This document shows, piece after piece, positions 1 through 64,000 of a DNA stretch of 64,000 nucleotides. A program made the position numbers and the translations under genes. This DNA is from Leucoraja ocellata (taxonomy: Eukaryota), in the NCBI GenBank assembly GCA_036785375.1, contig JAWMAR010000008.1:14074001-14138000 (forward strand), written 5' to 3'. The notes under the pieces are model-generated. The model made no database searches and had not been told where the DNA came from. It was given only the letters and a program-made list of their open reading frames with translations. Within the stretch, counting starts at the first letter, position 1. Every line of letters starts with the position of its first letter.

Positions 1-1409
1 TGTTATCCTAGCCCGGGCAAGTTTATGTCTGCTCTATTCAGTTTTTATACAACCTGTTGGAACTTATCAATAATAAAGATTCTTACTGGTTATGTTAGTC
101 ATTAAAATGGAACTGAACTCATTTACAAACAGGTTTCCTGTAAATAAGCAGACCAAAAATTCTAATACAGGCACGTGCTGAAATGTATTATGTGGCACTC
201 GTAAAATGCAATTTTATTTATTTTCTTCCTTATCTCAAGGGCTTTTCATATGGCATCTTTAAATTGTACTGGTTTAATACTCCATTAAAAAAAAAAGATG
301 TTAACTTACTGATGCTGTCAGCCTGCTATGGAAGAGACTAGCGATAGTACTTTGGTTATCCCATCTGCAAGTTACACAAAGAACACTGAGAGTTTGTGCA
401 ATTCTACCCCAGGAAATGGCACTGATGTTTTATGGCCCACTTGTTCCTTCTATGGACACTTCGATTCCTCTGTTACACTTCCAGCATGATTCATAACTGG
501 CTTAGTGCTTTAACAAGAAAAATGACACATTACCTGCCAAATCGTTACCTTGTGTGGTTGTAAAATATGATTTGTTGATCACATAATAAGGCCATAGTGA
601 TAGTTCATATCCATTTTCCTTACTTAATAGCTGGGCAAAAATTGTCAAGTATACCACCACCTGATAAGCATGTGCACATTAGAGGGGTTATTTACTATTG
701 TGATAAATTATAGTCGCATTAATACCTTTGGGAAAATAACTGACGTTCCTTGATCCAGGAATTGTTCTGTTTTGAAGAAACCACTTCACCCCTCCCACAC
801 CCCTCCCATTCCTTTCTAAAATCAGTCCTATAAACTGCAGGTAATCTGAAAAATATTGTTGGTAATCCTGAAAAAAATGGGTTCAGACAGGATGACATGG
901 CTTAAATGCAGCATTGTAGACCTAATGAAAGTTAGTGATGAATGAAATAATCTGGGAAGCATTTTATTTGGCTTTGGAGTCTGGGCTGCAATGCATTTAA
1001 GTTGTTTTTCACAAGTCTTGATAACCTGAAGAGCAATGGATACTGTCGTTCCTTTCTTTGCTGTGTTTTGATGACCAGACTTACACAATTAAACAGCATG
1101 TGGGTTTTATTCTTCCATCATTATCCACTGATTTCTGCTACAAGTGCTTGTTAGTTGGATGCAAAATCGCAATGAAGTAATCTCGGTAGCATCATGGTGT
1201 AATGGCTGTGGAAGCATTTGAGAACTTACAAAATCCTGAATCCTTTAAAAAAATATGGATTTGTATGTTATTACTTAGCGCCCAAGCTGCTGTTTTTATG
1301 CAGAAAAATAAAGAACGGTTTCCTGATTATCCTTTTGGAAGAAACATCGCCCGTCCTATTTGCTTTGTTTTGTGGTGACAGCCATTGTGTATTAAATCAC
1401 ACATGGGCA

Positions 1410-1930
1410 TTATCAAATAGAGAGTTGTACAGTACAGAAACAAACCCTTCAGCCAAACTCATCCATGCCAACCAAGTTGCCTATATGTCGGTCCCATTTG
1501 CCTACACTTGGCACATATCCCGCTAAACCTTTCCTATCTGTGTTCAATGTTGTAATTGCACATGCCTATACCACTTTCTCTGTCAGCATGATAAATATAC
1601 CTACCAATCTCTGTGTGAAAAACTTCCCCCTAAGATTCTATTTAAATCTTTATCTGCTCAATTTAAACTTGCCTTCTTATTTTAGATTCTCCTACACTAG
1701 GATAAAGACTGACTGTCTTTTTTTATCTCTGCCCTTCATGACTATAGAAACCATAAATAGGCCACCTCTCAGTCTTCTTCAGTCCATAGAAAAGTCCCAG
1801 CCTATCCACTCTCCTCTTATAACTCAAGCTTTCCAGTTCTGGCAACATATATGTTAATCTTTTCTGTGCTCTCTCTACCTCAATCACATCCTACTATAGC
1901 AATACTGCTCACAGTATTCCGAGAGCGATC
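1410..1930 (-). mobile_element. Degenerate CR1/HER1-like LINE 3' fragment
   Basis: Reverse complement resembles the CR1-type 3' tail seen repeatedly in the window (…ggctgaagggtttgtttctgtactgtac). Confidence 0.6.
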
Positions 1931-1954
1931 ATATGTTGCTAAAACCCCCAGAAT

Positions 1955-2050
1955 AAAGGTACACAAAAATGCTGGAGAAACTCAGCGGGTGCAGCAGCAT
2001 CTATTGAGCGAAGGAGATAGGCAACGTTTCGGGCCGAAACCCTTCTCCAG
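1955..2050 (-). mobile_element. Penelope-like terminal-repeat relic with mutated hammerhead core
   Basis: Near-identical to 16524-16615. The minus strand reads CTGGAGA-agggtttcggccc-GAAACGTT. Confidence 0.7.
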
Positions 2051-3035
2051 AATAAAGTACATTTAAGTGACCAGGCTTTGCACTATAAAGATCACCAAAT
2101 TGGACAATTGTGGCCACTGAATGGGAAGCGTTTACAAAAGAAGTTGAGAAAAGCAGAGGTAAAAATAACTTGGGTGTTACCTAGACTGCATGGGGTTAAA
2201 TTCTGACTGTGGATAAGAATAATAATGAAAAACAAATGGGATGTCATGATTATCATTAAGGAACAGCTCAGTTTAAGAATTTGTAGCTGTCTATCATTTT
2301 GTTGAAGTATTAGCATCCTGTCAGTTGTTTGGTTACATTATCTGTCCAAGTGGAGATGAAAGTCCCCAGCTGACTACTCACAGAGGATCTGCACGGAACC
2401 TCATAGGCTGCTGTAGTTAGCTAGTGATCAGATGTCTGCATTAGCAGTCATTATATTTGATTAGAGTTGACCTTTGTCCTCTTGGGTCAGCGAACAAATA
2501 CCCAGTGACTACTTTTTCCTCTCTCCAAGCAGGGTACCTGGATAGTGCTTTTACCTTTTTTTGCCACAGTGTAGGAGGTTATGGATTTTTTTGCAAAGCT
2601 TGTTTTGAGATCTCTGCAACTATCTTGCAGAATAAAATGTTCTGGTAAATGTGGAATCAGGTTCTGTTTATCTTCAAAACTAAAACAAGTATTCCCCATC
2701 ACTGAAAGGGTTCAAAATAAACAAACAGTAAATATGAATCAAATTAGAATCAGACTTAAATGTACAAGAGCTATCCATTCTTTGCAAAATGTGAACAAAA
2801 GATCTTTGAGTTTGGCATAACTTCTTAACTTGCTTATTACTTTCCTCCCTTTCTCTGCAGTTCAAATTCCACCTTCATTTAGCTGCCTATTTGCTGTGTG
2901 TGAATGTTGCTGGGACTCAACGCTGGCTGTTGCCCATGGTGCAGGGGGTTGGTTTGGTTGTAGGGAACATAATGCCTCAACCTGACCCAAATTATTTCCC
3001 ATATTTCCACAATTTCCAGTTGGTATTGATGGTTT

Positions 3036-3540
3036 CAGCACCTCATATTCCATTTGGGTAGCCTAAAACCCGATGGTATGAACATTGAATTCTCCAATTT
3101 CAAATAATGCACACCCCACTTCCTCTCTCCACCCTGGTGAAAACGAATTTCTCAAAACATCTCCCACCACGCTTGTCATCCTGCTCCTTCCCCCGGCTGC
3201 GTATGCCAATCTACTATCTCCGAATCCCATATCCCTTTTATTTCCTCCTCATTCCCGTCCCCCTGTCCCCATATTCATCCTTCTGCCTTTACATTTCACT
3301 CCTCTTCTTTCCTTACCGACATCTTTTTATCTTCTCTAGCCTTTGCCACTTACTCCACTCATCTGACAATCAGCCCCCACCCCATCACCTGCACACACCC
3401 ATAAGTTCCCAGACTTCGCCCCACCTCCACCTCTCCTTTCCACCCTTTCTCTTCCCCCTATTCCTAGGTTCCCAAATGGAAACATTGTCTGTCCATTCCA
3501 GATGCTTCCTGAACTACTGAACTGAGTTTCTTCTGCTCTT
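3036..3540 (+). mobile_element. Penelope-like element 3' fragment (end of GIY-YIG endonuclease ORF plus pyrimidine-rich 3' region)
   Basis: 3036-3107 translates QHLIFHLGSLKPDGMNIEFSNFK*, the L..L.P.G(M/L)N C-terminus typical of Penelope GIY-YIG domains. Followed by a C/T-rich tract and a decayed terminal repeat. Confidence 0.75.
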
Positions 3541-3727
3541 TTTTTTTGTTCAATACTTCAGAGAAAATCAAAATTAGAGCCCCAGCTCTGTTGCAATGGA
3601 GTTTCAGGAAGAAGAAGGAATAGTAAACATGTAACAGATTAGTCATCAGTTACGCTGGCCCTTTCACATTCAATTCCATCAAAGTCTGCAGGACAAAATG
3701 TCAGAAGGTGTATACAATTGTCAATTG

Positions 3728-3867
3728 TTTTTTTCCCCCATACCCTCCCCCCCCCCCCACCCCCGACATCAGTCTGAAGAAGGGTCTCGACCCCCTCCAT
3801 CGCCTATTCCATCGCTCCATAGATGCTGCCTCACCCGCTGAGTTTCTCCAGCATTTATGTCTACCTT
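3728..3867 (+). mobile_element. Short Penelope-like terminal-repeat insertion with 13-bp TSD
   Basis: Contains CTGAAGAagggtctcgaccc (from 3774) and agatgctgcctcacccgctgagtttctccagca. Flanked by caattgtcaattg (3715-3727) and caattgtcaactg (3868-3880). Confidence 0.75.
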
Positions 3868-4687
3868 CAATTGTCAACTGATGTGTTCTCGCACACTATC
3901 GCACTAATGACTGCTGAAGGCAGTGCAACCTTGGGATCTCTTTGTCCGAGCTCCACATCATAGGGAGAGATAAACGGCAGTCTGCCGAAAACCCGATTAA
4001 AAATGGGAAGAGAAAATCCGTACTCCGGTATTCGGATGTTTTGAGAAAATCTGCATTCCTGAGAAGTGATACTTTTTTTGTTGGCAAGTCATTATTCTAA
4101 AACAAGATTCAGCTTGTGTTGAGGTTATACAGCCTGCCTTCTACAGACACCCACATGCCGCCTTAGCAAAAGGCTCAATGTTATTCGGAGCACATTAAGT
4201 TCAATTACGAAATAATTTAAAATATTTACGTTATGGTTCCATAGAACCATTTCAATTTCTAAGTCCTTTTTGAATTGTTTTCTATTTATGCCTTAGTCGA
4301 CTTTGGCTAATTTTCCCTGGGTGGTGGGCAGTCCCTAATTACTCACTCAGCAGTTCATTATTCCTGAGAGAGCCTGCCAGTGAGAATTGACTTCAGGGTA
4401 TATCAGCTGATTTTACTCTATCGCCAAAGCCTTTTGAGCTGAAGACCATTCGAATGAAGAAGGATGGACATTTCATGCATTATGTTTGAATGAAACCATT
4501 GGTTCTGTAACCCAGATCTAATCCTCCTGCATTCTCCTCATAACCTTGAATCCTTCATCGCTAGAAATATCTGCCATCCTCCTGTTTTAACACATGTCCG
4601 TGCCTCAATCACAATGCACTGCGACGTTCCCGCAAGGGATCAATAAATAGCAAATGTGAAAGAAAGGAAAACACACATTTTTGCTCA

Positions 4688-5678
4688 TCTATACATAACT
4701 AAAGCTCTGATCTTGTTATCTTCCGGTTGCATGGTCATTCTATTTGTGCAAAACTCGCCGTTCTCCTGCGCTGCGATTGCACCAAGTTGCGTTCCGATCG
4801 ATGGTCTAATGTAAATTTTAGTGAGGTTTAAAAATATTAAAAACCGCGCATGCGCAGATCGATCTCCTCTCCTACCGTTCAGCGCCCCTGGATTGGTCTT
4901 TTCTCCTGTCACTCTGCGGGACAATCCGCCCCTTCCTGCGCCATCGCGTCTTTACTGGAGCGGTGGATGGCCGGCGGAGGTTTCCAACCGGACACAAATT
5001 TCGGAGGGACTGGAAACGGCCAGGCCCGGCACGGGAAATATCGCCAAATGGAAAGCGGAGAATCTGATCTCGACGGAGAACGACCAGCGACCAGCAACCA
5101 GCAGACCAGTGACTGCTGTGAGTCCACTCCAGCCCCTTCCCCTCTGGTCCTCCTTGCTGGCTCATACCCCCCTCCCCCACACCTCCCCTCCACCACACCC
5201 CCCCTCCCCCACATACACATCCCTCCCCCACACCCCCCTCCCCCACACACCCTTCCTCCCCCACACATCCCCCCTCGTCCACACCCGTCAGCTGCGCCTA
5301 CACAGTAATACCTGCGGGTTCTACGTCACAAGGAGAACCCAATGGGCGGAAATGGCTGTGACGCTGGAGAGCCGCTAAGAGTGAATGGGGGGGGGGGGGG
5401 GGGGGTTGAGGGGGGATGGAGTGAGTGTGTCGGGGGGAAGGGCAAGAAGTGGAGTGGGGGGGTGAGGGGAGGAGGGAGGATCACGGGCGTCACAGCAGGA
5501 ACCCGTCAGCCACGCCTGCGCAATTAGGGGCTATGGGTGAGTGGTGGAATAATGCATTTGGGGAACGGGTTGCATTGGGGGAACGGGTGAGTGGTGAAAT
5601 ATTGCGTTGGGGAATGGGTTGCGTTGGGGGACCAGGCCTCCCATGTGACTGGGACCCAACGGGTCCCACTTAGTCTAG
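4688..5678 (+). mobile_element. Non-autonomous Helitron, full length (copy 1)
   Basis: Starts a|TCTATACATAACTAAA. Subterminal hairpin GGGACCC-aac-GGGTCCC (5651-5667). Ends CTAG|t with no TSD. Homologous to 19192-19711 and 36591-37582. Confidence 0.85.
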
Positions 5679-6109
5679 TGTCGGTCTAATAACAAAGACT
5701 GATCAACCAGGATTAAGTTACTTCAAACGTGGATAACATTGTAGTTTAAATTCAAGTGTTATGCACCACTGATTGAGAGATTTCATGTGCATTAGTTTCC
5801 CGGCTGAAAATGTGGCATTATTTGAACAGAGCTGCAGCAAATTCATGATAAGAGCTTGAAAGCATCAATAGTAATTCATCGCCAATATGAATCTCAAGGT
5901 ATAATGGACCAGAATTTGGATTCTACCCATATTTATTGGGTTAAGCTGGCACTGCCCGAAGTATTAATGTTCATATGGTTTTGCAAAAACAAAAATTAAT
6001 ATTGGCCACAATAACTGTAAAATAACAAACCACATTTTCTCCTCCCCAGTAGAGGAAGACAGAAGAAGACAGGAGTAGGAGAGACACTGGAGGGAGAGAT
6101 AAAGGGGAT

Positions 6110-6630
6110 TATTAGCAAGGTGAAGCATAGGCATGATTCTCTCCAGCACCATTGTAAAACCAACTCTGCAAGGGATGGGCGGATTAGGAGAGAGGGATCC
6201 ATGTCACAAGGAGATACTGTTAGTTGGAGATGGCCATTCCCTGACGCTTTTGTGGCATGAATGTTACTAGCCACATATCAGCCCATGCCTGAAAGACGTA
6301 CTGCATGCAAACATGGACAGTTTTATTTGCCGAGGAGTCACAAATGGAACTGAGGAACATGCAATCATTGATGAGCATCCCTATTTGACCTTATGATAAA
6401 AGGATGGTCATTGATGAACCCATTTAAAATGATCAGGCAGAAGACACTGTCTGGATGATCTCCTCCAGTAATTTCCTGTGTTGGGCTAATTGACCTCCAA
6501 CACATATCATTATTTTCCTCTGTGTGCTTCATAACTCCAACCACAGGATTGTCTTCTCCTTCAAACTGTGTCTATGCCTGCAGTGGCACACCAAACAATG
6601 ATGCCATAAAGACAACAAGCCTTCAGAAAA
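6110..6630 (-). mobile_element. Old LINE (CR1/L2-like) fragment
   Basis: Resembles degenerate endonuclease/RT-linker-type LINE sequence on the minus strand. Weak, by-eye recognition. Confidence 0.35.
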
Positions 6631-9143
6631 CTCATGGAGGGAGGAGTTCCCAGCCAAAGTGCCTGTCTGAATGTCAGGTAGAAAATAAATCAATCGCCTT
6701 AACAATATATTGATGTGATTAAAACAAAACAATCAATTTTTTCAAACTTTGTCTTTTATAATATTGACTCCAAAGTCAATTCTGTACAAAAGAAATAGAG
6801 TAGGAAATGTGCCTGACTAACGGAAACTGCAGACTCCTGATGCAGTCGACAGGCTGGATTGGACCTTGTCCCCTGGGCAGAAGGATGAGCCACAAGGTAA
6901 TCGCACAGTACTCTGACCACTCCTCTGGGACACACTAATGAAGCATAAGAGAAATACAATCTTCAAACTGGCTGATTGTTAGAAAACTTTAATAATTAAT
7001 TAGTGTACAGCTATTGCACCCCAGGGTCAGGAATCAAGAAAGCATCTTCAAGCAGCTTTATGTGCGACACTGAGTGGCCGTGTTCAGGATGTAAGTGGGA
7101 AGAAAATGATCTTTGTTCAGCTAATTTTACAAAGTGGGAAAGAAAGAGAGCAAAGAAAAATTGCAGACTGTGATTTCAGTTCTAATGTTTGTGCAAGCTA
7201 CTGTATTTTTGTTTGTATGGGAGTTTTTTTCATATCTTGTGAATTGCACGGTCTTCCATGAGCATCTCTGCCAGCAATACCCATGGCCCGTCTGTAGATG
7301 TGAACACCTGATCATAATTTATTTACTCTGAATGCGTACAGAGAATCAGCTTTGAAGACGGAAGCTAATGGTGACTGAATCCCACTGTTAGTGCATGAGC
7401 TTTTGACATTTTGTACTGGTGTTTTGGGACCGTGCTCTGCAATTCAGCCTATTTTTCCACAAAAATGCCCTTGCCTATATAATTAAAGGGCCTGCTGTTA
7501 CCTATAATCAGGGTCATTGTTCTCAGTAAGTGAATATGTCAAGTCCTGTATTTATCAAATGATATTATGGTATGTTTTCAGCAGTACTCGGAGATAATTT
7601 TTGTGATTATCTACGAAACCTTTGACCTTTGGTATTGTAGATAGAATTGAATTCTGGGATAACACAGTAAGTGTATAAAAACCCATAATGAGAAAATACA
7701 GACACAATTCTGGATTAAAATATTTTGATTTGTCATTATGCATGAATCTGAGAGTCTTAGTGTCTGTATATGCATATGCAAAAGGACAAATGGTGTGGGG
7801 CAACTGGTCTGTGTCAATGTGCTGTAGGCTTTATTTATGCATGAAATAATATTGAAGCATATTTTACAGAAGTTGATAAAAAATGAAAGTGTGTACAATT
7901 TTTTAAGGGCATTACTGTATTTGATGTTAATAGGCTGCACCTGATGAAGAATGAATGACTTTTCCAAAGGAGATTTCCATGTTGTAAATCCTTTTATAAT
8001 AGGCTCTGGAGAGGATGAGACAGTATGTATATGCTACATGACTAATGGCAAGAGCTCTCATATTAAACACTGTGACTGCACTCCACTCAGCTGTTTATGG
8101 CTCTCACTCACTTCCTGATAACTGAATGATTATTGGCAAACAGGTTATTCAGTGAACAGGAAACAACTGCTTCTCGTTATGTTGACATGAGCAGACACAA
8201 TCCGTCTCCAACAGATTTCTCCTCGTGTCTCCTGCACAAAGCGGTTCAGACCACAGTATGTAATCATTAAAGAGGAATTGAACTCATAATTGTAATTGGT
8301 GGTCAGGTGAAATGTCATTTGCTCGTGCTGCAATGCCCTGGTCTTATTTCTGTGAAGAGCAGGTCAGAGCCATACTGACTTCTTCTTCGGATGTTGAGGA
8401 AATGATTGCGGAGAGGAATTTCCTGCTGCAAGCACTTCCTTCATAAATTTGATTGTTCTGTGGACAGGAAGCATTTGCTATAACTAGGTCTTTCCCACAG
8501 TTACATCAACAGATCTAAAATAGAGGCCAATATCTCACGACTGAATATTTCAAAAGCCACTCACTGATGTTGTCTGTGGGAGCCAAGAGCACTACAGGAC
8601 CTAGGAATAGATTGCAAACAGTTGTCAAAGTTCTCAGTTTTTGGCTGATTTTAGAGATCTAAGGCCAAGCCAAAATGTACATTTTGGATTCTGCACTGAA
8701 GAATTTTCATTCATGTCCTTCTGCACTGATTGAGTTGTATTTTAATTTTCTTGCTATACTCATAAAAACGTTTCACACATTGATGCCCTTAAGTGGTTGA
8801 TACAGTCTTTGCAAGCAAGAACTTGAGGTCTTCCATGGATCTTGGGGTGTGTCGACCCGCAGGAGAGAGCCACTATTGATAGAAAGATCCCAGGAGAATC
8901 GTTTAATTACATAGGATCCCTTGGAGTGTGCCAGTATATCTAGTGGACCCTAACATCCATACCAGTATTTGCAGGAGCTCTCAGGATTATGTAGATATTC
9001 CAAGGGGTCACTGGGAATATTGACAGGCCACCCACCAGGAACGTCACTGCTGTTCCACCTGCTGAAATAAAAAAAGAGATAAAGGAACTTGATAAAAAGT
9101 GAAAAAATATCCATCTTAGGTTGTCAGCCACAAATGCTAATGA

Positions 9144-9371
<228 letters not shown>

Positions 9372-9477
9372 TAACAGTTTAAAAAGTCCCACTAATCCAT
9401 CAATCCTGTGCTAGTTAGCTTGCATTGGCTCTTGTTCTGGGACAGGCTTATATTTAAAATGTTCATCTTTATTCTTA

Positions 9478-9692
9478 NNNNNNNNNNNNNNNNNNNNNNN
9501 NNNNNNNNNNNNNNNNNNNNNNNNNNNNNNNNNNNNNNNNNNNNNNNNNNNNNNNNNNNNNNNNNNNNNNNNNNNNNNNNNNNNNNNNNNNNNNNNNNNN
9601 NNNNNNNNNNNNNNNNNNNNNNNNNNNNNNNNNNNNNNNNNNNNNNNNNNNNNNNNNNNNNNNNNNNNNNNNNNNNNNNNNNNNNNNNNNNN
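9478..9692. other. Assembly gap
   Basis: Run of N. Confidence 1.
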
Positions 9693-9879
9693 CTCAGAGA
9701 TCTCCACTTGCAATTTCTTCCAAAAACATAATTTCTATTGCCTTACTATTGGTAAGTATTGCTGAATGTGCGTTATTTTTGATTATTTTCTATAGACAAA
9801 TTGAATCTAGATTAAATTATTACGTCAATTTAACTTTTTGTTAGTGATTTCTAGCTCACTGGCACACCAGAAAGCATAC

Positions 9880-10337
9880 AGAAGAGGTTTACCAGAATGC
9901 TGCCTAGATTAGGGGAGATTAGCCATAAGGGGAGGTTGGATAGACTTGGTTGTTTTTGCTGGAGCGCCAGAGATTGAGGGGTGGCCCGTTAGAATTTTAA
10001 AAATTATGAGATGTATCGATTGTGTAGACAGTCAACAACCTTTTTTTCAGAGTAGAAATGTTAAAACTAGGGAGATTAGTTAGAAGGTGAGAGAGGCAGG
10101 GTATAAAGGAGATGCGTGGGGCCATTTCTTTACACAGAGTATGATGGGGGCCTGGAATGGGCAGCCAGGGGTGGTTGTGGATGCAGATACGATAGTGGCA
10201 TTAAAGAGACTGTCAGATATCACTCCATTTGGGCTATTGATCACATGAAGGAAGAGAGGATAAGTTTAATTTGTCATCAGGCTTGGCACAGACAGTGGGC
10301 TGAAGGGCCTGTTCCTGTGCTGTACTGTTCTATGTTC
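9880..10337 (+). mobile_element. CR1/HER1-like LINE 3' end
   Basis: cagaagaggtttaccagaatgctgcct (QKRFTRMLP) RT C-terminal region. Ends with the gggctgaagggcctgttcctgtgctgtactgttctatgttc tail shared with 20715-21070. Confidence 0.8.
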
Positions 10338-11579
10338 ACTGTCTCAATTATGCTTGTGATGTTTCTAAGGCTGAGCTATCCAATTAGTCCCACTCTAGCT
10401 CTATATCCACAGCCCTGTAAAATTTTCCCTTCAAGGTTTTATCCTTTTGGATGTTAATCTACAGCATTTGCTGTTCAGTCAGCTTGCAAGGTAAACCTGG
10501 GGCTGTGATGCCTTAGGTCTCCTGGGCAGCAACTGTGACACTATCACTTTGAAACGTGATTTATTTGTCAGTATATCGTAATCCATCTTTGTTTCTGCGG
10601 CCTCAACTTTAAAAGAAGTTAATTCTCAAAACAACCACTTTAATTGTGTGAACGGAATAGAATCTTAGTCTGTCTCTTCAGTATGCAGGAAAAAGCAAAA
10701 GGTCATTAATTATCCTGATCACTCTGTTCCCCTTTCCCATCACATTGGTCTTGCAAAACCTATGAGCGGGAGTCCAGAATAATACATCGACTTTCTAATG
10801 CAATGTCATTTATGCTGTAGTGAATTTATCCCCTCCTCTCAGGGGAGGAGGGAGAATAACTCACGTGCCTTTAAAGGCTACAGGAGGACAGTCCCAAGGG
10901 AAGGCTGTCCCAGACAGGTTTTAATACAAGAAAAGGTGATGCAAACATTACTGTGCCGTGTTGTAGAGCAGCTGTTGCTGAAATCTCCTCTTCAGCATGC
11001 AGTGCAGTTAATGCGTGCTGTCAGAATGCAAGGTAGGTACAATATGTCTGCATTGGATGGAACAGCCGGTTCAACAGTAACAGCTGTCCATAGCCTCAGT
11101 GAAAACTGCACAAGCATCTGCTCATTTTTCAGCTCTGCAACACTGATGGTGTCGCTGCTTAATCTATAAAGCTGCTGTTTTTTCCCCTCTGTATTTATGA
11201 AAAAGTAATTGCCATGTTGTGAAAATATAGAGCAGCGTACATGTGCGGGATTCTTTTATTTTCTTTTGAAAAGATCTCTAACTTTTTTCACTCTAAATGG
11301 AACAGTAGAGGCTGACCATTTGGGAGACGTCTGTTCAATTCACAGTGATCCAACCTGTACTGTATCCTGCCCTCTACTTCCTCTTATGCACCAGGCTTCC
11401 CAACCAACTTCAGAAGCCAGCATACGTTTTCCTCTCACACTGTGTTGAAGACACTAATAGCAACAAGTTTTAAGATCCGCTTTCAAGAGAGTTTTACAGA
11501 TATTTCCACACCATGGCTTTTAAATAACCATAGTTGAAACTAAACCCATGATTCCTGACAAATATATAGTCATAGGGTA

Positions 11580-11975
11580 GTAATCTAGTCAAGCAATTCA
11601 CATATTTTATATAAATAATGATGGATACCCGAGAGCGGATTCTAGGCAGGAATCTAATTTAGAGTGCCAAATCATTTATATATAAAAAAATAATAGGCAA
11701 ACAGGAGTAAGTTACAGGCTAGAATCTAATCTAGAGTTTCATGTGGTTTATAAATATAGTAATGGACACCTGCGAATGAGTTTCAGACAGGAATCTAATT
11801 GAGGGATGGTTTGGTAATTAAAGAGTTCAGGTATCTATTCCATACAGATAAATAATGACCAGGCAAAGATTATAGGTTGGAATCTAATTGAGGCATTCAG
11901 GTGAAAAGGAAATAGAATAATGCAAACCAAGAGGTGATGATATATCATTAATCTAATGAGAGGGTTCAGGAGCCC
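11580..11975 (+). repeat. Degenerate ~69-bp tandem repeat, about 6 units
   Basis: AATCTA(A/G) anchor at 11582, 11651, 11723, 11792, 11881 and 11950, with recurring tttatata..aataa and caggc/ctagg motifs. Confidence 0.75.
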
Positions 11976-14900
11976 TCATAAACTGGGAGAACTAAATTTA
12001 AGTAATTTAGACCTCAGGATATGGTCATTAGCCTTGGAAACACTCCGAAGTGTCAGTTTTTCTGTGTAATAAATGTTTTTCTGCATTGTGCATTAATAGA
12101 GTTGTTTCATTCGGTTTTTGGGTCAATTACTTTTCCCAAGCAGCTGTCACAGTGTTGTGACACATTTCATGTGAATTCAAGCGTGGCAATCTCAATATTT
12201 GCAGATTACCCATTGTCGACACTGTAAAATCTGTTGAGATGTGATTCTCTGTGTTGAAATTTTAGTGATGGTCAGTAGTACCTTTGTGATAGGGTTCTCA
12301 ACTCTGAGTCTGAAGAGTCTAAATGTGAATTCAGAGTATTGTATATATACAGTACTTTCTGCCTTTCCAATCAAAGAGTCGGGAGCATTTATTTGCCATT
12401 TGCACCAGATATGAACCAGAACATTTAAACTCTTATTTGCTGCAGCTGTGCAGGCATGTTGAATGCAGCAACCAACAACAATAAATTATCAGTTATTCTA
12501 AGTAAACTAGATTATGATAGTGCAAAGATCAATGTGTATAGAACAATCATAATAGTGCAAAGCCCATGCGCGTTCGGTGCTGAGCTGGAGTTATGTTTAG
12601 GGTTGTGCATGGTTCTTGAACCTGTAGGTAATAATTCTTCTACCTGATGGCAATAGGTAGTAGAGAGTTTAGCCAGGGTTTCGTGGATCTTTTATGATAT
12701 TAGTTTCCTCTTGAGACACCACTTCCTGTAGATCCCAATGTCTACCACTTTCTGCAGCTTCCTTCATTTGTCAAGCATTTGAATTTCTGAACCACGCCAT
12801 GATACAATCAGTCAGTATGCTCTTCACTGTGCACCTGCAGAAGTTTGATACAGTATTCACCAGTATTCAACATCATGCAGTATCAAGTCAGAGATGCATC
12901 ATCTTTCAAATGAAAGCAAGGCCCTTGCTTAATGCCATTTCCCATTTTCAATGAAGGATTCTGCATTCACCCATAATATATCCTGAAATCAGTATGAGTA
13001 TTGCATTGCTGCTGGTGAGATTCTGTCAATGACAGCTATATTCTGCACAGTATCTTCTCCTTTGCTCCATCTACTGTATTGTACTTGAGTTTGACGATTA
13101 TTTTTATACCGGGTATATTGATAGCACACAAGACAAAGCTTTTCACTGTTCCTTGGTACACATGACAATAATGAACCTAAACCGAATGATGGCCTTGTTA
13201 ATAACTAAAATAGTTTTTTCCGAGCTTTACTTTTCAATTAGTTATTATAATTAGTTATTTTCGAGCTTTACTTTTCCATTACTGTGCATAGCAATCCTAG
13301 ATTACATTTGTAAAAATCTAGAATCCCAATGCCTGTGCTTTTTTTTATTAACTCCATTGTACTCCATTACTTATGCTGACATCATAACCCAGAATCCAAA
13401 GTCCACCAGAGCTCAAATACAAAGGACACAAGTTCAAGGCCTCAGCAGTATTATCCTGGTTACTGTCTAACTGTGCTTGGAGCCTCTAAAATCTGTCATC
13501 TAGGAATGAATTGTACCTCATACGCTTTAACCATAAGCAGCCACGCCTGAAACAACCCAAGCTCAGAAATTGCTTCTCTAAAGCATCCTGCCTCTTTCTC
13601 CTATTTTATCTACTTATTAATATCTATCCCTTTGACTCAGCATCTGATCATCAATCATATTGCTCTCAGAATCTGTTTCACATAACTTGCCTCCGGATAT
13701 TTTATTACGTTAGGTAAATCCAACTTCTTGTTGTACAGACAAACCCTTGCTGTGGGTTCATTATAAGTTAACCAATGTAAATAGGATGCACCTCCAGTGT
13801 ATGTCACTGTTCTGGGTGCAACAAAGAAATTATGGATTAAATTATGTCTGGAAAATCAGTAGCCGAGATTACATTTCTAGACTAGGCCCTGCTTGATCTA
13901 TCTTCCATTCAAATCATTTCTGTTATGGAATGGCTATTGGCCAGCCCAGATTTCCTCTGTGTGTTTCACTTGTGCAATACTTAATGTCTGGGTGATGAAG
14001 TTGTAAATCCACATGATAAATTTTCTAGAATTGAAGTTACAGGACCCATTGGTGCCAGGAGCAAGCGGGTTCGGAATGCTTGCTGTTAAAAATCAGCCAG
14101 ACCTTCTGCAGAATTTTGGCAATCTAATAATCATCACAAGACCTGCAATATGTTTTATAATGAGAAGATTGCTGGCAACCAAACTGTGACCTTTCTCCAG
14201 TGGCACGCACAGAACAAGAGACCATTCTGACTTCAACACACCAAAGGTAGTGGGGATATCCAACTTTCTCCCCTCAAAGCTGCTCTAGTTCTGGCCAATT
14301 GAAAGTTTAAAATCTGAGTTTCATAGCTTTTTGTTGATGGACAATTTCGTAGATATAGAAAGTAGTTGAATGGAAATAATATTTAGATCAAGAGTGATTT
14401 AATTGAACAGTGGAACAGGCTTGAGACCTACTTCTGGGCTGCTTTCTTGCAAGGAGGGAAGAATTTGACCACCAGGCATTCTAAATACATTCTGTTCAAC
14501 TTTCTTGTGATTGAATAAAGCTTGATGTGGAAGTCTTTATCATTTTGATCAGACAAAATAAGTGCAATGCATTCATAAAGTATTTGTAATGTAACTAATC
14601 AGAGATGCATGCACAGAACCCAAGTAGAAGCAACTGAACAATTTGAGGTGGAGAGGGAAGGGGATGATTGAAGAACTGCTGACATTCTTTTATCAGAAGT
14701 GGTCTTCCTAGACAGTTCTTCTAGATCAAGAATGATTTGCTTCCCGAGCTCCGAAATGACTTATGAGCCCAGCATGGCACTCACAGATTATATCACAAAT
14801 AGGGTGGGAGGTTGAATAGTTTGTGCTATTAGGATCTCCACTACTTCTTTTGTTTGAATAAATTCTTCCATGATCAGCTCCATTTTTAATCTTTTGCTAA

Positions 14901-15919
14901 TTGCACTGTGCTTACTGCCCGAGAAAGGTTGTAGTTTAGATGTCAATATAGAGCTTGTTGTAAAGCATATAGATATTGCCGGTTGTGATCAAAAGCTGTA
15001 ACAGTAGGGGCCTGGGAGCAGACGGTCTTCTCCCATGGTGAGAACTGTTGATTTCAGTAAAGATGAATTGAAGGAGATGTGGAATAAGTCCATGGCATCG
15101 TTATGCTCACTGCACTGACCTGCCACCCATGGATATTCCAGATTTAAAAAAAACATTACCTCAGGTCGACATGAACACTCATCATAACCTGTCTGATCAT
15201 AATCTTCAGAAACTTAGTGCGACCGCATCTGGCTCAATATTTTAAAACTATTCACTGTGGGTGCAGTTTGGATTCAATGATACTTTGATGTGCTATCATA
15301 ACTGCGGTAGGCTGTTTTGTACATGGCGGAAATTTTAGTTTAGTAATTGTGCATTGAATAACTCCCATGAGATCTAACTCAATTCTGTTATACAAAGGCA
15401 GGTCAGTCTGACCTGTGTTGATGGTGGAGGGGGATGAGAGGGGGTGATGAACAGAAACAGAAAAAAGATATTCTTAGTTAAATCCCTGGAGTCTGCTTCT
15501 CGGACCATCTGGAAATGTACGTTATAAATACATTCTTTGCTTATTTGCTTCATTTTTTAAACTTTGTTTTGTGAGTGAATACAACAATTTATGATCAACT
15601 TCCAAATTAGCAAAGCAAAAATAATTGGATAGTTCTTTCAAGGAGACATCATTGGTACGATAAACAGAATAGATTTTGTCTGACCTGTATTGTTTTGTGA
15701 GCTGCATCTTGAGTTAACTTTTTGAAAGCAGCATCCACTATCAAACCAACATTCCTTATTTTTCAATCACATCTGTTGACATAGAAACATAGAAAATAAT
15801 AGTTTAGATGGGTATTTTGGTTAGCTTGGACAAATTGGATAGAATGGCCTGTTTCCATGCTTTATGACTTAGAACCTGATGGTATTGGGTCTTTGAGTGT
15901 GCTTTACCATTCAATATAA

Positions 15920-16460
15920 TCATAGCGAGCCATCCAATTCAAGCTTAAGCTTGATCCCATAAGCCTTGATCTCTTTAGCTGTCAGGAATCTATCTAATTT
16001 CTTGAATATAATTACTAATTTTACTAGCTCTACTTTCTGAGGTAGATAATTCCTAAGTGAACCAATCTGAGAGAAGATTCTCCTCAACTGAGTCCTACAT
16101 TGATTATCCATCATCCTTAAATAGTGGCCCCTAACTCTGCACTTCCCTGATTTTGGGAACATCATTCCAGCATCTAACTAGTACAGTCCCAGTCCTGGTC
16201 ACAGTCGTAAAGCACAAAAACGGGCCCTTCAGCCCACCACGTGCATGCTGACCTCTTTTGCTCATCTACATGAATCCTGCTTGCCCACATCAGGACCATA
16301 TCCTCCAGTGCTTTATCAGTATAAGAATCTGCCTATGTGCCCTCTTGAATATATTATTGTACCTCCAACCAGTTCCTCCAACAGCATGTTCCAGATATTA
16401 ATCAGTCTCTAAAAACAACCTGCTCCTCAGATCCCCTTTAAATTCTCTTCCTCTCAGAAT
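15920..16460 (-). mobile_element. Two adjacent CR1-like LINE 3' fragments
   Basis: The minus-strand translation in the ORF track (MFPKSGKCRVRGHYLR…IFSQ…LPQKV…FKKLDRFL) matches the CR1 ORF2 C-terminal pattern. Confidence 0.65.
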
Positions 16461-16489
16461 AATACCTGAGACTGGTTATCAATAATTTA

Positions 16490-16712
16490 TTTAAGAAGGA
16501 ACTGCAGATGCTGGAAAATCGAAGGTACACAAAAATGCTGGAAAAACTCAGCGGGTGCAGCAGCATCTATGGAGCGAAGGAAATAGGTAACGTTTCGGGC
16601 CAAAACCCTTCTTCAGACTGAAGAAGAAGGGTTTCGGCCCGAAACGTTACCTATTTCCTTCGCTCCATAGATGCTGCTGCACCCGCTGAGTTTCTCCAGC
16701 ATTTTTGTGTAC
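16490..16712. mobile_element. Palindromic Penelope-like terminal-repeat insertion with two opposed hammerhead motifs
   Basis: About 95-bp inverted arms (16524-16617 vs 16618-16712). TSD tatcaataattta (16477-16489) / tatcaacaattta (16713-16725). Confidence 0.85.
16583..16620 (-). ncRNA. Minimal hammerhead ribozyme motif (Penelope type)
   Basis: The minus strand reads cagt-CUGAAGA-a-GGGuuuugGCCC-GAAACGUU-accuau: CUGANGA core, stem II, GAAA and a palindromic mini stem III. Confidence 0.65.
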
Positions 16713-17169
16713 TATCAACAATTTAGTTCAGTTTAATTTAGTTTGTTGTCACGTGTACCAAGGTACAGTGAAAAGCTTTTGTTGCATGCTAATCACTTAG
16801 CGGAAAGACCACACATGATTACAATTGAGCCAACCACAGTGCACAGATACACTATAAAGGAAAAAACGCTAAATTCCAGTGATGTCCAATTAAAGATAGT
16901 CCAAAGGTCTACCAGAGGGTGAGGGAAATAACTGGATATTAGGGAATGGAGGGGAATGGAGGTGGATGGGAAGATGGTGCTGAAGTAATCATGACCTTGT
17001 GTAATGGAACAGATTCAAGGGGATGCATGAACTCCTTGTGCTCCTGCCACTTTTTCTTATGTTGGCCTTTACATATAGTGAATTTACCAGTGATCTGTGT
17101 TTAATGTAGTATTCGCAGATATATGGTGTTCATAGATGTTCGTTCTGCTGACTTGACTTTTTAACATGA

Positions 17170-17382
<213 letters not shown>

Positions 17383-17485
17383 TAAGGTATTAATCAAAAC
17401 TTGTGAATTTTGGAAATGCTGCAGGGCTTTGTTAGGGATGAAACACTTGATCCCATACCATATGTGTGAATTGTGTCCCTAACTA

Positions 17486-17612
17486 CAGGCTGAAGAAGGG
17501 CCTCAACCAGAAACGTCACCTATTCCTTCTCTCTAGCGATACTGTCTATCCCGCTGAGTTACTCCAGGATTTTGGGTCTATCTTCAGTGTAAACCAGCAT
17601 CTGCAATCCCTT
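17486..17612 (+). mobile_element. Penelope-like terminal-repeat relic with hammerhead core
   Basis: CTGAAGA (17490)-agggcctcaacca-GAAACGTC, followed by the family's ccgctgagttactccag…ccagcatctgca sequence. Confidence 0.7.
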
Positions 17613-17777
17613 TCATACTCTTGAGATAGAAACTTGAGATAAAGAAATGAAACTGCTGTCAGCATGAAAAGCCTAGTTTCGATATTTTAGACGTTGAATT
17701 TCATGAATCAGAATGGAATTCTGAATTTGATATGGTGGACACCCAATCCAAACAAGACTAAGCCACCTTGGACTTTT

Positions 17778-17980
17778 AGATAGACACAAAGTGCTGGAGT
17801 AAATCAATGGGTCAGGCAGCATCATTGGAGATAAAGGATAGGTGACGTTTCAGGTTGGGATCCTTATTCGGATTCGTAATGTCTCCTATCCTTTTTTTTC
17901 CAGAGATGCTGCCTGACCCGCTGAGTTACTCCATCACTTTGTGTATATCTTTGTCTAAACCTGCATCTGCAGTTCCTACC
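17778..17980. mobile_element. Inverted pair of Penelope-like terminal-repeat relics
   Basis: gtgctggagtaaatcaatgggtcaggcagcatc is the reverse complement of gatgctgcctgacccgctgagttactcca. The centre is decayed. Confidence 0.7.
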
Positions 17981-18449
17981 TATCACACTTTAGACTTAAC
18001 AATGTTTAACTATTATTGGAAACACTCTTGGGACTTTTTGGGCATCACACATCTTGGTTTTCTTGTATTTAGTCTTTGCCAATTTTGCAGGTGTCAGCCA
18101 TTTTGAGAAATTACTGGCATAAAATGATTTGAAACTAAAAACTCCATTGTTTCCACATTATTGCATGAGTTGTTGGAAGAGGGACAATTCCTTAGGATGC
18201 ACTTGTGGTGTAAAGTGATATAGAGCTTTCTTCAGACTGTTCTCTGGCCAAAGACCAATATTTGTGGATCATTAGTGGAGATCTGTAATCTGCAACTCCA
18301 TTTCAAAAGTGAGACAGTGTCTGCTACAACTGCCTGGGTTCAGCAATTGGAATGCCCTATCTGTCAGCTGTATGGAATTAAGTCCTTACACGATGAACCA
18401 CTGCATGACAAACCCTACAGTAGCACATTCATAAAACATAAAATAATAA

Positions 18450-18673
18450 ACTACATGAACAGGCCTTTCGGCCCACAATATCTGTGGCAAACGATGCAAA
18501 AATAAACTAATCTAATCTGCTTGATAATCCATATCCCTCTGTTCCCTGCATATCCATGTGCCTATCTCAAAGCCTCTTAAACAACACTACTGTATCTGTT
18601 TCCACCACCAGGTCTGGAAGTGCGTTTTAAGGCACCCATCACCCTCTGCATTAAAAAAAACTTGACCCGCACA
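18450..18673 (-). mobile_element. CR1-like LINE 3' end, interrupted by Helitrons (resumes ~19712-19760)
   Basis: …cttgacccgcaca| joins |cctcctttaaaatttggtcctttcacctt, matching the reverse complement of the intact copy at 20801-20847. Confidence 0.75.
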
Positions 18674-19189
18674 TCTATCTATATCTATCTATATACTACT
18701 AAAAGTCTCATCTTCTATCTGTTTGTCTGTCGGTTGTCTGTCTGTCTGTGTTTGTGGGGGGACCTATGCCAAAATTACATCACAATGGAATCTCAGCTGC
18801 CACCAGACAATGACTGAGGGTAGGGAAAAGGAGAGGGAGGGCGAGGTGACAGAGAGACAAANNNNNNNNNNNNNNNNNNNNNNNNNNNNNNNNNNNNNNN
18901 NNNNNNNNNNNNNNNNNNNNNNNNNNNNNNNNNNNNNNNNNNNNNNNNNNNNNNNNNNNNNNNNNNNNNNNNNNNNNNNNNNNNNNNNNNNNNAGGGGGG
19001 TTGGTGTGTGCGGGGAGGGGGATTGTCACAACGGGAACCCGTCAGCCGTGCCTGCGCAGTTGGGGGCTATGGGTGAGTGGTGGAATATTGTGTTCGGGGA
19101 CTAGCCCTCCCGTGTGATGCTGTGTCCCCCCTCCCCCCTCCCCCCCTCACGTTGGGGAGACGGGGCTCAACGGGTCCCACTTGATCTAG
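18674..19189 (+). mobile_element. Non-autonomous Helitron (copy 2, second 5' subtype; spans gap)
   Basis: Starts a|TCTATCTATAT…ACTACTAAAAGTCTCATCTT. Ends ggggctcaacgggtcccacttgatCTAG|t. The 3' part is shared with copy 1. Confidence 0.75.
18862..18993. other. Assembly gap
   Basis: Run of N. Confidence 1.
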
Positions 19190-19191
19190 TA

Positions 19192-19711
19192 TCTATACAT
19201 AACTAAAACTGATCTTGTTAACTTCCGGTTTGGCGGTCATTCTATTTGCGGTTTGCAATAGCGCTACAAATTTTTGCCAGTTCATTCACCGTTCTCCTAT
19301 GCTGCGATTGCACCGTTTCGTTCGGATCGGTTGAATGTCGTAAAGGTTAGCGAGGTTTAAAAATCTTAAAAACTGAGCGTACGCAAATCGATCTCTTCTC
19401 CTGTCTTCCAGCGCCGCGCGGATTAGTCTCTACCCCTATCACTCCCCAGGATGGTCCGCCCCTTCCTGCGCCATCGCGTCTTTAGTGGAGCTGAGGATGG
19501 CCGGCCGGAGGTTTCCAACCAGACTTTCAGAAGGACCCGAAGCAACACTGCCCCAAGGAACAGCCCCGCACCCAGCAGCACTCCAGCCCAGACACCCCCC
19601 GTCCACATCCACACCCCCGCCCACACACACACACACACCCATTGCCTTGGGGGAACAGGTTGCGTTGGGGGTCCATGCCTCCCGTGTGAAGGGACCCAAC
19701 GGGTCCCACTT
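19192..19711 (+). mobile_element. Non-autonomous Helitron (copy 3; terminal CTAG lost)
   Basis: Starts a|TCTATACATAACTAAAACTGATCTTG. Homologous to the copy 1 5' module. Hairpin GGGACCCaacGGGTCCC at 19691-19707. Confidence 0.8.
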
Positions 19712-19999
19712 GCCTCCTTTAAAATTTGGTCCTTTCACCTTAATCCTATACCATCATGGCTTTGAAATTTCTGCATAAATTGTCCCAGGTTTGGAGGAAA
19801 AGCATCTCATAACTTTCCCAATTAAAAATAAATCATCAATTATTAAGTTGTGTAATTTTATGAACTATAAAATTTTAGTATTCTATTCAAAGAATACAAG
19901 TACCGCATTTCATTACCAATGGATTGGAAGAATGAATTCAACCCCAAAGGTGTGCAGCTATCTAGTGTATTGATTTTCTTTAGATAATTGCTGAATAAT

Positions 20000-21070
20000 C
20001 TGGTTAGGCGCATTTGGAGTACCATATACAATGCTAGGCGCCCCATTACAGGAAGGGTGTGAAGATTTTGGAGTGGGTGCAGAAGAGGTTTACCAAAATG
20101 CTGCCTGCATAGAAGATATTAGGTAAATTAGGTTGGCCAAACTTGGCTTATTTTTCCCAGTGCATCAGAGACTGGAGGGATACCTGATCGAACACTGCAG
20201 CACAGACAAAGACCCTTCGGCCCACAACATGATGCCAAGTTAAACTAATGTCATCTGCCTGCACATGATCCATATCCCTCAATACCCTACACATACATTT
20301 GCTTATCTAAGTCTCGTAAACAGCACTCTTGTATCTGCCTCCACCACCACCCTGGGGATGCCCTGCCCTTCTTGCCTTAGAGCTATGCCCTCTAGTCTTT
20401 GACACCTCTAACCTCCAGCCAACTGACCCACAGTCTCCTGTGCCTCCCTACCCTCCCACTCCTCCCCCCTCCATGCTCCATACCCGATTCCTCCTGGTCC
20501 CCAACCCCACACTAGATATTGCCCTCCCATCCCCTGCCCTCCCACCCTTCCTTGCTCCCACAGTGGCTGCATGCCCTCCTTCAGAGAATACATTCACCCT
20601 TCTACAACCTCCCCCCGTCCTATGACCCCTCTTTTACCATAACCAATCATCCACAAGTTTCATCCCCTACCATTTGAATGCTGACCCCTCTAATCCTCAT
20701 ACCCAACAGACAGTAAATAAAATTATGCGAGGCATTGATAGAGTAGATAATCACAACCTTTTTCTCAGGGTGGAAATGTCAGACTAGAGGGGAGAGTTTT
20801 AAGGTGAAAGGGGCAAACTTAAAGGAGATGTGCGGGGCAAGTGTTTTTAACATATTAAGGTGGGTGCCTTGTACGCACTGCCATGGGTGGTGGAGGTGAA
20901 GGCAGATATGATAGTGGCATTTAAGTAGATGTTAGATGGGCACGTGGATATACAGGGAATGGAGGGATGAGGATCACGTGCAGGCATAAGAGATTAGTTT
21001 AGCATGGCTTCATATTTGGCACAGACATTGTGGGCCGAAGGGCCTGTTCCTGTGCTGTACTGTTCTATGT
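20000..21070 (+). mobile_element. CR1/HER1-like LINE 3' portion with a nested inverted CR1 tail and C-rich insert (~20195-20710)
   Basis: LVRRIWST…VQKRFTKMLP-like start at 20000-20190. Resumes at ~20715 and ends with the gggccgaagggcctgttcctgtgctgtactgttctatg tail. Confidence 0.7.
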
Positions 21071-21124
21071 CCTAGAAATACAAAACTCAGAATACTCAGT
21101 AAAACTCAAGGACTTTTCTGAAGA

Positions 21125-21312
21125 GAGCCTGGGATTTTCTACATTCACCTGAGAGATCAGTTTGACATCTAATCCAAAACACATCACTTCAGTAATGCAG
21201 CCCTCTCTCAGTATTCACAGAGGTGTCAGCTTTGATTATAAGCCAATGCTATGCAATGGATTGAATTCAGACACCTTTGACTGAGAGATGAAAATGCAAC
21301 CAATGCTGAAGT
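21125..21312 (-). mobile_element. Ancient tRNA-derived SINE relic (SacSINE1/AmnSINE-like, Deu-domain class)
   Basis: Reverse complement matches the style of the + strand relic at 62630-62880 (gtactgagggag…). Decayed tRNA head at 21260-21312. Family assignment is from memory. Confidence 0.5.
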
Positions 21313-21556
21313 TGTCTGACTGTGTAGGTTCTCCCTCTAGAGTGCTGTGCACTACCTGTCAATGTGGTGGTCTGAGGCACCTATTTCCAACTCATATGTG
21401 GAAGGTTGTTATTATTTATGAGAGATCAGTTGAGCAACAGAATGCTGAATTTGATCAAGTTGTAGAACATTTTCACTGATACATTTATGTGAAGCTTTAT
21501 TGTACTGCAAGCAAATTTAAAAAATAACTGGCTAGTTTTACCTGTTTGGAATGTAA

Positions 21557-21697
<141 letters not shown>

Positions 21698-24600
21698 TGA
21701 ATTTTGTTCTGGGGAGAGGAGGTATAATACTTATAACCATTAGAGTTTGTTCGTTGAAAGCTTGTGCTGCCCCAGTTAAGACCGTCGTGTTTATCAGCGG
21801 ATTCCTGTGATATTTTTACTGCGGCGAAAGTAATTTCATGACGTAATAATGATGAGTTTCCTATTGATACTCTTTTCTAAATGTCTTTTGTCTGATGCAA
21901 AGCAAATCTGTGGTGAACTGGCACAACCTGTGCACAATGTGAATGTGTGATAATTGAATGGCCAAGAGCAAGAAGAGGGTGCACTTGATGATATACGCTG
22001 TGAGAGTGAGCAACTTAAGTTACATTATTTTTTAAATTCATTTATGTGGAGCTGGCTGTTTTCAGTCAGACTGCAGTTCAGTCAGAATGTTCATCTGCAA
22101 TAACAAAGTAATTTCTTAATGAACTTTAAAGGAGAAAACTTACTCCTTTGTTAGTTTGTCTAAATACATTGGATGGGATATCTCTTCTTGGTGCTCACTG
22201 GTAGTTGGGGACTCTATATTCTGCTCCAGCAAACCTGGCACACCAATGGTGACTCCCAGACAATGAAATCAAATCACAATTAGAATGTCCTCATTCTAAT
22301 TGTAAGTGACAAACAAGATAATCTCCATTTTCATGTAAATTGATACCATATTAGTGAAAGAAAGTTATGTTTTCTTGCACCTCTAGCCATTTCAGTTGTA
22401 CTTGTCAAAGTAGAATTACTGTTGGTGCCACGATGTTCGAAATGATTGATGGAACGTTCCTCTTCGCAGTATTTCCTGCAAAGAAACATGTGTGTTCACT
22501 CTGTTACTTTTTATGAACTTTTATGAATGAAAAGATTAAGCACATAGAACTCCCTGAACTTCCATTAGAAAATTCAAATTCAAATCATGTGATTCACATT
22601 GTGGTTTCCTCTCTAAGGCATATTTTGTCTGTCTGTAAGACAGGAGAGAAGCACTTGCTACAGGGATTGAAGCTATGAATTTATTAAGGTTTGTTGCTGG
22701 TGCATTCAGGAGCACCTGCAGGATCACTTGTCCTGTTCAGCTTTACAAGCAAAGTGACAACAGAAAAGATTTAACTGGTGACATTTCTACATTCTGCTCG
22801 ATACACATATTTGGTAACAATTCTAAACATGTGTTCATGAGGCTAAGCAACATTTTTTCCCTTTTCAAGGAAGGGTTAATTATAATTAATCCTATAAATC
22901 TTCAGGTGGGAATTCCATGGGATCAGGCTTTAAACACCAATTAATGTGTTGTATTTTGATTTTAATATAGAATAGAATCAGATAGGACATTGAACCAGCA
23001 TTGCACCAAAGCTTGTTGGTTCTCAAGGAGCTGGTCAGGCTAAATTTGAAAAATGCATCCTCATCACTTAGTGTGTAAGTAAATTTCTTGCGGAAAAGAA
23101 AACTTGTTTTTTACATTGATTTTAATCTCGCAAAGTGATGTAATCCAGATACACAATTTAAATGGCATAAACAAGACTTGTGAGTCATTTTCTAAAAACC
23201 TTGCACTGCTTGTGGTTTCTCTGTTTTTCAGTGAACTACCAGTCTCTGTGATGTTTGATATTTTCTAACAAACGAGCGTGCTGTCCAAGCCCAGTGACAC
23301 AGTTCAAGTCCATGTAGACTGTAGCCACTGGGATTTGGTGCCACCCGGTGAACAGCAATGAGCATTCAGTTAATTGTGTAGTACTATGCAGTTTAACATG
23401 TAATTTCTAAGGCACTTTCCAATTTAACATTTAACATTGAGGTTTGCTTTGGTCTTCCGCCCAAACCCACTTTTGCCAATTTTCTCAAACATTTATATTC
23501 AATCATCTTTCATTATCTTTAATGACCATTTAAAAAAAAAAAAAACAAAGTGTGCCAAAGGACTAAAGGCAGCATTTTTACTGCAGCTACCAGTCTACTG
23601 GATAGATTTTCATCATTTATATTTTTTGGCTGTAATTTGGTATCCTATGGCCAAGAGAGAGGCCCATGAATGCATACTTAGATCACACTCATGGAATTCA
23701 TCTCCTTGTCTGTAAATTATAATCCCATTGAAAAAATGGGTGATAATGTCCATAGAACCGAAACATAAGAAAAATATTTGTATATATGCTAAAGGAGATA
23801 GCCAGATGTCATAGAAGGTCTGAAGCACTTTTCAAAGCTCTTTGATACTGCACTGGTATGGTGTTCCTTATCTTATAAAACCTGTATTTGCAAATCTCTC
23901 TGGAGTTGACTTTGGCGCGTGTACAGTGGAGATCATTCCACACTGATGTACAAATGACTGTATGATGGATAGCGGGTATCAGGACTCCATGAGGACTGTC
24001 ATTGATATCATTAAGAAACCACTAAGAATAACCAAGGGGTGGATATATGTGGAGTATGAGTAAATTCAGCTCTCTCACACTATCAGTTCTAATTCTAGGC
24101 CAGTGTCCAAAGTTGGCAAAAATATAAAATGTATCTCGTTATATATAATATTCAGAACAAAAATAGATCAAAGTGGGTGGATGTAAAAAAAGGAGTATAC
24201 CCAGTCATGTTAATGTAAATATTTCTTCAAGTATAGTACAGGTATTACCTAGTCCATGTTTTAACATACGCTAACCCGTTTACATTCATAAATTGCAACA
24301 CTAATTCTATAGGCTTACCTGTGATTAATTTTATGCTCTGTGATTGCATTGACTTTGTTTTTAAACCGTTTCAGGCAAACATTCCACTGGAGTTGTTATT
24401 CATGGTTAATAAAAGTGTTGTAAGCATCCAAGAAACATTTTATGCATGGATCAGAATGTCTATAAAATGCAAATAAACACGAGCAATTTGTAAATCTTTG
24501 TAACATGGCCCATTGAAACATCTATTCAGCCAGTGCTCCTGAACCCAAACAGAAAATACTGAACAAATTCCGTTTTACACAAAAGCAATTAGACTGCCAA

Positions 24601-24879
24601 ATTACACCGTGTCTCTTGGGAAAACTTGGCAGAAGACTGAAATGTATTTATTATATGGAGATTTTTTTTTAAAGTAGGTAATTGTAAGATGGTTTAAATA
24701 TTTGGATGTGAGTTCTATACAGCGGCTTCTGGTTGTGATAATGATGATATATTGCCTAGAAGCTTGTAAAAAAGTGTTAGCATTGGTGTTACTGCCTCTG
24801 AATATGTTTAAAATGACTAGTTTATATAATTCCATGTGGGCACCACATCGGGGGGTGGGGGGAAGGCTGGGGTAGTAAA

Positions 24880-25005
24880 ATGGAGACGCAAGAAACTGCA
24901 AATGCTGAAATCTTGAGCAAAACATATAGTGCTGGAGGAATGTAGCAGATAACATCTGAATTGACAGACAACGTTTTGGGCTGGGACCATTCTTTAGACT
25001 GATGT
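24880..25005 (-). mobile_element. Penelope-like terminal-repeat relic
   Basis: gaaactgcaaatgctg…gtgctggagg…caacgttttgggctgggaccattctttagactg. Confidence 0.6.
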
Positions 25006-25266
25006 GAGTGGGGGGAGAAAGTTGAAAAAGAGGATTGATTGGAATAGTCGGGATAAAGCTTGACCGCTTGTTTGTAGGGCTCAACAGGGTTATGTCTGGT
25101 AAGTGGTTTCTCCAAGCTGAAGAGTCTGGTTGATGACTAGGCATCAGAGGGTTAGCCCATTAGAATTGAGATTAATTCACTGAATTAATCCTTACACTTC
25201 TCTAAGCATTTTACTATCAAGATTGCTGGCTGTAAAGGCTCAGACGTTGGTTGCACTCAAAAAATA

Positions 25267-25675
25267 NNNNNNNNNNNNNNNNNNNNNNNNNNNNNNNNNN
25301 NNNNNNNNNNNNNNNNNNNNNNNNNNNNNNNNNNNNNNNNNNNNNNNNNNNNNNNNNNNNNNNNNNNNNNNNNNNNNNNNNNNNNNNNNNNNNNNNNNNN
25401 NNNNNNNNNNNNNNNNNNNNNNNNNNNNNNNNNNNNNNNNNNNNNNNNNNNNNNNNNNNNNNNNNNNNNNNNNNNNNNNNNNNNNNNNNNNNNNNNNNNN
25501 NNNNNNNNNNNNNNNNNNNNNNNNNNNNNNNNNNNNNNNNNNNNNNNNNNNNNNNNNNNNNNNNNNNNNNNNNNNNNNNNNNNNNNNNNNNNNNNNNNNN
25601 NNNNNNNNNNNNNNNNNNNNNNNNNNNNNNNNNNNNNNNNNNNNNNNNNNNNNNNNNNNNNNNNNNNNNNNNNNN
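25267..25675. other. Assembly gap
   Basis: Run of N. Confidence 1.
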
Positions 25676-27567
25676 GGGCATCTCTAACAAGGCCATCAGT
25701 TATTGCGCATCCTTAATTACCAGAGAAAGTGGTGGCCAACTACCTTCTTGAACCACTGTAGTACTTCTAGTAGAGATATTCTTCCACTGTCATTGAAAAT
25801 GGAGTTTCAGGATTTACACCTAGCTATGACAAATATCCTTCAATATATATATTCAAAGTCACGATAGTGTATGACTTGGAGAGGAACTGCAGATATTGGT
25901 ATTCCCATGTGCCTGGTGAGTTTCTTGGTTGTGGAGATTTGGAAGATGATATTAGAGTCTCCTGGGTAGGTAACTATAATCTATTTGTATAAATATATAT
26001 ACTGCAGCCACGATGTGATGGTGGTGGAGTGAAGGGGTGTTTAGGACTCATTGGCAGATTGCCTTGTCCCGGTGATTTTTGCCCAATCTATCAGCTCCAA
26101 GTCCCCAACACAATTATCTTTCATCCACTGCTTTAGTTTGTTCAGTATATTGATATAAAAATGCACAAATGCTTTAGCTAGTTCAGTATATTGACGTGAA
26201 CTATTCAAAAGTTAGTAAATTTATGTAAATAGAAATGAAACGCAATCTAGACCAAAATCACAATATACCACTGATGAATTATTGTAGTTACCATTCTTAA
26301 AGACAATTATACAACCATGAATCCCTTTTCACATGTTTAGATATTAACAATTTCTTAGTAATGTACAGGGAAGAGGAGACCGTTTTTGTTTGTAACCTCA
26401 CCAATATTTGATCTAACCAAAAGCAGATTAACTAATTGATCATCTCTGCTGTAAAATTGCTCGAAATATAATGGCCGCTGCACTCCGTTACATTGATTTG
26501 AAAGTGCGTTGAGTCACTATGACATTATAATAAGGTTTTCAAGGAGAAAGAAATACAAATGTTCGTCATGAGCTTAAAGCAACTGTTTTGTTCAGAAACC
26601 ATCTGGTAATTAACATTTTACAGTTTGGGATATATCCTCTTCTCTGTTGTATCTCTTGTGATCCTCTCCTGAAGACAATGTTGGAAACAGCTCAAGTCGT
26701 AAAAAAAATATGAGTATCTTAGTGTATGCCACAGAATTTTGTCAGGACTGATCACAATTCTCTCCCCACACAAGGTGCATCTGTAATGTAGATTAGTGAT
26801 CTGGACATGGATTCTGGACAGGGCACAGGAAGTATCATTATACCATCACTGGCACCTTGGCCAAGATCATTCAATCAGCTGTGTTAGCACATATGAGCAG
26901 TTGTGTAAAAAAACACACAGATTTTCTCAGTTTAATTCTCCATTTGTTATATATGCCATTTTTGTACCCTTTATTCATTAACTTTGATTGAGATCATATT
27001 AATATTCAATTATCAAGGTAGAAATTATCCCCATGTATCTGGAAGGTTAAAAAATAACTTATTCACCTGACCTGATTGTATTTAATGAATTATTTTGTAT
27101 TTAAAAGTATTTTAAATGATTAGCATTTTGTTATTTAAATATTTGGCATTAATTGTCATTAATTGACTGAAGTAGTCTTTAAAATCTGCCGTCTTTTGAT
27201 GGTGATAATTTCGACAGGCAAGGTTTATGCACTATGAACTCAGCACTATGAACATTGATTTTGTGGTTTCCTCACCGATTTATGACAGGGCTTGCATATT
27301 GAATCTGATAATTGACTTTACTTCCATCATATTATAATTATGAGGTGTTAAGTAAAGAACTAAGAGGGATCTTTTAAATGAAAGCATTTAAAAAAAATTA
27401 CTGTAAAGACAGGAATATAGGATTTCAGGCAGAATTAGGGTCACGCTCTAAGAATCATTAAAATCAATGTACAATAGAATCAACTATTTGAACTCTGTTA
27501 TTGTAAAGAATAAAGAAGCCAAGAATTGCTTCACAGCAGTGAGAATTTAAAGTAATTTCAAAACTAT

Positions 27568-27663
27568 GGTAGACAAAAATGCTGGAGAACCTCAGCGGGT
27601 GAGGCAGCATCGATGGAACGAAGGAAATGGGCAACGTTTTGGGTCGAAACCCTTCTTCAGACT
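27568..27663 (-). mobile_element. Penelope-like terminal-repeat relic with hammerhead core (GAAA mutated to AAAA)
   Basis: The minus strand reads agtCTGAAGAagggtttcgacccAAAACGTTgcc. Confidence 0.7.
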
Positions 27664-28329
27664 TTCAAATTACGAGTGGTTTTAATGGAAAGAGAAAAAT
27701 TATTGCCTCTGACTGAAGGGTTTAATAACCAAACAATACTGATTTAAGGGGGGGACATTAGGTGCTTTTTTACGTCGACTTGATTTGGAACTTGCTGCAC
27801 TGCCTAAGTGGGCAGCAAATCCCTTTGCAACTTTCCAAAGAGATTTAGATAATAATTTGAAAATAAATGTAAACCTATGAGAAATGAGAGTAGTTGAATT
27901 AGTTGAATGTTTTTTTCAAACAGCTCGCACAGTGGCCTTGGCTGAATGGCCTGTGTGCCGTGAATAGGAGCCATTGTTCGACAATTGTATGATTGCTAGT
28001 TTGATTACATAGCATCTGAATATGATTCACAGTGAATGGGAATTAAGAATGGCTTTATGGATGGTGTAACCAAGAAGTACATTTTGAGGAGGCTTTGGAA
28101 GATGGAAGAAGTAGCAAGGTGAAGAATTTGGGGTGCAATGGTGTTATAGCTGAAAGCCTGCTTGTAATTGAATGGATGGTGTTGGTGGTGGGCGGGAGGG
28201 GTGGGGTCTGTGGTTAGGATTGAATCACAAAGCAGAACATATTCCAGACAAAATTGCGAAGATTAAATGGAGCCAACCTGAAATTTCCTTTTAATACCTA
28301 GGTAAGTGACTTTCCATAAATTTAGGAAA

Positions 28330-28880
28330 ATAAATTGCCTTGAATAGACCACAATGAGGATAGGCGACAAAAGATCCTGCATGATCATTCTCAATATTAG
28401 GGCCTCGCAAGGATATATTCTCAGCCACTGACTGTGACCCTGTGCGGCACAATTCTACTCTAACTCCGTTTACCGGTTTGCACATGACACCACCATAGTG
28501 AGCCGGAACCTGAACAATAATGAGATGGAGTGCGTGAAGGAGGTAAAGAATTGAGTAACGTGGCCGCAAGACAAAAACCTCTCCCTCTATGTCAGCAAGA
28601 CGTAGAAGCTAGATATTGACTTCAGGAAGTGAAGTGGCATACAAGCCCCTGTCTGCAGCAATGGTGCTGAAGTGGACATGGTCAAGACCTTCAAGTATCA
28701 CCAATAATTTTCCCTGGACCAAACACATTGAGGATGCAGCCAAGAAGGCAAACCTGTGTCTGTTCTTTCTCAGAAGACTAAGGAAGTTTTGCATGGTTCT
28801 GACGTCACTTACCAATTTCTGTAAGAAATTTCAGATTTGTGGATGTAGCCCAGTCCATTGTACAAACCAATCAGTGTTCC
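28330..28880 (+). mobile_element. Rex1/Babar-type LINE reverse transcriptase fragment (frameshifted)
   Basis: Degenerate motifs LNIRASQGYILS (~GAPQGCVLSP), RFAHDTTIV (~KFADDT), KNLSLYVSKT, IDFRK, WTKHIEDAAKKA and FFLRRLRKF. Confidence 0.8.
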
Positions 28881-29765
28881 TAAAAATGGCGACTGAGTGG
28901 TGGGGCAAACCCTGCCCTGAAACTATAAGTTGCACGCACAGGCTTACTGCTGTCAGAATTAGTGGTGTTCGGAAAGCTTATTAATGATGTTTGATGTCAA
29001 GAGTGTTTAATAATCATATGTACTGACAACGGAACATTGAAATTCTTACTGTCAGCAGCTTTACAAGGCCGGAAATATAATACACAGATAATATATAATA
29101 ATTTTTTAAAACTCAATAAAGATATTTCCTTAGTGAAACCAAAGTCCACAGAAGTTCAAAGTTGCTGAGATTAGTGTTGTGTATTGTTCTAGAGCCTGAT
29201 AATTGTTGGGAAGAAACTATTCTTGATTCTGGTGGTTTTCATGCTCCTGTACCTTGTTCCCGATGAGAGGCGCAAAATGAGAGCATGGCCATGATGGTGT
29301 AGATCTTTGATGATATTAGCTGCATTTTTGAGGCAGTGCTCGCTATCAGTCCCTTTGATGGTAGGGCGGTCAGTAAGTTCACAAAAGTTTTAAAATATTC
29401 AAAAGCAATTAAAAATCATCTTCCCAGCATGTTCTTTCAGTAATTTATTTGAGAGGTTGTAATATACCTGATTCGTAATTTCTCTCCCTCTTGGCCAAAG
29501 TTCTTCATTGAAAGGAATGGAGTTACCGGCTCAGCTTTCCCAGTTGGACTCCCACGAAAAGACAACATTAGACTGCAATTAGAATAATAACTGCAGGGAC
29601 CTTTCAGGAAGCATGGGACTTCCACATCCGTGCGAGTGATTAGGTTATCATTCTGGCACTTCTCAAAAGCAGATTGTCTACCACTGCCATATACTGTTGC
29701 TTACCTGCCATGAACTCCTATTATTAGATTTGGGTCCTCTGAGCATATGATGTATGGAGACATTA

Positions 29766-30472
29766 CAGTGCCTGTCCCACTTACGCAACCTTTACAGGCG
29801 ACCTTTACAGGCTGTATGGTCGTGAGAGGTCACCCGCGACATGTCGCCAGGGGTCGCCTGTATGGTCGTGAGAGGTCCCCTATTGTCATGAGAGGTCTCC
29901 AAAGAGTCGTAGCATCTTTCTGGTCACCTCTGAATTTTCAACATGTTTTTTAAAATTATTTATTTATTTATTTTATTAGAAGCAATTGTATAAGAATAAA
30001 GCAATCGGCATGAGAGTTATACAATTTTCGTACAGCTTCATTTTTAACATTTTATAAATTGATACATAAATTTAAAAAAAAGAGAAAAAAGGAAAGAATG
30101 AAGAAAAAGAAGAAAGATGCAAAAGAGAAAAAAAGACCCCTGAACTACCAAAGAAGTGCAAGAAGAAAAAAGAGAAATTAGAAAAAAAAACGGAGATATG
30201 CCCCACTGTCCTCCCCCCCCCCCCCCCCCCCCCCACTCACCTATCCCAAGCATCAGTTTTAAATTTGTATTCAACCATTCTGTTGTTGAAGAAATTCAGT
30301 GAAAGGAGACCATGTTTTGGAGAATTGGTCTACTTTATCAGCCAAAACAAGCCTAATATTTTCTAAATGGAGTATCTCGGACATGTGAATTTTTAACATG
30401 TTGAAAATTTCAGCGACCTATCACGGGTGCCGGCAGTCGCCTGTAAAGGTCGCATAAGTGGGACAGGCCCTT
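29766..30472. mobile_element. MITE with (AG)GGCCTGTCCCACTTA termini, interrupted by L1
   Basis: Left gcctgtcccacttacgcaacctttacaggcgac is the reverse complement of right gtcgcctgtaaaggtcgcataagtgggacaggc. TA flanks both sides. Confidence 0.8.
29948..30385 (-). mobile_element. 5'-truncated L1-clade LINE with 17-bp TSD
   Basis: The minus strand encodes MSEILHLENIRLVLADKVDQFSKTWSPFTEFLQQQNG* (fish L1 ORF2-like C-terminus), then a G-run/U-rich UTR and an AATAAA/A-rich tail. TSD tgaattttcaacatgtt (29931-29947) / tgaatttttaacatgtt (30386-30402). Confidence 0.8.
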
Positions 30473-30479
30473 TAGGCAG

Positions 30480-31050
30480 TCACACACTTCTCACTTTGAA
30501 ATCGTGCTATACATTGTACTCTGATTGTGTCCCTGACCAACTCTTCCTCTTCCTGTCATCTCCACAGTCGAACATAACTCCTGATTGTTTCTAGAAAGTG
30601 ATCAACCGTCCCCGTTCCTTATCACTATTTGCACTAATTTCCTTCCTTTCCAACATGGGCTTTCCTTGAGACCATTTCTAGTTCCCAATTGGCAGCTTAC
30701 AACCCCGCTGAATGAATATTGATTTCTCTAACTTCAAGTAACCATGCTTTCCTTCTCTCTCCATCCCTCCCCCACTCTAGTTCTCCGACTAGTTTCACTG
30801 TCCTGATAAATTTTACTGATTGTGTGCCTCCTTGTCACCTTCTGCTCAGCTAACAATGAACCATTCTATATTACCTTAGCATCGTCTGCTTTGATCTGTC
30901 GTTTTCACACACCCTTCCATATCTCTAGACTCCCTCTCCTCTGACTCTCAGTCTGAAGAAGGGTCTCAACCTGAAACGGCACCCATTTCTTCTCTCTAGA
31001 GATACTGCCTGTCCCGCTGAGTTACTCCAGCATGCTGTGTCTATCTTCAC
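30480..31050 (+). mobile_element. Penelope-like element 3' fragment: GIY-YIG end, UTR and terminal repeat with hammerhead core
   Basis: …IGSLQP/MNIDFSNFK* ends at 30741. CTGAAGA (30953)-agggtctcaacct-GAAACGGC follows. Confidence 0.8.
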
Positions 31051-31624
31051 GTCCTCTTTGATCTCCACTCTGCACAATGGGGAGAGATTTTGTAGAAAAA
31101 GTATTTGTATGAGTTTAGTTATGCAAAGTTTATTCTTCCAAGCATACTGCCTTTGGATCATGTGCCTGGGTCCTTGTGAATAACTGGCCTTCCACACATA
31201 TCCCTCCCGGTAAGATGTGTTTTTAGGCAGCAGGCAGTTTCAAGACCATTGATTCTTCTCATGTTACTGTGTAGCAAACAGATTGCACATCAGTGAATAT
31301 GAGACTGAAGGATGAGTAAAGCTTGTCGAAGAGCTAATTCTTGATAAAATTATTAAATCAAGAGTGTTTAATTGCCATATGTTCCAACAACAAAACAATT
31401 ACATTCTTAGTTGCAGCAGGTTAACAAGCCTATAAACACAATACGCCCAGATAACCGGAAATAATACTATATACAATAAATTAATAACAATAATACTAGT
31501 GCAAAGCAAAAAAAGCACAGTCCTTACTGCAACCAGACAGTCAATAGTTGAGGTTAGTGTTCTTGTAGTATTGGACGTGATGTTCTTAAGACCAGGATAT
31601 TTCAGTCATAACCTGCATATGATA

Positions 31625-32072
31625 GGTTAATTCCCGGGATGGCGGGACTGACATACTGTATGATGAAAGAATGGATCAATTGGGCCTATATTCACTGGAA
31701 AGTAGAATGAGAATGGATCTTATAGAAATATATAAAATTCTTAAAGGATTGGACAGGCTAGATGTTGGGAAATTGTTTCCGATGTTGGGGGAAGTCCAGA
31801 ACCAGGGGTCGCAGTGTAAGAAAAAGGGGTAGGCCATTTAGGACTGAGATGAAGAAAAAGCTTTTCACCCAGAGAGTTGTGAATCTGTGGAATTCTCTGC
31901 CACCGAAGGCAATGGTGGCCATTTCACGATGTTTTCAAGAGAGAACTGGATATAGCTCTCAGTGCTAATGGAATCAAGGGATATGAGGAGAAAGCAGGAA
32001 TGGGGTACTGATGTTGGATGATCAGCTGGCTCGTAGGGCCAAATGGCCTACTCCTGCACCTAGTTTCTATGA
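31625..32072 (+). mobile_element. CR1/HER1-like LINE 3' end
   Basis: Motifs RLIPGMAGL…LGLYSLE…DLIEIYKILKGLDRLD…FTQRVVNLWNSLP. Confidence 0.85.
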
Positions 32073-35000
32073 TAGTATTTTATTTGCTGTAAGCAATACA
32101 GTTTGTACAGATACTGATCAACCTGCAGTTTCTCCAGTAGATTGTTTGTTCCATTATAGTTTGTGCTTTTCTCTGAATATATTTGTGTCTGGAAGGCCAT
32201 GAGCACCTCCCAAAGCAGCTTTTAGATAATTAAGTACTTTTTTGAAATTGAGTTATTGCTGTGATATTCGGTTCTTGTGCCATGTAATTTCTTGTGGTGA
32301 TAACTACAGCTAATGTTGGGCAGTACGTTACTTCCCTGCCCCACATTGCTATTGTTGTAGCAAGGTGATGCAGCACACTGACCTGTTGTTTTTCATTGTT
32401 AACATTATGGGATAAGGGTTGTTTTGCCTGAGTGGCTGAGTATATACAGAAATCAATCATCAGTTTTGAACTGCATATGCGTCTGTGTTCACTCCTAACT
32501 TCATCATATTATAGTTATGAGTCTCTCTATTGTACGTTGTTTTATGGTTTTGAATGTCAGTGGAAAAAAGAAATAAATCCAACGAAAAACAAATCATAGG
32601 TTTAACAGAGTAACATCCGTACATACCGGAGATATAACCATGAGGTTTCATGAAAGAGATTGGGTTGGTTTGAGTTAGTGTATGTGAAACTGGATCATAA
32701 ATTTTTATACCTTTGGTGGGAAGTGATTCTCCAGATATGGCTGCTGCAGTGCATTGATGGAGGTTTATGAGTTGATGTTTATCAAGCACTTTGATTGCTT
32801 GCTGTGGTGCCTCCTCTTATCAGACGTTATCATTATGTCTAACCTGAAAAAACATTAAGTGGGCCTTTATGTTAATTTTATTGTTGATTATAATTAAGGC
32901 TGAACCATTAGGGCCCTTTGATGCCTCTTGCCTTGGTATTGTTTTTTGCCTTTTAAAAATAATTGTTTAACTATTGATCTCCTGTAATGGTGTCAGTGAA
33001 ACTGCCATACAGTTTCTTTGCCTTTTAATGGTCATCCTCACAGTTGCCAGATTGTGGTGGCGGTGGAGACGTGAGGGGTCGCGCGCGGTGTTGGGGAAAG
33101 GAGGGTTCTGCAAATTACTGTCCATTCTGTCCTATTGTTTGGAATGAATAAATTCCTCCCATTAGAGGCACGCTTCTGATCTCCAGAGGAAGAATTTTCA
33201 ACTTTCCCCACTACATGAAATTAGAACCGGAGATAGTCACAAAAGCTGGAGTAACTCAGCGAGTCAGACAGCATCTCTGGGGAAAATGCCCATTGAGCAG
33301 TTCAGGTGTTGATCCCTTTAAAGACTTGGTTTGTGCAATCATTCTTGATGGTGCTGAATGAAAGACAGCATTTCTGGCAGGATAGGACAGTGAACGTTCT
33401 CGGGACACGAACTGCCAGGCTGCAACCTTGGAGAAATATCCCAACATCACACAGCACATGAAAAACAACTTGCCATTGCCAATCAAATGTGTGGACTGAG
33501 GAGGCATTTCTCTCTATCTGGTGTGTTTAGAACATGTCAGGGAGGCTTTGGGAACTTTGGTGTGACAGTGGCTTCAAGCCCACTTACTCCAAATGCTGGC
33601 TTGGCATGCCTCCACCTGTAACTGGCATCTTATTTGCAATGCAATTTGTTACTTGACTGGGGGGGAGGGTGGAATCACTTCATTCCCATATCAATGGACT
33701 ATTTCAGTTAACGCACTGCCCTGAGAATTTGACAGGTCAAACATGCAATCTGACAGAGATGGATACTGAATGCTGGAGTAACTCAGATGGGCCAAAGGTC
33801 CTGTTTCTATTCAGCATAACTTTGAATCCCTGAGGCTATAGTGGTATTGCCTCCCGCAGATTCAGTCTGGGCACAGTGCTTCTTCCAAAGATAAAAAAGC
33901 TCTGCTTGGTCGGTTTGGGTTCCAATGTCTAGTAGCAATTGAGTGATCAATACGATCAACAGAAAAGCTGGAAACATTCAGTAGGCCGGGCCGCAGCTGT
34001 GGAAAGAGAAACAGAGTTAACATTTCAGATCAACGACTCTTTGTCCATATGTTATAGGAACAATAAGATTCAAGCTCTGGGTGGTGCGTTGACCCTCTCT
34101 GACCCTGCTCACCTTTGCAGGTGACCAGGGGAGACTAATTCCATTAGGTCCTGCAAAACATCTGCACCTCAGTGGAAGGTGAAAATGACAAAAGTAAATA
34201 TTTATTGGATTTAAGACTTTGCTTCTAACTGTCAACTGGAGGTAATTTAGTTCCTGCAAGAGGCATCACTCAGCATGAAAAATTCTCCATTGCATTGCTC
34301 AGTGTGAGACTAGTGTAATATAGCAGAAAGATTACCGGATGAGAATGGGAACTTGAATCTTGTCTGCTGGATGTGCAGTCATTATGGACAACTTCCAAGA
34401 ACATTCTGTTTTAAATCTCCTGTAGATTCAGTATATCGGGTCCTATTGAAATTGTATGTGTAAGATACAGGATTAAGTTTATTTTTCATATTTTGTATTG
34501 ACAGCAGAAAAAAAATTGGTTACATATTTCCATTGACAAGGATGCACTGTTTGGCAAAGTGAGTTTTCTAATCTTCTTTGTAACAGGTAAAGTGCGCAAA
34601 CAGAATGATACATCTTCATCTGTCAGTGCATGTTGTGATGCAGTAAGCAGCATTTCAAATAATACAGAGTATCACCCATGAACTTAAAGTAACTGGCCAA
34701 ATAAAACCTTTGCTTTCCTGTTAGAGAGAGCAATTGTCATTGGTGAATTGCAGAAAACAGAAGGAACCAGGTGCAGACTCCAAAACGCCTTCTCCTTCAG
34801 AACAAACTTCACTCTGCATTATCTTGAATTTTAAAACAAACTGATGAAGAGTGTGAAAGTTCTGAAACAAATACATTCAGAATGATACGGCCAAATAACC
34901 GGAATACTTTTATGTAGTCAGAACCGGGAACTCTGCATTTTTTAATATGTTCCTTTATATAAATTAGAAAGTATAGTCAACATTCGAGAAAAATATGTTG

Positions 35001-36590
35001 TGAATGTAGTGGTAGATTATTAATGCTTTTCTTTTTGTTGTAAAACAAGAGATTTAGGAAGTAAAGGTGTTTGAGAAATCTTTTTTTAGAGGATTGGACA
35101 GAAAGTGATGCTCAAGCCGTTGAAAACAAAAAGCACTGGGTCCAGGGCAGATCTCCCCAGTGCCACAGGCTAGAACTGATAAGGCTGACTGGTCACCGGT
35201 TTCCAGTTACAGGCATTGAGAGTTCTGAGAAGGCCTGGCGTCTCGTGTACTTAAAAGCTATCCGTGCCTGAGTGGAGACGGCCTATGCTTGGGGGTCGGC
35301 AGTGCAGCGAAGTGTAATCGATATGGTCTGGAGTCCTTGACCTGGGCCTGTAATTACCTTGGGAGGGATAAAGGCAGTTTGTTGTGGCAAATAGTGACTG
35401 CTTTCAGGTCCAATGAGTGTGGTTGTGCTCTGGGAACGCAGGTTGAAGGCAGAGAAACCCTGCCCTTTGGTATCATTGACAGCAGTTAGGATGGATTTAA
35501 TAAAGCAAGAAAAGGGTTTCTCACGATATACCACCTGTCTGTATACTGAGCACCATCCTGAGCAAATAATAATACATTTGCATAGATCAAGCTGCGATCA
35601 ACCTGCATATACCCACCAAATTATTTTGAAATAATAAGCTGCAAACTTTTCTCAAATTATTAACGCCCTGGCATTGTGTGGCAGTGCAAAATGTACTCCA
35701 GTCCAACTGCTATAATATATAATAACCACTTGTTACTGTTGGTAACTGATTAGTAGGTGTACTGAGTCAAGCCATTCAATACGTCTGTCCCTGTGCCAAT
35801 GGGAATGAAATTGAATGAGCTCAGAGTAGCTAATGTATCCAATAGCCATTTCCTTCAGGTTTTCACTAAAGACTAAATGCTCTGCATTACTATGGATAAT
35901 CCACGAAGATTTATGGACTCTGACATCAACAAGGTACCATTAATGTTTAAAAGAAGAAAATCTCCAGGGATAATAGCATCTACATCAGGGTACTAAGAAA
36001 GTATAGGCAATATCTGTGAAGTGCTGAGAGAAATCATGAGGGAGTAACTAACTGCTGGGGAAGCTCCACCAGTCTGGAAACAAGATGAAATCAGAAAAAG
36101 TGATGAATTACGTCTGAACAACTGCAGACCTATTTGTTTATATCAATAATAATGAATATAGATGATCAGAAGCCGATCTTGAGGAATACCTATCTGAGAA
36201 TTGTTAGATGATAATCCAATAAATGATAGTCATTGCAGTTTAAGAAAAAGATTCCCTCTCGTCACTACGTGATCATGATTTCATCACTTAATGTAAATTG
36301 ACTGGAATATTAAAGATAAAACCTGGAAAGTGATATTTTGGTCGAAGTGTCGGTGGGAGCAGCGATGACAGGACTGCTGGCATTCCTGCTGTTCCTAAGT
36401 ACATTTGGGAATTTCCTTCTACTTTTGATGACTACCCAAGAAGGGAAACACAGGAACAATTTCAAGCATTTGACATTTAAAAAGACTTTGGTGTGACTGT
36501 TTGCGATTAAAGTAAATTTGGCTTTGTATTATCTGGAAGTATAAGCTTTATTTCCCAAACAGAATGAGAATTGGTGTTTTTAATAGATTA

Positions 36591-37582
36591 CTAGACTAAG
36601 TGGGACATGTTGGGTCCCAGTCATACGGGAGGCCTGGTCCCCCAACGCAACCCATTCCCCAACGCAATATTCCACCACTCACCCATTCCCCCAACGCAAA
36701 CCGTTCCCCCAACGCAATATTCCACCACTCACCCATAGCCCCTAACTGCTCAGGTGCGGCTCATTTCCCCTCATCCCAAGGCACTCCCTTCCCCTCCTCT
36801 TCATGTGCAGGGGGGGAAGGGTTGTGGGGGCGGGTAGGGTTATGGGGGGACGGGCGGTGTGGGCGGGGGGGGGGGTTGCTGTCGGGGGAGAGGGGTGTGT
36901 GGGCAGGGGGTGGGGAGAGGGGAGGAGTAAGTTCGGATAAAAGACGGGGAAGAACCATGGGCAAGAGGGGGGTATCACGGGGGAGGGGGGATGGAGCCAG
37001 CGAGGGGGACCAGAGGAGTAGTGGCTGGAATTGGCGGTGCGATGGGGACTCACAGCGGGCGCTGGGCGCTGGTCATTCTACTCCTCCGGGATCAGAGTCT
37101 TCGCTTTCCGTTCGGCGACATCTCCGAATCCGGGCTGGGCTGGGCTGGGTCTCCGACTTTGGGCTGGGCTGGGCTGGGCTGGGTCGGGTCTCCGATGCTG
37201 GGCTGCTCGACGCTGGGCTGCTTCAGGTCCCTCCGAAAGTTGTGTCCGTTTGGAAACCTCTGCCAGCCATCCTCAGCTCCAGTAAAGACGCGATGGCGCA
37301 GGAAAGGGCGGGCCATCCCGGTGACTGAAAGGGGAAGAGACTTATCCGCGCGGTGTGAACGGCAGGAGAAGAGATCGATCTGCGCACGCGCCGTTTTAAG
37401 ATTTTTTAAACCTCACTAACTTTTACGACATTCAACCGATCGGAATGAAACTTGGTGCAATTGCAGCATAGGAGAACGGTGAGTGAACTGGTGAAAATCG
37501 TAGTGCTATCTTAAACCGTTTTTGCGCAAATAGAAAGACCGCACAAGATGAATACAAGATCAGAGTTTTAGTTATGTATAGA
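36591..37582 (-). mobile_element. Non-autonomous Helitron, full length (copy 4)
   Basis: The minus strand starts a|TCTATACATAACTAAAACTCTGATCTTG and ends gggacccaacatgtcccacttagtCTAG|t. Internal (GGGCT)n tract. Confidence 0.85.
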
Positions 37583-39992
37583 TAGATATTCTAGATAAAT
37601 ATTATAAGAATATATGTAGCTTAGTTAGGCACAGGCAATACGATACTTAACATTGTGATTTATTGTGTCACCTGAGCTTAAGATGCTATTTCACTGCTGT
37701 AAATCCTTCAGGTCTAATTGTGACACGGTTGGCTTTAAATTAATTTAATTTCAGGAGTGAGTTTTTTTTATGTTGACCTCTTTCACATTTGATCAGTGAA
37801 GCTGAACAAGTAACTAAAATTGGTGCAGTCCTGCGACAGTCTCTCGATGTTTTTGCAGAAAACTCAGTGTATCGTATCAGACTTGTTTAAGAGCGAGTAA
37901 CGTTTCAGTTTAGGAAACTCAGCAGCAGGTCTAAATCAGTGGATAAGAAGCACATTCTAAAATCGTCATCTCAGCCCTGGTCCCTTTTGACAGTGTTCCA
38001 TTCAGCTGAGAATTGATTGTTCCAATAAAGAGGTCAGCCTCTTGATCTGTGCACTGTGCAGGTGGTTACAGACCGTCAGCTGGAACATGGGAGCGCAAAT
38101 TCTTCACAAAAATACACTAAAGTCCGATTTACACCCAGCAGCAGTGCTCGAAGCTGGATAACTTAACCCCTCCAACAGACAGAAGAGCAATGACCTTGTG
38201 TCATCCGGCTGACAGACCCATTACTTAGATAGGAGCATGAATACTTAAACATTGAACCCCACCAAAGCCATTGTTTCCTTTAATTTGGAGGGTCCTGAAG
38301 CTGAATTTCTACCCAGCCCGCAGAGTTTTCTTTCTTTCTTGTTTCTTGTCACATCACCTTTGAGATTCTGTCCCAGCATATGTGGAATCAGTAATAATGC
38401 GTTTTAGTTAATTACAATTAATTATAATTAACTACAACTTCATAATACTGCATAGTTAACGTCCTGAAGCCAACTAGATGCTGGTTGACGTGCTGAGTAT
38501 TTCCAGCATTTTCTGTTTTTATTCAAAATATTTGCAATTATTTCACTTTAAGAAACAATGTGTATGCATCTGGCTGAATTTGTTGGCCAGATTCAGTGCT
38601 GTGGGAGTGAACAACCCAGACTTGGCAAATCAAGTGCCCACTGACATTTATTTTGCAACACGACTGATGCATGACATTTCTTGAGAGATTTTACGCCAGT
38701 TTTTCGCAATGTATTACTGAATAAAGTGATTACATTTTGACGTAAAAGTCATAATTTTCTGTTAATATATTGTACCTTAAAATTATGCTCAATCTATCGA
38801 TATTTTAAATAATCAATACACCGTTTTTTGAGGAAAGCAACAGCAAAATATTATAGTTGGTGGAAACCTGAAATGAAAACAAATATGCTGGAAAAGCTCA
38901 GCAGAGCTGAGCCGTTCTTTGTCCAGAATTAAAAATTAACTCTGCTCCAGAAACTGCCAGGGAAGACTAACATCTCTTCCTTATTTTTCCTCTATATTTT
39001 ATGCTTGACAAGGACAAATCTTAAAAAAATATATACATAAGAAATAACAAGAAACATAATTGGAGTTTGAGTAATTCAAAAATGGTTCCTGATATTACTT
39101 GGAATGTTTGTGTTTGTACAAACACTGATTTAAAGATAAAGCCAAATGTCTTAAGTGAGGTGGAACAAAGGGTAGATCTGGGGATAGGATGCAATGTGAG
39201 GTAAGGGGTAAGTAGCTGTGAAGTTTGCTCTGATTTAAATCTATTATTTTATAGTTGAATAATTCCTTGATTAGATATGAGATTGGCACTAGGGGTTGTC
39301 CACCGTGATAATATCATACTGAAACGTAGGCCACAAAATTCAAATGCATACCAGCTTATTCTATGGTTTCAATGTGGTGCACGTGCACAGTTATAGTGCA
39401 AGGTTTGCCTGTGTAAATTAGAAAATGTATAAAGCTAATGCCCTCCAACAGCCAGGAGTGGAGGCAAATTATGGTATCAGTTGGTTGATTTGACACCAAT
39501 GCTGTTAAACTTAACTCGGCACTCTATCTAAAGTCACATGTCACGCATGTACATACAAAATATAACAATACAGCAGAGGAACAAGCATTTTGGCTCACAA
39601 TATCCGTGCCAAACATTATACTAAATTAAACTAATCTCCTCCACCTGCACTTCATCCATATCCCTTCATTTTCTGCATATCCATGTGCCTGTCTATAACC
39701 CTCTTAAACGCTACTATTGTGTCTGCTACTATGTATGGAGTACTAAATGTTTAGCAACATGAAGGATCACCTTGGTTGTGTTAATTAAAGGTTGCCGGCA
39801 GATTAGATGCAAATTTAGTTCTGTTGGCTGATGCACTTATTAACAATAGGTTGGTGCTTTCTAAATGTTTTTAAAGTCGCTAAAGTCTGCATGGATTGGT
39901 GTGCCTAGTGCTGCTCATCACATTGATCCTGCCCAAACCAGTTGTTCCCAGATGTGCATTAGTTGGTGTTCCCTTTAAAGCTTACCACCATT

Positions 39993-40238
39993 GGGCGGCA
40001 TGGTGGCGCAGCGGTAGAGTTGCTGCCTTCACAGAGCTTTCAGTGCCGGAGACCTAGGTTCGATCCCGACCATGGGTGCTGTCTGCACGGAGTTTGTTCG
40101 TTAATTGGCTTGGTGTATGTATAAATTGTCTGCATTGTCCCTGGTGTGTACAGGATAGTGTTAATGTTCAGGGATAGCTGGTCGGTGCGGTCTTGGTGGC
40201 TGAAGGGCCATTTTCCACGCTGTATCGCTAAACTAAAC
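39993..40238 (+). mobile_element. tRNA-derived SINE (HE1/V-SINE-like)
   Basis: A box TGGCGCAGCGG, B box GGTTCGATCCC, LINE-like 3' tail ending (CTAAA)n. Confidence 0.85.
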
Positions 40239-41292
40239 ACTGGACGAATAAGCAAAGCAGAACAAGTAACAAGAGATGGGAAGAAAAGTAGGGAACATGT
40301 GGTAAATTCCTGGGGAATTTTCTTCGATGTGAATGTCACTGAGGAACAGTGCATCAGGCACTCACTCGCTCTTCAGTGACAGTGTCCTTACTGAGATTTG
40401 CCATGTACTGAAATTCCCAAAACAGGGCAAGGACTGGATTGCCATCAACTGTCAATATAGCAAAGGCATTGCTGCCAAATGAAATGTTGTAAAATCAGAA
40501 TCATAGTCATAGTCATAATCATACTTTAATAGATGATCAATAGATCATTGCTAACCATTGCAGTCTGAAGAATTATGAAGTTTATGAGGAAAACAGGTGT
40601 GCAGAATTTGTGACTTTGCTTTTTTTTAAACTTTGGCAATTTTTCCAGTAAATTAAAACTTCTGCTCTGACTAGATTTAGATGAGAATGACATAAGCAAG
40701 AGAGAACATATGAAATAAGAGCAGAGGTTGGCAACTTTATTGTCCCACCTTTCAGTAAGATCATGGCTTATCTGATGTTAGCCTCACCTCCACCTTCCTG
40801 CCTCCTCGCCCATCATCCTCAATTCCCTGATAGATCTATCTGTCTCAGACTTAAATATATAACATGATACAGTCTTCACGGGTATCCAAGGGCTCATGAT
40901 TCTCCTCATCTTCCCTTATTTTGAAATCATGCTCCTGATGCATGGACGTGGAGAGCCAAAGGACCCATATCTGTGCTGTGTGATTTTAGAACATGACAAT
41001 AGACTGGATCTGCAACAGTTAGTCAAAAAATCAATACAGAGGAGGGTAAACTAATCCTCACTAATGTATTTGCAGGAGATGCATCAGTTCACAGCAGCAT
41101 TGGTATAAATGGCCATAGCGCAGTGCTTTTGGAGATAAATTCCAGTCTACACCTTGATACTGTTGTATTGTGTGCGTCAGTGGGAAAGATTTAGAATGGA
41201 TCTAGTAACTCAAAGTAGATCCATAAGATGCTCTGGACCATCAACACCACAATTTACAATCTTGGGGTCCCAATGTATCTCACACCAAGGGT

Positions 41293-41420
41293 TCAAGGGT
41301 TTTGACCAGAAACGTTGCCTATTTCCTTCGCTCCATAGATGCTGCTGCACCCGCTGAGTTTCTCCAGCATGTTTGTGTACCTTCAATTTTCCAGCATCTG
41401 CAGTTCCTTCTTAAACACTT
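41293..41420 (+). mobile_element. Penelope-like terminal-repeat relic
   Basis: gaaacgttgcctatttccttcgctccatagatgctgctgcacccgctgag is near-identical to 16641-16712. CUGANGA is absent. Confidence 0.75.
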
Positions 41421-41539
41421 CAAATCTTGTTCAATGAGGATTGCAGAGACCATAACGTGGACATGTTAAACCAAAGCATACCTAAATTAACGGGTCAGTG
41501 TAATGCAATAGTAACGCAGGACTGTATCATGTGTGCTAA

Positions 41540-42180
41540 ACCACAAAAGCAGCATTCAGTAGACATAAAAATGCAACAGATCAGATAAAAGCCATGCATT
41601 CCAACCACATCTGGTTGTGAATAACGGTGGATATTTGACCAATTAATGGGAGGAGGAGGCAGCTTAAGAACACCCCCATCTTTAAAGAAGACAGGCTCAG
41701 TAAAGGCAAAGATGAAGTATGTACAGTCATGTTCAGCCAGAAGCGCAGAGCAGTGATTCATCTCAGCTTCCTCCTGAGATTTCTTGCGTCACAGGAGCCA
41801 GTCTTCAGCCAATTTGAATCACTTCACATGGATAGGAAGAAATGTCCAAAATACTGGCTTTGGAAATCGGACAACATCCTGGCTGTAGCATTGAAAACCT
41901 GTGCTCCAGATTAATGGCTGCTCTATCCAAGTTATCCCAGTACAAATACAACACTGGCATGTAGAAAGTGTAGAAAATTGCCAAGGTCAGTCCTATTATA
42001 AAAAGCAGGACAAAACCTGAACAACAGGGTCTACCCTCATTTATGAGCAAACTGCTAAAATGTGTTGTTACCGCTGCTACCAAGTGGCAATTACCTTCCA
42101 ATGCCCAATTTGGGTTTCCCCAAGACCACTCAGCTCCAGGTATTACTGCAGCCTTGGTCCAAATATGGACCAAAGAGCTA
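41540..42180 (+). mobile_element. Old CR1/L2-like LINE RT-proximal fragment
   Basis: Motifs DNILAVALKTCAP, LMAALSKLSQYKYNTG, KIAKVSPIIKK and QFGFPQDHS. Confidence 0.7.
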
Positions 42181-42791
42181 TGATATGACATGATATGATA
42201 TGGCTGCTCTTTATGTCAAGAAACAATTTGGTGTAGGAATAGGCGACCCTGCCCCTAGACACTTTTCTGTCATTTGATGTTCATGACTGACTTGATTGTT
42301 ACTTCAAATCTGCATTCCTTCCCACCCCCAACAACCTTTCACCCTTTTGCCTATCAAGGATCTACCTTTGATTGAATGCTACCACTGAAAGTTTTGCTTC
42401 CATTGTGTTCAGAGGAAAAGAATTCCAAAACAAGGTGAGCCTGTAATAGAAACAAAATCACCTAATTTCTGTCTTAAGTGGGCGATCCTTTATTTTAAAA
42501 TAATGATTTTTAAATGAATATCCAAGTTTTATGTTCCTCCACAAGGGAAAAACATGGTCTCCATATCCATCCTGACGAGACTTCTCAAGATTTTATATGT
42601 TTCAGTTGCCTCTTGTCTTTCTAAACTTCTAAACCATCCTGTCCAACCTATTGTCTTAAAATAACCTACCCATTCCAGGTATTAGTCTGGTGAGCCTTCT
42701 CACAGTAGTTTTCAACACATTTACATCTTTGCAATATAATATACAGTACATCAGACATCATCTCACCAATGCCCCGTATAATGGAATCACA

Positions 42792-43083
42792 GGGCGGCCA
42801 TGGTGGCGCAGCGATAGAGTTGCTGCCTTACAGCGCTTGTAGCGCCGGAGATCCAGGTTCGATCCCGACTACGGGTGCTGTGTGTACAGAGTTTGCACCT
42901 TCTCCCATGACCACATTCTCCGAGATCTTCGGTTTCCTCTCACACTCTGAAGACGTACAGGTATGTAGGTTAATTGGTTTGGTGTAAATGGTCCCTAATG
43001 TGTGTAGTGTTAATGTGCGGGTTGCTGCGGACTCGGTGGGCCGAAGGGCCTGTTTCTGCACTGTATCTTTAAACTAAACTAAT
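42792..43083 (+). mobile_element. tRNA-derived SINE (HE1/V-SINE-like)
   Basis: Same head as 39993 (tggtggcgcagcg…ggttcgatcccgac), with the gggccgaagggcctgtttc tail and (CTAAA)n end. Confidence 0.88.
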
Positions 43084-43139
43084 CTCTCTACTAATGTATT
43101 CAATTTCTCGTGCAATAAGCATTAACATTTCCTGTTAAA

Positions 43140-43595
43140 CTTGTGGGCTCACCGGTTCCCGGCCCTGGCGACGACCGCACTCCTGGCTCCAGGACCTGGC
43201 TCTGGACTCACTCAGCTGCTCTCGTCCCCAGCGCCTATCGCGCTCACAGTCCCCGCCCGCGAATGCAGCCCGCCCCCGCCCGCGAACACATCCCACTCCC
43301 ACCCCCGCCCAGCGGAACACAGCCCACACTCTGCTGCTTCAGCTTTATTCTCGGCGGCTTCTGGGGCGGGCGGATCCAGGACGGGCAGCTCCTGGACGGG
43401 CGGCTCACGGACTCAGCCCCGCCTCCGGGGTTTTATTCACCACCAATCGGAACAAAACTTGGTGCTTTAGAGCAGAGGAGAACGGTGAGTAAGGTGGCGA
43501 AAATATCCTGGCGATATAGGGTACTGTTTTTGCACAAATTTAAAAACAACGCAGACTGAAAGTGGTCAAGATGAGAGTTTTAGTAATAGTATAGA
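43140..43595 (-). mobile_element. Non-autonomous Helitron, 3'-truncated (copy 5, second subtype)
   Basis: The minus strand starts a|TCTATACTATTACTAAAACTCTCATCTTG. Shares ggagaacggtgagt and aaacttggtgc with copy 4. No terminal hairpin or CTAG found. Confidence 0.7.
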
Positions 43596-43627
43596 TGCTT
43601 CTTTTCCCCACTGTAGACTTTTACACC

Positions 43628-43900
43628 TCAGACTTTAGAGATACTGCCCCAAAACAAATCCTTTGAGTCACCGAGTTGGCACCGTCCAGCGATCACCCTT
43701 CACACGAACACTATCCTACACACTAGGGACGATTTGCATGTACCAAAGTCAATTAACCATCAAAATTGTACGTCTTTGGAGCACACAAAGAAAATCCATG
43801 TGATCACAAGGGAACGTACAAACTCCATACAGATAGCACCCACAGTCAGGAACGAACCCGGGTCTCTGGCACTGGAAGGAAGCAGCTCTTCTGCAGCCCC
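43628..43900 (-). mobile_element. tRNA-derived SINE (HE1-like)
   Basis: Reverse complement contains gacccgggttcgttcctgactgtgggtgctatctgtatggagtttgtacg. Confidence 0.8.
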
Positions 43901-44194
43901 ACTTAAGTGCACAGCTTCATATCTCCCCGTGTTATACTCCATTTGCCAAATCACAGATTTAAATTCCCAGTGCTCTTTATTTGAGTAAGTGCTTCCTGAC
44001 ATTTGTGCCTTCTTACACACTCAGTCCCTGAAGCAAAAGTATCCTTCCATGTTATCAGCTCCTTTATTTTATTCAATTGCTCAAATATATCACCTTAATG
44101 TTCCATAATTAAGGGAATACAAATCGCTCAATTGTTAACCGACTTAAACGCAATATCTTTCAGTGAACATAAACTGAATCCCATCCCAGATTAA

Positions 44195-44310
44195 TGTGTA
44201 AGAAGGAACTGCAGATGCTGGTTTAAACCGAAGATAGACAAGGTCTCGCTCCTTCTCTCCAGAGATGCTGCTTGTCCCGCTGAGTTACTCCAGTTTTCTG
44301 TGTCTATCTC
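44195..44310. mobile_element. Inverted Penelope-like terminal-repeat relic
   Basis: gaaggaactgcagatgctggtttaaaccgaagatagaca…ccgctgagttactccag…tgtctatct. Confidence 0.65.
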
Positions 44311-47300
44311 CAGATTAATATAACTCTCCCTGAAGTACATAGCCCAGAACTGATTTGAAGTTGTGCTGTAAACGGGTATTCTGGTGCCATTATAAATCAA
44401 GGACTGTTTAAGTACACATAATATGATGCTAATAGTTATTCATAGCATATGCACAACGGTTTTTAAAACAAACACACAGAAGCAATAGATAAGTTTAAAA
44501 ATAGGCAGATGATGTAATTACCTTAGTAATAATGTTTATACATTCATATATTTTTATTGAACCTGTTCTTCTGGACTGTGTCCCAAGGATAATTCCAGGT
44601 GCACTGTTGCAGCAAGTAATTTCCTGTATTGTGTGCACACAAATTAATTTATCTGTTATTAGATCATTTCTGCTCACCTGGCTAGCAGTGACAGAGGAAA
44701 GCTTTGTTTATTGTTGCAGCAAGTGGATTAACCTTCATGCCAATTACTTCCAGGTAACGGATACATGTGAAAATGGGAAGAAAAGAGGGGTTGAAGGGTG
44801 AAGAAGCAGGAAAGGTGTTATTCTCATCAGTGAAAGAAAGACTTCTTTGATGAGAGTTTTGGGAATGGAATGAAAGGAGGATGTGAGCCTGTTCCCTCTG
44901 TGCATCTTATATCCATTTTCTTGCTTTACACTTGGTAGGCTGTACACCTTGGCTCAGCCTGGAAGGATGGGTAGGTGACATTTCCATGATCTTAACAAGA
45001 TAGAACCCCCTGCTGATTTCTTCGCCGACATGCTGTTAGTTAGACAGCTCACGTCTGTGTGGTGTGTTGCTCCTAATGGTAATGAAGTTGAGGAGTTTAA
45101 AGTGAGTCAGTATCTTGAGAATTGCATGAATGAGAGGACTGTGAGACAGCACAGCTCCCTTTGTATCCTTCAAGATTGTGTGAATATTCCAACAAGTTCA
45201 CATCTCCTTTGAGACCAGCTGCTTGATCCAAACCCAAGCTCCACTTCCTTCCTCCTGCCCATTTGGACCGATCTGCTAGTCTGATGACCGTGGCCACTGA
45301 AGGCGCAGATTTACTTTGCAGAGTAAGTAATTATTGAGATATCCGAGCATCTAACATGCAGCTAAAGCAGGAGATTAAAAACACGATGCATCAAAAAGTT
45401 AAGAGAGTGGTTGTGTTTTCAAACCTGGTTGAGAGTTATTCACATGCAGTCCTCAAAGGGATAAAGTTATGCTGAGGAAATAAATGTCTGCACTCTCCTG
45501 AGAGTGCGGTATATATTATCCTGATAAAATCTGGAAAAGTTTGGTTGGAAGGTCAGGGATTTCACTGTCTGTGTCTCTCAGTACACTCTGATCGTGGGAG
45601 CAACATATTTAGAACTGTTTTTATCTCCTACGACTTCCTTTATAGAAGAAATCTGTGGAATTTGAGGATTACTCTGCATGTCGATTTGGTCTCTGTTCCC
45701 CACCCCAATAAAGATAGTTTCCCACCTCCATCATTTTTTTCCCCAACGCATCTGCAGCACATAAAACCAACTGGAATTTAATTACTTCAATATTTCTTCA
45801 ATTAAAGCTTTGTGAAACATGGCTACACTTTGATGTAGGCTTAATGTTTTCATATGCACTTATTTGAAATTTTTGGTCATTTCCCCTATTTTGTGATTTT
45901 TGCAATGAGAAATTCTCCCACATGGGCCAAAAGCTCTGCTTCAAAAACTGTTAATTAATCCCCAGGAATTTTTGGAATTGAACAAAACAATTAAATATTG
46001 CTCGCATCAACCCCTGAGTGACCTTGAATCCAGACATGGTTGGTCTGTAGTTGTAACAAGTGTTTTTCGTTAAAAAGTGACAACACCTGTCCTTGTAATT
46101 GGTTATTCCAAGCTATTCATAAATGTTTTATGTTTTTGTTCTAACTTGTAAGGCAAAGAAAGATGGTTTTGCTATGTGGCTTCAAGAATTCGTGACATGC
46201 AGTGAATGAAGGGATACGGATCATGAGCAGGCAGATGAGAATTTGTTTACTTTGGCATCGTATAGAGCACAGACATTCTGGACTGAAGAGCCTGTTTTTG
46301 TGCTGTACTGTTCAATGTTCTGTAGTTTGCTCATGGGGTCAATGGTAAGGAAATCAAAACTACCAGAATTCATATTGCGATTCACTGGTTTCTTCGCAAT
46401 CCAACCACAACTGGGATTTTAGTTTGGTGATCGTATGACATCAATGATACTAAAGTATACTAAATCAGCCGATTCACATGTGCTGGTTCAAGTTAACAAT
46501 CTGCTTCTGTAACTTCATTAACGTCATGGAAAAATGTCACTGCAGCATAATCAGACAAAGAACCAAATAAGCACATATTAGGAGACAAGGTGCTTGAAAG
46601 CTCAGTTGAGGAAATAGATTTTAAGGAGGAAAAGGATTGTGATGGTGAACTACGGAGCTGGCAACATTGATGATTAAAGGAATGATCTCTGAATGTAATG
46701 ACTGGCCATGTTCTGTACATGTATGGTCATAAATTGGAGGAGGTTAGTGATGAGGAGCTGCAAGCTTTGGAGGGATCTTACCAAAAGGAGCATTTTCAAA
46801 ATCACGATATTGGCCTGTTAGGAGCCTGTGTGAGCTAGGTCACATGAGCAATGGGAGAGTGGAAATTGATTGGGTGGTGGATAGGGAACAACAGTTTTGG
46901 ATGGGGCAACATTTCTGAAGGAAGCCAAGAGACTAATCAGTCAAATTGGAGCTAACAAAACTATACCAGTGTTGTGGCAGCAGACCTCTGGGGCAGTATT
47001 GACATGTTATGGAAATGGAAGTAGGTAGTCTTTGCGATAAACTAGATTTGGATTTGTAACTGAGTTATGATTAAACACCGATAGCTTGAAGGGAGGTTTG
47101 CATGGATACTTTAATATACAGTATGAAAACATAAAATGTCACCAGAATATGAAGTATATTGTGGGGAGGGTTTGTGTGGAAGAGCAGAGAATCTGGCATG
47201 GTCTTACCACCAACTACACCACCAGTCTCAGATCAAATGTCGATCAAGGTATCAACTTTACTTTCGGAATCAAAAACAAAAAAATATATTATACAAATTG

Positions 47301-48400
47301 GGGGAAATTCTTCCTGTCACTATTCTACTCTTGGCGTCTATATGTAGTTCTCTTTGTAGGAGCTTGGTGTGCAGTGTGGCTGCATTTCTCACTTCAAAAG
47401 AAAAAGGACTTCAGTGGCCTGTAAAGCACTTTAGGATGTCATAGTTGGGAAAGGCTCACTGTACTCTTTCATTATGAATTAAGTAAATTCAGAGTCTCTT
47501 CCGCTCATGTTGACAGTATCACTTTGTACAAACCATCTGCCACAATGAACTACTGATCTAGTTTGCAGCAAAATTATTTATTGTAGTAAGCAATGTTTCA
47601 CTGTTACAAGGTGCCAAATTAAAACTTGCATTGTTTTAAATGAATGGGTACTGCCTTTAGCCCCAAATGTTTCACTATACTTGTTGCTTGGCATTAAATC
47701 AGTACCCTCATATCAGAAGAAGTAAGTTCCTAACCATGTCCATAGAAAGATTTATTTAAAAGTCCACAGAACAACAGAAATAGTAAAATTCCTGGATCTT
47801 GGATGGGGGAAAAGTGAAACTTTCACTTATATGACGAGGTAAGGATAACATTACAGAAAATAATAGCTCATCAGTTTGTTGAACCATATCGTTTCAAATG
47901 AGATGTGCTAATACAAATCAGGACTTGCATATTGACCCCTGCGGGTGAGCTGGTAAACTGAAGGGAGGGACAAATTCAGGGACATGCAGGGACAAATTAA
48001 AAGATGTAACAGCACCCTCTGCAACATGTCAGTGTCTTCTCACGTTGTTCTACCCAACACATCAAACACTACCCACCATAAATATAGATTCAGTCACTTT
48101 ATCCTGTTGTGTGAGACATTTTAAAGTGAAGGTCATGTCAAAATGAAGGCCTGAAGAAAATTTAACCACAAGAAAGTAAGAGGCAGAGGAGGAAACCTGG
48201 CCCATCAAGCCTGTGCCGCTATTCAGTATGATCATACTTGAGCTAGCTCATATTTTAAATACCTCCAGTGATCTCGCTTCCACAAGCCTCTGTGATACAG
48301 AATTCCTGGGATAGGTTACCCTTGATATTCAGAATCTTTGAAGAGTTTTGCGAGAATAACTGACAAAACTGTTTGTAGAGCCAGAATGGTCAGTAACATA

Positions 48401-49190
48401 AAGGGCCTGACCCACTTAGGAAACCTCCACAGCAACGTCTGGAGACCTTGCCCGCCACCCATGGTCGCTGCAAGGTCGTCACGAGGTCACAGGAGGTTTT
48501 GGTCACTCTCCCGAATGGTCGAAAGTGGTTTCCGCGTGGTCGAGGCTTCATCGAGGTCGCTGCTTTTTTTTCATCATGATGAAAACCGGCCTCGACTAAA
48601 AATAGGTCACCGTTTGGTCGAAACCAGTGGTGTGGGGTCGCTATTTACATATAGGCAGTCGAAGGCAATCTCCTTCACTGACCAGCCATTTTGATTGGCT
48701 CATTGAAGTTTCACGCCCTAGAAGACCCACCGGTAGGTAAAATGTCGCTAACTTTATTAAACTTCTTAAAACTCTCCACTCCTTCTCCCCCTTCTCCTCC
48801 TCTTCTCCCCCCTTCTCTCCCCTTCTCTCTCCCTTCTCTCTCCCATCTCTCTCCCTTCTCCCTCTCCTCTCTATCCCTTCTCCCCCCCCCCGCGCTCTCT
48901 AAAGGATTTACCGTACTCTGTGGCAGCCCTTTACCTTCATCTTCATCGCGCAGACAGCGCTACTCCGCTCTCCATGGCCCCCACCTTCGCGGCGTGTGTG
49001 TGTGCACGCGGTCTGTGGATGCAGCTCGCGGTTTCAACGCGGCTGGTCGATCCAGCTCGAGGCTTTCCAGGCGAGTGCCCTTGAGTGACCAAAACCTCCT
49101 GTGACCTTGTGGCGACCTTGCAGCAACCATGGGTGGCGGGTAAGGTCTCCAGAGGTTGCTGTGGAGGTCTCCTAAGTGGGACAGCTCCTT
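48401..49190. mobile_element. MITE / non-autonomous DNA transposon with ~105-bp TIRs
   Basis: ta|AAGGGCCTGACCCACTTAGGAAACCTCCACAGCAAC…GTTGCTGTGGAGGTCTCCTAAGTGGGACAGCTCCTT|ta. CT-rich interior. Confidence 0.85.
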
Positions 49191-50758
49191 TAGGATATAG
49201 ATAAGACAATTAGTGAAAGACCCAGAGGTAACATACAATGTTTTAAAACAATGAGTCATTGTGATCTTGAATACACTATCAGAAAGGGAAATGGAAGCAG
49301 ATTCAATTGTAACTTTTAATAACCCAACTTTGATTGGGTTGACAGTTACAGCCAAGTCCGTCCATTGCCATGCCCTCTTCAGTCCAAGAACATGTGAACA
49401 GACATCCCAGAGTGCAGCGTTGCCATGCTCTTCACCTGTCAGCCATTTTCCCTGGCGCACTGCATTGTGTGGAGGAACAGCGAACATGGCTAACTCCTTA
49501 AAATGATTCCTCGACCTTCCCCACTTCCACTAAGTCACCCTGCTTTAACCCATTATCCCCACTGAACTTCTCCCACACCTCCTTTCGCCAATGAGCTGCG
49601 ATGCTGGAATCTCATCCCTTTCTCTGAGTTCAAGTTGAAGAATAGCTTTTTCCCATCGACCAACAGGCTATTGAACCACACTGCATAACCCTAACCACAA
49701 TCCTTCCTCAGCAACAAACTACTATAGAATTTTTATAGGTTACACTATGTACTTCAGCTTGCACTACTGTAGTCTGGTTTCCGAGTGTAACAAATAATTT
49801 ATTGCATTATTGTCTATTTATTTGTTGTATTGCTGTGTTAATGTGCCTGTAAATTTGTAAGTAAAAATGTAAATTTTCTGTTCCTGGTGCACGTGACAAT
49901 TGAATACTCTTGACTCTTGCATAAGCACTGAACATCTACGGATATTGCAAATCTTTATTCAGTTGATTTATTCCAATTATTTTGTGTCCTATATGTTGTT
50001 CGGATGCCTTTTATTCGAATGCCACAATCTCAGGTTGGAGCAAGCTGGAATTGTAGTTAGGACTTTGCTGATCTGAATGGCTCAACAATGTATGTGCCAT
50101 ACATTTAGCCATTGAACATGTGACAATGCCCGATCCAGTTCGGTGTCTGCATGTTGCTCGTAAATACTCTTATCTTTATATCATCACTCAGCGCATGTTC
50201 TACTGCTCTGCTTATTGTCTCTCCTTGCCATTATTGTTATTTTAAATTTGGTACTGGAGGTAATTTTGAAGGGTTTCTGTTGTGACTATCTCCTCACATA
50301 TTTTTTTGCCAAACCCTGGCAGGAAGCTGAAGATTATATTTGTCTGGCCCCTTCTATAAGTGTACGTCTGATGTGAAACAGGATGCGAAAAAAACATGTT
50401 TTTATCTCCTTAATGAATGTGACAAGATCCACATTTTTTCCACTATGAGATTCAGTGCAGAAAAATTTCAGTTGGATTCATATTTTTTGACGTCTCTCCA
50501 AAAAGGTTGGCTCAGGGTGTTTGCAACAGTTACACAGTTCTATTTTTAAATTTAGAATTGGCTTTCAACTTCCTAATAAAATTATTTTTCGTAGCCCTTT
50601 CACCCTCTTTATTATTAGAATAATGTACTGTAGTAGCTTTAGATTTTCATAGTCCTGACGGCCATTACCATTGAAGGCTCTGTGACTTCAAGTTTGGAGA
50701 AATTACCAAAGTCCAGAGCTCATGTAATAAATGAGAAAAAAAATCTGAGTGTATGCGT

Positions 50759-50816
50759 GCATATATATATATGTATATATATAATTATATACACACACAC
50801 ACACACACACACATAT
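50759..50816. repeat. (TA)n/(CA)n microsatellite
   Basis: Direct reading. Confidence 0.9.
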
Positions 50817-51984
50817 AAAAACAAACAAACCTCAGTCATCTTCTAATACAGAACAGAGACCTTGAGGACCGTCATCCTTCCTCTCATGATCTTTATCCTG
50901 CAGTTTGACAGAGATTATCTATCCATGCCTTGTTTAAACTACCTGCTAAACCATCCTCTGCTTACATCCGGGATCACTGTGTGTTCCTTTCTCCTCCCTC
51001 TACTTGACCTATGATATAGACTGTCACCCCGAATCCACTTACCTTTGTTTAATCTCATCTCCTCTCAATAACCATCACTTTTGACACAGCAAGATCTCGA
51101 CCAACATGTTGCAATGGCATTAATTTCCCCTCCCCTTCTTTGTTCTCTGTCATATCTTTCAATATTCCCCTATCTTGGCAGCGCTGCCCTTCTTGTTAAT
51201 ACTGCCTCATTTCAAAAATCAGGGTGCTTGTTAAGATGACAGCAAAGATGCACCAACATGCCCTCAAAGGTTCAAGACAAGAAAATAAAATCAGTCCTAA
51301 ATAAGAGATTGGGATCATTTTGAAAGCACTTCCCAAAGGAAGCCGTAGTAATGTTGCTAATTACTGTACAGTTCAGGATAATGGGGGAAACAGTCAGTAT
51401 CGCAATAGTAATAGTTGAAGTTTCCGGCACCATCGATCTAAAGTTTTAACAAATTTGACCACCCAAGAAGTAGGTGGTTAGATCTGATATAACAAAATCT
51501 GTGCTTGGCAATTTCATAATATTTGTTTTCTAATAAATCTGCACAAAATGCTTTTTGATAAATGTGTGCATTTAAAAAGTACACCATGAGCTTATGTCTC
51601 GATTAGAATTTTGTGCTGTTGTTTTATGGGAACAAAATCAAAATTTACTGCTATTTCAGAGTTCCACTCAAAGACTGAAATAGAAAGAGAAAATGCTGAA
51701 AGTATCCAGCAGCGCCCAGAAAGAAACTGTTAACATTTCAGGTCATTGATCTTTCATCTACAAACTATTCCCTGCATTTGTAATTTTTAGTTCATCTATT
51801 TTGCATTGTGATTATTTAACCTTTTTTATTGCTGTTGAATACACAACTTCGATTGAAAGATTACCTCACTCTTATGTGAGTCGCAAATTACTCACTAATA
51901 TGAGGTTTCTCTTTGTTCAGGGTATATAACAGATCCCAAGACACCATGTAAAGATTCAGGAGTTCTTTGTTTATAATTATAGAG

Positions 51985-52262
51985 AATCATAGTCATGCAG
52001 CATGGAAACAGGCCCTAAAGTGCAACTTGTGCACGACGACCACGATGCCCCATCTAAGCTAGTCTCGTTTGTCTGCGTTAGGCTTATCCCATACCTGTAC
52101 CTTTCAGATATCTTTTAAATATAGTTTTAGCACCTGCCTCAACTACCTCTTCTGGCATCCCTTTCCATATACCCACCTGTGTGAAAAAGCTGCCCCTCAG
52201 GTTCCTATTAAATCTTTCTCCTCTCATTTTAAAACTATGCCCTCTAGTTTTAGTCATCCCTA
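51985..52262 (-). mobile_element. CR1/HER1-like LINE 3' end
   Basis: Same tail family as 1410-1930 and 18450-18673. Confidence 0.65.
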
Positions 52263-52994
52263 CTGCACCAAGGAGGAATTACAAAAACGGACATGAGGTT
52301 GGCCAAGAATTCTCTTTCAACTGGTATTACCTTGTGCAAATGAACCAGCCTTTCATTGTAGTTTTTGGTGTGAGATTCTTGGGTGTAAAATCGCTGCTTT
52401 TGCCAAACTGCATAACTACAAAGTTATTTGTGTGTGTGTGGGGAACTGCTCAATGTTAAAAAAAAAAGTGATAACGTTAATAAAACATGTTTAATGAAGG
52501 TTGCAACAATGTTAGGTCAACAGAGGGTTAAACAAATTTTATGCAATTAATTTGGATTTAAAATAACCCTCTTCTTAGTTAACCCTTTGCCTTCACTGAA
52601 TGCCTTCTGAAACCCAAAGGACAGATATATGAAATGCGATATATGTGAAGGAGAGAATTTTAGCGAGGGCAAAGGATTAAACCAGGTGATTTATGGGTGA
52701 CAGACAAGAGGATCATGTGGCTAAGAATAGTCTGGGATTAAACTAAAACCTACACTAATGTTTAGTTAACATAATGAGAGGGCAGAAATGCTACTGTGAA
52801 GCTTGCACAATGTACCCACATCCAGGCCATGACATTTCCCAGTGCAAGGCTCCCAAATGCATACAGTACTTCCCATTTCACTTACAGGGAGGAGATCCAT
52901 TTATCTTCAGTCAATTTTAATGGGAGTTAGAAAGCTTCTGCTTGGATTTAAGAGCCTGACTCTAAAGTCAGTCATATAGGACATGGCAGTGATG

Positions 52995-53120
52995 TGTGGG
53001 AAGGAACTGCAGATGCTGGTTTATAACTAAGATAGACGCAAAGTGCTGGAGTAAATCAGCGGGTCAGGCAGCATCTCTGGAGAAAGAGGATAGGTGACAT
53101 ATCAGGTCCGAACCCTTTTT
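52995..53120 (-). mobile_element. Penelope-like terminal-repeat relic
   Basis: gaaggaactgcagatgctgg…gtgctggagtaaatcagcgggtcaggcagcatctctggag. Confidence 0.7.
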
Positions 53121-55284
53121 ACACAAGTTAACATTGCAAAGGGAGTTTTTCTTACTGTTTGTGAAACTGCAAGCTTTCCGTAGAAGTATGTTAACAATTC
53201 CCTGTATTTATGTATAATATAGTAATGCAAATGTGCAAACTTCCCCAGTCCTTTGATCTAAATGGAGCTGAGGCTTATACTCCAGGTTTGATCCTAAGTT
53301 TGTAACGATTTAGGGCTGGTTTGTTGGAACGTACACTCTACAGATGAATAAATTATCCAAGGTGCTCACATCTGACTACTGGCAGCCTCCTGTTGGAATC
53401 CTAGTCATTAAGAAGGTTCAAGAGCAGGTCCATCGATGAAAACATTATTCAAAGCTATCTAACCTAAGAAGGAATTTGTCTTGATATAGAGATTGGTTAC
53501 AATGTGGAATTCACCATCACAGTTGAAGAAACCAGCAAAGATACTTTCTGGGGGTGGGGGAGGTACCTTGATAATACGTGGAGAAAGGAATAAAGGGTAT
53601 GCTAGTGACGTGAAGTGAAGGTCAGTGGAATGAGTCTTGTGTGTAACATAGACAAGTGCAGTATAACTCAGTGTAGATGAGATATTGTGATATTTCTGAG
53701 ATATGGAAAAAAACCCACCATAAATGTGTATCTATCCTTCATGTATGACCATGATAATTTGGACGATGTTAGAAAGGATTCCCGGCAAAAACACAATTGT
53801 ATTTGCAGGAGAAGTCAGTGCATTCAGATTATAGTTGGAGGGCCAGGCCAACAAAACAATTTTACAACAGTGTTTAATTAGTGTGAAAGTGGTAGTAACA
53901 ATTTTGCTGCTTTTTAAATGGTCGAGGTACAGTAAGAGCCATCAGTAAAAAGGGAGCAGTCAGTTACATTTGGTGTTAAAAGCTATTTGTGAATTCCTTT
54001 CATGACAGTTTCAAACACACCATTGGTTAGGCCACCAGCAATGATTTCAAATACTAAATAATAAATTAGATCATATCAGTGAAGTATGGAATTTATTTTT
54101 CAAAAGTCCAGGCAGAAATGTAAAGTAATGAGCCTTGTCTTCCAATCAGTTACTTTTGTTGAAGAAAAACACTCTTCAGGCCACGAATGGGCACTGTCAC
54201 TTTAAGAATGTTTGTCTAGTCAGGACCAGAAAGATTTCAGGAGTTATATTGCTAGTAAAAGTAAACCAGAGCAGGAAAACAAGGATACAATTTGGCACTT
54301 ATCAAGACTAAATGATTTCCTTTTTAGCTGCTGATTTCTACTGGGAAATGTATCCTTGGACTGAAAATTGCATCCGGAAAAATGTTTATGTAATGTTTTT
54401 CAAACAAATGATTGTTCACAGTAACCTTTAACTTGCACTGAGGGTGTTGTGGTTTTACTTATTAACCCTTCACCAACAGAGCCAAAGCAAACCTTTCAAT
54501 TGTGCTCCTAACTGATGCTATTGCAGGTGAGGGGCGGAGAGAATGGAATAGTAGGTTTAGCGTTTGTTCTTCTTGCATCATTTCAGATTTAATATTAAAT
54601 TGTTTTGCCAGCTGTTCATGTCAATATAAGGATCCTTAATATATTTCAGATAACAGCAGTGAGTTCATCTTGCACCCTGAGTTATTCTTCCCTGTCAACA
54701 TCAGCAGCATGAGTTGGTGATTTTTTGTTGGATCTTTCTTGATTACAATTTGATTTTCAAATTTGTGTTCAAAGTGATTGCACTTTGGGAAAGAAGTTGG
54801 TGATTGTGGAGTGCTTTGGGATTTCAGGGCAGCTAAGTTTATTTATTTCTAAAGTGTGGGTTCATTGAGTCCAATGCATTTGATAAGTGGATCATCGGTG
54901 ATAGATCAGTCCTGGGATTATGCATGTGAGACACAGTATCGCAAGCAAAGGAATGTTTAAAGATTTTTGTTGATCGCCAAATTTCCCAGTGATCCATTGT
55001 AATAAATGCGTATGGATACGTGTAAAATGTGATATGTTTTATAAAGCTTCCATGTTGTTCATTATTTTGGAATGATGCATTTACTCTTTCCATTTCTCAG
55101 CAGCTGATTGCCCCTCTCCACAGAGCTCAGTCTTCTGTTGATACTACTATGTCATCAGTCACTGGGAAATATGCAACAGCAATCATGTGAATATTGTCCA
55201 TCTCATACATTATGGGAACATTTATGCTGCAAATCACTTCCAAAAATGCATTATGTTGCAAGTGCATGTTGCATGATTGAATTG

Positions 55285-55566
55285 ATGAAAAGATACAGCA
55301 AGGAAACAGGCTCTTCGGCCCACCGAGTCCACTCCAACCATCGATCACCCTTTCACATTAGTTCTATATTCCTCCACTTTCGCCTCCACTCCCTGCACAC
55401 TGCAGAGGCCTATTAACTTACAAACTTGCACATCTTTAGGATGTATGAGGAAACCAACAGAGTGACGGGGAATGGGCAAATTCCATACAGACAGCACCCG
55501 AGGTCAGGATCGAACCCGGGTCTCTAGCACTGTGAGGCAGCAGCTCAACCAGATATGCCACTGTGC
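55285..55566 (-). mobile_element. tRNA-derived SINE (HE1-like)
   Basis: Reverse complement: cacagtggcatatctggttgagctgctgcctcacagtgctagagacccgggttcgatcctgacctcgggtgctgtc. Confidence 0.8.
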
Positions 55567-55690
55567 ATATTTAATTGTTGATTCTATAACTTCAACGTTA
55601 GATACAGTCAAAGGATTCTCACAGTTGGTCATATGCAGTCTGTGGTTGTCTTCCCACTTAATCGTTATTGCAGCCCTCTTCACCCACTCG

Positions 55691-55691
<1 letters not shown>

Positions 55692-55767
<76 letters not shown>

Positions 55768-55768
55768 T
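55692..55768. repeat. (GT)n microsatellite, followed by a MITE-like right-end remnant (55780-55860)
   Basis: Direct reading. The remnant ends aaaatcgcccaagtggga. Confidence 0.9.
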
Positions 55769-55944
55769 ATTCCACTCTGACAGTCGCCGTTCCAGTTCCC
55801 GTTTTTTTAGGCGACTGCCGGCAACTTGACAGTGCGCTGAAAAATCGCCCAAGTGGGATAAGATATTTAATACCTCTTCCTATTCAGAGGAAATATTAAA
55901 CAAACCCTTTCCTGAATTCTCTAACTACAATATCCTCCATAGTG

Positions 55945-56220
55945 AGACTTTATAGGTCACAGATTTAGGCAAGAGGAAAAGATATAAAGGGGACCTGTAG
56001 GGCAGGTTTCTCATACAGAGGGTGGTGGGACTGTGGAATGAGCTGCCAGAAGAACTGGTAAAGGCAGGAACAATTATGTATATCATTTAAAAGACATTTG
56101 GACAGGTTCATAAGTAAGGTTAAGTGGGATATGGACCACATGCTGACAAATTAAGTAGGCATACTGGTTGGACGAGTTGGGCTGCAGGGCCTGTCTCTGG
56201 CTGTAAAACTCTATGACTGT
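55945..56220 (+). mobile_element. CR1-like LINE 3' end
   Basis: cagagggtggtgggactgtggaatgagctgccaga (QRVVGLWNELP) and the gggcctgtctc…ctctatgact tail. Confidence 0.7.
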
Positions 56221-59083
56221 TTTTCTGTGCATGGGCATCCTCAGAGTTTGCCTCCATCTTATGCTCCCGCTCTCTGCAGTTTTTTCTGTCAGCATCCTTG
56301 ATTTGCACCATCGCCACCCACCTTTAAAGTGTACCTCATCGAAAGCGTACCATTTGTCTTCTCAAACTCTCTCCCATTTCCTGCATGAAAATGCTCCATA
56401 TAAGGACCTTTCATGTGGAACATTTTTTTTTGTTTCTGATCTTTCTCAGCCAATCAAACCCATTTCTAATATACTTAATTTAGGCTTGGTTAATACAGGA
56501 AACTAATTAGTTTGAATTTTATCAATTCCATGTGACATTTATGAAATTATACATAGTGTGCTTGTCAAAAGTGCAGGTCTGGGTGCACATGAAAAGAAAA
56601 TAAGGCAGGTTAATGATTCATTTAGAGGCCCTTCGTCAGAAACACTCACACCCACTGTCTGACATTTTCCAGATCCTGATGGGACTCTTGCTGCTCCAGG
56701 ATTATAAACTTTGCAAGTTTAGGTCAATCTCTCACTCTCACTTTCCCTGTCCATCTCAGATATGTTTTTGACTACCAGGAACCATCTGATTTTGGACATC
56801 ACTGAACAGCCTTGCTCCAAAAATTGACTAAAGAGCAGAATTTATTGGACAAAATGAGAGTGGCTAACCTTGACCAAGGCTAAATTTGACAGTGGCGTAT
56901 AGAGAAATCGTGGTAAAACATTGAAGACAAATGGGGCAAAGAGGTGGGAGGGAGTAACAAGGAGAGTATTCCCCTGGCTTGAGTCACTTGAAAGAAGGTG
57001 GATTGATAGTTGGACATCATGCAGGACCTCTGTGGAATACTTGCTTTAGGCACAAACATTGTTGAAGTGGTCTCTTCATCTACCTCAACAATGACCTTCC
57101 CTCCATTGCATTGTCAGAAAATGGGATGATTGAAGAGTTTTGAATCTCAATCAAAAGTCCTCAGATATTAAAACTGCCCCACAACTGTATGATCCAGACA
57201 ACATTGAGGCATGGGCTGAGAAGTGGCCTACAAATTGTTTTACAGTATTGCCAACAAATGCCATGTGCACTTAGAGAACATCTAACCACTCACTGATGAC
57301 ACTTATCAATATCACCTCCAGCAAATCACTACCATCAACATATCCAGGGGTCACCATTTGTCGAAAAACATTATTCAGAGACAAGATCTAGTTTGAGTCT
57401 GGGTTTCCCAGGTAGAGCAACTCACCTTTTGACTTCTACTAAGACATGAGGCAGGAGTCTCTTGGTATTTTCTCCATTTTTGTAAACCTTTACAACAAAC
57501 TCCAATAGTATTCAGGAAGCTCAACAAATAAGTTCTATTGATTAGTACATCTCTGAACATTGACTCCCTTTAGCTTCAGCACAAAATGAACTGTGATTAT
57601 TTGCCGAGTCTACCCTAGCTTTCAATTCTGTTATCGGCATTACATGCAAGGGTAAAAGTAACGGGAGCGTAGAAATACTACCACTCGCAGGTTTACCCCA
57701 GGTAAAACATTATATGTATCACTGCTCTTTCATCATTGCCGTGTCTAAATCATGAAACAACCGACCTCGTTCCATTCCCTCCACAGATGCTGCCTGACCC
57801 GCTGAGTTCCTCCAGCAATTTGTGCATTACTCAATAGCAATGTAAAAGTACATTTGCAGGTGTTCCAGAAGATGGGAACACCCCTTTTTCAGGAGAAATT
57901 AAAAATGAAAGGCTACAAAAATAGGGAAACGATTAAAGAAAAAAGCACATGAAACAGGTAAATGGGGAAAGGAAATGGGGAAACAAATGTTCACCCTTTT
58001 TGGGCATATTGCTCAAGGATATGCAAAAATCCTTCTGGACATGGACAACAGTTCAATCCCAAAATTCAGATATACTATTGGAACTATACAACATCCGCAT
58101 CATGTTTAGAGTTTTGAATGTTAAGAGCTTTGATGCTGGTGATAAAGGGAAGGCAGCAGCTCAGGAAAGCTATTGACATTGAACTCATTGACTATAATGA
58201 AGCTGAAGATTAGAAGAGGCTTATTAGAAGAGAAATGGTTAGAGAGATAGAAACTGCATTTTATATGATCATTTAAAGTCCATATTTCCCATAGTGCTAT
58301 AAAACCAGTTGATGGTACCTTGCAGGTATCGGCTTGAGCTCTACAATTCACTGTAACTATTTTCAGGTTGATTGGGAGAATGGTTTTCTCACACATGTAC
58401 AAGCACAGTTTTGATATTCCAGTGATGCAAATTATTATTAAGTCCACTTGGAGCCAACAGAAAAGAGGAGTAGTGTCATGGGTAAATACATATCCTCTGG
58501 GTAATTTTAGCTCTGTATTAAAATATTTGGCTCCAGACATTGTATTTTATAGAGTAAGGTCAAGTCAGTAAACCCAAACTTGGTTTATCTGAAGCCAAAT
58601 TTGGCTCGGTGGCTCCATTTTGACTGCCTAATAATTCTTAGATTAAATTATTCCAAAGGTAGTACCCACAAAGGCGGAAACTACTCATAATAAAGGTAAC
58701 CACTCGACTGGCTGAAACCTATTGATTAGACTACTTTATATGGAAGACAGGAAGAATAATGGAGATGACAATTATAACCACAACGGAAGGATGACAAAGA
58801 CCCTTCAGATTTCTAATTTAGAGACTCTGACATCCACTCAACACAAGTACCAGATAAGGGTTTCAGGAAGTTAAGCTTATGGGTTTTTGGGTTCACATGG
58901 CAACAGCCTCTCAAAGACTTTGACCAGCCAATAAATTAATTCTATTTAATTTAAACACTTAAAAGAAAACAAAGTTCAAATGCATTCTGTGAAGAGAGTT
59001 TGTGTTGTGTCAGTTAGCCCACATGCTGCACTAATTTCATCCTTACTCAGCCTTGGTAGCATGCTGTTTTCAGTATCTTGTGG

Positions 59084-59545
59084 ACGGCACAGTGACACAG
59101 TTAGTAGACCCACTGCCTCACAGTGCCAGATATCCACGTTCGATCCTGATGTTTGGTGCTGTCTGTGTGGAGTTTTCAAATTCTCTCTGTGACCGCATGG
59201 GTTTCTTAAAGGTGCTCTGTAAGAGCATCACNNNNNNNNNNNNNNNNNNNNNNNNNNNNNNNNNNNNNNNNNNNNNNNNNNNNNNNNNNNNNNNNNNNNN
59301 NNNNNNNNNNNNNNNNNNNNNNNNNNNNNNNNNNNNNNNNNNNNNNNNNNNNNNNNNNNNNNNNNNNNNNNNNNNNNNNNNNNNNNNNNNNNNNNNNNNN
59401 NNNNNNNNNNNNNNNNNNNNNNNGAAGTTGATGGAAATGTGATGAAAATCAAACAAAATGGGAATAATGCAGGATTAATGTAAACAGGTTGATGGTCAGC
59501 ATGGACTCGGTGGGCTGAAGGGCCTGTTTCCATGCTCCAAGACTT
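59084..59545 (+). mobile_element. tRNA-derived SINE (HE1-like), spanning gap
   Basis: Head ggcacagtgacacag…gttcgatcctga and tail gactcggtgggctgaagggcctgtttcc. Confidence 0.7.
59232..59423. other. Assembly gap
   Basis: Run of N. Confidence 1.
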
Positions 59546-59810
59546 TCTTTGACTGTGTCACGCCAAGTTACCTATGTGTGCTAAATTTAGTTTGCCTAAT
59601 ATTGGGTGGAGCAATTGCTCATTATAGACTGTTTTCTGCTGCATGTGGACTAGGACTGGTGACGGATAATAATTAGGGATACCTTGACGCAGCAGATGTG
59701 TTTATTGTTTGTGCTCAATAGTTCTGATTTTACAGAATGCAATTGCTACGTTAACAATTGCCACCCTATTTACAGGTTTTGCAGGCAATCTTAGGACGTC
59801 AGATGTGTAA

Positions 59811-60037
59811 TGCCCCTGTCCCACTTAGGAAACCTGAACGGAAACCTCTGGAGGCTTTGCGCCCCACCCAAGGTTTCCGTGCGGTTCCCGGAGGTTGCAG
59901 GTGGTTGCCGGAGGTTGCAGGTAGTGGAAGGGAGACTGACAAAAACCTCTGGGAACCTCCAGGAACCGCACGGAAACCTTGGGTGGGGCGCAAAGTCTCC
60001 AGAGGTTTCCGTTCAGGTTTCCTAAGTGGGACGGGCA
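59811..60037. mobile_element. Near-perfectly palindromic MITE (227 bp), TAA TSD, PIF/Harbinger-like
   Basis: taa|TGCCCCTGTCCCACTTAGGAAACCTGAACGGAAACCTCTGGAG…CTCCAGAGGTTTCCGTTCAGGTTTCCTAAGTGGGACGGGCA|taa. Confidence 0.88.
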
Positions 60038-60289
60038 TAAATGAGTTAGGACTTTCAAAGTGTTTCATGACATTTCAGGAGTACAGTGGTGCCCATTGAA
60101 TATGTTTGCATACTTTAGGATTTAACAACAGAGGAGAAAGCCTAGCACTCTGTAGCACCTTAGGAAATCTTGGAAGTTGCACCATAAAATGGCATTGGAT
60201 CCATGCAGATCAAATCCAATTACAAATGCAATGAACCAGCTGTTGATTATTATAAATTAGAAACTATTTGATTTCAGATTTTCAGGATT

Positions 60290-60480
60290 TGTGAAGTGCT
60301 GGAAAACTCAGCTCAGGTGGCAGCCGTGGGGAGCGAAACAGAAATAACGTTTCAGGTCCATGACTCTTCTTCAGAATCTCTTCTTCACTAATTTTCTGAT
60401 GAAGAGTCATTGATCTGCAACGTCTGTTCCTCTCTCCGGAGATGCTGACTGACTAGCTGAATATTTCCAACCATTTTTTT
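60290..60480. mobile_element. Second-family inverted Penelope-like relic with two opposed hammerhead motifs
   Basis: Minus strand: CTGAAGA-agagtcatggacct-GAAACGTT (60374 to 60346). Plus strand: CTGATGA (60396)-agagtcattgatct-GCAACGTC. Confidence 0.7.
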
Positions 60481-62629
60481 CGTTGCAATTATTTACGAAA
60501 GGATCTATGTCCAGCAAATGAGCAGAATTTGCTGCTCTTCCAGAGGTACCATTCAATTCTCGACATAGACCATCAGAATAGATCAGATGGATTTAACCTG
60601 AGATCGCCTCTGAATAATAATATCTCAAGTAATTTCAGAACTATACTGAACTATATTAACTGCTAACATCTGCAAACAGGGCTGTCAAATAATTAATTAC
60701 ATTACTTTCTTTCCTATTAAAGCACTGCGTCAGGCATAATGTAGAGTTCAATGTACTGCCTTACTGTGTCCCTTTAATTACTGTACTCATCATTTTCATT
60801 CTTCTTGGCTGCCATACCTTTATTTGGTTCATTCGCCTCAGAATATCATGTTTGCACTGAACACACTGTGCCCTGAGATCATGGATTTAGTTTGTCTAAA
60901 CATATATCGCCAGTAAACCTTATTGATGGGGAGAAATTTTGTAATTCGGATTTGGATTCAGACCCATGCCATAGAAGTACCAGGACCTTATTCTAAAGCA
61001 GCAATTTGAAGTAGACTTGTAATTTGAAGTATAGACCACTTCAAAGTATATTTGAAGTGGGCAAAACAGATAGTAAAGTTCACGGTACCTTCCCACCAGA
61101 TCTCAAGGTGGTTGGTCATAGCTTCTTACCAATGATTGGTCTTTGCAATGAACTCCATTGTAACAGTGCAAGGTCGTTCATAAAACCACTGAAGAAATTT
61201 AAAGTAGCAAGATAACAAATGGCGGGATGGAGTATGGTGAACCTTTGTTATCCTTCTATGATAAGAATATCTTTTAGCTAAGGAGACCAAAACAACACAC
61301 AATACTCCAGGTGCGAATCTCCTCAAAACCCTGTATAATTGCAACAGTTTGACCTATTATTGGGAGGTGGGTGGAAATGGGTGTTCTTGAGGTGAATAAA
61401 TCGAAGGTATGAGCGACACGTTAACCCAAGAGGTCATCATACACCCTTGGTTTGGCTTCATTGGAGATGTAAGCAGCAAGGTTCAAATGCAAGTGCAGTC
61501 AGAGTAGGTTTCTGAACCATGCAACCATGTTAAATAGCAATGAATTTAACGTGGAACAGTGAGTTGAGAATGGCAGTGAAGTGTACTTTAGTACAGTGAA
61601 ATATTGCAAACATCCTATCATGAAACATATACAACAATGTTGCAGATTTTAGATTCGTACCATTGAATTCCATTTTCATCCATATCCGTCTTCTCTTAAG
61701 TCTTGATTTGCACAACTAGGCAACATATAGACCACCAGTGGAAAAACAAAATCCAATTTTGGAAAATAAATCACAGAAGTGCCTAACTTTAGAAGTCATT
61801 GAGGCATTCCAAGGGGAATGGAAATGATGTCCCAAAGAATCAAAGATTTCACAGATTGAAATGAAGTAAACCATGGGAATTACAGTATACTGCTTTATCA
61901 GACAATTGCTTCATTTATTTTTATATAAATCCTGTTAATTGAACATTGACATTAAAATTATCCATGGGGTGCCTTACATCCCTCAATATCACCATCACCC
62001 TGCAGATTTTTGAATCCCAAGTTTGGCACCATTGGATATGTCTCAGCACTCATCTTCTCAGCCATGTTGGTGCTCTATTTTATGGGTTGAAGGCTATCAC
62101 TCGTTGCCAATTTAAACAACATTTGAGCTGATTAATATATCATTTACACAACTGAGTTACCCGAGCTCTTTCTTTGAAAGTGTAATTGTTTCGCTGCCGT
62201 GGTAGCCTTCTACTGATTTTTGTTAATTAAGTCTAATTTACTGATCTGAGTTTGATTAATTATAGCATTGATTTCCCAAACAAACAATCTTAATGAAATG
62301 TGGAGGATAGAGGTAAGGACATTGTTGACCAAACGTTAAGTAGAAATGTGCTCCAATCCATCATGGAAAACAATTCTTCACTGCTGAGTAAACCAAAGCT
62401 TATTAAATTAAATACGTATATCCCTGATGTAGCACTCTGTCAAATAGGAAGAATGCTGTTTAAATACCTGTTAAACTGACAGAGTACAACAGGATTGCTA
62501 TTTATAAATGCCTGAACCACACAGATTTGAAAGCTTTATGCTGTGTGTCTCAGTTGCTGGAAATTCTGTCACATATATCATTATTAAAATAATGTTTTCT
62601 TCCTTCTGTCATGCTATCTAAACTATTTT

Positions 62630-62880
62630 TACAGGGTAGTACTGAGGGAGTACTGCTTTTGTAGAGGTGCTGCCCCTTGGATAACATGTTAAGATGAGGT
62701 CCTGTTAATCAGATAGATCTCCCAGTACCCTGACTGATGCTCTTCCTGCATATACCGCTAAATTACAGTCATCATTTCTTTCCAGTCTGTAAAATAGACC
62801 GTAAAATAGCAATTGGCATACAGCAAAGCTCTTTGAGATTTTTCTGAACAAAATGAAAAGCAGTTATATAAATGCACTTT
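62630..62880 (+). mobile_element. Ancient SINE relic (SacSINE1/AmnSINE-like)
   Basis: gtagtactgagggagtactgc…gaggtgctgcc…gttaagatgaggtcctg, and tail ctttgaga…tgaaaagcagttatataaatgca. Confidence 0.5.
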
Positions 62881-63321
62881 TTTTCATCTCTCACCCCATT
62901 GCACACATTTCCTCTGACCAAGAGATAGAGCCACATTCATACCAAATTCGAAGTTTCGTGTGGTTTATAAGGTTAAATGTCATGAAGAAAGGAGCCTCTA
63001 GTCACTATCATTTCTAGGAGGTTACCTATATTAGTTTTGCATTGGTGCCCAGTGCGGCTTTTTATCTGCAGACGACACAGGCATATTAATTGCCTTAGAT
63101 TCTGCACAAAACTTGGACATGGACTTGATGGGCCAAAAGGCCTGTTTCTGTGCTGCATGACTTTCTGTGCTTCTAAGTAGGTTACAATTCTCATTAACAA
63201 GCATAAAGAGTTATCTTTTCAAATAATGCGACATATAGATTATAGAAGTTTTGTCAATACTGGCTTCATTGCCTTACAGTAGAATTATAACACTCATGTC
63301 TTCATTCATGTCCTGATGTGT

Positions 63322-63657
63322 CAGGGCTGCCAACATTGGGTGAGAGTTGAGAGTGAGAAATAGCGAAGGAGCGTGGTGGGTTGGAGGATGTGGGAGGGGG
63401 GTGTCCCCCTCCCATGGTAGGGAGCTTTTGCATTTTTCAGCTTGAAATTGTGCAATCTGGTGCATACTGTAGCGAGTCTTTTGACTTACACTTGAATGCA
63501 ACAATTATGCTTTAAATTGGATTAGGTATGAATAAGGTTAGGCTAAATTACATTCCTAATTACATTCCACAGTTGAGCCATGCTCTGATCAACATGTGCA
63601 GCACATGAATGACTATATTCATGTATGGAAATCAGATTATAATTCATGCTGTTATGC

Positions 63658-63688
<31 letters not shown>

Positions 63689-63773
63689 AAAAAATAGAGA
63701 AACAAGGCAAGAGTCGGACTTCCATCATTGGAAACAGCGTTTCCCTCTCAATGCGTGAGAGTTGGCAGCCCTA
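63322..63773. mobile_element. Non-autonomous hAT-like DNA transposon
   Basis: TIRs CAGGGCTGCCAAC (63322) / GTTGGCAGCCCTA (63761-63773). Internal (TA)n. An 8-bp TSD is not evident. Confidence 0.6.
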
Positions 63774-64000
63774 TATTTTTACGGAAGTAATTGAATGGTA
63801 AAGAATCAATATATAATGTACACTTGATGTAGTTAGCAGCACTGTTGTTGCGAAGTCAGAAGTCATTGTAACAGGCCTTAGTTCAAGTCAAGAGCTTCTA
63901 ACCACAGGTATTGTTTCAGTGTAGTGTTCCATGTTGAATTATTAGAGATACAATTCTTTGAAAGAGACACCAGTCAGTGGTATGATTTACAACTTCAGTG

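What the first reader, a model, noticed from the sequence alone, without database searches (positions are those of the whole stretch)
16477..16725. Self-complementary mini-retroelement carrying back-to-back hammerhead ribozyme cores
Seen: a 223-bp insert between 13-bp TSDs, made largely of ~95-bp inverted arms. A CUGAAGA-stem II-GAAACGUU core reads outward from the centre on each strand; the plus copy has a GGG-U-UUCG-G-CCC stem and an extra AGA. Known: Penelope-like elements carry minimal hammerheads with a palindromic stem III that are thought to cleave as dimers, and they often insert with an inverted terminal-repeat copy. Inference: this ORF-less unit and its relatives may be a non-autonomous, retrozyme-like family in elasmobranchs, with ribozyme potential in both polarities.
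Basis: partly seen in the sequence, partly recalled or inferred. Interest (0 to 1): 0.7.

Follow-up and report, generated by a model that had tools for sequence, protein, structure and literature searches.

The report
Mirror-image Penelope stump with spreading centres
This DNA hairpin is two back-to-back tail ends of a very common Penelope-type jumping gene, likely joined as it landed, with self-cutting RNA motifs predicted to be locked shut; elsewhere in the genome one kind of hairpin centre sits in tight local clusters and has likely been copied from one old insertion into its neighbours.

Summary
In detail: a 223-bp insert, a 13-bp target duplication (12/13), 90-bp arms and a hammerhead core on each strand. 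It is not a retrozyme. It is the 3' end (pLTR, hammerhead, 35-nt tail) of an abundant RT + GIY-YIG Penelope-like element, inserted head to head. Of 84 independent copies picked by the tail alone, 47 are palindromes with 39 different junctions, and 3 of the 47 keep two cores. This unit's exact centre occurs 3 times in the genome; the clean two-core centre 921 times; a core-less one 2,323 times. The hairpin costs 34-38 kcal/mol to open into a hammerhead, and the plus copy has lost stem I. Twin priming from the element's two RT start sites fits best (inferred). The scan found this before on other DNA. New here, outside the window: a core-less centre (1,395 hits) lies in megabase clusters, with cluster-specific cassettes inside stumps of different subfamilies. 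This looks like local copying between existing insertions; it was not checked in reads.

The parts
16477..16489 (.). Left target-site duplication
   Evidence: 12 of 13 alike to 16713-16725
16490..16524 (-). One-sided 35-nt tail: the stretch between the two fixed outer ends of the parent PLE (by analogy its two RT start sites)
   Evidence: continues into the ORF start in tandem parents L188, L198-L200; PMC11167929
16525..16614 (-). Left arm: pLTR 3' part, sense on the minus strand
   Evidence: I1, 90 nt, 98%; matches the pLTR of long copy L121
16589..16616 (-). Minimal hammerhead motif, minus strand; stem II with UUUG loop, stem I 2 bp; predicted cut after GUU at 16589
   Evidence: P(stem II) about 0 in the unit, 38.2 kcal/mol to open
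16610..16628 (.). Head-to-head junction on the self-complementary CAG-A-CTG motif, with one extra 3-nt repeat
   Evidence: 3 exact copies in the genome; 921 without the extra repeat
16618..16648 (+). Minimal hammerhead motif, plus strand; 3 extra bases after the core, first stem I pair lost; predicted cut after GUU at 16648
   Evidence: 33.7 kcal/mol to open
16623..16712 (+). Right arm: pLTR 3' part ending at the short outer end (no tail)
16713..16725 (.). Right target-site duplication
41295..41415 (+). Single-arm, tail-bearing stump of the same young family, 95% alike
1956..2057 (-). Single-arm stump with the short end, 92% alike
27560..27663 (-). Single-arm stump, 86% alike
3769..3875 (+). 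Single-arm stump with part of the pyrimidine-rich pLTR, 82% alike
17778..17977 (.). Older palindromic stump of a related subfamily, tail on one side, no whole core

Best explanation
The unit is two 5'-truncated 3' ends of an abundant endonuclease-bearing Penelope-like element joined head to head, most likely during one insertion, and its hammerhead motifs are predicted to be inactive passengers. Shown: parent with RT and GIY-YIG, same two outer ends in short and long copies, variable junctions enriched at self-complementary motifs. Inferred (about 0.6): the endonuclease nicks both target strands 10-17 nt apart, each 3' end primes reverse transcription at one of the two internal start sites 35 nt apart, both cDNAs usually stop in or just past the hammerhead, and their ends anneal by microhomology (here CAG-A-CTG, with one 3-nt slip) and are filled in. 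Centres can also be flipped, collapsed or overwritten later.
For: Parent: copies run from the same arm into an ORF with RVT_1 (E 4.4e-8 in L176, 2.3e-6 in L177) and GIY-YIG (E 6e-4 in L177, below Pfam's cut-off); long copies L175, L181, L184 have an inverted pLTR with tail at one end and the short end at the other. Abundance: 7,285 exact matches of a 34-nt tail word. Sample of the first 90 of these, 84 after dropping 6 flank-sharing duplicates: 47 palindromes, 30 single arms, 7 long; 39 distinct junctions; 3 of 47 with two whole cores, 11 with one, 33 with none. Tail on both arms in 0 of 47; short arm starts at 35-39 in 36 of 47; exact TSD of 10-17 nt in 32 of 47; 21 of 28 clean-centre loci are long+short, 0 long+long. 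Junction overlap of 5 nt or more in 18 of 32 filler-free junctions against 18 of 300 simulated, p 8e-12. L007 carries a copy of its own target site in the centre. Arms of one copy differ by 1.6 of about 75 bases, arms of different copies by 3.6, and share private variants. In vitro, the Anolis PLE protein cuts and extends both strands from two internal start sites that bound the tail, and hammerhead cleavage is not needed (PMC11167929).
Against: 921 copies share one two-core centre, which a palindromic source could also give. Centres change after insertion: duplicates L221/L222 have the loop in opposite orientations, so the 12:9 tail-side split is weak evidence; shared variants between arms could come from later conversion. 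One cassette-bearing locus (L236/L237) has tails on both sides. PMC3846280 reads such junction palindromes as self-priming, not twin priming. No intact full-length parent was shown, no tree was built, and no empty site was seen for this copy.
Confidence: 0.85

Rival explanations
1. The palindrome is a non-autonomous unit that is transcribed and re-inserted whole by the PLE protein.
For: Fixed outer ends and TSDs; 921 identical two-core centres; a palindromic RNA could in principle regenerate both ends.
Against: Only 3 exact copies of this unit's centre, on three contigs, in hosts with different variants; clean-centre copies span 11 tail haplotypes, 3 of them shared with copies that run into the ORF; a core-less centre is commoner (2,323).
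Confidence: 0.08
2. Fold-back (self-priming): one cDNA snaps back on a self-complementary motif and copies itself, and the endonuclease trims the second end at the short site.
For: Junctions sit on self-complementary motifs; arms share private variants; partial fold-backs exist (L066, L112, L146); proposed in PMC3846280.
Against: 15 of 47 junctions carry filler or have arms of unequal length with no hairpin at the turn; the second arm stops at the short end, which in the Anolis element is an RT start site (PMC11167929). This rival changes only the mechanism step, not the identity.
Confidence: 0.3
3. A true retrozyme: RNA from the unit self-cleaves in both polarities and circularises.
For: Core nucleotides are present on both strands; arm RNA is abundant in both orientations in runs of related organisms.
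Against: One core per strand, no same-strand tandem; P(stem II) about 0 and 34-38 kcal/mol penalty; plus copy lacks the first stem I pair; even in the parent context the fold costs 9-11 kcal/mol.
Confidence: 0.03
4. For the clustered core-less cassettes only: an assembly or polishing artefact rather than real local copying.
For: Some C199 copies look error-rich; tandem 23-, 35- and 62-nt repeats inside a highly repeated hairpin are what local reassembly can produce; no reads were laid on them.
Against: Cluster-specific unique markers recur with independent point changes in unrelated flanks on 13-27 Mb contigs; duplicated loci carry them in both copies (L243/L244, L287/L288).
Confidence: 0.15

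Closest known systems
EN+ Penelope-like element insertions with inverted 5'-truncated pLTR, one-sided 30-40 bp tail and TSD (PMC3846280 passages; PMC8557442 passages)
   Same: Head-to-head inverted pLTR, 35-nt tail on one side, TSD, palindrome at the junction, RT then GIY-YIG parent with a CX4CX2C linker as in Neptune/Nematis
   Different: Both arms are only 90-135 nt, no ORF is left, and over half of tail-bearing copies sampled (47 of 84) have this form
Anolis Poseidon element PAc, internal RT initiation (PMC11167929, main text read)
   Same: Tail between two fixed ends; hammerhead about 65-100 nt upstream of them; ORF region follows the tail in tandem copies
   Different: Here the two ends are used once each in one insertion (inferred); no AUG in the core; parent is Neptune-type by motif
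Minimal hammerheads of metazoan PLEs (PMC4209133, main text read)
   Same: Conserved core, extra base before G10.1, G10.1-C11.1 pair, palindromic 15.2-16.2; that paper already notes dual motifs 100-700 bp apart on opposite strands
   Different: Stem II is 4 bp and stem I 2 bp (theirs 7-8 and 4-5; 2 bp in D. virilis); cores overlap at the centre of a perfect hairpin
Non-LTR retrozymes (PMC7229834 passages; bioRxiv 10.64898/2026.07.22.740005 parts 1-2)
   Same: ORF-less, PLE-derived, type I hammerhead motif
   Different: No same-strand tandem units, no route to a circle
Rsp-like satellite inserting into existing 1.688 clusters (PMC7403614 abstract and section 12) and non-allelic gene conversion between TE copies (PMC6598467 passages; PMC4384637 listing only)
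   Same: For the clustered cassettes: new sequence placed inside older related repeats, with distance dependence
   Different: Here the moving piece is a hairpin centre of 30 to several hundred bases, the landing pads are dispersed retroelement stumps, and each 1-3 Mb cluster has its own version

Membership tests
EN+ Penelope-like element insertion | Parent ORF with RT followed by GIY-YIG | tested here: met
   RVT_1 33.5 bits (cut-off 29.6) in L176; GIY-YIG 20.5 bits (cut-off 22.6, not reached) in L177; arm joins the ORF end
EN+ Penelope-like element insertion | pLTR from partial tandem copies | tested here: met
   L188, L198, L199, L200 hold ORF end, whole pLTR, tail, ORF start
EN+ Penelope-like element insertion | Inverted 5'-truncated copy with a 30-40 bp tail on one side and a TSD | tested here: met
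Neptune/Nematis clade | CX2-5CxxC motif between RT and endonuclease | tested here: met
   CNRKKCNTC in L175-L185; motif from PMC8557442
Neptune/Nematis clade | Placement in an RT tree | not tested
Minimal type I hammerhead | Core boxes CUGANGA, GAAA, UH and palindromic stem III | tested here: met
   (both strands)
Minimal type I hammerhead | Stem II with supporting variation | tested here: inconclusive
   of 192 motif hits in all loci, 99 have U-G and 14 or more U-A at the fourth pair; only one-sided changes among the 40 commonest of 46 types shown
Minimal type I hammerhead | Stem I of 4-5 bp | tested here: not met
   2 bp on minus and in the parent; first pair A-A on plus
Minimal type I hammerhead | Self-cleavage | not testable with these tools
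   needs transcription assays
Non-LTR retrozyme | Two or more same-strand tandem units, each with a whole hammerhead | tested here: not met
   one core per strand; definition
Non-LTR retrozyme | Unit-length linear and circular RNA | tested here: inconclusive
   fragmented libraries of other organisms; no back-joint among 15 shown of 313 joints
Independently amplifying non-autonomous unit | Fixed internal structure shared by dispersed copies of one lineage | tested here: not met
   for this unit; a related core-less centre does recur in clusters

The most novel reading that the evidence does not exclude
The hairpin centres of these stumps are themselves a mobile, selfish cassette. A core-less centre and cluster-specific add-ons copy themselves by homology into neighbouring Penelope stumps, old and young, across 1-3 Mb domains, using the dense lattice of stumps as landing pads: a parasite of a retroelement's debris that spreads with neither ORF nor ribozyme.
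Probability: 0.4. Interest if true: 0.72.

Novelty: new member of a known kind. Interest (0 to 1): 0.42.

Why it matters
The unit itself is a known footprint. Two things give it use. First, thousands of near-identical copies record how PLEs finish insertion, a step that is still open: one long and one short end per insertion is what priming from both target strands would leave, and that can be tested with the purified-protein assay of PMC11167929. Second, the clustered cassettes, if confirmed in reads, show sequence spreading between dispersed retroelement copies over megabases, with sharp domains and local lineages; this would be an unusually clear natural record of ectopic copying in a vertebrate germ line, and it warns that junction sequences are not always the original insertion scar.

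Tried and rejected
Rfam: no hammerhead hit; miRNA hits below gathering scores read as hairpin artefacts. DNA search with one arm: empty because common words are skipped; no meaning. Whole-unit search: 40 of 1,090 candidates scored, biased to look-alikes, so not used for frequencies. Tail-side orientation test: 12:9, weakened by post-insertion loop flips. Run search: no RNA holder listed. First read lay covered the ORF start, not the hammerhead, and says nothing on it. Second lay: runs of organisms B and C, mostly under 95% alike; no pile-up of molecule starts or ends at the cut site, but fragmented libraries cannot show cleavage. Cause of the stop zone at the hammerhead's front edge (initiator-like ATCAGTC, splice-acceptor-like CAG after a pyrimidine tract, C-run stall, small hairpin): not resolved. 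Host exon: no PDB hit, Atlas unavailable, unnamed. 'Markers never outside stumps' is partly circular, as the cassette is itself stump-derived, and is not counted as evidence. Paper searches found no paper on this family, on twin priming in PLEs, or on clustered PLE cassettes; the library lacks most subscription papers and Repbase/Dfam were not searchable. Supplements were not read; those of PMC4209133, PMC11167929 and the 2026 preprint may hold chondrichthyan motifs.

Full report
Observation. The fold is far beyond chance. The left arm has 35 extra bases with no partner. Rfam has no hammerhead hit here.

Family. The window holds 12 stump sites of this family; a 34-nt word from the tail occurs 7,285 times in the 3.44-Gb genome. 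Some copies run on from the arm through a pyrimidine-rich stretch into an ORF end. Long copies give open frames of 647 and 682 aa with RT and a GIY-YIG match just under Pfam's cut-off and a CX4CX2C linker, the Neptune/Nematis mark in PMC8557442 (passages). Tandem copies show ORF end, pLTR, hammerhead, tail, ORF start. Long copies L175, L181 and L184 have the same build as the unit: inverted pLTR with tail at one end, short end at the other. The unit is the short end of a size series. The inverted pLTR with a one-sided tail is described in PMC3846280 and PMC8557442 (passages), and opposite-strand motif pairs in PMC4209133 (parts 1-2 of 4 read).

Is the palindrome a fixed unit? I took the first 90 of the 100 listed tail matches (contigs C1, C2), dropped 6 that share flanks with another, and classed 84 by script: 47 palindromes, 30 single arms (L112 is really a partial palindrome), 7 long. 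Inner ends of the tail arm lie between positions 95 and 140 in 70 of 84, the hammerhead and its edges. The 47 palindromes have 39 junction types; 3 keep two whole cores. Genome-wide exact counts: this unit's centre 3, the clean two-core centre 921, a core-less centre 2,323. Filler-free junctions overlap by 5 nt or more in 18 of 32, against 18 of 300 simulated. One centre holds a copy of its own target site (L007). Clean-centre copies span 11 tail haplotypes, 3 shared with copies that run into the ORF. So the favoured centres are best read as the self-complementary spots where two ends can anneal, not as one spreading unit.

Mechanism. The purified Anolis PLE protein cuts and extends both target strands, starts at two internal sites that bound the tail, and needs no hammerhead cleavage (PMC11167929, parts 1-2 of 4 read). 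Here no palindrome of 47, and none of 28 picked by centre, has the tail on both arms; most have one long and one short end. I infer one priming event per strand, one per start site, with the cDNA ends joined by microhomology, like L1 twin priming (recalled, not read). Fold-back self-priming (PMC3846280) remains possible. RNA reads of related organisms show the same three edges (tail end, short end, front of the hammerhead), about equal depth on both strands, and mostly run on into unrelated sequence, as passengers of host transcripts would; they do not test cleavage.

Ribozyme. Each strand has one core, 3' of its own complement. Opening it costs 33.7 (plus) and 38.2 (minus) kcal/mol, against 9-11 in the parent context; the plus copy has three extra bases and an A-A where stem I should begin. 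Retrozymes need same-strand tandem hammerheads. That test fails.

Against a simple reading, and new here. Two sampled copies shared a complex centre with unrelated flanks. It recurs at 43 places, 17 on one contig. Its core, a 4-nt loop without the catalytic box, has 1,395 exact hits; of the first 100 listed, 35 are in C1:20.1-22.5 Mb, 37 in C5:14.8-18.2 Mb, 9 in C6:17.1-19.5 Mb, 10 in C23:3.6-7.9 Mb, and none on C2, C3, C4, C7, C9 or C10, while only 7 of 60 tail matches on C1 fall in that interval. Of 70 loci read (part's output was cut), each cluster has its own add-ons. A C1 marker has 44 of 75 hits within 1.84 Mb and a C23 marker 34 of 54 within 2.65 Mb, nine of them one tandem run; uniform spread would give 0.04. 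In C23 the shared centre sits in hosts of different subfamilies, with their own 16-17-nt TSDs in L309, L310 and L314. In C1 it sits inside old-family stumps, one continuing into its own pLTR (L249); most C1 loci show no TSD over 8 nt. In 200 kb of C1, 24 of 94 stump sites carry cassette parts; in the window 0 of 12. Duplicates also show a flipped loop (L221/L222) and a collapsed palindrome (L097/L098). The simplest account is homology-directed copying between nearby stumps after insertion, as known in kind for Alu conversion (PMC6598467, passages) and Rsp-like satellites (PMC7403614, abstract and section 12). Whether it is driven or neutral, DNA- or RNA-templated, is open, and it was not checked in reads. 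A word search of earlier scan notes found nothing on it, nor did in papers. The window's unit is not part of such a cluster.

Verdict. The unit is a new member of a known kind, noted before by this scan on other DNA (my reading was set before those look-ups). The interest lies in the insertion record and in the clustered cassettes, which deserve their own follow-up.

Noticed in passing
G000:C1:20.1-22.5 Mb (L247-L276, L317-L336), C5:14.8-18.2 Mb (L277-L296), C6:17.1-19.5 Mb (L298-L306), C23:7.1-9.7 Mb (L312-L314), C199 (L230-L246): Core-less hairpin centre with cluster-specific cassettes and 23-, 33-, 35- or 62-nt tandem repeats, placed inside Penelope stumps of different subfamilies; strongly clustered at megabase scale.
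   Followed up: partly
L221 and L222, centre; L097 and L098: Duplicated loci differ at the palindrome centre: loop flipped in one pair, palindrome collapsed in the other.
   Followed up: partly
L121:8560-8675; L188:2395-2450: A pyrimidine-rich tract ending in CAG directly before the hammerhead core looks like a splice acceptor or an initiator; single arms pile up here (15 of 30 end at 131-140).
   Followed up: partly
L189:995-1010; L200 about 2250: A splice-donor-like AAG/GTATGC lies about 35 nt past the tail in tandem parents; with the acceptor-like site it would bound a 170-nt exon holding hammerhead and tail. No such joint among those shown.
   Followed up: partly
window 59810-60038; relatives 48399-48508 and 49083-49192: A different inverted-repeat element (82% arms) with MITE-like ends.
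   Followed up: no
window 17185-17382: Exon-like open frame of 65 codons between AG and GT on the plus strand, so the unit probably lies in an intron; no PDB match, gene unnamed.
   Followed up: partly
window 16581-16656: Rfam mir-722 scores 44-46 bits (gathering 81) and shares AACGUUU on both arms; probably a hairpin effect, but a PLE-palindrome origin of that miRNA was not tested.
   Followed up: no
G000:C1:20.8-21.0 Mb: Stump density 94 per 200 kb at 46.6% GC, against 12 per 64 kb at 40.7% GC in the window.
   Followed up: no
L176:3927-4521: The parent ORF's N-terminal region carries a 27-nt tandem repeat of variable length.
   Followed up: no
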